A stretch of 64,000 bases of DNA from Nitrososphaerales archaeon (GTDB lineage: Archaea; Thermoproteota; Nitrososphaeria; Nitrososphaerales; UBA213), in assembly GCA_965197925.1 (NCBI GenBank), contig CBDAOC010000018.1, positions 239,346 through 303,345 of the forward strand. Reading direction: 5' to 3'. The notes beneath the pieces were generated by a model, which had not been told where the DNA came from, did not search any database, and saw only the letters and a list, made by a program, of their open reading frames with translations. The translations under genes and the position numbers were made by a program. Within the stretch, counting starts at the first letter, position 1. The number at the start of each line of letters is the position of its first letter. This document shows positions 1-64,000 of this stretch, one piece after another.

Positions 1-57
1 ACGTTTAGTGCGAAGGTATTCCATTCGGGTAGGACGAACGTTTATGACTACTGGCAT
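1..57 (-). CDS. atpD: A-type ATP synthase subunit D, first 19 codons only (runs off the window start)
   Basis: Minus-strand ATG at 57, two nt after the atpB stop. MPVVINVRPTRMEYLRTKR resembles the A/V-ATPase D N-terminus and fits the A-B-D gene order. Confidence 0.6.
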   Translation of the reverse strand, partial: MPVVINVRPTRMEYLRTKR

Positions 58-59
58 AT

Positions 60-1472
60 CTAACCAATCCTACTTATTTCAGTAGGTTGTTCTCCCTTCT
101 GTCTATTTCTGTACTTGGCAATGAACTCAGGTCTGACACGCTTTATCTCTGATTCGGAGAGCTCATCCAGGACACTCCAACCCATATTAAGGGTCTGTTC
201 AATAGAACGATCCTCATCAAATGCTTGATTTACGAATTTACCCTCAAAGATAGAAGCGATTCTAAGGAACTTCCTATCGATCTCGCTAAGGGCCTCATCC
301 CCGACAATGGCAGATAGAGCTCTAGAGTCCTTGCCTTGAGCGTATGAAGAGTAGAGCTGGTCAGCTAGACCTCTGTGATCCTCCCTTGTCCGTCCCTCTC
401 CGATGCCCTGATTCATCAGACGAGAAAGGCTGGGTAGAACATCAATAGGGGGATAAATATCAGCCCTGTTCATATCTCTGCTCATGACCAATTGACCTTC
501 CGTGATATAACCAGTGAGATCTGGGATTGGATGTGTTATATCATCTACTGGCATTGTAAGGATCGGAATTTGAGTAATCGAGCCGTTTCTACCCCTTATT
601 CTGCCTGCCCGTTCATAAATGGTAGCCAAGTCTGTATACATATATCCTGGATATCCACGCCTTCCAGGCACTTCTTCACGTGCAGCAGAGATCTCCCGCA
701 GGGCTTCACAGTAATTGGTCATATCTGTTAGAATGACCAAGACATGCATTTCACGTTCATATGCAAGAAATTCTGCGGTTGTTAAGGCCATCCTTGGTGT
801 TAGAACCCTTTCCATGGAAGGATCTGAAGATAAGTTAAGGAATAGAACCGTTCTACGTAATGCACCTGTCTCCTCGAATTGTTTTAAGAAGTAATTTGCT
901 TCCTCACTAGTGATTCCCATTGCTGCAAAAACAATAGCAAAATTCTCGGAGATTCCCAGGACCTTAGCCTGCCTAGCAATCTGAGCTGCAAGAAGGTTAT
1001 GGGGAAGTCCTGAACCTGAGAAGATGGGAAGCTTTTGACCTCTTACCAATGTGTTCATAGCATCGATGCTGGAGATTCCAGTCTGAATGAACTCCGATGG
1101 CTCCTCCCTCGAGTATGGATTTATACCCGAGCTCACTAGATCCTGTTTTTCTTTGGCTATGATCTTGGGTCCACCATCCCTGGGATTGCCTAGACCATCA
1201 AATACCCTTCCTAGCATTTCATCAGAAACTGCCAGTTGAGCAGTCTCCCCTAGGAACCTGACCGAGGTCCCTGTAATACTCATTCCCAGAGTCAGACCAA
1301 AAACTTGTACTATAGCCAATCCTTCCCTAGAATCCAAAACCTGACCTTGGCGTCTTTCACCATTAGGAAGTTTTATCTCTACCATCTCACCATAAGCTGC
1401 GTCCTTTACTTCTCCAACAAAAACAAGGGGGCCTGAGATGTTAGATATTGTCTTGAAATCTAGAAATGGCAT
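60..1472 (-). CDS. atpB: A-type ATP synthase subunit B
   Basis: 470 aa. Typical regulatory-subunit sequence ([23 protein letters not shown]). Start overlaps the atpA stop. Confidence 0.97.
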
Positions 1473-3268
1473 TACGTGGTCACCTTCTGTTGTAACTCCT
1501 TAAATTGATCTTCCATATCCAATCTGATCTGATTGGCTAGTGTTTTAACCTCTTCCTCTGGAGTCCACTTTATCTTTGATATCTGATTTTTCACATTTAG
1601 ATCACTAACCTGAGAGGCATGAGCACCCTGACTTATCACCTTCGTCTCCTTCTTACCAAACTCCAGAATTGCAGTGAGCATGGTATACTGCTTTTCAATG
1701 GATGTGTAAGTGTCTACTTCGTCATAGGCACTCTGTTGCAAATAGTCCTCCCTAAGGGAGCGGGCGGTATCTAGAATGCCCTTCTCAGGTTCTGGTAATG
1801 CATCATATCCTACAAGTTGTACAATCTCCTGAAGTTCCGATTCTCTCTGTAATATCTCCAATGCCTCCTTCCTTAGGTCTACCCAGTTCGCTGCAACATT
1901 CTTCGTAAACCATTCACCCAGATCCCTAACATAAAGTGAATAGCTATTAAGCCAATTAATCGAAGGAAAGTGTCTTCTAGATGCCAAAGCGGCATCAAGT
2001 GCCCAGAATACCCTAGTTACTCTCAGAGTGTTCTGTGAAACGGGTTCAGAGAAATCACCCCCAGGCGGCGAGACTGCACCTACCACAGTTATAGAGCCTA
2101 GCCTCATCTCCGGGGAATCAACAACAACTTTACCTCCTCTAGCATAAAATTCAGCCAACTTCCTTCCTAGATATGCTGGATATCCCTCCTCTCCAGGCAT
2201 CTCCTCTAACCTTCCAGAGATCTCTCTTAGGGCCTCAGCCCACCTAGACGTGCTGTCAGCCATCAGACTCACATCATATCCCATATCTCGATAGTATTCG
2301 GCCATTGTAATTCCTGTGTATATGCTAGCCTCACGGGCCGCGACGGGCATGTTAGAAGTATTGGCAATCAAAATAGTACGCTCCATCAAAGGACGTTTTG
2401 ACTTGGGATCTAGGAGCTCTGGAAATGTAGCGAGGACTTCAGCAATCTCATTCCCCCTCTCGCCACATCCTACGTACACAATCACCGAGCTGTCAGCCCA
2501 CTTTGCAAGCTGATGCTGAATCACTGTCTTTCCACTACCAAAAGGGCCTGGAATCGCCGCTATGCCACCCTTAGCGATTGGAAAGAATGTGTCAAGAGTG
2601 CGTTGTCCAGTGAGCAATGGAGCTTCAGGTGGGAGTTTTCGTAAAAACGGTCTAGGTGTACGAACACGCCATCGACTGGACAAACCTACTTCCTTCTTAC
2701 CTTTAGCTGTTTGGATTGTTGCTACAGTATCCTTCACCGTGTATTCTCCTTCCCTTATTTCCTCAAGTTCGCCCTTGACATCAAAGGGAACCATGATTCT
2801 ATGCTTAATCAGAGGAGTTTCCTGTACGTCACCTAAGATCTCTCCAGGGGAGACCTTGTCACCCTTTTTCGTAATTGGAACGAACTCCCATTTCTTCTCC
2901 TCGTTGAGAGCGGCCATTGAATGTCCTCTTCCGATAAAGTCGCCAGCTTGTTTTCTTAAGATATCGAGTGGTCTCTGGATGCCATCATAGATTGAAGTAA
3001 GGAGGCCAGGTCCTAGGTCTAGAGAGAGTGCTTGCTTGGTATTGATAACTTTGTCTCCAGGTCTCAGACCTGTAGTATCCTCGTAGACTTGAATACTTGC
3101 TTTACTGCCATCCAATCGGATTATCTCGCCAACAAGGCCTAGTTCACCGAGATTCACCACATCATACATCTGGGCTCCCTCTAGCCCACTTGCGATGACT
3201 ACAGGACCAGAGACTCTGTTTACTATTGAATTAACTATTTCATTCACCTGTTCTAATATCGACTCCAA
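1472..3268 (-). CDS. atpA: A-type ATP synthase catalytic subunit A
   Basis: 598 aa. Walker [19 protein letters not shown] and the non-homologous insert typical of A/V-type A subunits. Confidence 0.97.
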
Positions 3269-3596
3269 GAATCCGCCTCGCCAGATCCGCTATTGATTCT
3301 TCCTTGACACCTTCCCCAAGGGACGGCATGAACATAACGAGGGGCTTCAGTGATCCCTCGACCTTTGTCCTAAAGGCCGGGGAAAGTAGATCACGTACGG
3401 ACTGGCTCACCACCATAAAACCGAATTCGTTTGAATAAAAAAGTCGCTGCATTACCTTAACAGCTTCTTCTCCGGTAACAACAAACGTAGAATCAATCCC
3501 TAAAAGGCGATAACCTGTCACCAGCTCTTGGTCACCCACGATAGCTATCTTTACACTTTCAACGTTTTTTTGTTTTGTAGCCATTTTCTCACCCAA
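3240..3596 (-). CDS. atpF: A-type ATP synthase subunit F
   Basis: 118 aa, [19 protein letters not shown] motif, sits between atpC and atpA. The true start may be the internal MATKQ. Confidence 0.85.
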
Positions 3597-4656
3597 ATAT
3601 TAGCATAGATCTTATCCGTTCCGTCGAAAGATTATAATGCTTTCCATAGACAATTTTGCGTAAATTTGCCCGCTCAAGCTCCGCACGTATTATGAAGTAA
3701 AATATTATTCCAATAGAAAGTGGTACATTCTTCAGTCTTTTGAATTGCCTCTCATTTATGACTTTGTCAATAGCAACCTCAAAGTCGATCAAACTCTTGG
3801 TTTTGTTGTACTCCTCTAATCCTTCCCCAAACTTGTAATAGGGTTCAATCCTTCCCACAAGTTCGTCCACATTCTTGGCCGTGTAAATTTCTCCCAATTC
3901 CTGGGTCGAAATGGTTCCTCCTTCTATGAAGTGTTGATTGATTACTTTCATGTCTATACCGCTTTCTTTTGCTTTCGAAAGGTTGAGAATATTTCTTCTG
4001 TCTATCTGAGCCTTAATCAGCTCTCTGATTACACCCTCATCGCCTTGGAAGAATTTGAGACCCTCAAGAAGTGAGGAATAGTAGAATCTTTGTAATGCCA
4101 CCATCATCGGACCAAGATCCTCTGTTTTTTTATATTTCTCCAAGTGCTGCATCAATACCGTCCCATAGCCATACCGAATCAATTGATTTACAACGTCTTC
4201 TACATTTGTTTGAGACAGCAGGATCATTATATCGTCATGAACAATATTTCCTCCTTCAACTCCAGCAGGCACCTTCCTACTGGACACCAAAAAATGTTCT
4301 GTCTCTGTTATGGTTTTACCCAGTATCTTTGATGATAGAATTAGCTCAATATTTAGAATATCCCACTTTGCCAAGTAGGCCCTAATTGCAGACTTTCCAT
4401 TAAATGGTGAAGACCCCATGGCCGTCGTGTTAACTCCAACTAGATGACGATTCAGGGCTATCTCAATAAGATCCAATGGTTTGTAAAGTGATGCAGCACG
4501 CTCAATTTCGTGCCCGTACCATGTGGATGCCAACTGTTTGATGATCTCCCCAACATCTCTAGCTCGAAGTAAATCCATCATGTACTCCTCAGGGAGGAAG
4601 TTTAGGGATAGAGCTTGCAATCTACCAAATGAAGCTGAGTATGAAGAGGAAGGCAT
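3589..4656 (-). CDS. atpC: A-type ATP synthase subunit C
   Basis: 355 aa helical protein in the conserved E-C-F position of the operon. Confidence 0.85.
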   Translation of the reverse strand: MPSSSYSASFGRLQALSLNFLPEEYMMDLLRARDVGEIIKQLASTWYGHEIERAASLYKPLDLIEIALNRHLVGVNTTAMGSSPFNGKSAIRAYLAKWDILNIELILSSKILGKTITETEHFLVSSRKVPAGVEGGNIVHDDIMILLSQTNVEDVVNQLIRYGYGTVLMQHLEKYKKTEDLGPMMVALQRFYYSSLLEGLKFFQGDEGVIRELIKAQIDRRNILNLSKAKESGIDMKVINQHFIEGGTISTQELGEIYTAKNVDELVGRIEPYYKFGEGLEEYNKTKSLIDFEVAIDKVINERQFKRLKNVPLSIGIIFYFIIRAELERANLRKIVYGKHYNLSTERIRSMLIFG

Positions 4657-4658
4657 TA

Positions 4659-5216
4659 CTATCCTTTGCCTACAAGGACACCGTAAATATCATCTTCATG
4701 TATACGCAGAAGTTCATCAAAGGTAAAATCAAACTGCATTGTACCGTCATGATTCTCCACCATTATTCCTCCCAGGATTTGAATGGAATTGTCACTTGCC
4801 GTCATCCCAATATCCTTCAAAATGCCGCGATCCTCTTCTCTACACCAAATTTGAATATCCTCGCCAAGCCTAGTCTTTGAAATTTTGATCATTTCTTCTA
4901 AAATCCCCTTATACTTTGAATTCTTTGAATAGTTCTTAAGCTCCTGTCTTATCAAATCCAACGCTAAATTGAAGTTTGCATTCATAGCCTCGAATACTAA
5001 CCGCTTTGCCTGCAAATGTGTTGCTTCGATGATGCTGGTCGTCTCTCTTTCCGTTCTTAACTTAGTCTCTCTTTCATAACGTCCCCTAAGATCCTTAATC
5101 CCTTCATCTTTCTCTTCTAGCAAAGTTTCTTGCTTTTCAGTCAGTTCGGCATCTAAGGCTTCCAACTCCCTCTTCTTCCGATTCCTTATCTCTACAAGGA
5201 AATTATCGGCACTCAA
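4659..5216 (-). CDS. atpE: A-type ATP synthase subunit E
   Basis: 185 aa, charged coiled-coil N-terminal half, operon position between K and C. Confidence 0.8.
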   Translation of the reverse strand: MSADNFLVEIRNRKKRELEALDAELTEKQETLLEEKDEGIKDLRGRYERETKLRTERETTSIIEATHLQAKRLVFEAMNANFNLALDLIRQELKNYSKNSKYKGILEEMIKISKTRLGEDIQIWCREEDRGILKDIGMTASDNSIQILGGIMVENHDGTMQFDFTFDELLRIHEDDIYGVLVGKG

Positions 5217-5227
5217 TAAAAATCACC

Positions 5228-5458
5228 TTATAGAATATCAAGCAACAAGATTATTCCAAGTACGAAACCTATAATCCAAAGAGTTTCTGGAATCACGAAG
5301 AAAAATAGGACTTGACCAAATTTTTCAGGTTTCTCCGCAATTATACCCATACCTGCGGCACCAATACCTTGCTGGGCGTTTCCTGTACCTATCAACCCTC
5401 CTGCTATCGCAATAGCCGCTGCAATTGCTAATTGTGGGTCTGCCATTTTTATTGTCAC
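5228..5458 (-). CDS. atpK: A-type ATP synthase proteolipid subunit K (c)
   Basis: 76 aa two-helix hairpin, Gly/Ala-rich helix 1, conserved PET in helix 2. First gene of the operon. Confidence 0.85.
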   Translation of the reverse strand: MTIKMADPQLAIAAAIAIAGGLIGTGNAQQGIGAAGMGIIAEKPEKFGQVLFFFVIPETLWIIGFVLGIILLLDIL

Positions 5459-5484
5459 TCGGTTGTCATATATTAATTTTTAGT

Positions 5485-5513
5485 AGATGTAAGATGTTAA
5501 TATAAGATGTTAA
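5485..5513 (-). promoter_or_regulatory. Repeated motif in the atp operon upstream region
   Basis: aagatgttaa at 5491-5500 and again at 5504-5513, plus agatgt at 5485-5490. Lies 30-55 nt upstream of the atpK ATG, next to an AT-rich TATA-like stretch (5466-5483). Confidence 0.3.
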
Positions 5514-5575
5514 ATTGCATTTTCTAATTTGAATGGATCAAATAAAATTCCACTCACTTGTTCCATAAAAATTGA

Positions 5576-5833
5576 TCAAGTTTTTCCGATTTCCTTTTGT
5601 ATCTTTAATATCGGACTACAGCGTGGACATAATTTATGAAGCTCTCCTAATTCTATTTCATCGATTAAACTTAAAATTGATGGAACATTGAGATCAGTCT
5701 TTAATGCAATAATCCCAATTGGTGTACCCGATGAATAAAGATTCCTAACTTTTTCCTTTCTATATTTTATAAGCTCATCATCCTTTAACAATATATCAAG
5801 ATGGTCGGCGATCATTATAAGGGTAGTATACAA
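5576..5833 (-). CDS. Hypothetical small protein
   Basis: 85-aa ORF upstream of atpK with a CPRC motif near the C-terminus. No family recognised. Confidence 0.3.
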   Translation of the reverse strand: MYTTLIMIADHLDILLKDDELIKYRKEKVRNLYSSGTPIGIIALKTDLNVPSILSLIDEIELGELHKLCPRCSPILKIQKEIGKT

Positions 5834-6280
5834 TTCTCATGGATGATTATCAATTGTGACAATAACTTTCTATTGTTGTACTTGAATTGATATGTACCTC
5901 TCAGCTTCATAACCTCTTGTGTCAGAAAGAAGTTGCTATCCGATTCAACTTTCAGTTAAAGTTCTAAAAAGGTAAGCTAGCATATCTTCCTTAATTAGAA
6001 CATAAATGTAAAGAATATGGGATGAAAAGCAAAGCCAGCGGTGCTCTAACAATAGCAAATTTTTTCTTATCATTACTTTCAATCTATTCTAGTAGAAATG
6101 GCTATTGATGAATCGGTGTTTATAGTCCAAGTAATTCCTTGTATAACAATTAACGGTAAAGGTTGTAAATCAAATATCTTGGGGACTAACTTATATTATT
6201 GAAAATAATAATGAAATTATCCAGTGAACAGTTTTCCTCAAGGAATTATCTCCATATATATACCTCAATTTATTAGTTAG

Positions 6281-6544
6281 ATGTCAAGCAATATTGTTAC
6301 GATGGAATTAAAATGCCCTCGATGCTCATCCAACAAACAACGTACCATGTCTTCTTATTTTGCTATATGTTATGATTGTGGCAAGTGGTATTTGACAATT
6401 ACTAGGAGAATATTCTCTAGGCCCGAATTCGTGAATACCCAGCAGAGGAAGTTTTACATGATAACGAGGATGATCAAGATTGCCAATGTTGCAGTTGCTG
6501 CTATTGTGATGTTGATTATATTAGGAATTTTCATAGGAGATTAA
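6281..6544 (+). CDS. Hypothetical zinc-ribbon protein with C-terminal transmembrane helix
   Basis: CPRC...CYDC pairs followed by a hydrophobic tail (IANVAVAAIVMLIILGIFI). Confidence 0.35.
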   Translation: MSSNIVTMELKCPRCSSNKQRTMSSYFAICYDCGKWYLTITRRIFSRPEFVNTQQRKFYMITRMIKIANVAVAAIVMLIILGIFIGD

Positions 6545-7155
6545 CTGATTTCTTTTTCCTCCAAATTACACTAGAATCCATTTAGTAACCTTTACTAGTG
6601 CCATGTAGCAGTCTGGTAGACTTCAATATCCTATCTATCTTCCTGAAGAAGGTGTTTTGATCTTTCTGAAGCTCCTGATGTGCTCATAAAATTCTACTGG
6701 CCTTGGTATTTGAAATATCGAATCTTTGAAATAGGTTATGGATTTTTTACCAATACTTACAGCAGGATACCTAATGATAGGATATTCCAGACCTCTTGGA
6801 TAAATGCTCTTGTACATTCTTGACAAGGTTGATAATAATTGATTAACAATAAATTTATTTGTACAAAACAATTTCCTCATTTTCTACCAGTTGTAATATA
6901 AAAAATAATTTAACTTTACCAAGAATGTTGTGACCTAAGCTTTTACTCCAAATGAATTCGTAGTGTTCACAAGCTAACGGATTATGCATTGAACATGCTG
7001 GCAGTAATTCTTTGCTATTTATAGTCTATACAACTGATGATCATCAATTACTCGATTTCCAATACCGTACAACTATCTTCGATACTAAATGGATGGATTA
7101 TTTTTATGACCAAAATAGCAATAAATATTAGTAAGCATCCAGCAAGGAGCTAAAA

Positions 7156-8070
7156 TTGATTGATTTTGGAGATTTGGTGTTAGATTTCATTCTAAGTTTT
7201 CATCCATTGCTGACCGCCATAGATTTCGAGTCATTAACTGCAGATCCTATTTTTCTAGGTATGCTCATAGGTTTAGGCTTCGTGGTTGGTACGGCAGTTG
7301 GAGCATCAGGTATAGGGGGCGCCGCATTGCTACTTCCCTCGCTTTTATTCATTGGCTTACCACCTACGGCTGTTGTTGGAATTGACTTGGCATTTAACTT
7401 CTTCGCCAAATCCTTCGGCACTGCACTTCATTGGAAGAAGCATAACATTAGTTGGCGTGGCCTTTTCTATACTGCGATAGTGGCGGTTCCAGCAATGGTA
7501 GGAGCAAAATTTCTTTGGGACTACATTAAAGAAAGTTATGGTAGTGAATCACTAAATCTTGTTATCCTAATTTTGATACCAACCATCTTATTTTCAATTG
7601 GAGTGTATATGGTATGGGCTCATGTAATTCCAAGGAAAGTTAAGGAAAACCTAGCGGGGGGAGAATTGGCAACATCTTTGAAGACGAAATTTTCCAAAGG
7701 TGACAAGTCTACCCTTATGGGTGTTGGTGGGGTAGTGAGTTTCATCATGCAAATTACATCTGTTGGAGCGGGCACAATTCTGGTGCCAGTCCTGCTGAAG
7801 GTAATACGTTCCCCCAAGCATGTTGCAGGAACCTCCATACTTTTCGGAGTAATTTCAACCGCTATAGGAGCAACTCTGCACGGTGTATCTGGTAATGTTC
7901 TATGGCACTTAGTTGTAGTACTGCTGATCGGTGCAATTCCAGGGGTATTACTTGGTGTAAGAATAGCGTCAACCATCTCTCCACAAAAGCTAAAAATTAT
8001 ATTCACCGTCATAATATTTGCGGCCGCATCGCTGATATTGAGTAAGCTTTTTGAACACTTAGCTACTTGA
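7156..8070 (+). CDS. TauE/SafE-family (sulfite exporter-like, DUF81) membrane protein
   Basis: 304 aa, multiple TM helices, Gly-rich GASGIGGAALLLP and GVGGVVSF motifs typical of TauE/SafE. The TGA stop (8068-8070) is supplied by the first nt of the adjacent IS. Confidence 0.8.
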   Translation: MIDFGDLVLDFILSFHPLLTAIDFESLTADPIFLGMLIGLGFVVGTAVGASGIGGAALLLPSLLFIGLPPTAVVGIDLAFNFFAKSFGTALHWKKHNISWRGLFYTAIVAVPAMVGAKFLWDYIKESYGSESLNLVILILIPTILFSIGVYMVWAHVIPRKVKENLAGGELATSLKTKFSKGDKSTLMGVGGVVSFIMQITSVGAGTILVPVLLKVIRSPKHVAGTSILFGVISTAIGATLHGVSGNVLWHLVVVLLIGAIPGVLLGVRIASTISPQKLKIIFTVIIFAAASLILSKLFEHLAT

Positions 8071-9161
8071 GGCTTGGGCATAATTAAGCCGGTCGAAACG
8101 ATAAGATCAGGTTCCATTTTTCATTGGTAATGTGTTTAGCTCAGACTCGATACTTCTTCGTATATTATTTTTGATTGACGTGATTCGGACAAAACCTAAT
8201 AGGAAAAGAGGTAGACCATTCTACTATTCTCCTACAGTTATGGTGAGATGCTTCATCGTTAGAGTATGGATAAGAATACCAAGCAACAATGTGTTACATC
8301 AATACTTTTCGATAGACATGCCATACAACAGGAAGGTAATGAAGGCATGTGGTCTTGATAGGTTGCCAGACAGAAGAACATTCGACAGAAGGTCAAGGCT
8401 ATATCAATTGACATAAGATCAAGGATAGATGTTATGGGTATGCTCTTCATAAAAGATGGGTTGGTAGACCCAGCCATAATATCCGTTGATAGTTCCTTGT
8501 TGAAGGCAAAAGGACACGTATGGCACAAATCAAACATGAAGAACGAAGTACCACGCTCCGGTATAGATACAGATGCTCGATGGGGATTCAGCAGAACCAA
8601 GGGATGGATATTCGGATACAAGATGCATCTAGCATGTAGTACTGGTTCGTTGATAGTTCCATTATCAGCTGATTTCACAACAGCTAACATTACTGACAAC
8701 AGGATGTATGAAAGCATAACATCTTCATTGCCTTTAGGAATGGTGAGGTATGTTGTAGGAGATGAAGGATATGATGATCACAAGTTATGTGATTTCAGCA
8801 GGTATAGAGGGCATCCAGTATTCCCATTGGAAAGGTACAAGCATACTACAGATAATAATAGACTGGCATTGCTGCAGTTCTATCAATCGGAATTTGGGCA
8901 GCATGTATATTCTCGGAGGAGCATAAGCGTTGAGCCATTGATAGAGCAGATAAAGGATGTATTTGATATAGACCCACTACCTGTTAGAGGATTTGATAAA
9001 GCTAGGAGCATCGTTCTGATTTCTATATTGCTATACCAGCTGATGGTATACTACAACTACTTGACAGGAAGACCATTAAGGGCATTGAAGCACATGTTGG
9101 GAAGTTAATCAATCAGAGGCATCAAGTTATTTTTGTTATATGAAATTATGTCCATGCCTCA
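8068..9161 (+). mobile_element. IS-A copy 1 (IS4/IS5-superfamily DDE transposase element), the least damaged copy
   Basis: Imperfect terminal inverted repeats tgaggcttgggc...gtccatgcctca. Four homologous copies in the window. No matching flanking direct repeat. Confidence 0.85.
8132..9108 (+). CDS. IS-A transposase, split into 8132..8416 and 8434..9108 by a 1-nt frameshift
   Basis: DDE-type sequence (SVDSS, VVGDEGYDD, SVEPLIE). Copy 2 reads through the same point (aggttcaagg versus aggtcaagg). Confidence 0.7.
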
Positions 9162-9269
9162 ACTATCTAACGTTCTAGTCGTTATCTGTGCCAACCTTGC
9201 TAAAGAAAGCCCTAAGGATAGACCAGAATCAAGAGCCATTTTTGATAGTAAGACGGGTAAATCTATCAA

Positions 9270-9757
9270 ATGGGATTCATCCCTATTGCTCATTGCTTCT
9301 TGTATGGTAATGTTGTTGATAAATATTTGCTTGATTTAATACAATACAATGGTAAATTTAGCAGCAAGCAACTTGCGTTCATAAATAAATATGAGGTATG
9401 CCGCAACGCGACCGTTGGCAATGGTAAGCCACATGTAGTGCCAATGTGCTATATCTTGATAAACGATTTGTTTTACCTTGCTACAGATTATGGTATAAAA
9501 AAATACAAGAATTTGCTCAAGAATAGGAATGTTGCACTTGTTATGATGTTTATCAACCAAATATGGCAGTTGCTGTTGAAGGTCAGGCAGAAATAGTTGA
9601 GAAAGGGAAAGAGTTCAAAGAAATTTATGATAACTTTTATGAAAAATTTGGCTGGGTCAGAGATTCACCATGGAGAGAGATTGGAGAATCAATTATCAAG
9701 GTGATTCCAGGGAGGAAGATCAGTTGGGGACTGACTAATTTGGCAGCTAGATTGTAG
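9270..9757 (+). pseudogene. Pyridoxamine 5'-phosphate oxidase-like (FMN/F420 split-barrel) protein, frameshifted
   Basis: ORFs 9270..9596 and 9563..9757 are two halves of one PPOX-like protein (CRNATVGNGKPHVVPM..., ...AVAVEGQAEIVEKGKEF). The frame changes near 9538-9548, consistent with 1 nt missing in a T run. Confidence 0.6.
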
Positions 9758-10178
9758 GAGAAATTAAGAAATTTTATTTCCTATATCACTAAATCCTCTG
9801 GTGTCAATGAAAACAAATATGGGCCTGTCTGCATATCCATTCACAACTTACTTCAGTACATCTATAAACCAGAGTTGTTGAACAATTTCAATTTCGTAAT
9901 ACATTGTTCTCCGATTACAAGCGTCTAGAGACAGTTATAGATGATTTGTTGGAACATAATATAATACAATATTCTTTGATGTATGGATATCAAAAGACGT
10001 CTTCTAAACTAAATATTGTTTGCAATGGAAAAGATTGTAATCGAAAAAGAATGTTATTCTAATGGGAAGGAACCCTGCTAAGTTATAGCATAGCATCACA
10101 TTCATGAATTTAGAAAACATTTAAAATCTAACAGCATTGAAATAATTACTAGAACGAATTATCACATTATAAAGCAGA

Positions 10179-10574
10179 TCACTTTCTTATGATAACTTTT
10201 GTACTATTATCAATCTTTTCTGCCAAGTTCTCACCGCCAATAATTCTTCCAATCACGTTTACTGGAGAATAAGCTTTTATTTTATTGCCACTACTTATCG
10301 GTGTTGGACCAAAGAACAAACACAAAGCCCTCCCCTGTGGCCAGTATGCAACATCCATCAAATCCACACCGGATTTTGCATTCTCCGTTCCTACATCGAC
10401 TGGCATTGGCTCTGTATACAATTCTTCACCCCATCGGTTAATGATGACCTCAATAGGCAATTTTTCCAAAATTGCCTTTACGGTCCTTGATGCTTTCTCT
10501 TCGTATAATTCAATACTAACCTTATCTTTGAGGTCAGAAAATCTACAATAATATGTGTGTACATGTATCACCAC
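10179..10574 (-). CDS. Cyclophilin-like superfamily protein (TM1367/DUF369-like)
   Basis: 131 aa. AYWPQGRALCLFFGPTP...PVNVIGRI resembles the cyclophilin-like fold family. Confidence 0.55.
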   Translation of the reverse strand: MVIHVHTYYCRFSDLKDKVSIELYEEKASRTVKAILEKLPIEVIINRWGEELYTEPMPVDVGTENAKSGVDLMDVAYWPQGRALCLFFGPTPISSGNKIKAYSPVNVIGRIIGGENLAEKIDNSTKVIIRK

Positions 10575-10673
10575 CCCATTTAGTATAAGAGATTTGCGTT
10601 AATTATTCTAGGTTTACTTGAGCTTGTTTTCACCCAAAAGAAATAATATAATCACATTGGAAGAATAACATTT

Positions 10674-12134
10674 ATGGTATTGGACGTACCTCTAATTTTG
10701 GGACTGGCCGGTATTTTCATCCTTATTGGATATGTTAGCGATTACATCTTCAGGAGGTTCGGATTACCAGATATAATAATACTTCTTGCCATTGGGGTGA
10801 TGTTAGGACCAATATTTGGGGTTATTGAAAGGGTAGATATTATTGATTTTGCACCCCTCCTATCTGCACTGGTTATAACGATTATTCTTTTCGATGGTGG
10901 TCTCAACATGAACTACGAGCGTGTGCTAAAGGGAAGTGGTAGGGCGATGATAATAGCTTCTACTGGTATAGTTCTGACTATGATTGTAACTATGTTGGTA
11001 ACAGTTCCTACACTTGGTTGGGAACCTGAGATGGGTCTTCTGATGGGTGCAATTATTGGAGGAACAAGCGCAGCCATAGTGATCCCACTTGCGAATAAAA
11101 TACATTCTAATCAAAAAACATCAACACTGCTTACACTTGAATCTGCTTATACCGATGTGATCGTGATAATGGTCGTATTAGCTGTAATCCAGATCATAAC
11201 CATACAGACAAGCCCTGATGTTCTTGGTTTTGTAAGCAGAGGAATCGTTAACGGCTTTCTTATCGGTGCTGCTGTTGGCATTATAATAGGACTTGCATGG
11301 ATGCGTGCGCTTATAGCTATGAAGACGGCCTATGAAGACATTCTTACCTTAGCGATTGCATTTGTGCTATACGGTATAACTGAATTTCTGGGAGGAAGTG
11401 GTCCTGTTGCAGCACTTGCATTCGGTATAACTTTTGGAAATGCATCAAAGATTTTTCGATCTCTGAAGCACGAACTTCCTCATGTGATAGACTCAACTAT
11501 TGAGGTATCTGCTAAGAAGTTCCATTCACAGATATCATTCATGGTGCGTGCAATCTTCTTTGTCTTCTTGGGACTTATAATCTCAGTTAGCACCACTATG
11601 ATAATAGCGGGAATCATTATAGCATTAGCACTTTTCTTCGCAAGAATAGGCGCATCATGGATCAGCACTTACAGGGATCAGGAGCTAAGGAAGGATATGT
11701 GGCTTATTAGCTTCATGTTGCCGAGGGGTCTTGCTGCTGCGGTAGCGGCGCAATTACCATTGCTGTATAACATCGAAGGCGCATCGGTATTTACTGATAT
11801 TGCCTTTGTGGTTATAGTTGTTACGGTAGCAATTACTGGAATAGGAGTGAATACAACCAAGGCCTCGGTTTCACTATTACCTACACTGAAGAAAGTTACT
11901 GGTTCAATTGGAAGAACAGAGGTGTTCAAGAAATCAATGATATTAACAGCAATAGGATTTGCCATAACTATATCAGGCGTATTTGCATACAACGGTGTCA
12001 CTGGCGGTGAATTATTTGGAAAATTTACTCCAGTAATTGAACAGAGCAGAGTATCGGATCTTACCGTTAAACCCGTAGGAACAGATAGAACATACTTATT
12101 CGACAGCATTTCAACTGAGAAGAATGCAATATGA
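10674..12134 (+). CDS. Na+/H+ (cation:proton) antiporter, CPA1-like, with start of a C-terminal PKD domain
   Basis: 486 aa, ~11 TM helices, typical exchanger motifs (LFDGGL, ESAYTDV). Ends at an in-frame TGA inside a PKD-like domain. Confidence 0.85.
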   Translation: MVLDVPLILGLAGIFILIGYVSDYIFRRFGLPDIIILLAIGVMLGPIFGVIERVDIIDFAPLLSALVITIILFDGGLNMNYERVLKGSGRAMIIASTGIVLTMIVTMLVTVPTLGWEPEMGLLMGAIIGGTSAAIVIPLANKIHSNQKTSTLLTLESAYTDVIVIMVVLAVIQIITIQTSPDVLGFVSRGIVNGFLIGAAVGIIIGLAWMRALIAMKTAYEDILTLAIAFVLYGITEFLGGSGPVAALAFGITFGNASKIFRSLKHELPHVIDSTIEVSAKKFHSQISFMVRAIFFVFLGLIISVSTTMIIAGIIIALALFFARIGASWISTYRDQELRKDMWLISFMLPRGLAAAVAAQLPLLYNIEGASVFTDIAFVVIVVTVAITGIGVNTTKASVSLLPTLKKVTGSIGRTEVFKKSMILTAIGFAITISGVFAYNGVTGGELFGKFTPVIEQSRVSDLTVKPVGTDRTYLFDSISTEKNAI

Positions 12135-12311
12135 CAGTTCGGACCAAGTAATATTCTCTCACATAAATGGGAGTTCGGCGATGGTTCTAAAAGCAGTCAA
12201 GAGCAGGTAATACATCAATATACCGAATCGGGTGTTTACATAATCAAACTGACGCTAACTAGAGAAGATGGACGTGTATATTCAGAAAACATGGTAATCA
12301 CAATCCGGTAA
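12135..12311 (+). other. In-frame continuation after TGA encoding the second half of the PKD domain
   Basis: 58 sense codons in the same frame as 10674..12134: QFGPSNILSHKWEFGDGSKSSQEQVIHQYTESGVYIIKLTLTREDGRVYSENMVITIR. This contains the PKD signature WxFGDG...HxY...GxY. Confidence 0.7.
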
Positions 12312-12333
12312 TTGATCAGTAAAGCATATACTG

Positions 12334-12657
12334 TTGAATGAATGTTTATTTTTTGGATTGAAAGGATCTAAAAGAGATAACCTCTTGAAGAAACTTAAGG
12401 AGAAGGCTGATGTAGCGACAAAAACAGGTGCAGAAATCGGTAAGAAGGCTGTGGAAAAGGGACCAGAGTTTGGAAAGCAACTGAAAAGGCATGGCCTAAG
12501 ATCGATCGAGAGAAGCATCGGGGCTGCAAGGAAAGCGGCAAATTCTGGAGAGAAGAATATAGAGATTCTTAAACAACTTGCAGTACTAAAAGAAGAAGGT
12601 ATAATCACTGAAGAAGAGTTCATCAAGAAGAAGAAGGAGATTCTCGATAGAATTTGA
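12334..12657 (+). CDS. SHOCT-domain protein
   Basis: C-terminal LKQLAVLKEEGIITEEEFIKKKKEIL matches the short C-terminal (SHOCT) domain. Confidence 0.55.
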   Translation: MNECLFFGLKGSKRDNLLKKLKEKADVATKTGAEIGKKAVEKGPEFGKQLKRHGLRSIERSIGAARKAANSGEKNIEILKQLAVLKEEGIITEEEFIKKKKEILDRI

Positions 12658-12714
12658 AGTAAAAAGAGGAAAATCTTTTAGAGCTAGAAATTTCACTATA
12701 CTACTCTAGATAAT

Positions 12715-12942
12715 TTGTCAATATTCGCTATATTCCTATTATATAGAATGTATCCCATGACCCAGTCATCGTTGGACTATTTCCGGAAATTGATAGATGA
12801 ACACTTTGATAGAGAGAATATCATAATGAAAGAGATGCTAGAGGCGGATCTCTCGAAAGATGAATGGGTGCACCTCCAAAGTTTCATGAGAGCGCACTCT
12901 CACACCAAGTTTGTGACACAAATGAGAAGATACCAGAACTAG
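12715..12942 (+). CDS. Hypothetical protein
   Basis: 75-aa ORF, no family recognised. Confidence 0.3.
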   Translation: MSIFAIFLLYRMYPMTQSSLDYFRKLIDEHFDRENIIMKEMLEADLSKDEWVHLQSFMRAHSHTKFVTQMRRYQN

Positions 12943-12951
12943 CAAGATCAA

Positions 12952-13248
12952 TTGACCTCGAGTCAATATTTCGGGAAGGAAAGTTTAATAATTAACCGCA
13001 GTTATTTAAAACATATGGCAAAGGAAGTTTCTAAAAAAGAGACAGGTAAGATTAGAGGAGGAAAATTAAAGGGAATAGCTCTCTCAGAAAATAATACTTT
13101 TAGTGAAAGAATGAGAGCAATTGATCTTCTAGGAGAGCTTGGAGACGATGCATTTGATGAGCTTTCTGATATAGCATCAAAGGGGCTTACCTATAGTGAA
13201 AGAATGAATGCTCTCGACATGCTGGAAAAAATAATTAAAAGCGGTTAA
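12952..13248 (+). CDS. Hypothetical protein with HEAT-like repeats
   Basis: Two similar helical repeats (ERMRAIDLLGELG / ERMNALDMLEKI). The start may be the internal ATG at 13015. Confidence 0.35.
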   Translation: MTSSQYFGKESLIINRSYLKHMAKEVSKKETGKIRGGKLKGIALSENNTFSERMRAIDLLGELGDDAFDELSDIASKGLTYSERMNALDMLEKIIKSG

Positions 13249-13363
13249 GTTCAATCTGTTCTTTGTTTATTACACGTATAATCAAAAATCGTGGATAAGT
13301 ATGTTGGATGAATAAATAGACAATCCTTCTTTTCATGAAAAACCAAGAAAGGTTTAGTCGTGC

Positions 13364-13408
13364 ATATTTGATTATGTAATATTTGATTATGTAATATTTG
13401 ATTATGTT
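13364..13408. repeat. Tandem repeat, 3 x 15 bp (atatttgattatgta)
   Basis: Read directly. The third unit ends gtt. Intergenic. Confidence 0.9.
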
Positions 13409-13471
13409 AATCTGTAAAGATTATCCCTTCCTAAATTGAGAAGGAAAATGGGAAATCTATAGAAATCATCT

Positions 13472-14614
13472 CTAAGAGGGAATCAAACCCCTCTTGTTTA
13501 AGCGCTCCAACACAAATAACTCAGTTGCAACATCTATAATAGGTCTAGTTATATCACCAATCCTGTTCACTATATCACCAACTTTTCCAGACCATACAGT
13601 TGCGAATGATAACAAACAATCTGAATAAGCACTCAAAGCATCAGGGTGCATCATGGGCGGTTCCTTCACCCTTCCTTCTGAATACAACATTTTCCACCCA
13701 TTATCTATGTACCAGTTTCGCAAGAATTGTTTGCTAAAATCTTGCAAGTGTCTAGGTTCTTTCCTTATCTCATCGATCAAAACAGATAATTTTGCATGGT
13801 CAAGACTCCATCTACGTTCGTAGAAGTCAATAAGTCTTGTTATCATATTTGGATCTTTTATTTCCACTATATACCTGTCTTCTTCAGGATTTCCAAAAGT
13901 GTCTGCTAGACCAACTTTACCGTCTGAATCTACAAACAATTCGTACTTCCCATCTGACCTTAGCAGTCCCTTCTCCTTTGCATGTTTCGAAATTAACGAG
14001 ATGCATTTTTTTATAGTCTTCTGCCCTTGCTCCCACTGGTCATCAGTTAATCTTGATCTGCTTTTTGCTTCTTCTTCAGTTAATTGTATATCACCACTCT
14101 TGTCGTATTTTGTCGTAAATGTTAACTTGAAGTTGCCATGTTCCACGTCGGGAATAACCTTTCCACCTTCAGGCATTTCGGTAAACCCATAATCCCTGAA
14201 GTTCTCCTTACCATTTTTGAAATTACGCAAAAGGGATGATCTAGGATGTAAATAATAGTGAAAAATAACTTCAAGATCTACAACTCTATTTCTTGTACCA
14301 ACTTTGATCTCACTAGGGTCTTGTGGGAATCCACCCTCCCCAGGAACTCTTGCCACATATATCTTGCATCCATATTCAGTTGTCTCGATGAAACAAGTGC
14401 GTATGCCACCTCCCCTCGCTACTTCAAAACTCTTGTTGATGATATATGTCATGGCCACACTCTTGTTCTTAATATCAAAAGGCCACTTGCCCCTTATCTT
14501 GTAATCAAATATCGAGAATGAGTCCTTGGGAATAAAGTAACCTATTCCCATCTCATTATCCTTTGGCGATATTTCAATCACGATTTTTTTTGATGATCCC
14601 TCTCGTGTATACAT
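13472..14614 (-). CDS. SAICAR-synthetase-family protein, divergent, with ~110-aa C-terminal extension
   Basis: The order of PurC-like blocks is conserved (KDSFSIFD, VVDLEVIFHYYLHPRSS, LLRSDGKYELFVDSDGKVGLADTFGNPEEDRY). Overall similarity is weak and the protein is 380 aa. Confidence 0.45.
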   Translation of the reverse strand: MYTREGSSKKIVIEISPKDNEMGIGYFIPKDSFSIFDYKIRGKWPFDIKNKSVAMTYIINKSFEVARGGGIRTCFIETTEYGCKIYVARVPGEGGFPQDPSEIKVGTRNRVVDLEVIFHYYLHPRSSLLRNFKNGKENFRDYGFTEMPEGGKVIPDVEHGNFKLTFTTKYDKSGDIQLTEEEAKSRSRLTDDQWEQGQKTIKKCISLISKHAKEKGLLRSDGKYELFVDSDGKVGLADTFGNPEEDRYIVEIKDPNMITRLIDFYERRWSLDHAKLSVLIDEIRKEPRHLQDFSKQFLRNWYIDNGWKMLYSEGRVKEPPMMHPDALSAYSDCLLSFATVWSGKVGDIVNRIGDITRPIIDVATELFVLERLNKRGLIPS

Positions 14615-14771
14615 TTATGTCATTCTAAAAAACAACTATTCAAGTAATAAAAACATTCTAGGGTTTTTATATCACGTTTCTCTAATAATTCCCAATTTAG
14701 GGTAATATTTAGCTCATTATTACTATGATTAGAAAACAAAGGGATTAAAATCACAAAGCAATAACCGTATT

Positions 14772-15160
14772 GTGAAAAAAGCACCATTACGTAGGGATAT
14801 CTTTGAAATACTTGCCGATGAGGTCACAGTAAAACTGTTAAAATCAGCCTTAATAGGCTTCAGACCTAGGGGAAATATTGCGGGAAAGCTAAAGATAACG
14901 AAGAAACAGTATCAATTCGCCTTCATAAACTTGTTCAGGTTGGGCTTATCCACAAACGTAATGGCGTCTATATTCTCACAGTTCTTGGAGAGGTAGTTGA
15001 AAAAATAATTCTGAAGGTTGCAGATGATGTTATTTCAAATTATTGGAAGCTTAAAGCAATAGACTCGTTTGAAAAGAAAGAGATACCAGGGACAGAGAAA
15101 CGCAAAATAATTGATTCAATACTTTCAGATACTGTAATAAAAGAATACATAAGACAATGA
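14772..15160 (+). pseudogene. Winged-helix transcriptional regulator-like gene, frameshifted
   Basis: The frame of 14772..14996 switches near 14941-14946 (ttgggc). The shifted frame reads LIHKRNGVYILTVLGEVVEKIILKVADDV...IRQ* to 15160, consistent with 1 nt missing in a G run. Confidence 0.5.
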
Positions 15161-15462
15161 TGTGTTGAATAATTATCAAAAATCTTATCAAAGCAGAATA
15201 TGACTTTTACACTTCTAGAGAACTAATGCCTGGCAGTAGATTAAAGTATTATGAGTTTCTTGTACGACCAATTGCCAATTTACAAAAATTCAGACATTCT
15301 CAATATTCAAATACAACTCTGGAGATTATATGATGGTAATAAGACAAAAATACATCGCCAAGTAAGATACAACTATGGATGTGCAATATTCATTTCTAAA
15401 TAACTCATAGTGAAATAGATGTTATGAGATAGTTAAGATTTATAATCAAAATACGCAAAGCC

Positions 15463-15768
15463 ATGCTGTTGCCAATACCTGGTCCAGAATTTGACTCGGT
15501 AGAAGATCCTGTCGACGTGATCAGGGATTTTTTGAAGAGAAATAATAAGGATGCTTGGCTGCCCGAAGAGATAAGCGAGCACACGGGCATAGATATGACT
15601 ACTGTATATCACATATGTCAAATGATTCGCGCAAGGCATGTTCAATCTGCTGCTAAAGGAGAGTTCTTTCCAATACGATCAATAGAAAGGCTTGGCCAGA
15701 TGTACTTCAAGTGGACTTCGCGAAGAAGAAAGTCAACAAGCAAGGAAAACCAAAAAAAAGATTTATAA
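15463..15768 (+). CDS. Hypothetical small wHTH-like protein
   Basis: 101 aa. LPEEISEHTGIDMTTVYHICQMI resembles an HTH, with a basic tail. Confidence 0.4.
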   Translation: MLLPIPGPEFDSVEDPVDVIRDFLKRNNKDAWLPEEISEHTGIDMTTVYHICQMIRARHVQSAAKGEFFPIRSIERLGQMYFKWTSRRRKSTSKENQKKDL

Positions 15769-16248
15769 CTCTATAAATTCAGGCTGTTTGGTTTCTGTAT
15801 CAAATATCACTACTGTAGCTTTACCTCTAAATCCATGCGTCGTTCCTGGATTGAGAACCAGCGTTTTACCAATTTTTCTATTAACTATTGTATGTGTATG
15901 GCCATAAATGAGAACGTCATATTTTCCACATTCTATCAACGCATCATTTAACTGTGATTCTGTTCCGTGATAAACTGCAATTTTTATTCCTTCCTGTTCA
16001 ATCGTACAGAAATCCCCTCTAATATCCCCTCCTATCTGATCAAAGGCACTAATTAGCCCGAATTTATCCCCATCATTATTCCCAAATATTCCAACAAGTT
16101 TTAATCCCTCAAGGGCTTTAACTATTCCAGGGCTAACATAGTCGCCTGCGTGAATAACAAAGTTTACCTGTTTATCTTTGAATAATAGAACAGCTTTCTT
16201 GATATTATCTAAATGATCATGGGAATCTGATATTATACCTATTTTCAC
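15763..16248 (-). CDS. YfcE/MJ0936-family metallophosphoesterase
   Basis: ISDSHD, HAGDY, GNNDGD, YGHTH motifs in the canonical order. Confidence 0.85.
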   Translation of the reverse strand: MKIGIISDSHDHLDNIKKAVLLFKDKQVNFVIHAGDYVSPGIVKALEGLKLVGIFGNNDGDKFGLISAFDQIGGDIRGDFCTIEQEGIKIAVYHGTESQLNDALIECGKYDVLIYGHTHTIVNRKIGKTLVLNPGTTHGFRGKATVVIFDTETKQPEFIEL

Positions 16249-16370
16249 AATTTTTATTTGGAAATCAAGCTAATAGATTTTTCTAAAGACCTAATTCATC
16301 TATTTGGTCTTATAATAGGATAACTCCTCTCATTCTCCTTTTGAAGGTGTTATATCACCAATTATATAAT

Positions 16371-17464
16371 TGAGGCTTGGGCGTAATTTAGTTCGAAACG
16401 ATAAGATCAGGTTCCATTTTTCATTGGTAATGTGTTTAGCTCAGACTCGATACTTCTTCGCATATTATTTTTGATTGGTGTGATTCGGTCAAAACCTAAT
16501 AGGAAAAGGGGTAGACCATTTTATTATTCTCCTACAGTTATGGTGAGATGCTTCATCGTTAGAGTATGGATAAGAATACCAAGCAACAATGCTTTGCATG
16601 AATATTTTTCGATAGATATGCCATACAACAGGAAGGTAATGAAGGCATGTGGTCTTAATAGATTGCCAGACAGAAGAACATTCGACAGAAGGTTCAAGGC
16701 CATATCAATTGACATAAGATCAAGGATAGATGTTATGGGTATGCTCTTCATAAAAGATGGGTTGGTAGACCCAGCCATAGTATCCGTTGACAGTTCATTG
16801 TTGAAAGCAAAGGGACATGTATGGCATAGATCAAACATGAAGAAGAATGAAGTGCCACGCTCCGGTATAGATACAGATGCTCGATGGGGCTACAGCAGAA
16901 CCAAGGGATGGATATTCGAATACAAGATGCATCTAGCATGTAGCACAGGTTCGTTGATAGTTCCATTATCAGCTGATTTCTCAACAGCTAACATTACTGA
17001 TAACAAGATGTATGAAAGCATAACATCTTCATTGCCTACAGGAATGGTAAGGTATGTTGTAGGAGATGAAGGATATGATGATCACAAGTTATGTGATTTC
17101 AACAGGTAAAGGATTCCTGCTTATATTTCCATTGTAAAGGTATGAGCATACTATAGACAATGATAGGTAGCTTTATTACAGTTCTATCAATCGGAATTTG
17201 GACAGCATGCATATTCGCAAATAAGTATAAGCGTTGAACCATTGATAGAGGACATAAAGGATGTATTTGATATAGGCCCACTACCTGTTTAGAGGATTTG
17301 ATAAAACTAGCAGCATCGTTCTGATTTCTATATTGCTATACCAGCTGATGGTATACTACAACTACTTGACAGGAAGGCCTCTGAAGGATTTGAAGCACAG
17401 GCTGGGAAGCTAAAGAAACAATATCAAAATATTATTATTGTTATTGAATTATACCCAAGCCTCA
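16371..17464 (+). mobile_element. IS-A copy 2, decayed
   Basis: Terminal repeats tgaggcttgggcg...acccaagcctca. The N-terminal 225 codons are continuous (16432..17109). The C-terminal third is broken by several indels and stops. Confidence 0.85.
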
Positions 17465-17722
17465 AGTAGTTGGGTAACATAATAGACAAGAATTTAAATC
17501 ATATTCCGATTCATCATGTATTAGTCAAGTAATCCTGCTCTATATTTCGTACATAAGGGAAAAGATATGTAATGTTTGCCGTTCAAATTGAGAAACTAAA
17601 TCCAAAATTGAGCGTATTTTTTAACATAATTTTGAACATTATTGGTTTGAGTTTGTGATAATCACTACATCAGCATCTGGTCGAGGTCAACAACAATAAT
17701 TTCAATAATTTGAACGTGAGAA

Positions 17723-17798
17723 TGGGGTCGGTGGGATTTGAACCCACGATCACCAGCGCCCCGGGCTGGTATCTTTGACCAAGCTAGACAACGACCCC
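17723..17798 (-). tRNA. tRNA-Pro (anticodon GGG), no intron, CCA not encoded
   Basis: Hand-folded cloverleaf: GGGGUCG/CGACCCC acceptor, GUGGG-UUCAAAU-CCCAC T-arm, anticodon arm CCAGC-CCGGGGC-GCUGG. Position 33 reads C rather than U. Confidence 0.8.
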
Positions 17799-18374
17799 AT
17801 GAGGGTCTTGATCATGTTTTTGGGTTATTTATTTCAGCAAGATTACCTAATCATTAGACAATATTTCAACTCATTTCCAGTGATTTATACAGCTCTTAAT
17901 TTCCACTTTTGCTCTCGCCAGGGTTAGTAGAAATTAGAAGTGCTTAATTACTCCCAAATCTGTTGCATTTATAGAATCCAGTCCTAGATAGGTTTTCTAA
18001 CTATTGTATGTATTGTAAAACCAATGGTGACAATCCCGTTATGAATTTTCACCTAGATTACAAGCTTCAGAAAAATACACTATATAGTTTGGTGATGAAA
18101 CCCTTAGAGATTGTAAACATGAATCTACCTATAAAAAAAAAGATTATTGTGAAGACATTATCAAACAAGTTATTCTTTATGATACTCTCGACAAAAATTG
18201 TAGCAAAAAATTGCAATGTATTAGGCTAAAGATCGATTTATTAAGAAAACGAGAGGAACAAGATTTTAGCACTGAATTTAATTATATGCGCTCAATTCTT
18301 TAGATACCCTTTAAGTTTTCCGTTTTATTATAACTTACTATAAAAAGAAGAAAATATAGGGCCCATTAAAAGGC

Positions 18375-18860
18375 CTATCTTGATTTTACCTTCACTTTTT
18401 TCTTGGGTTTAATGTTAGTTTTTACCTTACCTATTGATTTCACTTTAATTTTCTTTGTTTTCCCTCTGAGTATCATCTCTGTATTCTTTTCTATCAAGGT
18501 AACTTGCTTGTTGATCTGCCTCATCCATGATTGAATCTCTTTAGTTGTGTATAATTGCTTTTGACTGTTCTTGAGTTGACCCTGAATGGGTCGTAGTATT
18601 TTTTCTATATTCTGCAGTTGCTCTTGTTGCTTCTTGAAAAGGGTTGAGAGACGGGCAATATTTGGACCAGTATCCTTTTTCTTTGTAGATTTTGCTCTCG
18701 GTTTTAGTTCCTTAGGTTTAGGCTTAGGCTCGAGCATTATCTGCTCATTCTGAGACGATTCCAAAGGGTTTGGCAAATCTGAGGTAACTTCTAAACCTTC
18801 TGCTGCATTTTGGGTATCTGTTGTTGTTTGAGATATTTCAGGTTCACTAAATTGCGACAT
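18375..18860 (-). CDS. Hypothetical Lys/Gln-rich coiled-coil protein
   Basis: 161-aa ORF, low complexity. IS-B copy A begins 6 bp upstream of its ATG. Confidence 0.4.
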   Translation of the reverse strand: MSQFSEPEISQTTTDTQNAAEGLEVTSDLPNPLESSQNEQIMLEPKPKPKELKPRAKSTKKKDTGPNIARLSTLFKKQQEQLQNIEKILRPIQGQLKNSQKQLYTTKEIQSWMRQINKQVTLIEKNTEMILRGKTKKIKVKSIGKVKTNIKPKKKVKVKSR

Positions 18861-18865
18861 ACTTA

Positions 18866-19906
18866 GGGCTTATCCTAAAATTAACATCATAGCCTAATTG
18901 TTTATACCGAAACAGATCTAGATCTGTCTCTCTAGCTAAATTTGTGAGAAAATCAAAGAAAAAGAGCATGCCGACCATATGGCATATACCAAATGATCTA
19001 TGGGTAGAGTTCAAACTAGTACTGCCGCCAGGGAAACCAGCAAGAACAGTTGGAAGGCCAGCTGTACCATTTAGAAAAGTGTTGAATGGAATACTGTACG
19101 TATTAAGAACTGGATGCCAGTGGAAGAAGGTATCTAAAGAATTTGGTTCTGGTTCAACTTGCCATGCAAGATTTCAGGAATGGATTGGGATAGGAGTATT
19201 CAAGAAGGTATGGAAGAGGCTGCTGGAAATATATGATGAATTGAAGGGTATAGGATGGGACTAGCAATCCATGGATAGCGTACCGAAGGCCCCATTAGGG
19301 GGAAAACGACCGGAGCAAACCCAACGGATAGAGGCAAGCTAGGTACCAAACGTCACATGCTGGTTGATAGAAGAAGAGTACCTCTCTCATCTGTAATTAC
19401 TGGAACAAATAAACACGATATGAAATCAGCCTTTCCTACAATAGATAGCATTGTTGTTGATAGGCCCAAAGTTAAACAGAACATATGCATGAATAGGATA
19501 TGATTTTCCAGAGATAGAGTATGGAGTTAGGAGAAGGGGATATGTGGATCACATTCGTCGTAAGGGTGAAGTATTGAAAAAGAATTTGTACAAAGCAAAG
19601 GTGGGTTGTAGAAAGAACCGCATCTTGGCATAACAGGTTCAGAAAGTTATTGGTAAGGTTCGAGAAGAGAGAGGAAAATTATCAGGCGCTAGTAGAATTT
19701 GCTAACTGCCTAATAGTGTACAGAGCGATATATTGGTAGTGTCATAAACACGTTAATGCAACTGTCTCTAGTATCTACTATCTACAATACTAATAAAATC
19801 AATAGTAAGAAAACTAAACCTGGCAGTATGAACTAATATTCTTGCATTCTAAATGTTATCATTTCTACCAATCATTAACTATCAGCTAGAATTTTAGGAT
19901 AGACTC
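18866..19906 (+). mobile_element. IS-B copy A (IS5-family, IS1031/IS427-like), decayed
   Basis: Inverted repeats gggcttatcctaaaatt...gaattttaggatagactc, flanked by TTA/TTA. ORF1 is truncated by TGG-to-TAG at 19261-19263. Confidence 0.85.
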
Positions 19907-20232
19907 TTAAACGACTTTGCCGTTCTTAAAATCGTTTGTGATGGATTTTTATGTATTTCTTTGTAAGAATTCTCCAACTTCGAGCCTTCGCCGAGTGCAA
20001 CAATTAAAATCCTGTAAATAATAACCCTTAACAAGTATACGGGAGTATTACACAACATAAGATGAGTTTAGGTTCTTTACAAATCAAGATTTTCATAGAT
20101 TACTTTTCATTACATATCGTCAACAACTGATTTTTATTAGAAGAATAAGCTGCATCCAATACTATCTACACTCTTATCCTTATCTAGATTATTTGATTAT
20201 TATTTTCTTCCTAAAATATTGTTATTTTTGGT

Positions 20233-20371
20233 GCCTTGTTGCATAACTATGAAATCCTATTACTGAATAACGAAATTATTCTGTTATTGTGGTATGAAAT
20301 TCTTAATTGCATTTCCATTATTTAACCATAAGACAAAAAATTACAGAATCTTTGAGTTATGCAACAAAGTG
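20233..20371. mobile_element. MITE copy 1 (139 bp) with 9-bp target-site duplication
   Basis: Terminal inverted repeats gccttgttgcataact / agttatgcaacaaag. Flanked by atttttggt at 20224-20232 and 20372-20380. Non-coding. Confidence 0.8.
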
Positions 20372-20553
20372 ATTTTTGGTATTAAACAAACTGATCCAGT
20401 TCTTCTGACGAAGTTAGTTCAATTTAATATTAGGAATTATTATTCAGATGTAATTTCTTGACAAACCACCAGCACTGGGAAATAATTATCCTACTATAAT
20501 ACACTTTTAAAATAAGATGATTAATAAAGAGCAAGTCTCGAATTTCCAGACGC

Positions 20554-21357
20554 TTATCCTGCTGAAAGATCCCAGTAGTTAGCATCTTTTACTACCTCTG
20601 TGGGAAGGCCCAGGGACTTCCATTCCCTCAATGACTTTGCGTACAGCTTTACGTTTTTGTAGCCAGCAAGGAGTAATCCATAATAGGCCAATCCTGAAAG
20701 CGTGCCTACGCTGCCACAATATGTGATTACTTCTTTGGTATCAGAAATTCCACGGTTATTTACAAGTCTCTTAAGCTCCTCAGGGGGTCTCAGGATGCTA
20801 TCCTCTCCGGAGAAGGTCTTCCAAGGAATGTTAATTGCTTTAGGTATGTGATGATCCAGATAGTTCAAGCGCTCCCTAGAGTCAAGCAACACTTTGCCGT
20901 CACTTTCTACCGAAGAATTAACATAATCTGCAGTAGCAAGAATATCATCATTTATCTTTAGTGAATGCACTGCTTTCTTGTAAACTGTCTTATTTTGCTC
21001 TATATTTAGGCCCATCGATTTCCAAGAGCTGTAGGTAACTGCTAATAATGAAACATTTTGGTGCCCTATATATTCAAGTGCCCAGGCAACCCTTGCTGCT
21101 ATTGCACCGAAGGTATCATCGTAAACTACAACATGTATATTATCATCAATACCCACATTTGCGAATATATCTACTATCTTTTCTAAATTCTCTGCATTTA
21201 GTAATTGTGCCAACGGTATGGATACAGCAGTAGGTATATGTCCAATGTCGTATTCTTCAACTTTTCTTACATCAACTATTCTTGTCTCCTTCTTTTCAAT
21301 TGCCTCTATCAGATCATAAGGATCAATAAGAATAGGATATGTTGTTGATCTATGCAT
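20554..21357 (-). CDS. Two-domain rhodanese (thiosulfate/3-mercaptopyruvate sulfurtransferase)
   Basis: 267 aa, tandem rhodanese domains, active-site loop YCGSVGTLSG in the second domain. Confidence 0.88.
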   Translation of the reverse strand: MHRSTTYPILIDPYDLIEAIEKKETRIVDVRKVEEYDIGHIPTAVSIPLAQLLNAENLEKIVDIFANVGIDDNIHVVVYDDTFGAIAARVAWALEYIGHQNVSLLAVTYSSWKSMGLNIEQNKTVYKKAVHSLKINDDILATADYVNSSVESDGKVLLDSRERLNYLDHHIPKAINIPWKTFSGEDSILRPPEELKRLVNNRGISDTKEVITYCGSVGTLSGLAYYGLLLAGYKNVKLYAKSLREWKSLGLPTEVVKDANYWDLSAG

Positions 21358-21375
21358 GGTTGATTGTCACTGATT

Positions 21376-23175
21376 TTAAGCTGCACATTCGCCTCTAGCT
21401 GTCTTCGCTGAAAACATACCATCATTACCATAGTCCATGTACGATACGGGGCTCTGCTCTACACTTGGGAGCTGTGCAACTTCATCGACAATAATCTTCA
21501 AATCTCCTACATTCTTCACAGTCATAGAGCCCTCACCTCTTAGAATCCTTGATATCCATTCATTTAGGTTTCCACCTTCATTCCTTTCCTGTTTGTAAAG
21601 TTCCACAATTTTCAATACAACGTCTATAACCCTCTTTGCTGGAACCCTTGTGAAGACTTTGCCAAGGGAAGCGTTTTCACCGGTACTACCTCCCAAGAGC
21701 ATTATGTACGTGGGTGCCAGGGTATTATTCACTCTTGATGCACCACCATAGAAACCCATAGTAGCCACTTCGTGCTGTCCACAGGAATTTGGACATCCAC
21801 TTATCTTTATCGTTGAATCCCTCAATCCGTCATCCATATGAAGGTCAAGTTCTATAAACTTGGCTTGTATTTCTTTTGAAAGTCTATGTGAATTTGTTAT
21901 TGCTAAGTTGCAAGACGTTGTTCCAACACATCCTACGGTTGACGCCATAGTCAATGCCCCTGAATTTGCAAGGCCTACTTGTACAAGCCCCTGATAGAGG
22001 TCGAGGAGATCTGATTGGAGAACCCATCTTAATACTATATCCTGTGATGGTGTTGTACGGACACATCTATCTGCAGTGAATTCTCTACATATATCTGCTA
22101 GTGCCTTAAGCTGACTAACGGAAATATCTCCAGATTGTAACGTTATAAATGCCACTACATACCCTTGCTGCTTCTGTTGCACTACATTTGTGTGTAACCA
22201 CTTTTGATAGCCTAATGGATTAGCAGTGGATTCATGTGAGACGATTGACGATGCAACCATTGGTACTTGCTTTTCCTCGATCTCAAGCTTAGTAGCTGTG
22301 GACTTTGTAGCATTTACAATTATGCGCTCCTTTAAAACAAGCTCCTGAAACTTTTCAAAACCCATATCATGTACCATATACCTCATTCGATTTCTGTGCA
22401 TTTTTTCTCTATTACCAAGTCTATCAAACAGCCTTATAGTTGCTATACATGTGGGCAAGACATTTTCCATAGGGGTAAATTCCTCAAGAAGCTCAGCGAT
22501 GAATGAAGCTGGACCCAATCCACCTCCTAGATAAATCCTGAAGCCTTTGATCTCCTCTTCATTGATTTTTTTCACCATTGGAACAAGCCCTATATCGGCT
22601 ATCCTGACAAGACTGTGTTTTTCACAACACGCAAAGTTGAACTTGAATTTTCTTGGCAGGTTCTGATTCAATGGATTTCTCAGAAAGAACTTTGCGACTG
22701 CGTTTGCATAGGGAGTTGCATCAAAGGCCTCGTTTATACAGACGCCTGCAAAGTGACTGCATATAACATTTCTTATAGTATTACCGCAAGCTTCCCTAGT
22801 TGTAATACCAACTTGAACCAGACCTCTCATAACTTCTGAAACATCATCCAGGTGAACCCAATGCAGTTGAATGTTTTGTCTAGTTGATACATGAGCGCTT
22901 CCAATGGAAAATGCATCACTTAAAAAAGCTATTTTTTCTAATTGTTCTGGATCAATTATACCAGAAGGTATCTTAATACGTACCATGCTGAAATCTGACT
23001 GCATCCTAGAACCGTAAGCTCCGTTTTGAAGCCTGAACCTTCGAAATTCGTCTTCACTAATTTTTTTCTGCCTGTAAAGCTTTTCAAGTTCTGCGAAGGT
23101 ATCGACCTCTTCTGGTCTACCCCAATTATCCCTAACCTTCTTTATCAATTGTCTATTCCGTCCCTTGCTCATCAT
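21376..23175 (-). CDS. sir: Ferredoxin-dependent sulfite (or nitrite) reductase, siroheme/4Fe-4S
   Basis: 599 aa. REACGNTIRN and SGCPNSCGQH cluster/siroheme motifs, duplicated NIR_SIR architecture. Confidence 0.88.
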   Translation of the reverse strand: MMSKGRNRQLIKKVRDNWGRPEEVDTFAELEKLYRQKKISEDEFRRFRLQNGAYGSRMQSDFSMVRIKIPSGIIDPEQLEKIAFLSDAFSIGSAHVSTRQNIQLHWVHLDDVSEVMRGLVQVGITTREACGNTIRNVICSHFAGVCINEAFDATPYANAVAKFFLRNPLNQNLPRKFKFNFACCEKHSLVRIADIGLVPMVKKINEEEIKGFRIYLGGGLGPASFIAELLEEFTPMENVLPTCIATIRLFDRLGNREKMHRNRMRYMVHDMGFEKFQELVLKERIIVNATKSTATKLEIEEKQVPMVASSIVSHESTANPLGYQKWLHTNVVQQKQQGYVVAFITLQSGDISVSQLKALADICREFTADRCVRTTPSQDIVLRWVLQSDLLDLYQGLVQVGLANSGALTMASTVGCVGTTSCNLAITNSHRLSKEIQAKFIELDLHMDDGLRDSTIKISGCPNSCGQHEVATMGFYGGASRVNNTLAPTYIMLLGGSTGENASLGKVFTRVPAKRVIDVVLKIVELYKQERNEGGNLNEWISRILRGEGSMTVKNVGDLKIIVDEVAQLPSVEQSPVSYMDYGNDGMFSAKTARGECAA

Positions 23176-23431
23176 AAAGCTATATTCCTCATAGTGAGTA
23201 TATGACCATTATAAGATATAATTCATTCCATTAATGATAATTTGCATCGAAAATAAAAATTGAGTTTATAAAGGTTTAGCATGGTGGACCACAATTAGAC
23301 TACGGTCTGTCAGATGAGATGTAGTAAGATTCTTTCGAAACACAGTAGATTTAGAGCTTATCCGAAAATTAACATCATAGCCTAATTGTTTATACCGAAA
23401 CAGATCTAGATCTGTCTCTCTAGCTAAATTT

Positions 23432-24224
23432 GTGAGAAAATCAAAGAAAAAGAGCATGCCGACCATATGGCATATACCAGACAATCTATGGGAAGAGTTC
23501 AAACTAGTGTTGCCACCAGAGAAACCAGCAAGAACAGTTGGAAGGCCAGCTGTACCATTTAGAAAAGTGTTGAATGGAATACTGTACGTATTAAGAACTG
23601 GATGCCAGTGGAAGAAGGTATCTAAAGAATTTGGTTCTGGTTCAACTTGCCATGCAAGATTTCAGGAATGGATTGGGATAGGAGTATTCAAGAAGGTATG
23701 GAAGAGGCTGCTGGAAATATATGATGAATTGAAGGGTATAGGATGGGACTGGCAATCCATGGATAGCGTACCGAAGGCCCCATTAGGGGGAAAACGACCG
23801 GAGCAAACCCAACGGATAGAGGCAAGCTAGGTACCAAACGTCACATGCTGGTTGATAGAAGAGGTATTCCTCTCTCATCTGTAATTACTGGAACAAATAA
23901 ACACGATATGAAATCAGCCTTTCCTACAATAGATAGCATTGTTGTTGATAGGCCCAAAGTTAAACAGAACATATGCATGAATAGGATATGATTTCCCTGA
24001 GATAGAGTATGGAGTTAGGAAGGGGATATGTGGATCACATTCGTCGTAAGGGTGAAGTGTTGAAAAAGAATTTGTACAAAGCAAAGAGATGGGTTGTAGA
24101 AAGAACCGCATCTTGGCATAACAGGTTCAGAAAGTTATTGGTAAGGTTCGAGAAGAAGGAAAATTATCAGGCGCTAGTAGAATTTGCTAACTGCCTAATA
24201 GTGTATAGAGCGATATATTGGTAG
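23432..24224 (+). pseudogene. IS-B transposase (DUF4096-like N-terminus plus DDE), orfA 23432..23830, downstream frames broken
   Basis: orfA WHIPDNLW...RTGCQWKKV. The -1 frame continues KTTGANPTDRGKLGTKRHMLVD... to a stop near 23990. Two further frame breaks precede the RGYVDHIRRKGE block (24009..24224). Confidence 0.75.
23788..23794 (+). promoter_or_regulatory. Candidate -1 programmed frameshift heptamer G GGA AAA in IS-B
   Basis: In the orfA zero frame the codons are ggG GGA AAA. The -1 frame after it encodes the conserved transposase continuation. Confidence 0.6.
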
Positions 24225-24977
24225 TGTCATAAACACGTTAATGCAACTGTTTCTAGTATCTACTATCTACAATACTAATAAAATCAATAGTAAGAAAACT
24301 AAACCTGACAGTATGAACTAATATTCTTGCATTCTAAATGTTATCATTTCTACCAATCGTTAACTATCAGCTAGAATTTTAGGATAGGCTCTTAGTTGAA
24401 ACCCTAAATTCCAGTTGATATCGCTCACTTTATACTCTCCAAATATTGATATAAGATTCTCCCAACCAAGTATCAACAATTAGCAAATTCTCTAATTTTG
24501 TAGACAAATCTTCAGGGCTATCAAAAATTACATTAGTATAGTGGTTAGTACCTCCAGTTTGGTTTAACATATTCTACCTTGAAGAGCATACTTCCACAGT
24601 TTGGGGAAGGGTTTATCTCTTGTAACCTGGTCATATAAAGATCCATAATTAATAAACTTACAATGGGCAATTGCTCAGCTTCTAATATTTATCTACTCTT
24701 TGATTTATCTATACATACTAAATTTTTCCTTTCTTGTTACCACTATTGACATCGTTCTGGATAAAAATTATCAGAGTGGAAAAGGTTTTACATTTAATGG
24801 AAGTATACACAAAATGGCAGCATGAATAACCAATATAAAAATGGTCAACAAAATAGAACGGATCCAAGTAGGTCATCAATCTTCACTATTTCTGTTCTGT
24901 TACTTAATTCATAAAAATCAAGGTGCCTTTATAGGTTTATTCCACAAGGGTGATTGTTCGATACTCAAAAACTAGAT

Positions 24978-26663
24978 TCATCCTACAAAATTGTCATCTA
25001 TCAAGATTCCGTTTCTAGAATAATCTACATCAATAGAAATAATGATAGGTGTTTCCTTTGATTGCTTCGCTTTTTCCATGATTCCTGGAAAATCTTTAGT
25101 GGAACTAACCGAGTATCCTTTAGCACCAAAACTCTTGGCTAACATTACAAAGTCAGGATTATTAAAAGAGGTAAATGCAGTTCTTCCAAATTCATCCATT
25201 TGCTTCAAAGAAATCAAACCAAATTCCCTATCACACCAAATGATAATTATTATTGGTAGTTTAAGGCGAACGGCGGTCTCAACTTCTTGAAGGTTCATAA
25301 GAAAAGCACCATCACCACACATTGCCACAATAGTCCTATCCTGATAAACCAATTGAGCCACAATTGCACCAGGTAAAGAGAATCCCATAGAACAAAATCC
25401 GTTTGGTATTAAACATGTGTTGGGGTAGTATGTATTGTATAATTTTGCTATCCATAATTTGTGAGCCCCAACATCTGAAATCACAATATCTTTTTTATCC
25501 AGTGCACTTCTGACATCAAATAATAGCTTTTCAGGTTTAATCGGATAATCAAGACTATTTTTGTATTTCTGAGTTCTCTCAAGCACCTCTTTCTTAATAT
25601 TCTTAAAGGTTTCTGGAATGTCATGACATGGAAAGTATTTTAGACTAGGATTCTGGCTTTTTTCTTTTTCCAATTCACTTATGATCGAATCAATTGTTAA
25701 TGCAATATCGGCAACAATCTCAACCGCTGGAGGATAGTAGGTGTCTACCTCTGCCGGAGTGAAATCAATATGAATAATCTTCTTATCTAAATCACCATTC
25801 CAATATTGAGGACTGTATTCAACCAAATCATATCCTATGGCAATAACTAGGTCTGCTTTTTTCATTGCTATTAAGGCATGATCAGCTGTTCTGATACCAA
25901 TGGTTTGGAGGTGTCTTTCTGACTCATCCGAGATAACACCCTTTCCCATGAAAGTGTTCATCGAGCATATCCCCGTCCGTTCTAAGTACTTTCTTACGTG
26001 GGAGCTAGCATTTTCTCTTATACAGCCATTTCCTATAAGAACTAGGGGTCTCTCCGCGTCTAGAATTAACTTCACTGCTTTATCAATCAAAGACTTGTTA
26101 GGTTGGGAACGTAAGACTTCCTGCCTTCTAATAGGTTTGATGTAAGATTCTTCCTTCGCCACGTCCTGGGGTAATTCTATATGAGTAGCACCAGCCTTTT
26201 CCTCCATAGCTATCTTGAATGCTCTCCTAACAATTTCAGGAATGATATCAGCATTACGAATGGACCAATTCCATTTTGTGATCGGTTTAAACATAGTTAT
26301 TACATCCATGTTTTGATGTGACTCCTTATGGAGAAGATGCGAGTCGGTCTGCCCAGTGATTGCCAAGACTCTCGATCTATCCATGTTTGCATTTGCTATA
26401 CCAGTTGTCAAATTAGTAGCTCCTGGACCTAAAGTAGAGAGACAAACTCCCACTTTTCCAGTTAGTCTACCATAGACATCAGCCATGAAAGCAGCAGATT
26501 GTTCATGTCTAGTTAGAATAAATTTAATTTTTGAATTTAACAGAGAAATCATAAAATCTGAATTCTCTTCTCCTGGTAGTCCAAAAATATAATCAACTCC
26601 TTCCTCCTCTAGACATTTAACGAACAACTCAGCGGCTTTCATTTTTTCCGTCAAATTTTTCAC
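24978..26663 (-). CDS. Thiamine-diphosphate enzyme, acetolactate synthase large subunit-like
   Basis: 561 aa. N-terminal TPP-pyrimidine domain (GLPGEEN, TLGPGATN) and C-terminal GDGAF...N TPP-binding motif. Confidence 0.85.
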   Translation of the reverse strand: MKNLTEKMKAAELFVKCLEEEGVDYIFGLPGEENSDFMISLLNSKIKFILTRHEQSAAFMADVYGRLTGKVGVCLSTLGPGATNLTTGIANANMDRSRVLAITGQTDSHLLHKESHQNMDVITMFKPITKWNWSIRNADIIPEIVRRAFKIAMEEKAGATHIELPQDVAKEESYIKPIRRQEVLRSQPNKSLIDKAVKLILDAERPLVLIGNGCIRENASSHVRKYLERTGICSMNTFMGKGVISDESERHLQTIGIRTADHALIAMKKADLVIAIGYDLVEYSPQYWNGDLDKKIIHIDFTPAEVDTYYPPAVEIVADIALTIDSIISELEKEKSQNPSLKYFPCHDIPETFKNIKKEVLERTQKYKNSLDYPIKPEKLLFDVRSALDKKDIVISDVGAHKLWIAKLYNTYYPNTCLIPNGFCSMGFSLPGAIVAQLVYQDRTIVAMCGDGAFLMNLQEVETAVRLKLPIIIIIWCDREFGLISLKQMDEFGRTAFTSFNNPDFVMLAKSFGAKGYSVSSTKDFPGIMEKAKQSKETPIIISIDVDYSRNGILIDDNFVG

Positions 26664-27265
26664 CTATTTTTATATGTATTTGGATGAATATATCTTGATT
26701 GTCCGCCATCCCTAAAGAGAAAATCATATGGAGTATTAATCTTTATTTTCAAATATTAGTAGAAAATTTAACTGCTTTTCAAATCACGTATGACTCGCCG
26801 ATTCTAGAATCTTTTTGACTCTTTAATATACCTTCATTATGATATATTTTTGTAATACACTTGACCTCGTAACTCTTCTTCAAAAGCTTCCTAGGACCTT
26901 CGGAAACATCCACATTTATTCGTGTACCCCTTGTAGTCTGTTATTACGAAAGCTGACCCAACCAGAGTATTTTCAATAATAACAATTACGAAGGCTGACC
27001 CCAAGACTCGAGAGTCTAAAATATTCAACTTTATCTGGAAACCAGTGTATCTACATTCCTTTCCAACCCTAAGAAGATTATCGAATTTTATTAATGAGTA
27101 GTTTGAGAGTGATAAAATATTATAGTTAAGATCAAATCTAACTACCTGTCGGGTCTGCGAAGAATATCTTGGAATCGCTTGTCAATACAGCGATACTAAG
27201 CCCTCTTGATAAGTCCGTTCTCTACCGAATTGCTCCATAGACGTAGATTGACAACTCAGCACAAG

Positions 27266-27589
27266 TTATATCTCGTAGACATCTGATGATTTTGTAGCTG
27301 TTGTGGTCTCTCTTGGGTTAACTTCTTCTATTTTTTTCATAAGCTCTTCCATCTTAACATCACTTACTAGTCTCTTTATCTCATCAAGCTCAACACTAGA
27401 TTTTATAACAACCCCCCTCTTCTTTGTGGGGGCACCTGATGAATCGACAGGATTCACTTCAACACACACAGAAGACTTTCTTCCCTTATATGATGGCAAT
27501 CTTAGAAGGAATACTCCTTTCATCGATGTCTGTTTCCTTTCCCAATCTTTACCACTGCTGAGAAATTCCAAGAGCTTTTCATCTGGCAC
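27266..27589 (-). CDS. Hypothetical protein
   Basis: 107-aa ORF, no family recognised. Confidence 0.35.
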   Translation of the reverse strand: MPDEKLLEFLSSGKDWERKQTSMKGVFLLRLPSYKGRKSSVCVEVNPVDSSGAPTKKRGVVIKSSVELDEIKRLVSDVKMEELMKKIEEVNPRETTTATKSSDVYEI

Positions 27590-27927
27590 GACTTAAATTT
27601 GCCCTACTTGAATAAAAATATACGCTTATTTATTGAGGAATTATTGCTATTTTTTGAACGTCCCTTGCTGGAGTACTTTTGAATTGTTAATTTAAGAAAG
27701 ATATTATTCTCTTTTGGACTATTTTAAGACTACACAAATATGTTTTTGTAAGATAAATACATCGAAGACCTACTCATAAGAGGGTCACATGTACAAAGTA
27801 TAATCGAGACCTCCATAAAATAACTCTTGAATAAATAAGGTTTTTTCAAATAATTACACACAACTTGTCCCAAAACTGATCATTTAGTGAATTAATGACG
27901 ATCATTAGATCTATTTGCAATTAGTCA

Positions 27928-28733
27928 TTGAACCATCTCATGCAATTTCAAGAATTAACAGACAAGCAATGGAGGATGATGCAAAAATACATTCCAAAAC
28001 CTGCAAGAACAGGCAGACCAAGGAGTAATGACCGTGTCACGATAAATGGAATCATGTTTGTTCTAGTTACTGGATGCAGGTGGCGTGAGATGCCAGAAAA
28101 GTATGGCTCAAAATCAACTGCACATCGCAGGTTACAGAACTGGCAGCAAAGGAAAGTATGGAAAAAGATTCTGTCAGGTGCAATAAAATCTGCATACAAA
28201 TCTGGCAATCTACAACTGCAGAGGATATCAGTTGATTCCTCAACTGTTCCTGCCAAAAAAGAGGCAATGTGATTGGACATGATGGATTCAAGAGGATTAC
28301 AGGCACAAAGATACATGTTGCAGTTGATTGTAATTCCCTGCCAGTATCAATAATTATTGGTTCTGCAAATGAACATGACTCTACTAGATTAATTGATGTG
28401 ATGGAAAACATTTCTGACTATCTAGATGATGATTCAATAAAACAAATTACATCAGTTTATGCAGACAAGGGTTATGATTCTAAGGCAATTAGAGAATATT
28501 TGAAAAGCAGAAATATTCTAGATTGTATTTCACACAGAAATTTCAAGACAAAGAACAACAAGACAACAAACCAAAACGATTACAGCAAGACACGTTACGT
28601 TGTTGAGAGATTCTTTGCGTGGCTCAAGTGTGGATTCCATAGAATGGCAATCAGGTATGAAAGAAGAGCGGAGAATTATTTTGGGTTGGTTAACATCGCA
28701 TCAATCATGATGTATTGGAGAGTTTTGGGATAA
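27928..28733 (+). CDS. IS-C transposase orfA (27928..28272) and orfB (28269..28733), joined by -1 recoding
   Basis: orfA LTDKQWRMMQKYIP...VTGCRWREMP (DUF4096-like). orfB DDE domain (HVAVD, YADKGYD, VVERFFAWLK). The ORFs overlap at an A6G run. Confidence 0.85.
28255..28261 (+). promoter_or_regulatory. A6G slippery run at the IS-C orfA/orfB overlap
   Basis: gcc aaa aaa gag. The -1 frame reads KRGNVIGHDGFK into orfB. Either ribosomal or transcriptional slippage is possible. Confidence 0.55.
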
Positions 28734-28880
28734 ATTAACAATATTTTTTATTCCTGAGCGGTTAGCCAATTGATAATCCTGTATTAATAAGTGTGAGGGA
28801 GGATTTTAATAGTTGGATAAACTGCATTCTCAAAATAAGTAATAGTATATGTAGCTTTATCACTCCATTACAACAGAATT

Positions 28881-29582
28881 ATGATACCATATATTGTAAA
28901 GGAAATGCTACGCCACTTAGTTTTAAGATTAGTCTTGAGTGCTACCTTCATTGCTCTAGGGAAGAAAGGATCCCTTCTTCATTATAACGTAGAGTTGATC
29001 AAGCAACAGGAGCGTGAAATTCTTGTTAGTGCTGCACTAATTGGTGTTGCTTTTGGGGCGGTGACAATTTTCCTTGTAGTCATGACAAAAGGCCAGGATA
29101 GCATATTGGTAGTGATAGCAGGTATAATGCTTTCAATAGGGTTGAGCCAGCAAGTAATGTCTTTAGGTTTAGACGTGGTCACTCTAAGTTTGAGTGGATA
29201 TTTATCTTCATGGACCTCGGTTCTTAATTGTATGGCACGGCAGAAGTCAAAACCTGAATGGCATTTTATAGAAAATGAAACGAATCAGATTTTTATTAAT
29301 CCACACGTAATGTATATTTTGCCTTCTGAACTCGATGAGCCGAAGGCACCAATAGAAAATATAATTAAGTATATAGATGAGCACAGGTGGGAGCTTGAAT
29401 TCCCTCTTGTTAAGGTATATGGTGATGACCCCAGTCTGCTTTCCTTTGCTCAATATGCTACTGAATACATAAGAAGTCGGTTACTAATATCGGATCGACT
29501 AGTGAATATCCAGCAGAGAAGCGGTGCTATTAATCCAATTGTGTTTATCGCACTCGGGACACTGATGTGGTTACTTTCTTAA
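28881..29582 (+). CDS. Hypothetical membrane protein
   Basis: 233 aa with about 4 hydrophobic helices. Lies between IS-C copy 1 and MITE copy 2. Confidence 0.4.
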   Translation: MIPYIVKEMLRHLVLRLVLSATFIALGKKGSLLHYNVELIKQQEREILVSAALIGVAFGAVTIFLVVMTKGQDSILVVIAGIMLSIGLSQQVMSLGLDVVTLSLSGYLSSWTSVLNCMARQKSKPEWHFIENETNQIFINPHVMYILPSELDEPKAPIENIIKYIDEHRWELEFPLVKVYGDDPSLLSFAQYATEYIRSRLLISDRLVNIQQRSGAINPIVFIALGTLMWLLS

Positions 29583-29592
29583 TCAAATAGCT

Positions 29593-29731
29593 GCCTTGTT
29601 GCATAACTATGAAATCCATTATTGAATAACGAAATTATTCTGTTAGTGTGGTGCCAAATTCTGAATTACAAATTCAATTGTTTAATCATAAGACAAAAAA
29701 TTGCAGAATTTTTGAGTTGTGCAACAAAGCA
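29593..29731. mobile_element. MITE copy 2 (139 bp) with 9-bp target-site duplication
   Basis: Same termini as copy 1 (gccttgttgcataact / agttgtgcaacaaag). Flanked by caaatagct at 29584-29592 and 29732-29740. Confidence 0.8.
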
Positions 29732-30364
29732 CAAATAGCTAATAATGAGACCCATACATTACCAGCTCTTCAGATCATTCTCCAAGAGAAGAGGCGAGTG
29801 CCTAATTCATTGCTATGCAAAATCAAGAACTCTCGTAAATAATAATTGAAAAGAAAATAGAAAGTATCGCTTACATTAGCGGGAAGGAGCATTATTAATT
29901 TAGCAAAGTAAGATGAGGTAAATCCTAACCCCAAATTTTATAAAATGCTCATATTCGGGTCATTTGACTCAATGATTCCATGGTAAATTTATCAAACCCC
30001 TACACAACATTTGACATTTCCAACAACAGATTCCTATTTGGATTCCCAGTGCCACACCAAAGGTTAATTGTATCTGAACATTAAATGTTCAACATTTCTT
30101 TTGACCTAATCGTTGTTTAAATAATAGTTAACAAAGTGAAGCAAAATTGGTTAGCGAATACTTTTGAACTGTCGGTGCAAGAATTGCGGGAATAAGAATT
30201 ATCGAAACGAATTGAAATATTATTAGACGGCTCAAAATATCGCAACTTTTCTCAAGGAGAATGCGAAGCAAACTAACTATGAATCATCAACAAATTATTA
30301 ACATTATCGGTAATGATACTAATAATCATGTAAAAATTTTCTATCCCATATTAAAGATACAAGA

Positions 30365-30514
30365 TGGTGGGGCCGGCCGGAATTGAACCGGCGACCTACG
30401 GGTCACTGCAGCTCCAGAACATACATCATCCTTTCGTCAGATGACCCATTTATGTCTAGCTTCTGGAGCCCTTAGCGGTACTACTGTCGCCCTGCCATGC
30501 TAGGCTACGACCCC
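30365..30514 (-). tRNA. tRNA-Trp (CCA) with two introns; 3' CCA encoded
   Basis: Hand-folded: GGGGUCG/CGGCCCC acceptor, GCCGG-UUCAAUU-CCGGC T-arm. 14-nt intron at 30472..30485 in the 5' anticodon-stem strand. 59-nt intron at 30404..30462 at the canonical 37/38 site. The mature loop is CUCCAGA and the mature length is 77 nt. Confidence 0.85.
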
Positions 30515-31364
30515 ACGCCACGGCCAAACATCTTTTCTCCATGCTAGTCGCAGCATTTACGATGACTATCTATCTTCGATATTAATCTTAGTTTATACTC
30601 AATTTATTAGAACAACAAAGCAATTTATTTAACAATTCGAAGGTAGAACAAATTGATAAACATATTTCTACATAGTAACTAAGTTTGGTAAGGGCATTAA
30701 TACTGTCCAGAATGGTAATGTTTCCTCCGGTAGATATCCAAATATCCCTTGCCTCAATCTTGATAATGAACTATCTGCCTGTTCTGGCAAGGAACAAATT
30801 CCTAGAGAATAACTTTCACATAACCAGTGATAACATTTGGGCAGGTCTGGTTCTTATCTAGTCAATAAACAATTTAGAAAACAAAATGGTCTGTAATGAA
30901 AACCAAGGTCCCATAATTAAAGATTATTTTCACATTTGCCTCTTTGCAGACATGTATTTCGAAAGGTGGGCCGAGGATTAGTTTTATCAAGCTACAAGTT
31001 AATTCCCTAAATAAATGAGGCTTGGGCGTAATTTAGTTCGAAACGATAAGATCAGGTTTCTAGTTTTTATTGTTGATATGTTTAGCTCAGACTCGATACT
31101 TCTTCGTATATTATTTTTGATTGACGTGATTCCTTAGTCAAAACCTAATAGGAAAAGGGATAGACCATTCTACTATTCTCCTACAGTTATGGTGAGATGC
31201 TTCATCGTTAGAGTATGGATAAGAATACCAAGCAACAATGCTTTGTATGAATACTTTTCGATAGATATGCCATACAACAGGAAGGTAATGAAGGCATGTG
31301 GTCTTGATAGGTTGCCAGATAAAAGAACATTCGACAGAAGGTCAAGGCCATATCAATTGACATA

Positions 31365-32238
31365 CAACTCATCTCAAAACTAACCATTTAGACAATTTTT
31401 AGCGACCATTTAGATCTATGAATAGCGACATCTAAAATTATTTTATGAAATTCCAAGAATTATCAGACAAACAGTGGAGTATGATGGAATCACACATACC
31501 ACCACATGCAAAAACTGGCAGGCCTAGGGATGATGATAGAAAAATCATTAACGGAATAATCCATGTTCTAACTACTGGATGCCGATGGGACGATATGCCA
31601 AAAAGATATGGTGATGATTCTACTGCAAACAGAAGGTTAAACAAATGGCAACAAAAAGGAATCTGGAAAAAGATTCTATCACGTACTATTCACTCAGCAC
31701 ATAAATCTGGCAAAATTAATCTACAAAAAATATCAGTTGACTCTTCATCCATTCCTGATAAAAAAGGGGCAATGTAACTGGATATAATGGATTCAAGAGA
31801 ATAACAGGTACAAAAATACATGCCGCAGTAGAGAGTAACGGATTTCCAATATCCATACTGTTGAGTCCAGCAAATGAACATGACAGTACAAAATGCATGG
31901 ATGTTACAGGATCAATTTCAGACTATCTTGATGATGATTCAATACAACAGATAGAATCAGTTTATGCAGACAAAATGATGCAAAATACATCAGAATGTAT
32001 TTGTGGGATAGAAATATTGCATGTTGCATCCCATACAAAATAAATCCCAAGTTCATCTTGCAAAATAATGATTGCAAACATTACAGCAAGACAAGATTTG
32101 TAGTTGAGAGATTCCTTGCATGGCTCAAGAATGGATTTCACAGAACAAGAACCAGGTATGAAAGAACGGCAGAAAACTACCTGGCATTTGTTAATCTCGC
32201 ATCATTTTTGATGTATTGTAGGGTTTTGAGATGAGTTG
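31365..32238 (+). mobile_element. IS-C' (diverged relative of IS-C, 874 bp) nested inside IS-A copy 3
   Basis: Perfect 16-bp inverted repeats caactcatctcaaaac / gttttgagatgagttg. 3-bp duplication ATA (31362-31364 and 32239-32241). orfA 31445..31777 is intact and orfB is fragmented. Confidence 0.88.
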
Positions 32239-32937
32239 ATAAGATCAAGGATAGATGTTATGGGTATGCTCTTCATAAAAGATGGGTTGGTAGACCCAGC
32301 CATAGTATCCGTTGACAGTTCATTGTTGAAAGCAAAGGGACATGTATGGCATAGATCAAACATGAAAAATGAAGTGCCACGCTCCGGTATAGATACAGAT
32401 GCTCGATGGGGATTCAGCAGAACCAAGGGATGGGTATTCGGATACAAGATGCATCTAGCATGTAGTACTGGTTCGTTGATAGTTCCATTATCAGCTGATT
32501 TCACAACAGCTAACATTACTGATAACAAGATGTATGAAAGCATAACATCTTCATTGCCTACAGGAATGGTAAGGTATGTTGTAGGAGATGAAGGATATGA
32601 TGATCACAAGTTATGTGATTTCAGCAGGTATAGAGGATTCCTGCTTGTATTCCCATTGGAAAGGTATAGGCATACTACAGATAATAATAGACTGGCATTG
32701 CTGCAGTTCTATCAATCGGAATTTGGACAGCATGTATATTCTCGGAGGAGCATAAGCGTTGAGCCATTGATAGAGCATATGAAGGATGTATTTACCATAG
32801 ATCCATTGCCAGTTAGAGGGTTCGATAAAGCTAGGAGTATCGTTCTGATTTCTATATTGCTATACCAGCTGATAGTATACTACAACTACTTGACAGGACG
32901 ACCATTAAGGGCATTGAAGCACATGTTGGGAAGTTAA
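32236..32937 (+). pseudogene. C-terminal two-thirds of the IS-A copy 3 transposase
   Basis: 233 aa, homologous to 8434..9108. Its N-terminal part lies at 31080..31364, upstream of the nested IS, and carries an extra indel. Confidence 0.75.
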
Positions 32938-33027
32938 TCAATCAGAGGCATCAAGTTATTTTTGTTATATGGAATAATGCCCATGCCTCATATATTTAAC
33001 CTAGAAGAACAAAAACATCAACAGTTA

Positions 33028-34047
33028 CTAAGTTATACCTACTAAACTTGCCAATTCTTTTCTTGCCGCAGCGCCCAATACTTCAGCAGAATTCTCAGGG
33101 CTCATATGGTTCAAATAGATTCCGAAACCACGTTCAAGCCCAGACCAATTTGACAGTTGGGGGTACACTTCTAAATGCCAGTGAAGCTGTCTACTATTCT
33201 TCTTTTCCGGTGACAGATGAAACACCAAATTGTAAGAAATATCTTTCATCGCTTTAGACAACCCTCCAAGTGTTGCCCGTAGTATTAACGCAAAATCATT
33301 TATCTCCTTCTGGGTTATCCTCGAAAACAATGTTATATGCCTCTTAGGGCAAATCCAGAATTCATGTGGATGTGTCGGTGCCCACGGGCATAACGAAAGA
33401 AAGCTATCTGTAGCAAGTACTTGTCTAGGACCACCTGATTCAACGTTAATTACATCACAAATTGGACACACACCCTTTTCATTTATGTATCTATGTGTAG
33501 CTTCTGCCTCTTGTTCTATCAATGGTGGTATAGTAGCGAATGTAACTATATCTAGATGCGGATGTTCAAGATTTGAACCAGCATTCTCGCCATAGTTCAA
33601 ATATATGGAAACATAAGTTACACTCTTCTGCGTATAAAGCCATCTTACTCTATCTTGAATTACAACCAGTACGTTTGCCAATTGTTCAACAGGAATATCC
33701 GATAGTTTCTGCTCATGTTCTGGAGATGCAACCACAATAAAATGATATCCATAAGCTGGTTCACTGTACAACGGCTTATCTCCATAAACCTTTTCTTGGG
33801 AAGTATTTACCACTGGTTCGTTACTTGGGAATACGCGTACACACCAATCTTCCACATAATTTTCCTCACTGTCAGCAAGTCTTTGTAGCATACCATCCTT
33901 TTGCACAAGTGCGAGGATGGCTGGCAATGTCATCCCCTCATTTCCAGGACAGTATGGACATTTTCCATTGTTGGTATCATTATCTCTATGATTGTTCGGA
34001 ATTATAACAAATCTATCGAGTAAATAATCCTTCCTTAGTTCTGCCAT
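33028..34047 (-). CDS. galT: Galactose-1-phosphate uridylyltransferase-family (HIT superfamily) nucleotidyltransferase
   Basis: CPYCPGNE zinc motif, active-site LEHPHLD, second half-domain with HWHLEV. Confidence 0.82.
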   Translation of the reverse strand: MAELRKDYLLDRFVIIPNNHRDNDTNNGKCPYCPGNEGMTLPAILALVQKDGMLQRLADSEENYVEDWCVRVFPSNEPVVNTSQEKVYGDKPLYSEPAYGYHFIVVASPEHEQKLSDIPVEQLANVLVVIQDRVRWLYTQKSVTYVSIYLNYGENAGSNLEHPHLDIVTFATIPPLIEQEAEATHRYINEKGVCPICDVINVESGGPRQVLATDSFLSLCPWAPTHPHEFWICPKRHITLFSRITQKEINDFALILRATLGGLSKAMKDISYNLVFHLSPEKKNSRQLHWHLEVYPQLSNWSGLERGFGIYLNHMSPENSAEVLGAAARKELASLVGIT

Positions 34048-34246
34048 CCCACATATTCCTCCGTCTCTTGAAATTTAAGAGTATCCTTTTCCAAGTTACA
34101 ATCAGAACATTTACACTTACAATCTTTTGAGTACAATATAAATCCCAATTAGAATTGTATCGTTTTGTAACTTCATAATTTTCTCTGGATAAAGAAATTT
34201 ACACTACTCAATATTGTTATAAAGCTGAGCATACCAAAGGCGGTTT

Positions 34247-35509
34247 ATGGTAAAACTCATTTACATACTTTTGGATGGAGTTGGAGACTTTCCAAATTCC
34301 TCACTAAATGATTTAACCCCGCTTGAAGCTGCCTACACTCCAAACATGGATTTTCTTGCAAGAAACGGGGTGATGGGTAGGGTTTACAGTGTTGGGAAAG
34401 GAATAGCACCAGAATCTGATATAGCAGTTTTCAACATGCTAGGATACAGATTCGGGCACAAAGAATATGTTGGAAGAGGTGTTATAGAAGCTATAGGATC
34501 AGATTTAGATTTAAGAGAGGGCGATCTTACATTTCGTGGAAATTTCGCAACTATTGATAATAAATTGAATATAATAGATAGGAGAGCAGGGAAGGATATT
34601 GAAAAAGATGAAGCAGAAATGATCTCGAAAGCTATTACCGAGAGTGTAAAACTGTCGGCTGGTACATTTGTGTTGAAACCTACATTGGCCCATAGGGTTG
34701 TGTTGAGTATAAGACCAGAAAAGGGTAAATTATCTGCGGAGATATCCAATACAGACCCTACTTATATGCGGTTAAGGGGTATGGGAGTTGCTAGACCTGT
34801 TGGGAAGAAAATTAAATTATTAAAATGTAGATCTTTGAATAGGATGAAATCTTCAAAGCTTTCAGCCAAACTTGTCAATGAATTCTCGAGAAAATCTACT
34901 AAGGTTATGATGGAGAATCAAGTCAATAGGAATAGAAAAAATGCTGGGAAGATGGAGATTAACTGTATACTTTTGAGAGATGCAGGAAACAGGATGCCAA
35001 TACTTCAACCTATAAGCAATGCATACGGTATCAATTTTGCATGCATTGTTGATATGCCCGTGGAAAAAGGGATAGCAAAGATAGCAGGAATGCAGATATT
35101 AGATGCCGGACGTATAACTGATTTCGAAAAGAAGGCTGATGTTCTTTCTAAATGTTTGGATGATAAAGATGCCGTCTATGTACACATTAAAGGTCCAGAT
35201 GAATTTGGTCATGATGGTAATGCTGAAGGCAAGAAGAAAAGTATAGAAGAAATTGATCGGAGGCTTTTCGGCCCCATACTTGATCTAATAGATATTGAAA
35301 AAACGGCCGTAGCTATATCAGGCGATCATTCAACTCCATGCACGAAGAAGGGGCATAGCGACGATCCCGTTCCATTGCTTATTTCTGGAACAATGGTTAA
35401 GCGTGATAACACAGCGAGGTTTGCAGAAAGTCATGCTGTAAAGGGCTCTCTTGGAATTATGCAAGGATATGAAGTATTAAGCAAAATCATTAATCTTATC
35501 AAATCTTAA
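34247..35509 (+). CDS. apgM: 2,3-bisphosphoglycerate-independent phosphoglycerate mutase, archaeal type
   Basis: 420 aa. LLDGVGD N-terminus, DEFGHDG and SGDHSTP metal-site motifs. Confidence 0.9.
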   Translation: MVKLIYILLDGVGDFPNSSLNDLTPLEAAYTPNMDFLARNGVMGRVYSVGKGIAPESDIAVFNMLGYRFGHKEYVGRGVIEAIGSDLDLREGDLTFRGNFATIDNKLNIIDRRAGKDIEKDEAEMISKAITESVKLSAGTFVLKPTLAHRVVLSIRPEKGKLSAEISNTDPTYMRLRGMGVARPVGKKIKLLKCRSLNRMKSSKLSAKLVNEFSRKSTKVMMENQVNRNRKNAGKMEINCILLRDAGNRMPILQPISNAYGINFACIVDMPVEKGIAKIAGMQILDAGRITDFEKKADVLSKCLDDKDAVYVHIKGPDEFGHDGNAEGKKKSIEEIDRRLFGPILDLIDIEKTAVAISGDHSTPCTKKGHSDDPVPLLISGTMVKRDNTARFAESHAVKGSLGIMQGYEVLSKIINLIKS

Positions 35510-36056
35510 AATATTCAATATTTTTCGTATTCATGATAATTAGTAACATCTGCTTAAACCTACTCATATCTATTCCAAAATATATTCCACTAGTACTATC
35601 CAATTTTTCTATTGCTCTACCAAGAATTGATATACTTATATTATCTTCATCTTTCTGGCTGTGCACAAAGGCTGCGCATGTAAGTATAATACCTTGTAAC
35701 AAATATTTTTCGTTACCATGTTCCAACCTCCAAACACCTTCAAGAACTTCATGACATTCCCAATATCGTTCGTCATTGAAGAGAGACTTGGCATATTCAA
35801 TAGCCTTCTCTTTTTCCATTGGCTTATCAATTATCTTTTTCTTATTTGCAATTGAAGATATCCTCGACAATTTTAATAATAAATTTTCTAGTTTTTCATC
35901 TGAAATTGAAATATCGAATTCAATATATTTACTGGAAATACGTGAATCTCTTATAATTATATTATCATCTGCAAGATTTCTAGCCCTGAATAGCAATTCC
36001 CGGGCATTCTTTACATTGTATCCATTGTTTTGTAGGTGTATTATGTAGCGGGTCAT
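35499..36056 (-). CDS. DUF309-domain protein
   Basis: FNDERYWECHEVLEGVWR matches the DUF309 signature. Confidence 0.65.
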   Translation of the reverse strand: MTRYIIHLQNNGYNVKNARELLFRARNLADDNIIIRDSRISSKYIEFDISISDEKLENLLLKLSRISSIANKKKIIDKPMEKEKAIEYAKSLFNDERYWECHEVLEGVWRLEHGNEKYLLQGIILTCAAFVHSQKDEDNISISILGRAIEKLDSTSGIYFGIDMSRFKQMLLIIMNTKNIEYFKI

Positions 36057-36140
36057 TTAAGCTAAAAATTACTTCATTATTATAAATGAATTATTGTGCC
36101 ACGCTAGGTTTATATGAGTTTCAAAGGGCAGTAATCCCAC

Positions 36141-36590
36141 TTGAACGAAATAGTAATGTTGGAAGATAAAATCAATGGACTTTTGAAACGGCGTGAGGTA
36201 AATTGTACATTTAAGGGTTATGCGGGTAAGTTAACGAGGAAGGAAGCCGTGGAAAAGGTTGTCAAAGAACTCAAGTTAGACAATAAATTTGTCATACCGG
36301 TGAGTCTTATGTGTAATACGGGTATCAACGATATTAAATGCACCTTTTATGTTTATGATGAGGAAACCTTGGCGAGGATACATCTTCCGAAACACCTTTT
36401 CAAGAGAATGCTTACGAAAGAAGAGAGCAAGGAGAAAAATGTGGAAAAAGATAGAGGGAAAGTTCCTGACAGTCCTCCAAAGGAAGTGAATGAACTTGTA
36501 GTTACAGGAGGAAAGAATGAGGATGCCAAAATTGAAGAACTGAGTAAAGAAGTTGGAGAGAAAGATAAACCTGAAGAGGAGGTTAAATAA
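36141..36590 (+). CDS. rps24e: 30S ribosomal protein S24e with Lys/Glu-rich C-terminal tail
   Basis: NGLLKRREV...[15 protein letters not shown]...FYVYDEE pattern, followed immediately by rps27ae. Confidence 0.85.
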
Positions 36591-36592
36591 TA

Positions 36593-36769
36593 GTGGGAAA
36601 GAAGGGACAGAACACAAGCGTATGGAAGTATTACAAAGTTCAGGATGAGCAGGTAAAAAAATTGAAGAAAGAATGCTCTAGATGCGGTAAAGGAGTATTC
36701 ATGGGGGAACATAAGGATAGGGTGACTTGTGGTAAATGCGGCTATACAGAATTCAAGAGTAAGCCTTGA
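36593..36769 (+). CDS. rps27ae: 30S ribosomal protein S27ae (58 aa, below the ORF-track cutoff)
   Basis: GTG start 2 nt after the rps24e stop. [43 protein letters not shown] is the C4 zinc-ribbon S27ae signature. The 3' end overlaps the convergent gene by 17 nt. Confidence 0.8.
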
Positions 36770-38399
36770 TACAAGTTTTTATTTCGTCTCTAACAGCAGA
36801 TATTATTCCTAATACTAGTGTCGGATAGAACAGTGATATGTATTTTTTATCTAACGCCTTCTTCATTATTGATACATATTCTATCTGTAAATATCCATCG
36901 AGAAATGCCTTAACTACCTTTCGGGCTCCTTTTTCATTCGAAGTAAATTTCATCGAGTAATATATGAAGCATGCAATATCCCACGCTTGATCATCATTAT
37001 ATCCAAACTGCTCTAGATCTGTAAAATAAAATCTATTGTGACTAAGCAGTATGTTGCTTGCTTTTGTGTCCATCAAGGTGTATCCCCTAGTATGTATCAG
37101 CTGGAGTAACCGTCCCCATTGTGCTATAGGTTCAGTATCCTCAGATTTGTTTAATAACACTAATTCTATTATTTCGCTCAATTTCGTGCCCTCTATATAT
37201 CTAGTTATCAGCAATTTTTTGTGGGGTACACTTGCAACAATATCTGGAGTGTTAAAACCTATGCTTTTCAAATATCCTATGGTACTATACTCTCTAAGCA
37301 TCCTTGTTGTAGGATCTGTGTCAAACTTCTTTACACCTAAGGCCCAAACATTTATTGCAGCCCATTTCATCGCCTTTATGCTCGCGAATTGCTTCATAAC
37401 TAGTCTTTCTGATCTCTCATTTTCACTTATCGTATAGAGTGTAGTAGCTGCGTGTAGATCTCCTAGTTTTTTTCGACTTACAGAATATTCTCTAAAGTTC
37501 AAGGCAGCTGCTAACTCTTTCATCCATCGATCTCCTTCAATACGTATTCCTACCTCCAGTTTAAGTAACGAACCTGGTCTTTCCAATTCTTTAGGAAAAT
37601 TCTTAATATTTTTCCGTCTTTTTAGTTTAGATCTAGCTTCCTGCTTAACGAAATTGAGGGTTCTCCTTCCTGCGTATGTATGTATTAGCCAAGAAAACAC
37701 GCCTCTCATAGCACTTGAAATTTTAATAGATGCTTTATCTGAAGATCTGAATTTTATTCTTCCCTCTAAGATTCTGACATATCCGTTATCCAGTTGCACA
37801 TATCCTTCTTTTTCAAGATCCTGTAATGCCAACTCAAAACCTTTCACGCTCTTTTCCAGATTTTTCCTACCATGATCTTCTGAATAGGTTTTTGCATAAC
37901 TGTACAATGCATGAGGAAAAATTCTTCCTCTCTTTTGCAATTTAGAATAGAGGAAATAATTTATAGGGATCAGGAGATGTGGGTAAAGAGAATCCGTAAC
38001 TGAAAGTTCCCTCAACTCCTCCAATATAACTCGTTTCTTATATGTCCTTTCTATATCTGCAAGGTAGTTTGCATTTGTCAAGGATTCATATGGGTGTAAG
38101 AGTCTTCCAACAACAAATTCTCCTAATAAGGCCTTTTCTGCATCTTTAATGAGTGATCTGCTGTCAACAATTAAAATGGAAACATCTAATTCATTTTTTT
38201 CATACATATATTTTATGGTATGACTATATTTTTTTAGAATTAGTAAAAGATCGTAATCGCTATCCGCCCTTGCATACCCTGCAACTTTAGACCCATAGGC
38301 ACAACACGCTTCAATGTCATGATTGTCAGCAAGTTTCACCATGATCTTATGTAGATTATCCTTTGTATCACTATCAAGAATCTGTTTGTCATTCAACAT
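36753..38399 (-). CDS. Fusion protein: N-terminal Pol-beta-type nucleotidyltransferase domain and C-terminal atypical (Bud32/RIO/Kdo-like) kinase domain
   Basis: NTase motif [21 protein letters not shown]-terminal [11 protein letters not shown]...FTDLEQFG resembles a kinase catalytic loop and DFG-like motif. Confidence 0.55.
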
Positions 38400-38407
38400 T
38401 ACCGCAA

Positions 38408-39166
38408 TTACCTCTTCCTGGGATATTTTTGAGAGCTCATCTCATTAATTTTCTTCCTGAGATTTTGGTCTATTTGAGTATTCAGCATTGCATTCATAGG
38501 TATTCTAATTGTATTTTCATCCATACTAATCCTGCATGCAGGCATACCTTTCTCCAACCACATTTTGATACATTTATTTTCAAGTTTAGGATCGTGAAAA
38601 CCTTCAGGAAATTTTTTCGTAATTAATTGAAGTAACGATCTATCTCTAAACACAGTTTTAGGTTCAATAATTTTTGTTGAATCAATATATGAGCTTTCAA
38701 AAAATGTGCCTGATATTTCATCAGATATCATATCCATCTTGACCATTCTCACCATTAGTTCTAAATAGTGAAGGAATTCATGTGCTAAAACAGCATGAAT
38801 AGTACCCTTCATACCATATGCTATGAGTGGGGCAGTGAGCTGTATAAGGACATTAACCTTATTATCTAAACTTACGACAGGAATAGTTCTAGCGAATAAA
38901 ACCCCAACCTCATTTATCTCTAACGGAGAAACAGATAGCACAATGCTGGGTTCAACATAGTATGATGGATAACTAATGCCAGAGGTTTTTGCAACTCTTT
39001 TAACACCTTCCTGTACGAACTTGAACCTATCTTGAATCTTCTTGTAAATACTTTGAGGGATCAGATTTGCAAGTTTGGCATCGTCAATCTTTCTAAGCGG
39101 ATCCACTTTATCAATTTCCAACCGGCGATACAAAAGTGTTTGGTTATCAATCAACAAATTCAACAT
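38408..39166 (-). CDS. Hypothetical HExxH protein (putative zinc metallopeptidase)
   Basis: VLAHEFLHYLE motif. Overlaps the pus10 stop by 20 nt and ends 8 nt before the next gene. Confidence 0.45.
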   Translation of the reverse strand: MLNLLIDNQTLLYRRLEIDKVDPLRKIDDAKLANLIPQSIYKKIQDRFKFVQEGVKRVAKTSGISYPSYYVEPSIVLSVSPLEINEVGVLFARTIPVVSLDNKVNVLIQLTAPLIAYGMKGTIHAVLAHEFLHYLELMVRMVKMDMISDEISGTFFESSYIDSTKIIEPKTVFRDRSLLQLITKKFPEGFHDPKLENKCIKMWLEKGMPACRISMDENTIRIPMNAMLNTQIDQNLRKKINEMSSQKYPRKR

Positions 39167-40247
39167 TTAAAATATCGAAAGAACTACACGTTGCTTTACA
39201 CCCTATGATTTTTGAAATATTTGGTGTCATATCCTTACACTCTACGAACTGTTTTATTGTAAGCCCACCATCAACAACCATCAATAATGTTAGAATATTC
39301 TTCAATGCGTTTGCTTTTATTTGATAAATCTTCCTGCTTACTTCTTGTCCATGTCTTCCAGAGAATCTTACATATGTGTTATTCAGATTATTTAGCTTCT
39401 CTAATAAAGCGTTATTGATTTCAGAAGCACATTCTACTATCAATTTAACCTTCATCTTGAATTTTATAGGCTTGTCAGGTAATCTTTCAACCCTTTTAAG
39501 GAATTTGACCTGTACCCCATCTTCATTGACAAATCTTGGCCTGGAAAATCTTGTTTTTGGATTGATAATCTTTACAAAAAAAGGTCTTCCATCATTGAGA
39601 ACCAAACTATCCTTATCCTCGCCTCCCATCCATGCAAATTTTGTACTTTCACACTTAAAGGAATCAATCAACTTTCCTTCTATTATACCCTCTATACTGT
39701 CATACCCAGATAATCTAATATTCTTACATTTTGAGCAGCTTTTGTCCATACAAATATTACAACGTTGTCGTTTCTGTCTCAAACCCCTTGTGTGCTTCAC
39801 ATATCTACCGAATAGAAATACAGGCCCCGACCTTACCTTCACATCTTTTGTGACAGGGTTGATATTGATTGTGACATCTGGTTTGTTATAGTCCACTTGC
39901 CTTCCAGATTTTCTACTAAGCCTTTTACCTAACTCTTTTGTTAGATTGTTCTTCACATTTTCTGTACCTTTGATCTTAAACCTTGATCTGATTTCGTCTT
40001 CCCGTTCCAGCATGACGGATGGTAAAACTGCACCTATGAGGAAAGTATTGTATGTATACATCTTCAATTCTGCAAGAACAATTTCTAACAAATCATCAAT
40101 CCTATCCATTAATCCATTACAGATATAGCATTCATTTTTTATTTTCTTACTATTTTTAGATATCTTCTTAGATGATTGTCTTGCAAGACAGATAGTGCAT
40201 AGAGTATATTTTTTCAGGATATCTGACTCTGTTACGGTATTAACCAA
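39147..40247 (-). CDS. pus10: tRNA pseudouridine(54/55) synthase Pus10
   Basis: N-terminal CxxC...CxxC zinc ribbons, THUMP-like middle, GGEDKDSLVLNDGRPFFVKIINPK catalytic-domain block. Confidence 0.85.
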   Translation of the reverse strand: MVNTVTESDILKKYTLCTICLARQSSKKISKNSKKIKNECYICNGLMDRIDDLLEIVLAELKMYTYNTFLIGAVLPSVMLEREDEIRSRFKIKGTENVKNNLTKELGKRLSRKSGRQVDYNKPDVTININPVTKDVKVRSGPVFLFGRYVKHTRGLRQKRQRCNICMDKSCSKCKNIRLSGYDSIEGIIEGKLIDSFKCESTKFAWMGGEDKDSLVLNDGRPFFVKIINPKTRFSRPRFVNEDGVQVKFLKRVERLPDKPIKFKMKVKLIVECASEINNALLEKLNNLNNTYVRFSGRHGQEVSRKIYQIKANALKNILTLLMVVDGGLTIKQFVECKDMTPNISKIIGCKATCSSFDILNVEFVD

Positions 40248-41568
40248 TACCGAATCTCCTTAACAAACCTTGCATCTGCCTGCCCTTCGATGCTTTCATG
40301 ACATCCTTTGAGCGTTTGTAATTTGTTAACAATTCTTTCACGTCGCGTTCGGGTAATCCACAACCACGCGCAACACGTTTTATTCTTGAAGCATTAAAAA
40401 GATCTGGATTAATCCTTTCTTTCTTTGTCATGGATTGTATGACATAACGCCATTTAATCATCTTTTTTTCCATCACATCAATATCATCGTCTTTCATTGC
40501 ACCAGACAGGCCTGGAATATGTTCAAAGACGGCTCGTAACGAACCCATCTTTCCTACTTGTTCAAGTTGGAAGTAGAAATCATCTATCGTCATCTTTCCA
40601 CTTGTTATTCTCTTAACTTTTGCTTCATCAGCTTCTGACTCGAGTGTCCTGGCCATATCCAGTAACGCTTTGACATCTCCCATTCCGAGTAATCTTCCAA
40701 CAAATCTAGTGGGTGAGAATTGTTCTAGGTCATCTATTCTTTCACCAGTTCCAATAAACATTATCCTTGCCCCGGTAGCAGCGGCTGCAGATAAAGCTCC
40801 ACCTCCTTTTGCTGAACCATCGAGTTTTGTTACAATTATACCGCCTACCGGAACAGTGTTGTGAAATGATGCCGCTTGATTGTAACATTGTTGTCCTATG
40901 GTCCCATCTATAACAAGTACCACAAGATCTGGGGCAACTTTTTTGTAAATATTGTTCATTTCGTCTAGCAACTCCTTTTCTTCTTTATGTCTTCCAGCCG
41001 TATCGACTATGATAACATCAAGGTTGGATGATTTGAAATAATCTAGCCCTTTCCTAGATACTTCTACTGGATCTTTTAAGCTTTCATCTCCATATACATC
41101 AACATTGATTTTTTTACAAATCATCTTCAGCTGAGTAAGCGCACCAGGTCTGAAGGTATCTGCACCTATTACACCAACAGCGTATCCATGCTTTGATAAC
41201 CACCTAGCTATCTTGCCAGTAACTGTCGTCTTCCCGCTTCCTTGGATACCAATCATCAGCATAATGTTTGTCTTATTTGGTTTGAAGTAGAGCGGTTTCT
41301 CCTCACCAAGCAATCTTGCCAGTTCATCATATAATATCTTTACAATATGATCCTTTCTTAACAATCCTGGAGGAGGTTGCTCGTGTAAAGCTCTCTGTTG
41401 GAGTTTGTTTGTGACATCCAGAACGAGCTTAACGTTAACGTCAGAACCTAGAAGTGATCTCTGTACGTCCTTCGCAAGGTCTTTGATCAAATTTTCATCT
41501 ATGTTGGAGGCTCCAACAAGCTTTTTCAGTGCGCCTCTTAACCCAGTTCTCAGAGAGTCTAGAACCAT
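40240..41568 (-). CDS. srp54: Signal recognition particle protein SRP54
   Basis: GIQGSGKTT, DTAGR and TKLDG GTPase motifs, Met-rich C-terminal M domain. Confidence 0.95.
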   Translation of the reverse strand: MVLDSLRTGLRGALKKLVGASNIDENLIKDLAKDVQRSLLGSDVNVKLVLDVTNKLQQRALHEQPPPGLLRKDHIVKILYDELARLLGEEKPLYFKPNKTNIMLMIGIQGSGKTTVTGKIARWLSKHGYAVGVIGADTFRPGALTQLKMICKKINVDVYGDESLKDPVEVSRKGLDYFKSSNLDVIIVDTAGRHKEEKELLDEMNNIYKKVAPDLVVLVIDGTIGQQCYNQAASFHNTVPVGGIIVTKLDGSAKGGGALSAAAATGARIMFIGTGERIDDLEQFSPTRFVGRLLGMGDVKALLDMARTLESEADEAKVKRITSGKMTIDDFYFQLEQVGKMGSLRAVFEHIPGLSGAMKDDDIDVMEKKMIKWRYVIQSMTKKERINPDLFNASRIKRVARGCGLPERDVKELLTNYKRSKDVMKASKGRQMQGLLRRFGIG

Positions 41569-42315
41569 TCAGTCTTCGTTATCTACTGAGGCATCCGGTA
41601 TTTCAAATTAATGAATGACTATTTTGTCTATTAGAGACGGCAGAAGCCTATTTAGGCGGGTTCGTAAGTTCAACTTAATCTTCTTGTTATAGAGGATTAA
41701 ACTGCTGAAATATTGATATTTATGGAATCTATTTGTGTTACTAAATATGTCAGATATGTGAAAGTGTAGTAGTAAGTACATTACAATGCGTAGTAGAAAG
41801 ATACCAAATAAGCTAACCTAAGTTGGAAGCGTTGCAACAAGTATTCTGACTATCTACTTGGTACTTCGGCAAACAAATTCTAGGTTAATATCACCAAATA
41901 ACCATCTAATTTTTCTATTTTGATAAAATGGAGTGAATTAATTAATGACAGTTTTATGATTTAGCAACATTTGTTTTTTTCTTGATTTTACCTTGTAGCC
42001 ACATTTATTTTGGATTATAATATCTTATTTTGATATTATAGAAGTGTAACATGATAAATTCAAATGAAATGTGGTACAATTGAAAATATTTCTCCTAAGC
42101 TATTTGTGTAAATACCCAAACATCGAATCTCCTTTTTCCGATAGGAATTCCTGGAGGTTTTGGTCTGCCTCCCGATTATCTAAGGACAGCTTACTCAATC
42201 TGCCTCATTCTTAATTGAAGTCATCTTTGGACTATGGCATCATAACCATTAAAATATCACAAATTGTTCTTTCTATATATTTACTATAATATAGGAGAAA
42301 TAGTTCTTGCGGGAA

Positions 42316-42999
42316 TTACTTATTGATTAGCTCAGCACTTAACTCAAAATAACCACGAACACCATCCCAATGTTTTTTTCCTTGTTTTGCTTCTATACGC
42401 TTTCTGAATATCGGGCAGTCAAGAACAAAGGTTTCTCCTTCACCACCTTCAAATGCAATGCTGAATCTATATTTCTTGCTTAAACTCTCAAGCTCTCTCA
42501 TTGCCGTGTAATCCAGTATACGTCCCAACCATTTCTCGTCCAAACCTTGTGCTGAAACGCCAACGATCATTATCACGAAATTATGCGCAAGGAGTTCCTG
42601 CATGTATTGGGTTTGATCAACACGCCAGCTTGGACTATAACACTTTAAACCAACTTTATTACAAATTCTGCGAAAATTGGCCCATTGGAACTCACTTGCC
42701 AAGGCACCAGTTAATACACCATCAATGTCGAAAGACGTTTTTGCTCTTATTAATGCCTGTTCGAGCGCATCAAGCTCCTGTTCCTTACTGTTGCACCTTG
42801 ACTTCGTAATTATCAATGGTGTGCCTAAACATTCTGCATGGTAAGATGTGAAGTAAGCGTTAGGATAATGAAAGAATAAACTATCATCTCTTTCTGGTAA
42901 TATTGTAATCAAGCATTTTACTTGATGGTGTTCCTTTAGAGCCTTGTAAACTGAAAATGTACTATCCTTTCCACCAGAGTACAATGCCGCAAGCTTCAT
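42316..42999 (-). CDS. Diphthine-ammonia ligase-like PP-loop ATPase (MJ0570/Dph6 N-terminal family)
   Basis: MKLAALYSGGKDS PP-loop and EGGEGETF block. Confidence 0.78.
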   Translation of the reverse strand: MKLAALYSGGKDSTFSVYKALKEHHQVKCLITILPERDDSLFFHYPNAYFTSYHAECLGTPLIITKSRCNSKEQELDALEQALIRAKTSFDIDGVLTGALASEFQWANFRRICNKVGLKCYSPSWRVDQTQYMQELLAHNFVIMIVGVSAQGLDEKWLGRILDYTAMRELESLSKKYRFSIAFEGGEGETFVLDCPIFRKRIEAKQGKKHWDGVRGYFELSAELINK

Positions 43000-43339
43000 C
43001 TCGTATTATAATCTAATTTTACAGGCCATCTATATCTTTTCCTTTAATTAGTCGAGATTCTGGTATAATCCTTCTGATAGTAGTTTCTTTTACTATTGCA
43101 GATAGGGTACATCCTCCCCTGCAGCATAATTCAAGCAACTTTACATGTTCTTCTTCTGTTAATTTAGTGACAAAACTCGTGGAGTCATTGTAGACCTAAT
43201 AGACTAAAGCTAAACCATGGTCTAGATGTTTCTGCGCTAATTCAATCTCAGTGTTATCTTTTCTAACGCTTCCAGAAGATAGTTGAGAGAATGAATCCGT
43301 TCAAAGTGCACACATTCTATGTTGTTTTCCATACAACCA

Positions 43340-43641
43340 TGCATTATTACAGTTCTATCAATCTGAACTTGGGTAGTACATACACTCTCTCAGGAGCGTA
43401 AGCATTGAACCTTTGTTAGAGCATATGAAGGATGTATTTGCAATCGATCCATTACCAGTTAGAAGGTTCTAAATAGCAAGGAGTATAATGCTGCTATCAG
43501 TATTGTTGTATCAGGTAATGGTTTACTACAACTATCTAGCAAGAAGACCATTAAGAGAAATGAAGTATATGTTGGGCAGTTAGTTAAACTGCATCCATAT
43601 GGGGCAGATATTCTTATTGCTTAATTATTCCCAACCCTCAG
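43340..43641 (+). mobile_element. 3'-terminal fragment of a diverged IS-A relative
   Basis: Aligns to the last ~300 bp of IS-A (ttctatcaatc.gaa.ttggg..., ...ttattcccaaccctca terminal repeat). No 5' part is present. Confidence 0.6.
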
Positions 43642-43887
43642 TTAGTTATTCTAAAAGTTTTTCTAATGTATCAAGATCTCGATATTTTGAATTTTATGCT
43701 GATAAGGATCTATTCCACAAATAATAATTATCCACTATCTCCCATTTTTCCAAAGTATTATGAAGGTGCTATCATAGAACTAGAGTGTTCTGCATCAAAA
43801 CTTTTCTTGTGTTATGTAATGATCTGAACGATCGTTACTGAGTATAATCAGGGGCAGTCCATATATCTTTCTGCCTCTAACAATATT

Positions 43888-44302
43888 TTAACCCTTTACC
43901 CTTACTACCATGGTTCTATCAAGCACCTTCCAGTATTCTACTTCTACTCCTTGTTGTATCTTGGGCTTTGCATTTTCATCAATTGCTTTGGTATCAAAGA
44001 CCTCGAAGGTTTCAAGATCCATGATCTGTAAGTTATCATCTGTCATTGCTATAATCTGCCCATTTCTCTTATCTATGAGAGGAGTCTCTACATTAGAATC
44101 TACGGGAGAAACAAGGCTTCTTCTAGTGCCATCAAACACACCTATGCCAACAACCCTTGCCTTTGCAGAACCATGCTATCTGGGCAGTTCAATACTGCAT
44201 TCCAGGCTTGCTTTTATCATAGGATACGATCCTGCAGGGCTCTTCATCAATTAGTATGTAAGATCCTTCCTTCAAACTTCCAAGATCTACTGGCTTACTC
44301 AT
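43888..44302 (-). CDS. eif5a: Translation initiation factor 5A, interrupted by a 22-nt insert (exon 1 at 44200..44302, exon 2 at 43888..44177)
   Basis: Joining the two exons gives a 393-nt ORF: [55 protein letters not shown]...VRVKG, with the hypusination motif. Unspliced, the frame stops at TGA after KPGMQY. Confidence 0.85.
44178..44199 (-). other. Candidate bulge-helix-bulge intron in the aIF5A pre-mRNA
   Basis: RNA ...CUGG AAU GCAGU AUUGA ACUGC CCAG AUA GC.... Central 4-bp helix, two 3-nt bulges, inner 5-bp helix. Cleavage after nt 2 of each bulge removes exactly 22 nt. Confidence 0.65.
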
Positions 44303-44985
44303 ATTATTCACAAACATAGTTGTGATATTTAACATTTACACATTTAGAAATATCCATACTTTGAAGAACTCTTAAGTGATTCCAAATCAAGATATACATC
44401 GCACTGTTTCCCTTTAGTATATATGAAATCTAATTAAGAAATCTATCTTCTAATTTTGCTTTTCCGCATTATGGAAGTCATTCATATTATTCACTACTTT
44501 CTCCATAAGGCTTTGAGTTACATAAAAGACAAAGAAACACTAAACAATTTTTACTCTGGCTCGTATATAAAGAATTCATTCTTAGAATGTATTGCAAGTT
44601 CTGTATTCCGCATAACTTCGCGTATCAAACTTCTATTCTTCTGATTGTTTGTAGTTGACACAGATATACCAACAGCCCTTACACCTTGATATATTCTTGC
44701 CCAAGCCGGTATGGAGGACATTTCCTTATTCCTATGCTAATAATTCCCAGCATTCCCTATGACGAGTATCAAGTTTTCAATGACTCCAATCTCTAGATAT
44801 GAAACATTTTTTTCATATCCTGGTGAGGTTAAAGGACTCGTAAATTGACCACTAAAGATTCTGATTAGAGGATAATGTTACTACAAAGCCACAATCCAAG
44901 AGAATTACCGCAGAAAGCATCATCACCCAACTTGATTTAATACCAATATTCAATATGAATACATATGTAGATAATGTTAATATTT

Positions 44986-45357
44986 TTATTCCTTAAGTTC
45001 TGAGAGAACAGAAAAACTTACTAGATTGTTAATGCTTATTCCCTTCCTTAGGATTTCCTTAAGGGTCCTTTCGCAGTACTTTCTATCACTTCTATGGCTT
45101 TTCTCGCTTTCTAACTCCAGTAGTACAATATCTTTTAAATAAGGAAATCTGAATTTTAAAGAGGGTTCAGATATTACCCCCATTTCCGTCAATGAAGCAG
45201 TTCTCAATCTTTCTCTCTTTCGTAAAAATACATATTCCATTTCATCAAGAGTATCCTGATCGTATGACTGTTTGATGAAATATATAGATAGATAATTCAA
45301 TTTAGCCAACACTGGCGTCTGAAATAACAACTTCTTTTTGAAAAATACAAATGACAT
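44986..45357 (-). CDS. Hypothetical protein
   Basis: 123-aa ORF, 15 nt downstream of 45373..45600 on the same strand. No family recognised. Confidence 0.3.
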   Translation of the reverse strand: MSFVFFKKKLLFQTPVLAKLNYLSIYFIKQSYDQDTLDEMEYVFLRKRERLRTASLTEMGVISEPSLKFRFPYLKDIVLLELESEKSHRSDRKYCERTLKEILRKGISINNLVSFSVLSELKE

Positions 45358-45372
45358 TTTATCTCCAGCATA

Positions 45373-45600
45373 TTAATTAAGTTCCTTTTTTACATATTCA
45401 AAATCCGAAAAAGATGCTAGCAAGTAGTAATTTGAGTAATTTGGAAAGTAAGATTTACCCTCAAGAGAGAACGTAGCCGTTGCAGAATATATTTCCTGTA
45501 TATTATTAGATTCTTTCCAGATGTGCTCCAATGTTTTATAATCGATATTATTAGAATTTGGTACGCAAATATATCCCCACATTATTGTCCATCTATACAA
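45373..45600 (-). CDS. Hypothetical protein
   Basis: 75-aa ORF, no family recognised. Confidence 0.3.
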   Translation of the reverse strand: MYRWTIMWGYICVPNSNNIDYKTLEHIWKESNNIQEIYSATATFSLEGKSYFPNYSNYYLLASFSDFEYVKKELN

Positions 45601-45683
45601 TGCTATTCTAAATATAATAACCTTAGATTATATTTTTTTCAATGTAGGAACCCGAAGAGATTTAAAACGAGTAAATTACGTAT

Positions 45684-45721
45684 AATTTACCTTATATGGT
45701 TAAATTTACCTTATATGGTTA
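45684..45721. repeat. Tandem repeat 2 x 19 bp (aatttaccttatatggtta) overlapping an 8-bp-arm palindrome
   Basis: Read directly. Palindrome gtaaatta-cgta-taatttac at 45671-45690. Lies 70-120 nt upstream of the 45373..45600 ORF. Confidence 0.85.
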
Positions 45722-45949
45722 AAAATTCAAGATATAATGTTAATCCTATTGAGTATCATTTATAGCTTTAGTACATTTAAGATTTTCCAAGCAATTAGCA
45801 CGTTTGTTAAACTTTGTAGTTGATGTTTGATTTCAGTTAGCAATTTAATCTAATACAAAGTAACACAGTTTGGTTTAAGAAAATCCATCCCTTCGTCGTG
45901 TCGAATTATTACCATATTATAGCAGTTATCCAAACCCTTTTGGATTTAT

Positions 45950-46380
45950 TGCAATGAACATGTTGAATATGGATGCTTTTAGCATGTCCCTGTTTGCTAC
46001 CTTTATGCCAGAGGAATCTGCAGTTATTACAATAACATCCTCCATAATTGATGGATCTATCTAGATGTCCATCTTCGCTACTCTCCATACTATGTTTGTG
46101 AAGTGAGGTGCATTCAGTCCCTTTACATGTTTACTTACTTCACCCTTGTGAATCCTTCTAACTGCCTGTATGGTAGCAGGTAAGCATGTACAACAGAAAG
46201 CATCGCTAGGAATGATTCTGGATACAGGAATGGCGTGCCTACCTTACCTTCATTCATTCTTACAAGCTCATCAGGCCATGAATTTATGAAATCCATATCA
46301 AAAAGTATCACTCCTCTCCTTACCAGGGCTTCATTGCAATCCTTCCAGTTCCATTCAGGTATGAATCTCAATGATAACAA
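45950..46380 (-). pseudogene. Remnant of an IS5-family (IS903-like) transposase gene
   Basis: 46135..46380 encodes WKDCNEALVRRG...GTPFLYPESF...LPYRQLEGF, an IS5/IS903-type N-terminus. Downstream a shifted frame with a stop reads ...VIVITADSSGIKVANR and then the similarity ends. No terminal repeats identified. Confidence 0.55.
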
Positions 46381-46448
46381 GTGATCAAAATTTCATTCCA
46401 TCTAATATTCACGATCTTCTAGTTGATGATTCGACACAGCAAATAGTT

Positions 46449-47357
46449 CTATTGGGTATAAGAGTCACTAAGAGGGATACTCTTTGTGCTATTAGCAATG
46501 TGCCAGATAGGACTTCTTACATCTTTTGGAAACCTTGAAAGGTAAATAGGGAGTGAAACGTAGGCTATTGCTGTCGCGATCATACCTTTCGGATCTTGAA
46601 GTGCTTCCTTAATAGTTTCTTTGAAAATTAAGGAATGAGGCAATTTCAAGTTAAATTTGTCGATATAGTCATTTATATGCGAATGTCCATTCACAGCTCT
46701 TACAACCTGGGATGCAAAATCAAGCATTCTACAAGCTGGTTTGAACCAAACTACAGCCTCATCGCAATAATAAATTTTGTAGCCAAACTCCATTACTATA
46801 CACTGTAGGTACAGATCCGTCGCTATTATGTCAGGAACAGTTATCATTTTTGCTAAATCAGCATGAATAGATAATCCTCTACCCATGACTGTATACTGTG
46901 ATAACATCTGCTTCCTGACACGCCTTAACCAGAATGCATTAAAGGATGATGCCTTCGCTGCAATACCTTTCTGATTTAGTGGTAATGGGTTCGAGGCACA
47001 TATCCCAATATCATCCCTTAACTTCGATGTCAGCAAATGTGTAGTATCCTTACCAGGTAGTACATCCGCATCATACAAAACTATTGTATCACCTCGGGCA
47101 TTCCTAAAAATCTCATTCCAGGCATTGGCAACGCCTCTTCTTCTATTGTGATGTAATAATGATATATCAATTCGAGATTTTCTTGCAAAATCATTTACTA
47201 ATTCGGGTGTATTATCCGTGGAATCATCAGAAATTATTATCTCATCTATTCTATTTTCTCCATCCATAACTTGAGCATCCAGCACTTCAAGTAGAATTCT
47301 TATGCTATTCTCTTCGTTGTATGATGGTATACCTACCGTAATCCGCATACTTTTCAA
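46449..47357 (-). CDS. Family 2 glycosyltransferase
   Basis: GIPSYNEENSI, SDDSTDNT and YDADV (DxD) motifs. Confidence 0.85.
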   Translation of the reverse strand: MKSMRITVGIPSYNEENSIRILLEVLDAQVMDGENRIDEIIISDDSTDNTPELVNDFARKSRIDISLLHHNRRRGVANAWNEIFRNARGDTIVLYDADVLPGKDTTHLLTSKLRDDIGICASNPLPLNQKGIAAKASSFNAFWLRRVRKQMLSQYTVMGRGLSIHADLAKMITVPDIIATDLYLQCIVMEFGYKIYYCDEAVVWFKPACRMLDFASQVVRAVNGHSHINDYIDKFNLKLPHSLIFKETIKEALQDPKGMIATAIAYVSLPIYLSRFPKDVRSPIWHIANSTKSIPLSDSYTQ

Positions 47358-47382
47358 AAACTAAACATTAATTTAACCTTCA

Positions 47383-47646
47383 CTAAGAAAGTTGGATACT
47401 GAATAGATTTGTACTTATGATCGAGCCATTTCGTGTAGTCTTCACCTTGGAAATTACAATGTTATGAGCCCAAATTGTCACCATTATAGAACCATCTGGA
47501 ATTCCTTCTGGTCGGTCGATAACTATCATGTCAGACATTTCAACACCACACTCCACGAGTTTGTTCTTGCACTGAAGTACCAACTCTTCAGAATAGCCAG
47601 TATTGTAAAGGTAAACACTACCCTGATATTCGAGTCTATTAGTCAC
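47383..47646 (-). CDS. Hypothetical protein
   Basis: 87-aa ORF upstream of the GT2 gene, no family recognised. Confidence 0.3.
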   Translation of the reverse strand: MTNRLEYQGSVYLYNTGYSEELVLQCKNKLVECGVEMSDMIVIDRPEGIPDGSIMVTIWAHNIVISKVKTTRNGSIISTNLFSIQLS

Positions 47647-47732
47647 TAACTATCAGTTGAAAATAGTAGGAAAAAAATCTTTCATTTCGTGCTAGATAAT
47701 TATTTATTTGTCTGCAAGGGTAGCACCTTAGT

Positions 47733-47874
47733 CCCGTGGTAGCTCAGCCTGGTAGAAGTTACTATCTGCCGAAAGCTTCCGGCTGTAGTGGTTGGCTTAT
47801 AGCCGATCGGTCTCAGCGTACACAGGCTAACAGATACCGGACCGTCGCAGGTTCAATTCCTGCCCACGGGACCA
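47733..47874 (+). tRNA. tRNA-Tyr (GUA) with two introns; 3' CCA encoded
   Basis: C1-G72 acceptor CCCGUGG/CCACGGG, as expected for archaeal tRNA-Tyr. 18-nt intron at 47756..47773 in the D-arm (about 22/23). 47-nt intron at 47789..47835 at 37/38, with a perfect CUGU/ACAG central helix and bulges AGU and AUA. Mature loop is CUGUAGA. Confidence 0.88.
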
Positions 47875-47942
47875 AACTTCTATTGGACATGTATAATGAA
47901 TTCATTCGTAATACACATAAATGGGGAAAAGGTAGAGCAGTT

Positions 47943-48440
47943 ATGAGAAAGGAATACGTTGTTGTAAGAATAGACGCAGCACCAGATGGGAGCCCACAAG
48001 TGTTTGTTGCACTTTCTGATCCTAAAGATGTTAAGGATAGGGGTCAAACACAAGTTGGTGGGACACAAATGATGGGCAGTTTCGGATCCATGGAAGATCT
48101 AATGAAGAACATAAACAAAATGTTTAGTAGCCAGATGATGGGTGGTTTTACAACTACATTGAAATTTAGCATAAAAGAATACGAGGATTCAGGGATAAAG
48201 GTAGGGGATAAGGTCCATCTTGATGTGATAAAGCCTACAGGTGAAAGAGCATCAAATGAGTTATTACTAAGTCCTGATCAGATGCAGAAATATGAAAGTG
48301 TGGTAAGCAACTTGAGCGATTTCGGTATTAAACCAAGTGAATGGTCTACCTTGCGGGATGATATTTTGAATATGATAAATAAAGGGGTGCCGGTAAGGGA
48401 GATTGCTGACTCAGTGACACGCAGAATAAAGGGAAAATAA
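47943..48440 (+). CDS. Hypothetical protein (start trimmed to avoid the tRNA)
   Basis: ORF-track 47736..48440 starts inside tRNA-Tyr. Plausible starts are ATG 47889 or 47943 (MRKEYVVVRID...). Confidence 0.4.
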   Translation: MRKEYVVVRIDAAPDGSPQVFVALSDPKDVKDRGQTQVGGTQMMGSFGSMEDLMKNINKMFSSQMMGGFTTTLKFSIKEYEDSGIKVGDKVHLDVIKPTGERASNELLLSPDQMQKYESVVSNLSDFGIKPSEWSTLRDDILNMINKGVPVREIADSVTRRIKGK

Positions 48441-48525
48441 TTCTAGTCAATGTTTATTGAGTTACGACTTTTCATTATATGAAAAGGCTAGGTAAACTTA
48501 TATAATTGTAGTTAAACTGAAGGCT

Positions 48526-49287
48526 ATGAATGGTATACCTGTAATAGCGGTTTTTGCAGGGTTGTCGCTGTTACTAACAATGGTCTCAATTGATGCCTTT
48601 GCAAATGTTACAGATAAAAGAATGGTTACTAATATTTTACTAGACCAAATAGAGGAATGCCAAAACAGTATATGCAATGCAAAGGTCTTCACGGATGATA
48701 TCGTAAAATTCACAGGTATGTTAACAGACCGTTCTGGAAATCCTATACGAGATAAGGAAGTGAAAATAATTACTTTGATTCCGACTCCCGAACTCGTACT
48801 ACTAACAAGTGCTATTACTGACGATGATGGGATATTCACCGCAGAATGGACTGCAAAGTTTTCCAAACAGAAAGCTGCATTTCAGGATGTAACAAGAAAA
48901 TTTAAATCGGATTCATTTGAGGTTTTTGCAGAATTTACCGGTGATGAAGCCATTGGACCATCTAGATCGAATAAGCTTTCTATTACTGTATCGGTAAATA
49001 ATGTAAGTACGATGGTAAACTCTGATAAAACACTATACAATGAAGGCGGTACCGTAGTGATCTTCGTCGCATTCATTGATAGTAATGACGAATTCATCGA
49101 TCCCGTAAGTATACACTCAACATGGAACAATCAATTTATCAAGTTGGAAAAAAAGAAGGTGGGTTCATACACATTTACAATTGAAAATCTTGTAAAACAA
49201 CATCATCAGGTACTTGTAGTACCAGAGAAACAAGGATTTAATGCATCTACAGCATTTTTAACAATAATAGTGGCAGGACTACGATAA
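48526..49287 (+). CDS. Hypothetical secreted/membrane-anchored protein
   Basis: N-terminal hydrophobic signal-like segment (IPVIAVFAGLSLLLTMVSI), beta-rich remainder. Confidence 0.4.
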   Translation: MNGIPVIAVFAGLSLLLTMVSIDAFANVTDKRMVTNILLDQIEECQNSICNAKVFTDDIVKFTGMLTDRSGNPIRDKEVKIITLIPTPELVLLTSAITDDDGIFTAEWTAKFSKQKAAFQDVTRKFKSDSFEVFAEFTGDEAIGPSRSNKLSITVSVNNVSTMVNSDKTLYNEGGTVVIFVAFIDSNDEFIDPVSIHSTWNNQFIKLEKKKVGSYTFTIENLVKQHHQVLVVPEKQGFNASTAFLTIIVAGLR

Positions 49288-49432
49288 ATTAATGTACTTT
49301 TCACATGATTTAATATCTAGTAAGCATGATATTTTATTCTCTCGTCACCAGTAACCGAGATCATTATCATCATGCAATATGAATTTGAGAATTTAATGGA
49401 TTTATATACATCATAATATTGCTTGAATTCGT

Positions 49433-49543
49433 GCGGTCGTCGTCTAGATAGTCAGTCGATAATGTATCGACTGATTAGGATAAATTGGTCTAGGACGCTG
49501 GCCTTCCAAGCCCGCGACGCGGGTTCAAATCCCGCCGACCGCA
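49433..49543 (+). tRNA. tRNA-Gly (UCC) with a 36-nt D-loop intron; CCA not encoded
   Basis: GCGGUCG/CGACCGC acceptor, GCGGG-UUCAAAU-CCCGC T-arm, loop CUUCCAA. Intron at 49448..49483 (about 15/16) has central helix GUCU/GGAU, bulges AGA and AAA, and a 12-bp inner helix. The anticodon stem carries a U28-C42 mismatch. Confidence 0.82.
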
Positions 49544-49595
49544 TATAGTTTACTAATGACCAATAAAGGCAATCCATAGATTTCTATACTAGTTA

Positions 49596-49946
49596 TCAAA
49601 AGAGTCCATACTTCGAAGTTTCTAACTCAGATTTTAGATCCATTTTCATTTCACATCCTCGTTCTTTCAGTTTTGCAGTAAGCCAATTCATAAACTTTTT
49701 TTCAAAAGTCTTACCTTTCATATTAAGAAATTCATTTCCCAGTAAATTTGCAATCTTAACAAGTAACTGACTACAAACAGACAGTGTTAAGAAATACCAG
49801 CCGAACGTGAATTGTGGTTCACTAAGAACAAAGTCATCCTTCCCATGAACAAATTCTTCTACTTCCATTAGCGCTTTATTAAGTATCTGACTATCCCTAT
49901 CATAATTCATAACGGCAATACTGATCTCTACACTGTCATTTACCAT
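49596..49946 (-). CDS. Hypothetical protein
   Basis: 116-aa ORF, no family recognised. Confidence 0.3.
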   Translation of the reverse strand: MVNDSVEISIAVMNYDRDSQILNKALMEVEEFVHGKDDFVLSEPQFTFGWYFLTLSVCSQLLVKIANLLGNEFLNMKGKTFEKKFMNWLTAKLKERGCEMKMDLKSELETSKYGLF

Positions 49947-50027
49947 ATATCATATATGTATAATTATTTAATAAACCTTGATTACGGATATAGATTTAAC
50001 CTATTGCTTTAATGGAAAATTCATGGT

Positions 50028-50904
50028 TAATTTATCCCAAAACTCTCCAATACATCATGATTGATGCGATGTTAACCAACCCAAAATAATTCTCCGCTCT
50101 TCTTTCATACCTGATTGCCATTCTATGGAATCCACACTTGAGCCACGCAAAGAATCTCTCAACAACGTAACGTGTCTTGCTGTAATCGTTTTGGTTTGTT
50201 GTCTTGTTGTTCTTTGTCTTGAAATTTCTGTGTGAAATACAATCTAGAATATTTCTGCTTTTCAAATATTCTCTAATTGCCTTAGAATCATAACCCTTGT
50301 CTGCATAAACTGATGTAATTTGTTTTATTGAATCATCATCTAGATAGTCAGAAATGTTTTCCATCACATCAATTAATCTAGTAGAGTCATGTTCATTTGC
50401 AGAACCAATAATTATTGATACTGGCAGGGAATTACAATCAACTGCAACATGTATCTTTGTGCCTGTAATCCTCTTGAATCCATCATGTCCAATCACATTG
50501 CCTCTTTTTTGGCAGGAACAGTTGAGGAATCAACTGATATCCTCTGCAGTTGTAGATTGCCAGATTTGTATGCAGATTTTATTGCACCTGACAGAATCTT
50601 TTTCCATACTTTCCTTTGCTGCCAGTTCTGTAACCTGCGATGTGCAGTTGATTTTGAGCCATACTTTTCTGGCATCTCACGCCACCTGCATCCAGTAACT
50701 AGAACAAACATGATTCCATTTATCGTGACACGGTCATTACTCCTTGGTCTGCCTGTTCTTGCAGGTTTTGGAATGTATTTTTGCATCATCCTCCATTGCT
50801 TGTCTGTTAATTCTTGAAATTGCATGAGATGGTTCAATGACTAATTGCAAATAGATCTAATGATCGTCATTAATTCACTAAATGATCAGTTTTGGGACAA
50901 GTTG
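50028..50904 (-). mobile_element. IS-C copy 2, identical to copy 1 and inverted
   Basis: Same 877-bp sequence in reverse orientation. 3-bp duplication GGT at 50025-50027 and 50905-50907. Confidence 0.92.
50032..50837 (-). CDS. IS-C transposase orfA (50493..50837) and orfB (50032..50496)
   Basis: Translations identical to 27928..28272 and 28269..28733. Confidence 0.85.
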
Positions 50905-50939
50905 GGTATATGTAACCAAGATTCAAAAAAAACAGATTG

Positions 50940-51236
50940 TTATTCTCTTATACTTTCTAACACAGAAACAGCTTGCCATAAAGTAACTCTTACATACGAA
51001 GGCATGTTCGGGTCCTGTGAAAGATCGTCTAGTGTACTTATAGCATTTGCAGCACGAACAGAAATACTCAACTCAGGATCTCGCAATGAATTAGCAATAT
51101 CTTTCACGGTTTTTCGTATATTCCTAGGCGTTGTGAAATTATCACCCACACCATTTAGTATCTCCATTGATTTGGTACATCTTTCTACGTTTTCCTTCTC
51201 CTTTTGTTTCTTTGTTGTCAACATTATCACCCACAA
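50940..51236 (-). CDS. UPF0147-family protein
   Basis: TTPRNIRKTVKDIANSL...SVRAANAISTLDDLSQDPNMPSYVR matches the conserved archaeal UPF0147 pattern. Confidence 0.65.
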   Translation of the reverse strand: MWVIMLTTKKQKEKENVERCTKSMEILNGVGDNFTTPRNIRKTVKDIANSLRDPELSISVRAANAISTLDDLSQDPNMPSYVRVTLWQAVSVLESIRE

Positions 51237-51445
51237 AACAACTCTTAACCAATGATACTCACTTTAAATGTTTATTATCATAAAAGGTTTTAGAAAGTCC
51301 ACTTTCATAGTGATGCTTTTCAAAGAAAAATTTCAAAATCTGTGGCAAAATTGTAGAAAACGAGGGTTATTTCCCATATACCAAAATACGCAAGCCTTAA
51401 TCGGAGTTGGTGGAGGTTACTGGTAGGTTGAACATAGACGAGAAG

Positions 51446-51484
51446 AAAAAAAAGTATAGAAACTCATTATTAAAAAATAATGAG
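51446..51484 (-). terminator. Hairpin plus oligo-T tract downstream of the Rieske gene
   Basis: 9-bp stem ctcattatt/aataatgag (51463-51484) starts 4 nt after the stop. It is followed on the minus strand by T8 (51446-51453). Archaeal termination at oligo-T is established. Confidence 0.45.
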
Positions 51485-51487
51485 GAA

Positions 51488-51796
51488 TTAGACCTCAACG
51501 TATACTGTATCACCCTCAACACTAACTTTATAGGATTCTGAATCTTTGATCTTTGCCGGAAAAGCAATCAATTTTCCTGTAGTAACGTCCCATTTTGAAC
51601 CATGCCATGGACATGTGACCTCTTTGCCTCCTAATTCCCCCTCGTGCAAATTTGCACCTGCATGTGTACAAATATCACCCATTGCATAGAAACTACCTTC
51701 AACGTTCGCCACGAGTATATCTATCCCTCCAGCCTCTACATGCACCATTTTTCCTGTTGGTATATCTGTTTTCTTTCCTACAACGACCTTAGCCAT
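51488..51796 (-). CDS. Rieske [2Fe-2S] ferredoxin
   Basis: CTHAGANL...CPWHGSKW cluster-binding motifs, 102 aa. Confidence 0.9.
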   Translation of the reverse strand: MAKVVVGKKTDIPTGKMVHVEAGGIDILVANVEGSFYAMGDICTHAGANLHEGELGGKEVTCPWHGSKWDVTTGKLIAFPAKIKDSESYKVSVEGDTVYVEV

Positions 51797-51833
51797 ACAA
51801 TCTTGTGTTGAAACTATTATTTATAAATTATAA

Positions 51834-52691
51834 CTACTCAACAATCAGGACGTTATTCCTTAAACTTCCTAGATTTTCAATCTCAATGTCAACTCTATCA
51901 CCATTGTGAAGAAACTTAGGATTTTCCATGAATGCAGCCACACCAGAAGGTGTGCCTGATGCTATTATATCGCCCTGCTCTAATGTCATGACCATTGATA
52001 AACTTGCCACTATTCTATCTATCTTTATCACCATATTTTTTGTAGAAGAGTCCTGTCTTACCTCATTATTCACTTTGGTAATAATACGCAGATTATAAGG
52101 ATCCCTTATTTCATCTCTTGTAGTCAGCCAGGGACCACAAGGAGCAAAAGTATCAAAGCCTTTACTCTTAGTCCATTGGCTTTCTTTGAATTGAATATCT
52201 CTAGCTGATACGTCATTAAAGATCAAATATCCTAGTACGTATTCCATTGCTTCTTCCGGTTTTACATTCTTACATTTCTTACCCATTACAAATGCAAGTT
52301 CACCTTCATAATCCAATTGCGTGACGAAACTAGGACACACTATGCTATCACCACTACCAATCAATGTCGTTCTTGGTTTCATAAATATAATGGGTTCATC
52401 CGGTGGAGTTGTGCCCCTTTCATTAGCATGATCAAGATAATTATATCCAAGGCAAATAATCTTGGATGGGTTTGATAAAGGGGGAAGAAACCTGTAGCCA
52501 TCGATAGGCTCTGAAATGCTAACGTGATCATCCCTAATAGTTTCAATCCAGCCGCCAAAGAGAAATTCCTCTATATGCTCTGGTAGATTAATATTCAATT
52601 GCCTCCCCATGTCTTCTCTAGTCGTCAATTTATTACCATCAACTAATGCATAGGATTCCAAGGAAAGATGCTCTAGTCTAGCGATCTTCAC
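51834..52691 (-). CDS. Fumarylacetoacetate hydrolase-family protein
   Basis: 285 aa. YEGELAFVMGK and TPSGV blocks typical of the FAH/HpcE fold. Confidence 0.88.
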   Translation of the reverse strand: MKIARLEHLSLESYALVDGNKLTTREDMGRQLNINLPEHIEEFLFGGWIETIRDDHVSISEPIDGYRFLPPLSNPSKIICLGYNYLDHANERGTTPPDEPIIFMKPRTTLIGSGDSIVCPSFVTQLDYEGELAFVMGKKCKNVKPEEAMEYVLGYLIFNDVSARDIQFKESQWTKSKGFDTFAPCGPWLTTRDEIRDPYNLRIITKVNNEVRQDSSTKNMVIKIDRIVASLSMVMTLEQGDIIASGTPSGVAAFMENPKFLHNGDRVDIEIENLGSLRNNVLIVE

Positions 52692-52697
52692 ATAACA

Positions 52698-54404
52698 TCA
52701 CCTGTGTGTTAGAATGGCGAAATTAGCAGAATCAATCTTGCAGAAACCAAATCTAATAAACTGAATTCTATCGTCAAGATTTAACCTCGAAACGTACGAT
52801 TCTGCATAACCCTTCACAATTTCCATGCTGGCAGGGTTGTACTCCTCGCCGATTAAGAGCTTTCTAGGAATCATAATAGTCAAGTTGATTGCATCATTTA
52901 CGCTAACCCAATGTATTTTTGCAGTATCCCGTAACTCATCACCACTATATGTTCCAATTACTTTATCCCCAACTTCATCAATCTTTACATTATACAAGTC
53001 GATCATTCTAATTTCAGATCCTACTTCCATCTTATTAACATCATCACCTGAAACATAAAAAGTGTCATGAATACTAATCTCCCTTAAACCCATATCTACA
53101 TCTGGATGATTTTTAATTTTGATCTTTTTTGACGGGGCATTTCTGACCAGTAGAATGATTGGCTTTGTGACGAAAAATAGTCTTATAGAATGAGAGTCTA
53201 TCATCTTCCTGTTAATAGATTCCAAGACATCAAACGGTGGTTTAGTATCTGCCTTCGTAAGCCCTAAAGTAAAAACAAACTTCCTTATCGCTTCAGGTAG
53301 AATCCCCCTTCGTTTCAACCCCATCAACGTAGGCAATCTTGGATCATCCCAGTTCTCTACTAGCCCTTGGTCTATCATTGGTTTTATCTTGCGTTTTGAT
53401 ACAGGCATACCATCAAAGTCCAACCTAGAAAATTCCATCATCATAGGTTTCCTTAATTGGAGTTTATCAATTATTGCATAATACAGTTCCTTTCGTAATT
53501 CATATTCTTTAGTCCGCATGGCATGAGTAACACCATCAACACTGTCCTCTATTGGAGCAGCGAAGTCATAAGTTGGCCATACTCTATACTTATGATCTTT
53601 CAGAGGATGTTCACTATCAATTATTCTGAACAGCGTTGGATCACGCATTGCTGTATTTTCGCTCTGCATATTACCTCTAAACCTTACAATGGCTTGATTG
53701 GATATATAGTCGGTGAACATCCTTTCCCATCTTTCAAAATTGTCTTCTTGATACACATTTCTGCACTTGCACTCAACACCATTCTTTCTGTTTTCTCTTA
53801 TAGTATTAATGGCACATGTACAAACATATGCACCGTTTATCCCCAACATCTGGCCTCCATAATTGTAAATCAATTCCATATCGTCTGAAGTGTTCTTTAC
53901 TATGTGGGGTTTAACGCCAAGCCACTCTACTCCGTCTCTTATTGCGTCATAGTATTCCAGCTTCTCTTTCAAGGGATTGGTATCATCAAAACGCAGTATG
54001 AGCTTCCCATTATACATCTTGGCGTATTCTTCATCTAAGATTACAGCTTTTGCATGACCTATGTGAGGATAACCGCTTGGTTCCGGTGGGAATCTTGTAA
54101 CAACCTTACCCATTTCCGCATTTGGCAAGGGCGGAAGAACATTCTTCTGTTCTTTCCGAGTCTGATTGATCAATTCTGGGGCTATTGATTCTAGTTCCAA
54201 TTTCTGTTCCTCAACACTTAACTTGTTTACATTGTTGACAATTATCTTGGTCTCCTCGAAGATCATCGTGGCTTCTTTTCTAAATTCCGGTCTTAAACCA
54301 ATAACTTTAGCCACTACTGTACCAGATTTGGCTTTGCCTTCATGGTCTACTGCATTTTTAAGTGCTAATTTTCTGACAAGACTCTTGACATATTCATCTA
54401 TCAT
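52698..54404 (-). CDS. gltX: Glutamyl-tRNA synthetase (archaeal type)
   Basis: PEPSGYPHIGHAKA (HIGH) and PVSKRKI (KMSKS-like) motifs, 568 aa. Confidence 0.92.
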   Translation of the reverse strand: MIDEYVKSLVRKLALKNAVDHEGKAKSGTVVAKVIGLRPEFRKEATMIFEETKIIVNNVNKLSVEEQKLELESIAPELINQTRKEQKNVLPPLPNAEMGKVVTRFPPEPSGYPHIGHAKAVILDEEYAKMYNGKLILRFDDTNPLKEKLEYYDAIRDGVEWLGVKPHIVKNTSDDMELIYNYGGQMLGINGAYVCTCAINTIRENRKNGVECKCRNVYQEDNFERWERMFTDYISNQAIVRFRGNMQSENTAMRDPTLFRIIDSEHPLKDHKYRVWPTYDFAAPIEDSVDGVTHAMRTKEYELRKELYYAIIDKLQLRKPMMMEFSRLDFDGMPVSKRKIKPMIDQGLVENWDDPRLPTLMGLKRRGILPEAIRKFVFTLGLTKADTKPPFDVLESINRKMIDSHSIRLFFVTKPIILLVRNAPSKKIKIKNHPDVDMGLREISIHDTFYVSGDDVNKMEVGSEIRMIDLYNVKIDEVGDKVIGTYSGDELRDTAKIHWVSVNDAINLTIMIPRKLLIGEEYNPASMEIVKGYAESYVSRLNLDDRIQFIRFGFCKIDSANFAILTHR

Positions 54405-55400
54405 CTATAAGGCCCTCTCAACAATGAAATCTGCGAGAGAGACTAGAGCATCCTTTGACTTTGAGCCGTCATATAATTTTAAAGAATCCATGGCCTTTGA
54501 TACATATAATCTCGCCATTTTTCTTACATCGTGATCAATTCCAATACGAGAAAGAATATCTAGAACCGCCTTCAGTTCCGCGTCGGAAGCATTCTTCGAA
54601 CCAAAGACATTAAGAATGATATTTTTTTCCTTAACCTTTGCTCTCTTGATTGTCATAAGGATGGGTAAGGTTTTCTTTCCTTCCCTAATATCATTCCCAA
54701 CGGGTTTCTTCGTTACTTTGGGATCGCCTACAATGCCTATAAGATCATCAACTAGTTGAAAAGCTATCCCTAGGTTTTTACCAAATACTCCAAGATTCTC
54801 AACATCAGCCTTATCCGCGAGTGCACACATCGCACCCAATTCGCAAGAAACAGAAAACAGCGCCGCTGTCTTTTTGCTAATCATATTGATATATTGTGAT
54901 CCTGATGAAAATTTGGAGTTTAAAGCCATACCAATATCTAGTGCCTGTCCTTCACTCACTTCAATACAGCTTTGTGACAATTTGTAAACAAGTTGAGATA
55001 TAACCTTGTCTGGCAAACCTCTTCTCTTTCCATAGTGTGCTACTGCTTGAAATGCCTTAGAAAAAAGAACATCCCCTCCTAGTATAGCTAATGGAAAACC
55101 GTAATACTTGTGCACTGTAGGAATACTGTGTCTAACTTCATCATTGTCCATTATATCATCCTGTACAAGTGTAAAATTATGTACCATCTCAATAGCAGCA
55201 GCTATAGGTAACGCTTGCTCTATTTTTCCTCCTAGCAATTCTGAGCTCTTTATTACTAAAAATGGTCTCATCCTTTTCCCACCACTCCGTATGTAATGGG
55301 ATGATGCCAGATACAGGTCTCTTGGTTCACCTTCAAGCATTGATAATATGAAGCTATTTACACGCGATACTGTCGACCCTAAATGTTGTTCTAGACTCAT
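54405..55400 (-). CDS. idsA: Geranylgeranyl diphosphate synthase (trans-polyprenyl synthase)
   Basis: First and second Asp-rich motifs VQDDIMDND and LVDDLIG. Confidence 0.9.
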   Translation of the reverse strand: MSLEQHLGSTVSRVNSFILSMLEGEPRDLYLASSHYIRSGGKRMRPFLVIKSSELLGGKIEQALPIAAAIEMVHNFTLVQDDIMDNDEVRHSIPTVHKYYGFPLAILGGDVLFSKAFQAVAHYGKRRGLPDKVISQLVYKLSQSCIEVSEGQALDIGMALNSKFSSGSQYINMISKKTAALFSVSCELGAMCALADKADVENLGVFGKNLGIAFQLVDDLIGIVGDPKVTKKPVGNDIREGKKTLPILMTIKRAKVKEKNIILNVFGSKNASDAELKAVLDILSRIGIDHDVRKMARLYVSKAMDSLKLYDGSKSKDALVSLADFIVERAL

Positions 55401-56470
55401 TTAAACCAATCCGCCAAAGGACCTGTCAACACATGTCTAGACCCTTTCAATGCTTTTACATTTTCGGCTCCAACCAAATACATCGCGCTCTTTAATTCAT
55501 TTAACAACAAGCTGACAAACTGCATAACAGAATCTTTGGAAATTGAAGCCTGTTTCAAGAATGGTAGTGCCATTGCACACATATCAGCCCCTATAGAGAG
55601 GGACTTGGCTACTTCAAGACCATTTCTTAAACCTCCTGAAGCTATCAATGGCAACTCCACTGCCTTTTTAACTTCAATCAAACTAACTGCTGTAGGTATA
55701 CCCCAATCCCAGAACATTTCTCCCAAATGCATTTTCAACTCATCACCCATCGATTCAGCTCTAAGCTTTTCAACTCCAGCCCAGCTAGTGCCTCCGGAAC
55801 CAGCTACATTAATAGCCTTTATACCTATGACCTGCAATTTGAGTGCAACTTCCTTCGATATACCTGCTCCGACTTCCTTCGCAATAACAGGAACATTCAA
55901 GACCTTTACCAGGTCTGCAATTTTTTGATATACAGCTCTGAACACCGGCTCACCTTCTGGTTGTATTAGCTCCTGTAATGGATTAAGATGAACCACGAGT
56001 GCATCGGCATTTATCATATCGATTATCCGTGTCACCTCATCAACACTCAACCCTTTCGCTAATTGTGCTCCTCCTATATTCGCAATCAGGAACGCATTAG
56101 GCGCATGTTCTCTTGCTATTGAATATGTTTCAGCCAGTGCCTTACTTTTCAATCCAGCCCTCTGGCTTCCCAAACCCATTCCTAACCCAAGTTCCTCAGC
56201 TGTTTCAGCTAATCTCTCATTGATCTTGGCTGCCTCGGGCGTACCTCCAGTCATGGAATCAATAATCAATGGTGCACTGAAATTATGGTTCAGAAATGTA
56301 GCTGAAGTATCAATTTCATCAAAATCTAACTCTGGTAATGCATTATGGACAAGCCCAACATATTCCAGATAAGTTGACGTTGTCTTTGCTTGAACTTGTT
56401 TGTGTAATGGCACATTTAACCCATCTAACTTTCTCTGTTTAATTACATCAATATCTGTTCGTTCATTCAT
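55397..56470 (-). CDS. fni: Isopentenyl-diphosphate delta-isomerase, type 2 (FMN)
   Basis: 357 aa TIM-barrel with GGTSWA and SGGLRNG motifs. 4-nt overlaps with both neighbours. Confidence 0.92.
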   Translation of the reverse strand: MNERTDIDVIKQRKLDGLNVPLHKQVQAKTTSTYLEYVGLVHNALPELDFDEIDTSATFLNHNFSAPLIIDSMTGGTPEAAKINERLAETAEELGLGMGLGSQRAGLKSKALAETYSIAREHAPNAFLIANIGGAQLAKGLSVDEVTRIIDMINADALVVHLNPLQELIQPEGEPVFRAVYQKIADLVKVLNVPVIAKEVGAGISKEVALKLQVIGIKAINVAGSGGTSWAGVEKLRAESMGDELKMHLGEMFWDWGIPTAVSLIEVKKAVELPLIASGGLRNGLEVAKSLSIGADMCAMALPFLKQASISKDSVMQFVSLLLNELKSAMYLVGAENVKALKGSRHVLTGPLADWFK

Positions 56471-57225
56471 TCCCTTACACCCCTCACTATCGTACCTATC
56501 GCTTTTTTGTTATTCAAAGCCGTAACGATCCTATTAGGTTTCAATCCATTTACCATTAACACATCTATGTTCATTCCTGTTATCTTAAATGCTTCCCTGA
56601 TTTTTCTCTTCATTCCTCCCGTAACATCTCCAACCACATTATTGATGTTTGCCTGATCTTCGGTATTGATCTCTCTTACTACTTCTTTACTATTCATATC
56701 TCTGTAAACCCCATCTACGTTCAGAGCAAATATAACAACGTCAGGACTCAATTCCTTTGCTAGTATAGTCATCAGGACATCGCCGGAAAGAATGTAATAT
56801 GAACGATCTACATAGTAGAGAACATCACCATATGTTATTGGTATAAGATTACTTTTTGCAAGTTCCTTTAGTTCATTAAGTTTTGTCTTTATGCTTCTTG
56901 TTCTATACAGCAGCGATGAGGGTGGTACACTATAAGGATTAAGTTTGTTTTTTACCATTATATTGATAATATAACTGTTGAGCTCGACCATGGCGCTCTT
57001 CACTACAGCTACACCATGTATATCGTATTTTGCTGGCTCCGTGTGCATGTCATACTTTATCGAATAATAATGCCCAAATGAACCGCCCCCATGCACTATT
57101 ATCAATGGCATCTTTACTTTTCTAAGACACTTACTTATTTTCTCCAAAGCTTTTTTGTTTACAGAAAGGGGTCTATCCTTGTATGTAATAACGGATCCTC
57201 CTAGTTTTAGAAGGGCTAGCCCCAT
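56467..57225 (-). CDS. Isopentenyl phosphate kinase
   Basis: Amino-acid-kinase fold, LKLGGSVIT and VHGGGSFGH motifs. Archaeal mevalonate-pathway context. Confidence 0.88.
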   Translation of the reverse strand: MGLALLKLGGSVITYKDRPLSVNKKALEKISKCLRKVKMPLIIVHGGGSFGHYYSIKYDMHTEPAKYDIHGVAVVKSAMVELNSYIINIMVKNKLNPYSVPPSSLLYRTRSIKTKLNELKELAKSNLIPITYGDVLYYVDRSYYILSGDVLMTILAKELSPDVVIFALNVDGVYRDMNSKEVVREINTEDQANINNVVGDVTGGMKRKIREAFKITGMNIDVLMVNGLKPNRIVTALNNKKAIGTIVRGVRE

Positions 57226-57658
57226 TAAAATATAGCTCCTTCAAGAACACATTTAACGTTATCTATTAGACCCGAGGATCTTTATTAGTCTGATCTAAAT
57301 GACATCACAAGACCTTATTGAATTTCAATTGGGTTTTTGTTCCATAATAATTCAAAATCTGGTGAAAGGTATTTATCTGATCGTTATTTCTAAATTATAT
57401 TCACCTCCGTTGGTTCCCGGGATATTTTGTCTTTTTATTAACAAAATCTATAATCGATCTATGGATATGATAACCAATAAGATTCCTGACAATTCGTTAT
57501 ACCTACAAAATCATGTAAGAATGACACTATCAGTGGATATTTTATACCTGCAGTCCCTCAAAATGTCTAAAATATATTATATTAGATTGACACGGTTTAG
57601 TAAGTAGATTTACTTTTCTGCTTACATAATCAATCTTCTCGAAAAATGTAATGACTAA

Positions 57659-58702
57659 GAGCCTATCCTAAAATTCTATCTGATTGTTAACGATTGGTAG
57701 AAATGATAACATTTAGAATGCAAGAATACTAGTTCATACTGTCAGGTTTAGTTTTCTTACTATTGATTTTATTAGTATTGTAGATAGTAGATACTAGAAA
57801 CAGTTGCATTAACGTGTTTATGACACTACCAATATATCGCTCTATACACTATTAGGCAGTTAGCAAATTCTACTAGCGCCTGATAATTTTCCTTCTTCTC
57901 GAACCTTACCAATAACTTTCTGAACCTGTTATGCCAAGATGCGGTTCTTTCTACAACCCATCTCTTTGCTTTGTACAAATTCTTTTTCAACACTTCACCC
58001 TTACGACGAATGTGATCCACATATCCCCTTCCTAACTCCATACTCTATCTCAGGGAAATCATATCATATCCTATTCATGCATATGTTCTGTTTAACTTTG
58101 GGCCTATCAACAACAATGCTATCTATTGTAGGAAAGGCTGATTTCATATCGTGTTTATTTGCTCCAGTAATTACAGATGAGAGAGGAATACCTCTTCTAT
58201 CAACCAGCATGTGACGTTTGGTACCTAGCTTGCCTCTATCCGTTGGGTTTGCTCCGGTCGTTTTCCCCCTAATGGGGCCTTCGGTACGCTATCCATGGAT
58301 TGCCAGTCCCATCCTATACCCTTCAATTCATCATATATTTCCAGCAGCCTCTTCCATACCTTCTTGAATACTCCTATCCCAATCCATTCCTGAAATCTTG
58401 CATGGCAAGTTGAACCAGAACCAAATTCTTTAGATACCTTCTTCCACTGGCATCCAGTTCTTAATACGTACAGTATTCCATTCAACACTTTTCTAAATGG
58501 TACAGCTGGCCTTCCAACTGTTCTTGCTGGTTTCTCTGGTGGCAACACTAGTTTGAACTCTTCCCATAGATTGTCTGGTATATGCCATATGGTCGGCATG
58601 CTCTTTTTCTTTGATTTTCTCACAAATTTAGCTAGAGAGGACAGATCTAGATCTGTTTCGGTATAAACAATTAGGCTATGATGTTAATTTTAGGATAAGC
58701 TC
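57659..58702 (-). mobile_element. IS-B copy C (inverted relative to copies A and B)
   Basis: Same termini, TAA at 57656-57658 and 58703-58705 (TTA in element orientation). Differs from copy B by a 1-nt and a 5-nt insertion. orfA (58225..58623) is identical to copy B. Confidence 0.9.
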
Positions 58703-58777
58703 TAAATCAAATTTGTGGTAATAATGATCTCTTTGATCCTTCTATTAGTATTAGTAATTTTATTATTCATAACTATC

Positions 58778-59872
58778 AGAGGCTTGGGCGTAATTTAGTT
58801 CGAAACGATAAGATCAGGTTCTAGTTTTTATTGTTGATATGTTTAGCTCAGACTCGATACTTCTTCATATATTATTTTTGATTGACGTGATTCGGACAAA
58901 ACCTAATAGGAAAAGAGGTAGATCATTCTACTATTCTCCTACAGTTATGGTGAGATGCTTCATCGTTAGAGTATGGATAAGAATACCAAGCAACAATGTG
59001 TTACATCAATACTTTTCGATAGACATGCCATACAACAGGAAGGTAATGAAGGCATGTGGTCTTGATAGGTTGCCAGACAGAAGAACATTCGACAGAAGGT
59101 CAAGGCCGTATCAATTGACATAAGATCAAGGATAGATGTTATGGGTGTGCTCTTCATAAAAGATGGGTTGGTAGACCCAGCCATAGTATCCGTTGACAGT
59201 TCATTGTTGAAAGCAAAGGGACATGTATGGCATAGATCAAACATGAAGAAGAACGAAGTACCACGCTCCGGTATAGATACAGATGCTCGATGGGGATTCA
59301 GCAGAACCAAGGGATGGGTATTCGGATACAAGATGCATCTAGCATGTAGCACAGGTTCGTTGATAGTTCCATTATCAGCTGATTTCACAACAGCTAACAT
59401 TACTGATAACAAGATGTATGAAAGCATAACATCTTCATTGCCTACAGGAATGGTAAGGTATGTTGTAGGAGATGAAGGATATGATGATCACAAGTTATGT
59501 GATTTCAGCAGGTATAGAGGGCATCCAGTATTCCCATTGGAAAGGTACAAGCATACTACAGATAATAATAGACTGGCATTGCTGCAGTTCTATCAATCTG
59601 AATTTAGACAGCATGTATATTCTCGGAGGAGCATAAGCGTTGAACCATTGATAGAGCAGATAAAGGATGTATTTACCATTAGATCCATTACCAGTTAGAG
59701 GATTTGATAAAGCTAGGAGCATCGTTCTGATTTCTATATTGCTATACCAGCTGATGGTATACTACAACTACTTGACAGGAAGACCATTAAGGGCATTGAA
59801 GCACATGTTGGGAAGTTAATCAATCAGAGGCATCAAGTTATTTTTGTTATATGGAATAATGCCCATGCCTCA
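58778..59872 (+). mobile_element. IS-A copy 4
   Basis: Termini agaggcttgggcg...gcccatgcctca. The only copy with a clear flanking direct repeat (actatc at 58772-58777 and 59873-59878). Its transposase carries the shared frameshift plus a second one near 59680. Confidence 0.87.
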
Positions 59873-60723
59873 ACTATCTATTGAATAAATAATAATATCT
59901 ATTGATCATTAAGTGCCATAAACAAATTAGAACGATATGCTGGATCAAATTAACCAAGGGTAAATCATTACAAACAAGCTGGATAGTAATGAACAAAAAC
60001 AAAATTAATGAAGGAGACCTTATTTCTAATGATAGTTTGGCTCTGTAGAAACCATACAATAAAAAAAGTAAATCTATGCATGTTGTAGGCTATCATTCTG
60101 AACATCAGTCCCTATTCTACATCTTCACCAGTCTTGATGTTATATGCTCACTAAACTTCTCTTTATCACTGATAGTACCGCCTCATTCTTGTTTTTTTGA
60201 TGGTATAGCCGTGTATAGAATCTCCTCTTCAGTTGCTTCCTTTATCTCCCATATGAAGCCTCAACTTTCTATGGTTTTACTTAAATAAACGATCTATGTA
60301 TTCGAATTCCCTACGATAAAGAAATTGTTTTGTAATCCAAATATTATTAATTCTGTCAGCAAATTTTTGAACGGTTATATGCAGAGGAATATACAGCGCT
60401 TTAGTAGGGTCCCCATGTTAGTATCCCTATGATGCCAATCTACACATCTTCAAATAATAAATTTCATTCTCTCTTTTACCTAGAAGGAAATTGCGATGTC
60501 ATATCGCAAAGATATGATTTCTATTTTTGCAAATAGAGGCCCCCTCTTGTCTTTAATGCAATATTAAAAGAAGTTTTATAGATATTGAACTAGCGGGATT
60601 CTTTTGTGAATTAAACATAAGGAATACCCTAATACTAGTTTTGATGTTACTTCAGAATCCTAACACTGAGGGTTATGGTTTTTCCAGAGCAAAAAATACT
60701 CCTCAATACTTGGTTTAGTAAGA

Positions 60724-61698
60724 TTAATCTACAATTAGACCATCGTATTCTATTTTTGCCACAAAACCTCTATATCTTTTCATGAATTTCATTATCTTTT
60801 TCTTACAATGCTTGCTTGTTAACACTATAATACATCCACCACCACCAGCACCAGTTATCTTAGCGCCCAAGGCTCCATTTTTCAAAGCATTTTGTACTAA
60901 ATTGTCTAACACAATTCTAGAAACACCTAATCTAGATAACAGACCATGGTTTAAGGTCATAAGCAAACCAATTTCTTTATAATCTTGATCATTTAACGCT
61001 TTTAGTCCACATAAAGTAATCTTTTCACTCTTGGTAGCCAAATCCATAAAGAGGTCATTATTTCTTTCATGCTTTTGTTCAACTCTGGAAACCACCTTAC
61101 CCGTGGTTCTTCTTATTCCTGAATTGAGAAGAATCAACTGCAAATCAATCTCTGAATTAATAGGTTTCACACTCTTATTTTTGGTGTATAACATAAGCCC
61201 GCCATAAGTACAAATTGCAGAGTCTGCCCCAGATGGATTCCCATGAACCATTTTTTCTGTATTTAATGATATATCACAGATTTTCTTCTTGCTTAACTGC
61301 CCAAAAAGCGCTCCTACGGCGCCTATGGTTCCTACAGAACAAGCCGCAGATGATCCGAGGCCTACACCCTGTTGAAATTCAGATCTGATACTTATGTCGA
61401 GTCCAACATTAGCATTAAATTCATTCATAGTATCAGTAGCGGCTGTCAGTATCGATTGTGCTAACGATTTAAAAGGTCTAGTCTGTATTTGCCTCCGTTC
61501 TTTCTGATCGAAAGAACCAGCAAAATCTATATTTGATTTAATTACAATTCTATCATCTTTTCTTATTTTAACATCAACATGAACTTTCTTATCAATCGAA
61601 GCCAATATTGCCGGTTTACCGTAGACCACAAAATGTTCTCCAAATAATATTACTTTAGCAGGTGCAATCGCTCTTGCATGATTTTTTATGGGATTCAT
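60724..61698 (-). CDS. mvk: Mevalonate kinase
   Basis: GHMP kinase motifs APAKVILFGEHFVVYG and GLGSSAA. Confidence 0.9.
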   Translation of the reverse strand: MNPIKNHARAIAPAKVILFGEHFVVYGKPAILASIDKKVHVDVKIRKDDRIVIKSNIDFAGSFDQKERRQIQTRPFKSLAQSILTAATDTMNEFNANVGLDISIRSEFQQGVGLGSSAACSVGTIGAVGALFGQLSKKKICDISLNTEKMVHGNPSGADSAICTYGGLMLYTKNKSVKPINSEIDLQLILLNSGIRRTTGKVVSRVEQKHERNNDLFMDLATKSEKITLCGLKALNDQDYKEIGLLMTLNHGLLSRLGVSRIVLDNLVQNALKNGALGAKITGAGGGGCIIVLTSKHCKKKIMKFMKRYRGFVAKIEYDGLIVD

Positions 61699-62528
61699 GT
61701 AAAGATTATCGATCCGTAACCAACTACGGAATCCTTTTTATCAGTAATATCACCGCTTGTTGCATATTTCATTAATTCACCTTTCTTTGCTCCAAGAATT
61801 TTCGCAGCAAACATAACTGAGGCAATTGCTCCATATCCACATGTTGAAACTCGCAGTTTTCTTAACACCGTGTAAAATTTGTTAAGATCTAGGTCAAGTA
61901 TAGTCTTAATCAATTCATTATCCTTCCTGTAGGCTACTTCATTGGGTTCATAGTGTGTAAAATCAGAAGAAGCTATTAAAAGAGCGTTTCTATCCTTGCA
62001 AATTTCAGCTATTGCTTTTCCTACGTCTGAAGCGGTTTCCATATCCTGCATCCACATAATTATTGGTAGTATTTTGAAATTTTCATAAACGAATTGTAGC
62101 ATCGGTAACTGAACTTCTAAGCAATGATCTTCAGTGTGCGCAGAATCATCAATATCTACTATTCCAGATATTTTCACAACACTCTCAGCGGCCCTGTCAT
62201 CAACGCTTATAACACCTAAGGAAGTCTCCCAATAACACATACTCGTAGTTGCTACACCACTACCTATACCGTAGTGATTTGGCCCGATCATTATTACTAT
62301 ATCAGTGTTCAGAGACGACACTGCATAATATGAATGCGCAGCTACCGACCCTGAATATGCATAACCTGCATGAGGGCAAACCATCCCAATTATTTTTCTT
62401 TCATTATCAGTAGGGGGTTTCTTTCGTGGTCCGTAAGGGTGTGTAAAACAATTTTCAATCATCTGTACTAATTCGTGCTTATTTGATGGATAAAATGATC
62501 CTGCTACGGCGGGTTTCCTAACCCGCAT
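61695..62528 (-). CDS. MEMO1-family protein (AmmeMemoRadiSam system protein B)
   Basis: PAVAGSFYP and CPHAGYAYSG motifs. Confidence 0.85.
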   Translation of the reverse strand: MRVRKPAVAGSFYPSNKHELVQMIENCFTHPYGPRKKPPTDNERKIIGMVCPHAGYAYSGSVAAHSYYAVSSLNTDIVIMIGPNHYGIGSGVATTSMCYWETSLGVISVDDRAAESVVKISGIVDIDDSAHTEDHCLEVQLPMLQFVYENFKILPIIMWMQDMETASDVGKAIAEICKDRNALLIASSDFTHYEPNEVAYRKDNELIKTILDLDLNKFYTVLRKLRVSTCGYGAIASVMFAAKILGAKKGELMKYATSGDITDKKDSVVGYGSIIFT

Positions 62529-62532
62529 AAAT

Positions 62533-63186
62533 TCAAGTTACCTCCTCCTCTGTCAACTTGGTTTCAAAATCATCAATCACATATTCATTACCATTATAAA
62601 CTATTTTATCTATAGGTTGTTCTTCAGGCTTTATTTTATTCAATCTGGCAAGAACTTCCTTTGCTATAAGCCAATACACTGTAGCAAGAGCTTTTCGTCC
62701 TCTGTTATTAGCGGGTATTACAAGATCAACTTTTGACGTAACATTATCACTATTAGATATAGCTATAACGGGCAATCCTGCTCTCGTAGCCTCGAGCACT
62801 GCCTGCTCGTCCGCTTGAGGGTCGGTGACTAAGATAAGCCCAGGTTCCATGTAGTTGGGGAGTAAGGGATTGGTAAAAGTTCCAGGCATGAATCTTTCCA
62901 GTATTGGGGTAGCACCAGTAAGCTCGCAGAACTTCTGAACAGGCGTTTTACCATATTCTCTAGCTGAACATACAGCCACCTTTAATAGTGGCATTCTAGA
63001 AATAAAGCTTGCCGTAACTTCAATTCTCTCAAGCGTTTGATTCATATCAAGTATGTATAATCCTTCAGGGTTGGTCTTTGTTATGAAAGGCAACATATAC
63101 TTGGTCTTTACAGGTGTACCTACCCTTATACCTGTGGAAAGCAACATCTTTTCAAGCAGATTTTCCCCTTCAACGGCAGTCATCAT
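62533..63186 (-). CDS. rps2: 30S ribosomal protein S2
   Basis: LLSTGIRVGT..., VTDPQADEQAVLEA and IPVIAISNSD blocks. Confidence 0.93.
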   Translation of the reverse strand: MMTAVEGENLLEKMLLSTGIRVGTPVKTKYMLPFITKTNPEGLYILDMNQTLERIEVTASFISRMPLLKVAVCSAREYGKTPVQKFCELTGATPILERFMPGTFTNPLLPNYMEPGLILVTDPQADEQAVLEATRAGLPVIAISNSDNVTSKVDLVIPANNRGRKALATVYWLIAKEVLARLNKIKPEEQPIDKIVYNGNEYVIDDFETKLTEEEVT

Positions 63187-63210
63187 AACTCACTACATAA
63201 TACACTAATT

Positions 63211-64000
63211 TTAAACTTCTGCCATACCATCTATCAACTTGGTCTCTGAAAGTCGTAACAATTCGTTCAACTTGGCTATCCTTTCTCCTCCCAAAACTCC
63301 AGTCTTGATCATTCTAGCCTCTGTTGCAATAGCTATATGGGCCAAATGATTATCGATAGATTCGCCAGATCTGTGTGATGCTATTAACTTGACTTTATTT
63401 TCATTGCATTTTTTAGCAAAACACATTGCATCATGCAAACTGCCTGCCTGATTTACTTTCAATATTGCGGCGTTACAAGCACCATGTTTAATGGCCTTGG
63501 TAAGTTTTCCCACATTGGTTACTAATAGATCATCACCTGTAACATATACATTCCTGAATCTCTTAGTCAATTCAGTCATTTCCTCAAAAGCTTCCTCATG
63601 CACTGGATCTTCTACGTAGATCAGTTTATAGTCTTTGATTATTTTTGAAACGAATTCAACCTGTCTTGAAGGTGTAAGCTTCTTTCCTGAACGCTCATAT
63701 ACATACGCATTTGATTTTTCATTCCATAGAGAAGATGTGGCAAAATCAACACCTATTGCAATATCCCTTCCAAGTTTGAACCCGCAATCATTACATGCAT
63801 TCTCAACTGCATCCAAAGCATGTATATCGTTCATTCTAGGAGCCCATGCACCCTCATCACCCCTTCCATAAGTAAATTCTTTATCCTTGCGTTGTATAAT
63901 ATTCTTAAGCTCCTTATGCACTTTAATATTCATTTCCAACGCCTTGTTGATCGATTTGGCACCTATAGGTATGACAAGAAATTCTTGTATATCCGGTGTT
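63211..64000 (-). CDS. eno: Enolase, C-terminal part (5' end beyond the window)
   Basis: GDDLLVTN, ILKVNQAGSL and SHRSGES signature blocks. The reading frame stays open to the window edge. Confidence 0.9.
   Translation of the reverse strand, partial: TPDIQEFLVIPIGAKSINKALEMNIKVHKELKNIIQRKDKEFTYGRGDEGAWAPRMNDIHALDAVENACNDCGFKLGRDIAIGVDFATSSLWNEKSNAYVYERSGKKLTPSRQVEFVSKIIKDYKLIYVEDPVHEEAFEEMTELTKRFRNVYVTGDDLLVTNVGKLTKAIKHGACNAAILKVNQAGSLHDAMCFAKKCNENKVKLIASHRSGESIDNHLAHIAIATEARMIKTGVLGGERIAKLNELLRLSETKLIDGMAEV

Follow-up and report, generated by a model that had tools for sequence, protein, structure and literature searches.

The gene for the pseudouridine synthase Cbf5 of Crenarchaeota reportedly carries a bulge-helix-bulge (BHB) intron in its pre-mRNA, a finding that is said to go back to Watanabe in 2002 and Yoshinari in 2006. 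The BHB intron of crenarchaeal cbf5 is also treated by Yokobori 2009 (PMC2738675), where Nitrosopumilus and Cenarchaeum are scored as being without it. According to a 2020 study of EndA substrates, cbf5 is the only archaeal coding sequence known to need BHB splicing, and the mRNA of Haloferax volcanii HVO_1309 contains a BHB intron in its 5' UTR that is an EndA substrate and must be removed for efficient expression (PMC7714728). A broad-specificity EndA of the (alpha-beta)2 type has been reported for Thaumarchaeota/TACK (PMC5829648; PMC4090602). We found no prior description of an intron in the gene for aIF5A in the searchable literature, in agreement with the belief, voiced in the original prediction for the locus described here, that such an intron is undescribed.

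The locus lies within a 64-kb stretch of DNA from a Nitrososphaeria-type archaeon, the whole of which was analysed and which we refer to as the window. Its aIF5A gene is encoded on the minus strand and is interrupted by a 22-nt insert which, judged from its sequence and from that of its relatives, is very probably a BHB intron that the splicing endonuclease and RtcB remove from the pre-mRNA. Reading the sequence directly, we place the start ATG at 44302-44300. The unspliced exon-1 frame ends in ...SKPG-MQY-stop, and the unspliced RNA can yield no more than a 37-aa N-terminal stub. The original prediction was right about the premature TGA but placed it directly after the 34 residues of exon 1, whereas three extra codons (MQY) stand ahead of it. 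Deletion of the 22 nt at minus-strand 44199..44178 produces a single 393-nt ORF that encodes a 130-aa aIF5A with the motif SKPGKHGSAKA. The exon junction, GGA A/AG CAU (the slash marks the join), splits in phase 1 the AAG codon of the lysine preceding His-Gly, which we take to be the hypusine site. On re-reading the sequence, we found the coordinates, the length of the insert, the joined ORF and the position of the junction within AAG to be just as predicted. The features of the locus are as follows:

44326..44332, minus strand: TTAAATA, a TATA-box-like heptamer 24-30 nt upstream of the ATG.
44200..44302, minus strand: aIF5A exon 1, encoding 34 residues and ending in the A (44200) that opens the hypusine-lysine codon.
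44202..44205, minus strand: CUGG, the exon half (H) of the central 4-bp helix, made up of the third base of the Pro codon CCU plus the GG of Gly; it pairs with 44180-44183.
44199..44201, minus strand: the 5' 3-nt bulge AAU, with a predicted cut between 44200 and 44199 that matches the tRNA-Tyr 5' site CUGU-AG/U.
44178..44199, minus strand: the candidate BHB intron of 22 nt, UGCAGUAUUGAACUGCCCAGAU; its excision restores the ORF, homologous inserts occupy the same site, and there is covariation.
44184..44198, minus strand: the inner hairpin, with GCAGU at 44198-44194, the loop AUUGA at 44193-44189 and ACUGC at 44188-44184.
44180..44183, minus strand: CCAG, the intron half (H') of the central helix, as seen in the MFE fold, the layout of the homologues and the covariation.
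44177..44179, minus strand: the 3' 3-nt bulge AUA, with a predicted cut between 44178 and 44177; the tRNA-Tyr 3' site is the same, ...CAG-AU/A.
44175..44176, minus strand: GC, the 3' strand of the outer helix, pairing with GC at 44207-44206; weak, with 2 bp and then 1x1 mismatches.
43888..44177, minus strand: aIF5A exon 2, consisting of the AG of the Lys codon, HGSAKARVV...VRVKG and the stop TAA at 43890-43888.

The same TTAAATA heptamer is found at the same distance in loci L049, L057 and L068, which suggests that the aIF5A transcript is leaderless or has a short leader and backs 44302 as the start. In Pfam, the spliced protein scores above the cut-offs of PF21485, PF08207 and PF01287 (IF5A-like_N, EFP_N and eIF-5a). 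IF5A-like_N corresponds to residues 3-34 of the exon-1 fragment, whose MSKP start is shared by relatives, and the eIF-5a OB fold matches exon 2. Alignment of the spliced protein with a solved aIF5A structure, PDB 1BKB (E = 4e-41), extends over residues 3-130 and is free of gaps across the junction; likewise, PDB 1IZ6 is matched with E = 1e-39, and the segment GKHGSAKAR is identical. The spliced product has the N-terminal SH3-like domain, the C-terminal OB fold and the (S/T)KxGKHGxAK hypusine loop of aIF5A/eIF5A. Gene callers annotate two pieces at this locus, an ORF of 42-48 aa and an ORF of 83 aa.

When positions 44160-44225 of the minus strand are folded without constraints, the MFE structure consists of the outer GC/GC pairs, CUGG, AAU, the hairpin GCAGU(AUUGA)ACUGC, CCAG and AUA, which are precisely the helices and bulges of the near-canonical BHB that had been proposed. 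The 4-bp helix CUGG/CCAG lies between 3-nt bulges on opposite strands, and there are flanking helices on both sides (hBHBh'), the inner one having 5 bp and the outer one, which is the weak side, only 2 bp. Only the junction that results when each bulge is cut behind its second base brings back SKPGKHGSAKA and the 130-aa ORF. We dropped the argument that the BHB motif is statistically unusual. A strict search for BHB-plus-hairpin motifs shows no enrichment in the window (59 sites, compared with 69 ± 7 in dinucleotide shuffles), a loose finder returns dozens of chance matches per 150 nt, and the folding z-score of the insert region is only -1.0. Since the BHB motif alone occurs at chance frequency, about 1 per 2 kb, the case for an intron rests on comparative evidence. 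The non-random feature is that both cut sites of one motif fall on the one combination of positions at which excision brings back the frame together with the universal motif. This motif alone among the BHB candidates of the window links two separate ORFs; all others are located inside intact ORFs.

Inserts at exactly this site of aIF5A come from 4 named genomes and from 46 contigs of metagenomes, which together contribute 41 distinct inserts of 19-36 nt; the sources include 3 of the best 80 GTDB loci, and the metagenome contigs come from about 33 datasets. Their hosts are Nitrososphaeria and Bathyarchaeia-like archaea, and the aIF5A proteins are only 50-55% identical. The window owes its taxonomic placement to neighbours, namely fragments labelled Nitrososphaerales and Nitrosocaldaceae and L049, whose SRP54 is about 80% identical and which shares synteny. 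All 41 inserts fit the order H, bulge, closed hairpin, H', bulge, with an inner hairpin of 4-11 bp, and in 40 of the 41 there is a stop in the read-through frame. In the Bathyarchaeia-like family (group B), the fourth pair of the central helix is a terminal G.A, and the MFE favours a shifted 3-bp register that would mis-splice. Because the MFE folds of the relatives are unstable to flank length, we relied on covariation counts instead.

RNAalifold recovers the structure unaided, with compensatory changes at 6 of 11 pairs. Under an explicit BHB model, 92.7% of cells are paired, compared with 22-34% when the partners are slid, and double-sided changes number 51, compared with 0-9 in the slid-partner controls, a form of control that is unaffected by the phylogenetic relatedness of the sequences. 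The observed covariation score was reached by 0 of 500 shuffles, a count that overstates significance because the sequences are related. Double-sided compensatory changes are seen at 5 of the 6 aligned pairs of the inner helix, and the central pair U44204-A44181 is replaced by C-G in 11 of 31 sequences. The outer helix has one invariant C-G pair (31/31) and a second pair that is retained in 24/31. At its synonymous third position, the Pro codon goes with the intron sequence: CCU is accompanied by CCAG (23/23) and CCC by ACGG (18/18), whereas all four Pro codons are used at this site in 75 intron-less aIF5A genes. These results indicate that the structure has been kept by selection across the homologues, and the alignment of related loci, which had been put forward as a check, thus revealed both the insert, in 41 variants, and covariation in its inner and central helices.

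Introns are present in 3 of the 4 tRNA genes of the window, one of them at a non-canonical site, and a splicing enzyme must therefore exist in the host; EndA and RtcB genes are absent from the 64-kb window. The tRNA-Tyr(GUA) gene at 47733-47874 contains a canonical 37/38 intron at 47789-47835 (UCCGG-CUGU-AG/U...ACAG-AU/A-CCGGA, where slashes mark the cuts). This intron lies 3.5 kb from aIF5A and has CUGU/ACAG as its central helix and AGU and AUA as its bulges. The tRNA-Gly(UCC) gene at 49433-49543 contains a D-loop intron at 49448-49483 (GUCU-AG/A...GGAU-AA/A). When the bulges are cut after their second base, tRNA-Tyr acquires a correct anticodon loop of 7 nt and tRNA-Gly a clean cloverleaf, and these two introns and that of aIF5A have an identical geometry of 4-bp central helix, 3-nt bulges and cut after base 2. 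With default ARAGORN and with Rfam at the gathering threshold, 1 tRNA was found and the three intron-containing ones were missed; the intron mode of ARAGORN mis-called tRNA-Tyr as Gly(GCC) and gave one doubtful Gln. Brute-force single deletion combined with ARAGORN was too permissive to set the tRNA intron boundaries, which were settled by reading the homologous tRNA in L049. The comparisons with the BHBs of tRNA-Tyr and tRNA-Gly that accompanied the original prediction hold, even though both genes are mis-called or missed by ARAGORN and Rfam.

We propose that the aIF5A pre-mRNA folds as an hBHBh' element in which CUGG of the exon, from the Pro-Gly codons, would form the central helix with CCAG of the intron. 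EndA would cut after the second base of each bulge, and RtcB would join ...CCUGGAA to AGCAUGG..., creating the AAG codon and the uninterrupted 130-aa ORF, while the 22-nt intron would be released and probably circularised. The sequence expected after ligation, ...CCCGGCAAGCAYGG..., is the one found in syntenic relatives that have no intron. Because unspliced RNA gives only the 37-aa stub, aIF5A synthesis would depend on the tRNA-splicing machinery. All the predictions that the BHB-intron reading makes at the level of sequence, as far as they could be tested, came out as expected, which argues for that reading. A different route to the same excision, by some other structure-specific nuclease and ligase or by a self-cleaving and self-ligating activity, gains some ground from the departure of the group-B variants from the canonical BHB and from the fact that EndA cleavage is itself a prediction. 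However, the element in the window is a textbook BHB with the geometry of the same genome's tRNA introns, and its 22 nt are far below the size of a group I or group II intron, so that we regard this route as improbable. A group I or group II self-splicing intron was rejected, as it needs a core of hundreds of nt and the insert has no Rfam match; no Rfam ribozyme family was found at the locus at the gathering threshold or at E <= 0.5. To our knowledge, EndA plus RtcB is the only archaeal pathway that removes such inserts (PMC7714728).

It is very improbable that the insert is dealt with by translational recoding, either through a ribosomal bypass like the hop in T4 gene 60 or through a +1 or -1 frameshift. 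A stop codon and a hairpin do follow soon after the GGA codon, giving the site a superficial resemblance to the gene 60 take-off site, but the AAG codon for Lys is absent from the unspliced RNA and arises only when A is joined to AG, which puts this invariant residue beyond the reach of any hop or frameshift. Nor does the insert end, at its 3' side, in a matching GGN codon on which the ribosome could land, and a bypass of the T4 gene 60 type was rejected on both of these grounds. The length of the insert is a multiple of 3 in 9 distinct variants and leaves a remainder of 1 in 12 and of 2 in 20, so no single frameshift rule would serve all homologues, and recoding does not predict the selected pairing of the exon with the 3' end of the intron.

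The window represents 64 kb of a genome of about 2.6 Mb, which leaves room for an intact aIF5A elsewhere that does the work while this copy decays as a pseudogene. We give this possibility very little credence. Across the intron-bearing aIF5A genes, dN/dS is 0.035-0.074 with saturated dS, no further frameshifts or stops are present in 40+ variants, and the insert itself is under structural selection; as judged from these sequences, purifying selection on the spliced ORF is strong. A search for a second, uninterrupted copy, which had been suggested at the outset, found no intact aIF5A in the clade among 5.8 billion protein clusters, the host genome's own gene calls included, and no full-length aIF5A in these clusters is more than 74% identical. 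Among database proteins, those at least 73% identical to exon 2 are all truncated fragments, full-length aIF5A reaches at most 71-74% identity, and a protein database search returned no full-length protein identical to the spliced products for the window's clade. No spliced transcript came to light in the databases either. Separately, we rejected the full-length group-B proteins P0129 and P0134-P0137 as representatives of spliced transcripts: they are encoded on genomic contigs that carry genes on both strands and whose nucleotide identity to the intron-bearing loci is only about 78-85%. On this sequence evidence, they belong to intron-less lineages and are not transcripts.

The two ORFs that gene callers annotate (42-48 aa and 83 aa) would fit a split protein whose fragments are translated apart and assemble non-covalently, but there is only a very slim chance that this is so. 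The break would lie in the hypusine loop, the Lys and a 12-residue segment are encoded by neither ORF, and the first start codon of exon 2 is a GTG at 44139, 12 codons past the junction. We saw no sign of a conserved start codon or ribosome-binding site, and a split protein leaves the covariation unexplained. A sequencing or assembly artefact, named originally as a possible refutation, has a negligible probability and is ruled out by the identical sequence of the locus in four independent assemblies from different samples, which include a 2.63-Mb contig at 88x (ENA ERZ25072076 ctg245904) and a Logan short-read assembly, and by the occurrence of homologous inserts in about 50 further contigs. 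We reject the artefact, along with the pseudogene, the frameshift and the ribosomal bypass.

The BHB intron is therefore the reading that we retain. With cbf5 having stood alone for more than 20 years, aIF5A would be the second protein-coding gene family to need BHB splicing, and the product of this second host gene is a translation factor that is essential universally. Conservation of the intron, with covariation, extends over two archaeal classes, which include relatives of ammonia oxidisers and abundant sediment Bathyarchaeia; if the reading is true, splicing of mRNA by the tRNA machinery is not peculiar to Crenarchaeota and not confined to one gene. The dependence would be absolute, in that the codon of the residue that defines aIF5A function would exist only after RNA ligation. 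A 22-nt intron with a defined junction would provide a clean system for the study of mRNA splicing, of intron gain and loss and of a possible coupling between tRNA processing and elongation. Because annotation pipelines label a C-terminal fragment of 83-119 aa "translation initiation factor IF-5A" in many MAGs, the split gene is silently mis-modelled wherever it is used as a marker. It is conceivable, but in our view unlikely, that the intron was gained once, before the split of Nitrososphaeria and Bathyarchaeia, and has persisted in several lineages for well over 1 billion years as a splicing checkpoint with HAC1/XBP1-like regulation. Under such a checkpoint, the hypusine-Lys codon, and hence translation through polyproline-type stalls, would require EndA/RtcB capacity, and the ratio of unspliced to spliced RNA would shift with growth state or stress.

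Of the known systems, archaeal pre-tRNAs with BHB introns, both canonical (37/38) and non-canonical, have an architecture and predicted cut positions identical to those of aIF5A, and the 22 nt of the aIF5A intron fall within the 11-175 nt reported for tRNA introns (PMC2738675). They differ in that the host RNA of the aIF5A intron is an mRNA, the outer helix consists of two pairs of coding sequence rather than an anticodon stem, and the Pro-Gly codons constrain the exon strand of the central helix. The HVO_1309 intron is euryarchaeal, lies in an untranslated leader and leaves the frame uninterrupted, whereas the aIF5A intron interrupts it. In eukaryotes, IRE1-dependent splicing of HAC1/XBP1 likewise removes a small, spliceosome-independent intron (26 nt in XBP1) by means of a protein endonuclease and a tRNA ligase (RtcB in metazoa), and the removal shifts the frame to give a functional protein. 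There, however, the endonuclease is IRE1, the sites are twin 7-nt loops and the reaction is stress-regulated; the likeness is an analogy of logic, not homology. In both cbf5 and aIF5A, a short, protein-free, BHB-bounded intron lies in the coding sequence of an essential gene related to RNA or translation, its presence or absence is lineage-specific with inferred losses, and gene callers misread the gene as frameshifted or split. The cbf5 intron is removed by the hetero-oligomeric tRNA-splicing endonuclease, and the same is predicted for aIF5A. The lineages differ, being Desulfurococcales/Sulfolobales for cbf5 and Nitrososphaeria plus Bathyarchaeia-like archaea for aIF5A, and the motif is often relaxed in cbf5 but fully canonical in the aIF5A gene of the window. 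Splicing of cbf5 is experimentally confirmed, whereas that of aIF5A is predicted here from sequence, and the aIF5A insertion, unlike that in cbf5, splits the codon of a post-translationally modified residue.

Translation from the minus-strand ATG at 44302 yields the exon 1 residues of aIF5A, then MQY and a TGA stop codon, and the remainder of aIF5A, up to VRVKG, is encoded downstream in a different frame by an ORF that ends at 43888. The original prediction attributed this split to a 22-nt bulge-helix-bulge (BHB) mRNA intron whose exact removal restores a single reading frame. In silico deletion of exactly 44199..44178 bears this out, fusing GGA A with AG CAU to produce a 393-nt ORF. The local features are as follows.

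44199..44178, minus strand: insert, UGCAGUAUUGAACUGCCCAGAU, 22 nt
24-30 nt upstream of the aIF5A ATG, minus strand: TTAAATA box, at the same spacing in three homologues

The 130-aa spliced product matches the Pfam models IF5A-like_N, EFP_N, and eIF-5a, all above cut-offs. Its residues 3-130 align to Pyrobaculum aerophilum aIF5A (1BKB, E = 4e-41), and it also aligns to the Pyrococcus aIF5A structure 1IZ6, in both cases without a gap at the junction. The junction falls between the first and second bases of an AAG codon whose lysine immediately precedes His-Gly, the established hypusination site of the eIF5A family. This position, within the modified lysine's own codon, is striking. The approximately 2 kb upstream of aIF5A (about 44400-46400) is unusually gene-poor, with short ORFs only, one of which (about 46135-46380, minus strand) has a weak precomputed match to a DDE transposase fragment, PF13737, in the gene tables of loci L081 and L082. 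The stretch may represent what is left of a mobile element after decay.

The unconstrained MFE fold of 44160-44225 (minus strand) is exactly the BHB motif originally proposed. It comprises an outer helix GC/GC, a central helix CUGG/CCAG with exon half H and intron half H', 3-nt bulges AAU and AUA, and an inner helix GCAGU/ACUGC with loop AUUGA, in the order outer helix, H, bulge, inner helix, H', bulge, outer helix, each bulge being cut after its second base. This geometry and these cut positions are as canonical archaeal pre-tRNA introns imply. The folding z-score is only -1.0, and strict BHB motifs with a hairpin are not enriched in the window (59 sites versus 69 ± 7 in dinucleotide shuffles); taken alone, therefore, the motif provides weak evidence. 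Its significance rests on both cut sites lying at the unique positions that restore the frame and the motif, together with comparative data.

We used tRNA genes in the window as a calibration. tRNA-Tyr(GUA) (47733-47874, plus strand) carries a canonical 37/38 intron of 47 nt at 47789-47835 (UCCGG-CUGU-AG/U...ACAG-AU/A-CCGGA, cuts at slashes), and tRNA-Gly(UCC) (49433-49543, plus strand) carries a 36-nt D-loop intron at a non-canonical position, 49448-49483 (GUCU-AG/A...GGAU-AA/A), with a 12-bp inner helix and without an adjacent outer helix (HBh' type). Removal of the inserts produces a tRNA-Tyr call and a clean cloverleaf for tRNA-Gly, so the geometry comparisons first drawn with these two genes are right. 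tRNA-Tyr has a second insert of about 17 nt inside its D-arm (about 47757-47773), whose CUGCCGA mimics an anticodon loop and thereby leads ARAGORN to miscall the gene as Gly(GCC); the Rfam tRNA model does not match the gene. Locus L049, a homologous aIF5A locus, has a homologous intron-bearing tRNA, which ARAGORN miscalls as Ser. A 150-nt tRNA-like gene (30365-30514, minus strand) combines a good acceptor and a good T-arm with a type-II-like variable arm (GACC-CGUA-GGUC) and a candidate insert of about 63-74 nt with a 9-bp helix, GCUCCAGAA/UUCUGGAGC; its ARAGORN call, Gln(CUG), is at odds with the long variable arm. Of the window's four tRNA genes, only Pro(GGG), at 17722-17799, has no interruption.

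The identical insert is present at the same split locus in four independent assemblies, including a 2.63-Mb contig at 88x and a short-read Logan assembly, which rules out an assembly artefact. Among 5.8 billion protein clusters, the best full-length match to the spliced product is a Nitrososphaeraceae protein (74% identity). With exon 2 as the query, and in a database that contains the window's own gene calls, all matches of at least 73% identity are 83-119-aa fragments lacking the N-domain, and all full-length proteins are at or below 71%. Neither query found an intact aIF5A recorded in the window's clade, and a pseudogene is likewise excluded. NCBI and JGI annotate such C-terminal fragments (P0322, P0323, P0312, and others) as "translation initiation factor IF-5A" with the truncation unflagged. 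Thus, the split gene has been overlooked across many MAGs, and alignments of marker genes may be distorted by it.

Among the best 80 GTDB loci, 77 have an uninterrupted aIF5A (Nitrososphaeraceae, Nitrosocosmicus, and similar, ~72% identity), and the other three carry inserts at precisely this site, 21 nt long in L049 and 30 nt in both L057 and L068. A metagenome pattern that fixed only the flanking codons (Ser as AGC, Lys as A/AG) and left a 12-42-nt insert free matched 46 contigs, which belong to about 33 datasets. The inserts, 19-36 nt long, now number 41 distinct sequences, every one of which fits a 4-nt H, 3-nt bulge, perfectly closed 4-11-bp hairpin, 4-nt H', and 3-nt bulge, and in silico splicing restores an intact aIF5A from every complete locus. 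Given the pattern's constraints, and because the tblastn scores that ordered the GTDB list put split genes at a disadvantage, this distribution is a lower bound. The hosts form several protein clades with mutual identity of only 50-75%.

Window's clade: aIF5A-dph-SRP54 synteny common to the window, L049, and L129
Second clade: 30-36-nt introns
Two singletons: 27-nt introns
GC-rich family: 26/29-nt introns; nearest named relatives Candidatus Bathyarchaeia

In the window's wider group, the fragments that carry names belong to MAGs labelled Nitrososphaerales and Candidatus Nitrosocaldaceae. The gene after aIF5A in the window's clade is a Dph6-like diphthamide-synthase gene (PF01902; 42316-42999, minus strand), and SRP54 comes next, so that an aEF2-modifying gene adjoins the hypusine-bearing factor; in the Bathyarchaeia-like family, deoxyhypusine synthase (PF01916) directly follows aIF5A (L132, 1861-2787).

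Within the Bathyarchaeia-like family, intron-less relatives with ~78% nucleotide identity share the gene order NAD kinase (opposite strand), aIF5A, deoxyhypusine synthase, and read CCCGGCAAGCAYGG, the predicted ligation product. Related lineages therefore differ through gain or loss of the intron, as has likewise been shown for the cbf5 intron. The central helix in this family is CCGG/ACGG, three pairs plus G.A. In the MFE folds of 17 of 18 sequences the first intron U pairs with that A, shifting the bulge by one base, and only the canonical register gives an in-frame product; as modelled, the motif is therefore a relaxed BHB, resembling many cbf5 introns. In the aIF5A genes of this family (L085-L128), no ATG lies in frame close to the conserved N-terminus (…E-x-x-LS[KR]PVDVG…), and gene callers place the ORF start far upstream (153-164 aa) or cut the ORF back; translation may in fact begin at the Leu, from a non-ATG codon.

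Unguided, RNAalifold recovered both bulges as well as the central and inner helices from 31 distinct sequences, with compensatory double changes in 6 of 11 pairs. When that alignment is scored under an explicit hBHBh' model, standard pairs make up 92.7% of cells versus 22-34% with partners slid 1-3 columns, with 51 double-sided changes versus 0-9, although the sequences are phylogenetically related and cell counts overstate independent events. The covariation score is 0.359, versus at most 0.072 in controls, and was reached by none of 500 shuffles. H includes the synonymous third base of a Pro codon, which is CCT (26), CCA (26), CCG (12), or CCC (11) in 75 intron-less genes; intron-bearing genes use only CCU with H' CCAG (23/23) or CCC with H' ACGG (18/18). 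Comparison of the window's gene with those of intron-bearing relatives gives dN/dS values of 0.035-0.074, dS being saturated.

At the level of sequence, the BHB motif, its conservation, and the exact product are established. We infer that EndA would cleave the pre-mRNA at both bulges and RtcB would join the exons, releasing the 22-nt intron. The support for this is indirect: of the window's four tRNA genes, three require EndA, one at a non-canonical site, and the (alpha-beta)2 EndA reported for Thaumarchaeota and other TACK archaea is the form whose substrates extend to relaxed and non-tRNA motifs (PMC5829648; PMC4090602). Excision by a non-EndA mechanism is unlikely, and nothing points to it; insert size and Rfam rule out a group I or group II intron. 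Separate translation of the two ORFs as a split protein is rejected, as neither would encode the lysine or the segment after the junction. Translational frameshifting or ribosomal bypass cannot work: the AAG codon is not present in unspliced RNA, a landing codon is lacking, insert lengths are spread over every phase (9, 12, and 20 variants), and reading through meets an in-frame stop in 40 of 41 inserts.

In archaeal mRNAs, BHB introns have been confirmed for cbf5 (Desulfurococcales, Sulfolobales) and in the 5' UTR of Haloferax HVO_1309, besides which a 2020 paper names cbf5 as the only other example (PMC7714728). Yokobori et al. list Nitrosopumilus and Cenarchaeum without the cbf5 intron, and their further cases, in Sulfolobus and a rudivirus, are unconfirmed predictions only (PMC2738675). 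In the searchable full-text literature, which covers a minority of subscription journals, no relevant report of aIF5A or initiation factor 5A with an intron or BHB was found, in agreement with the original statement that none was known. Compared with known BHB introns, the aIF5A intron has the same motif and presumably the same machinery, in a new host gene and new lineages.
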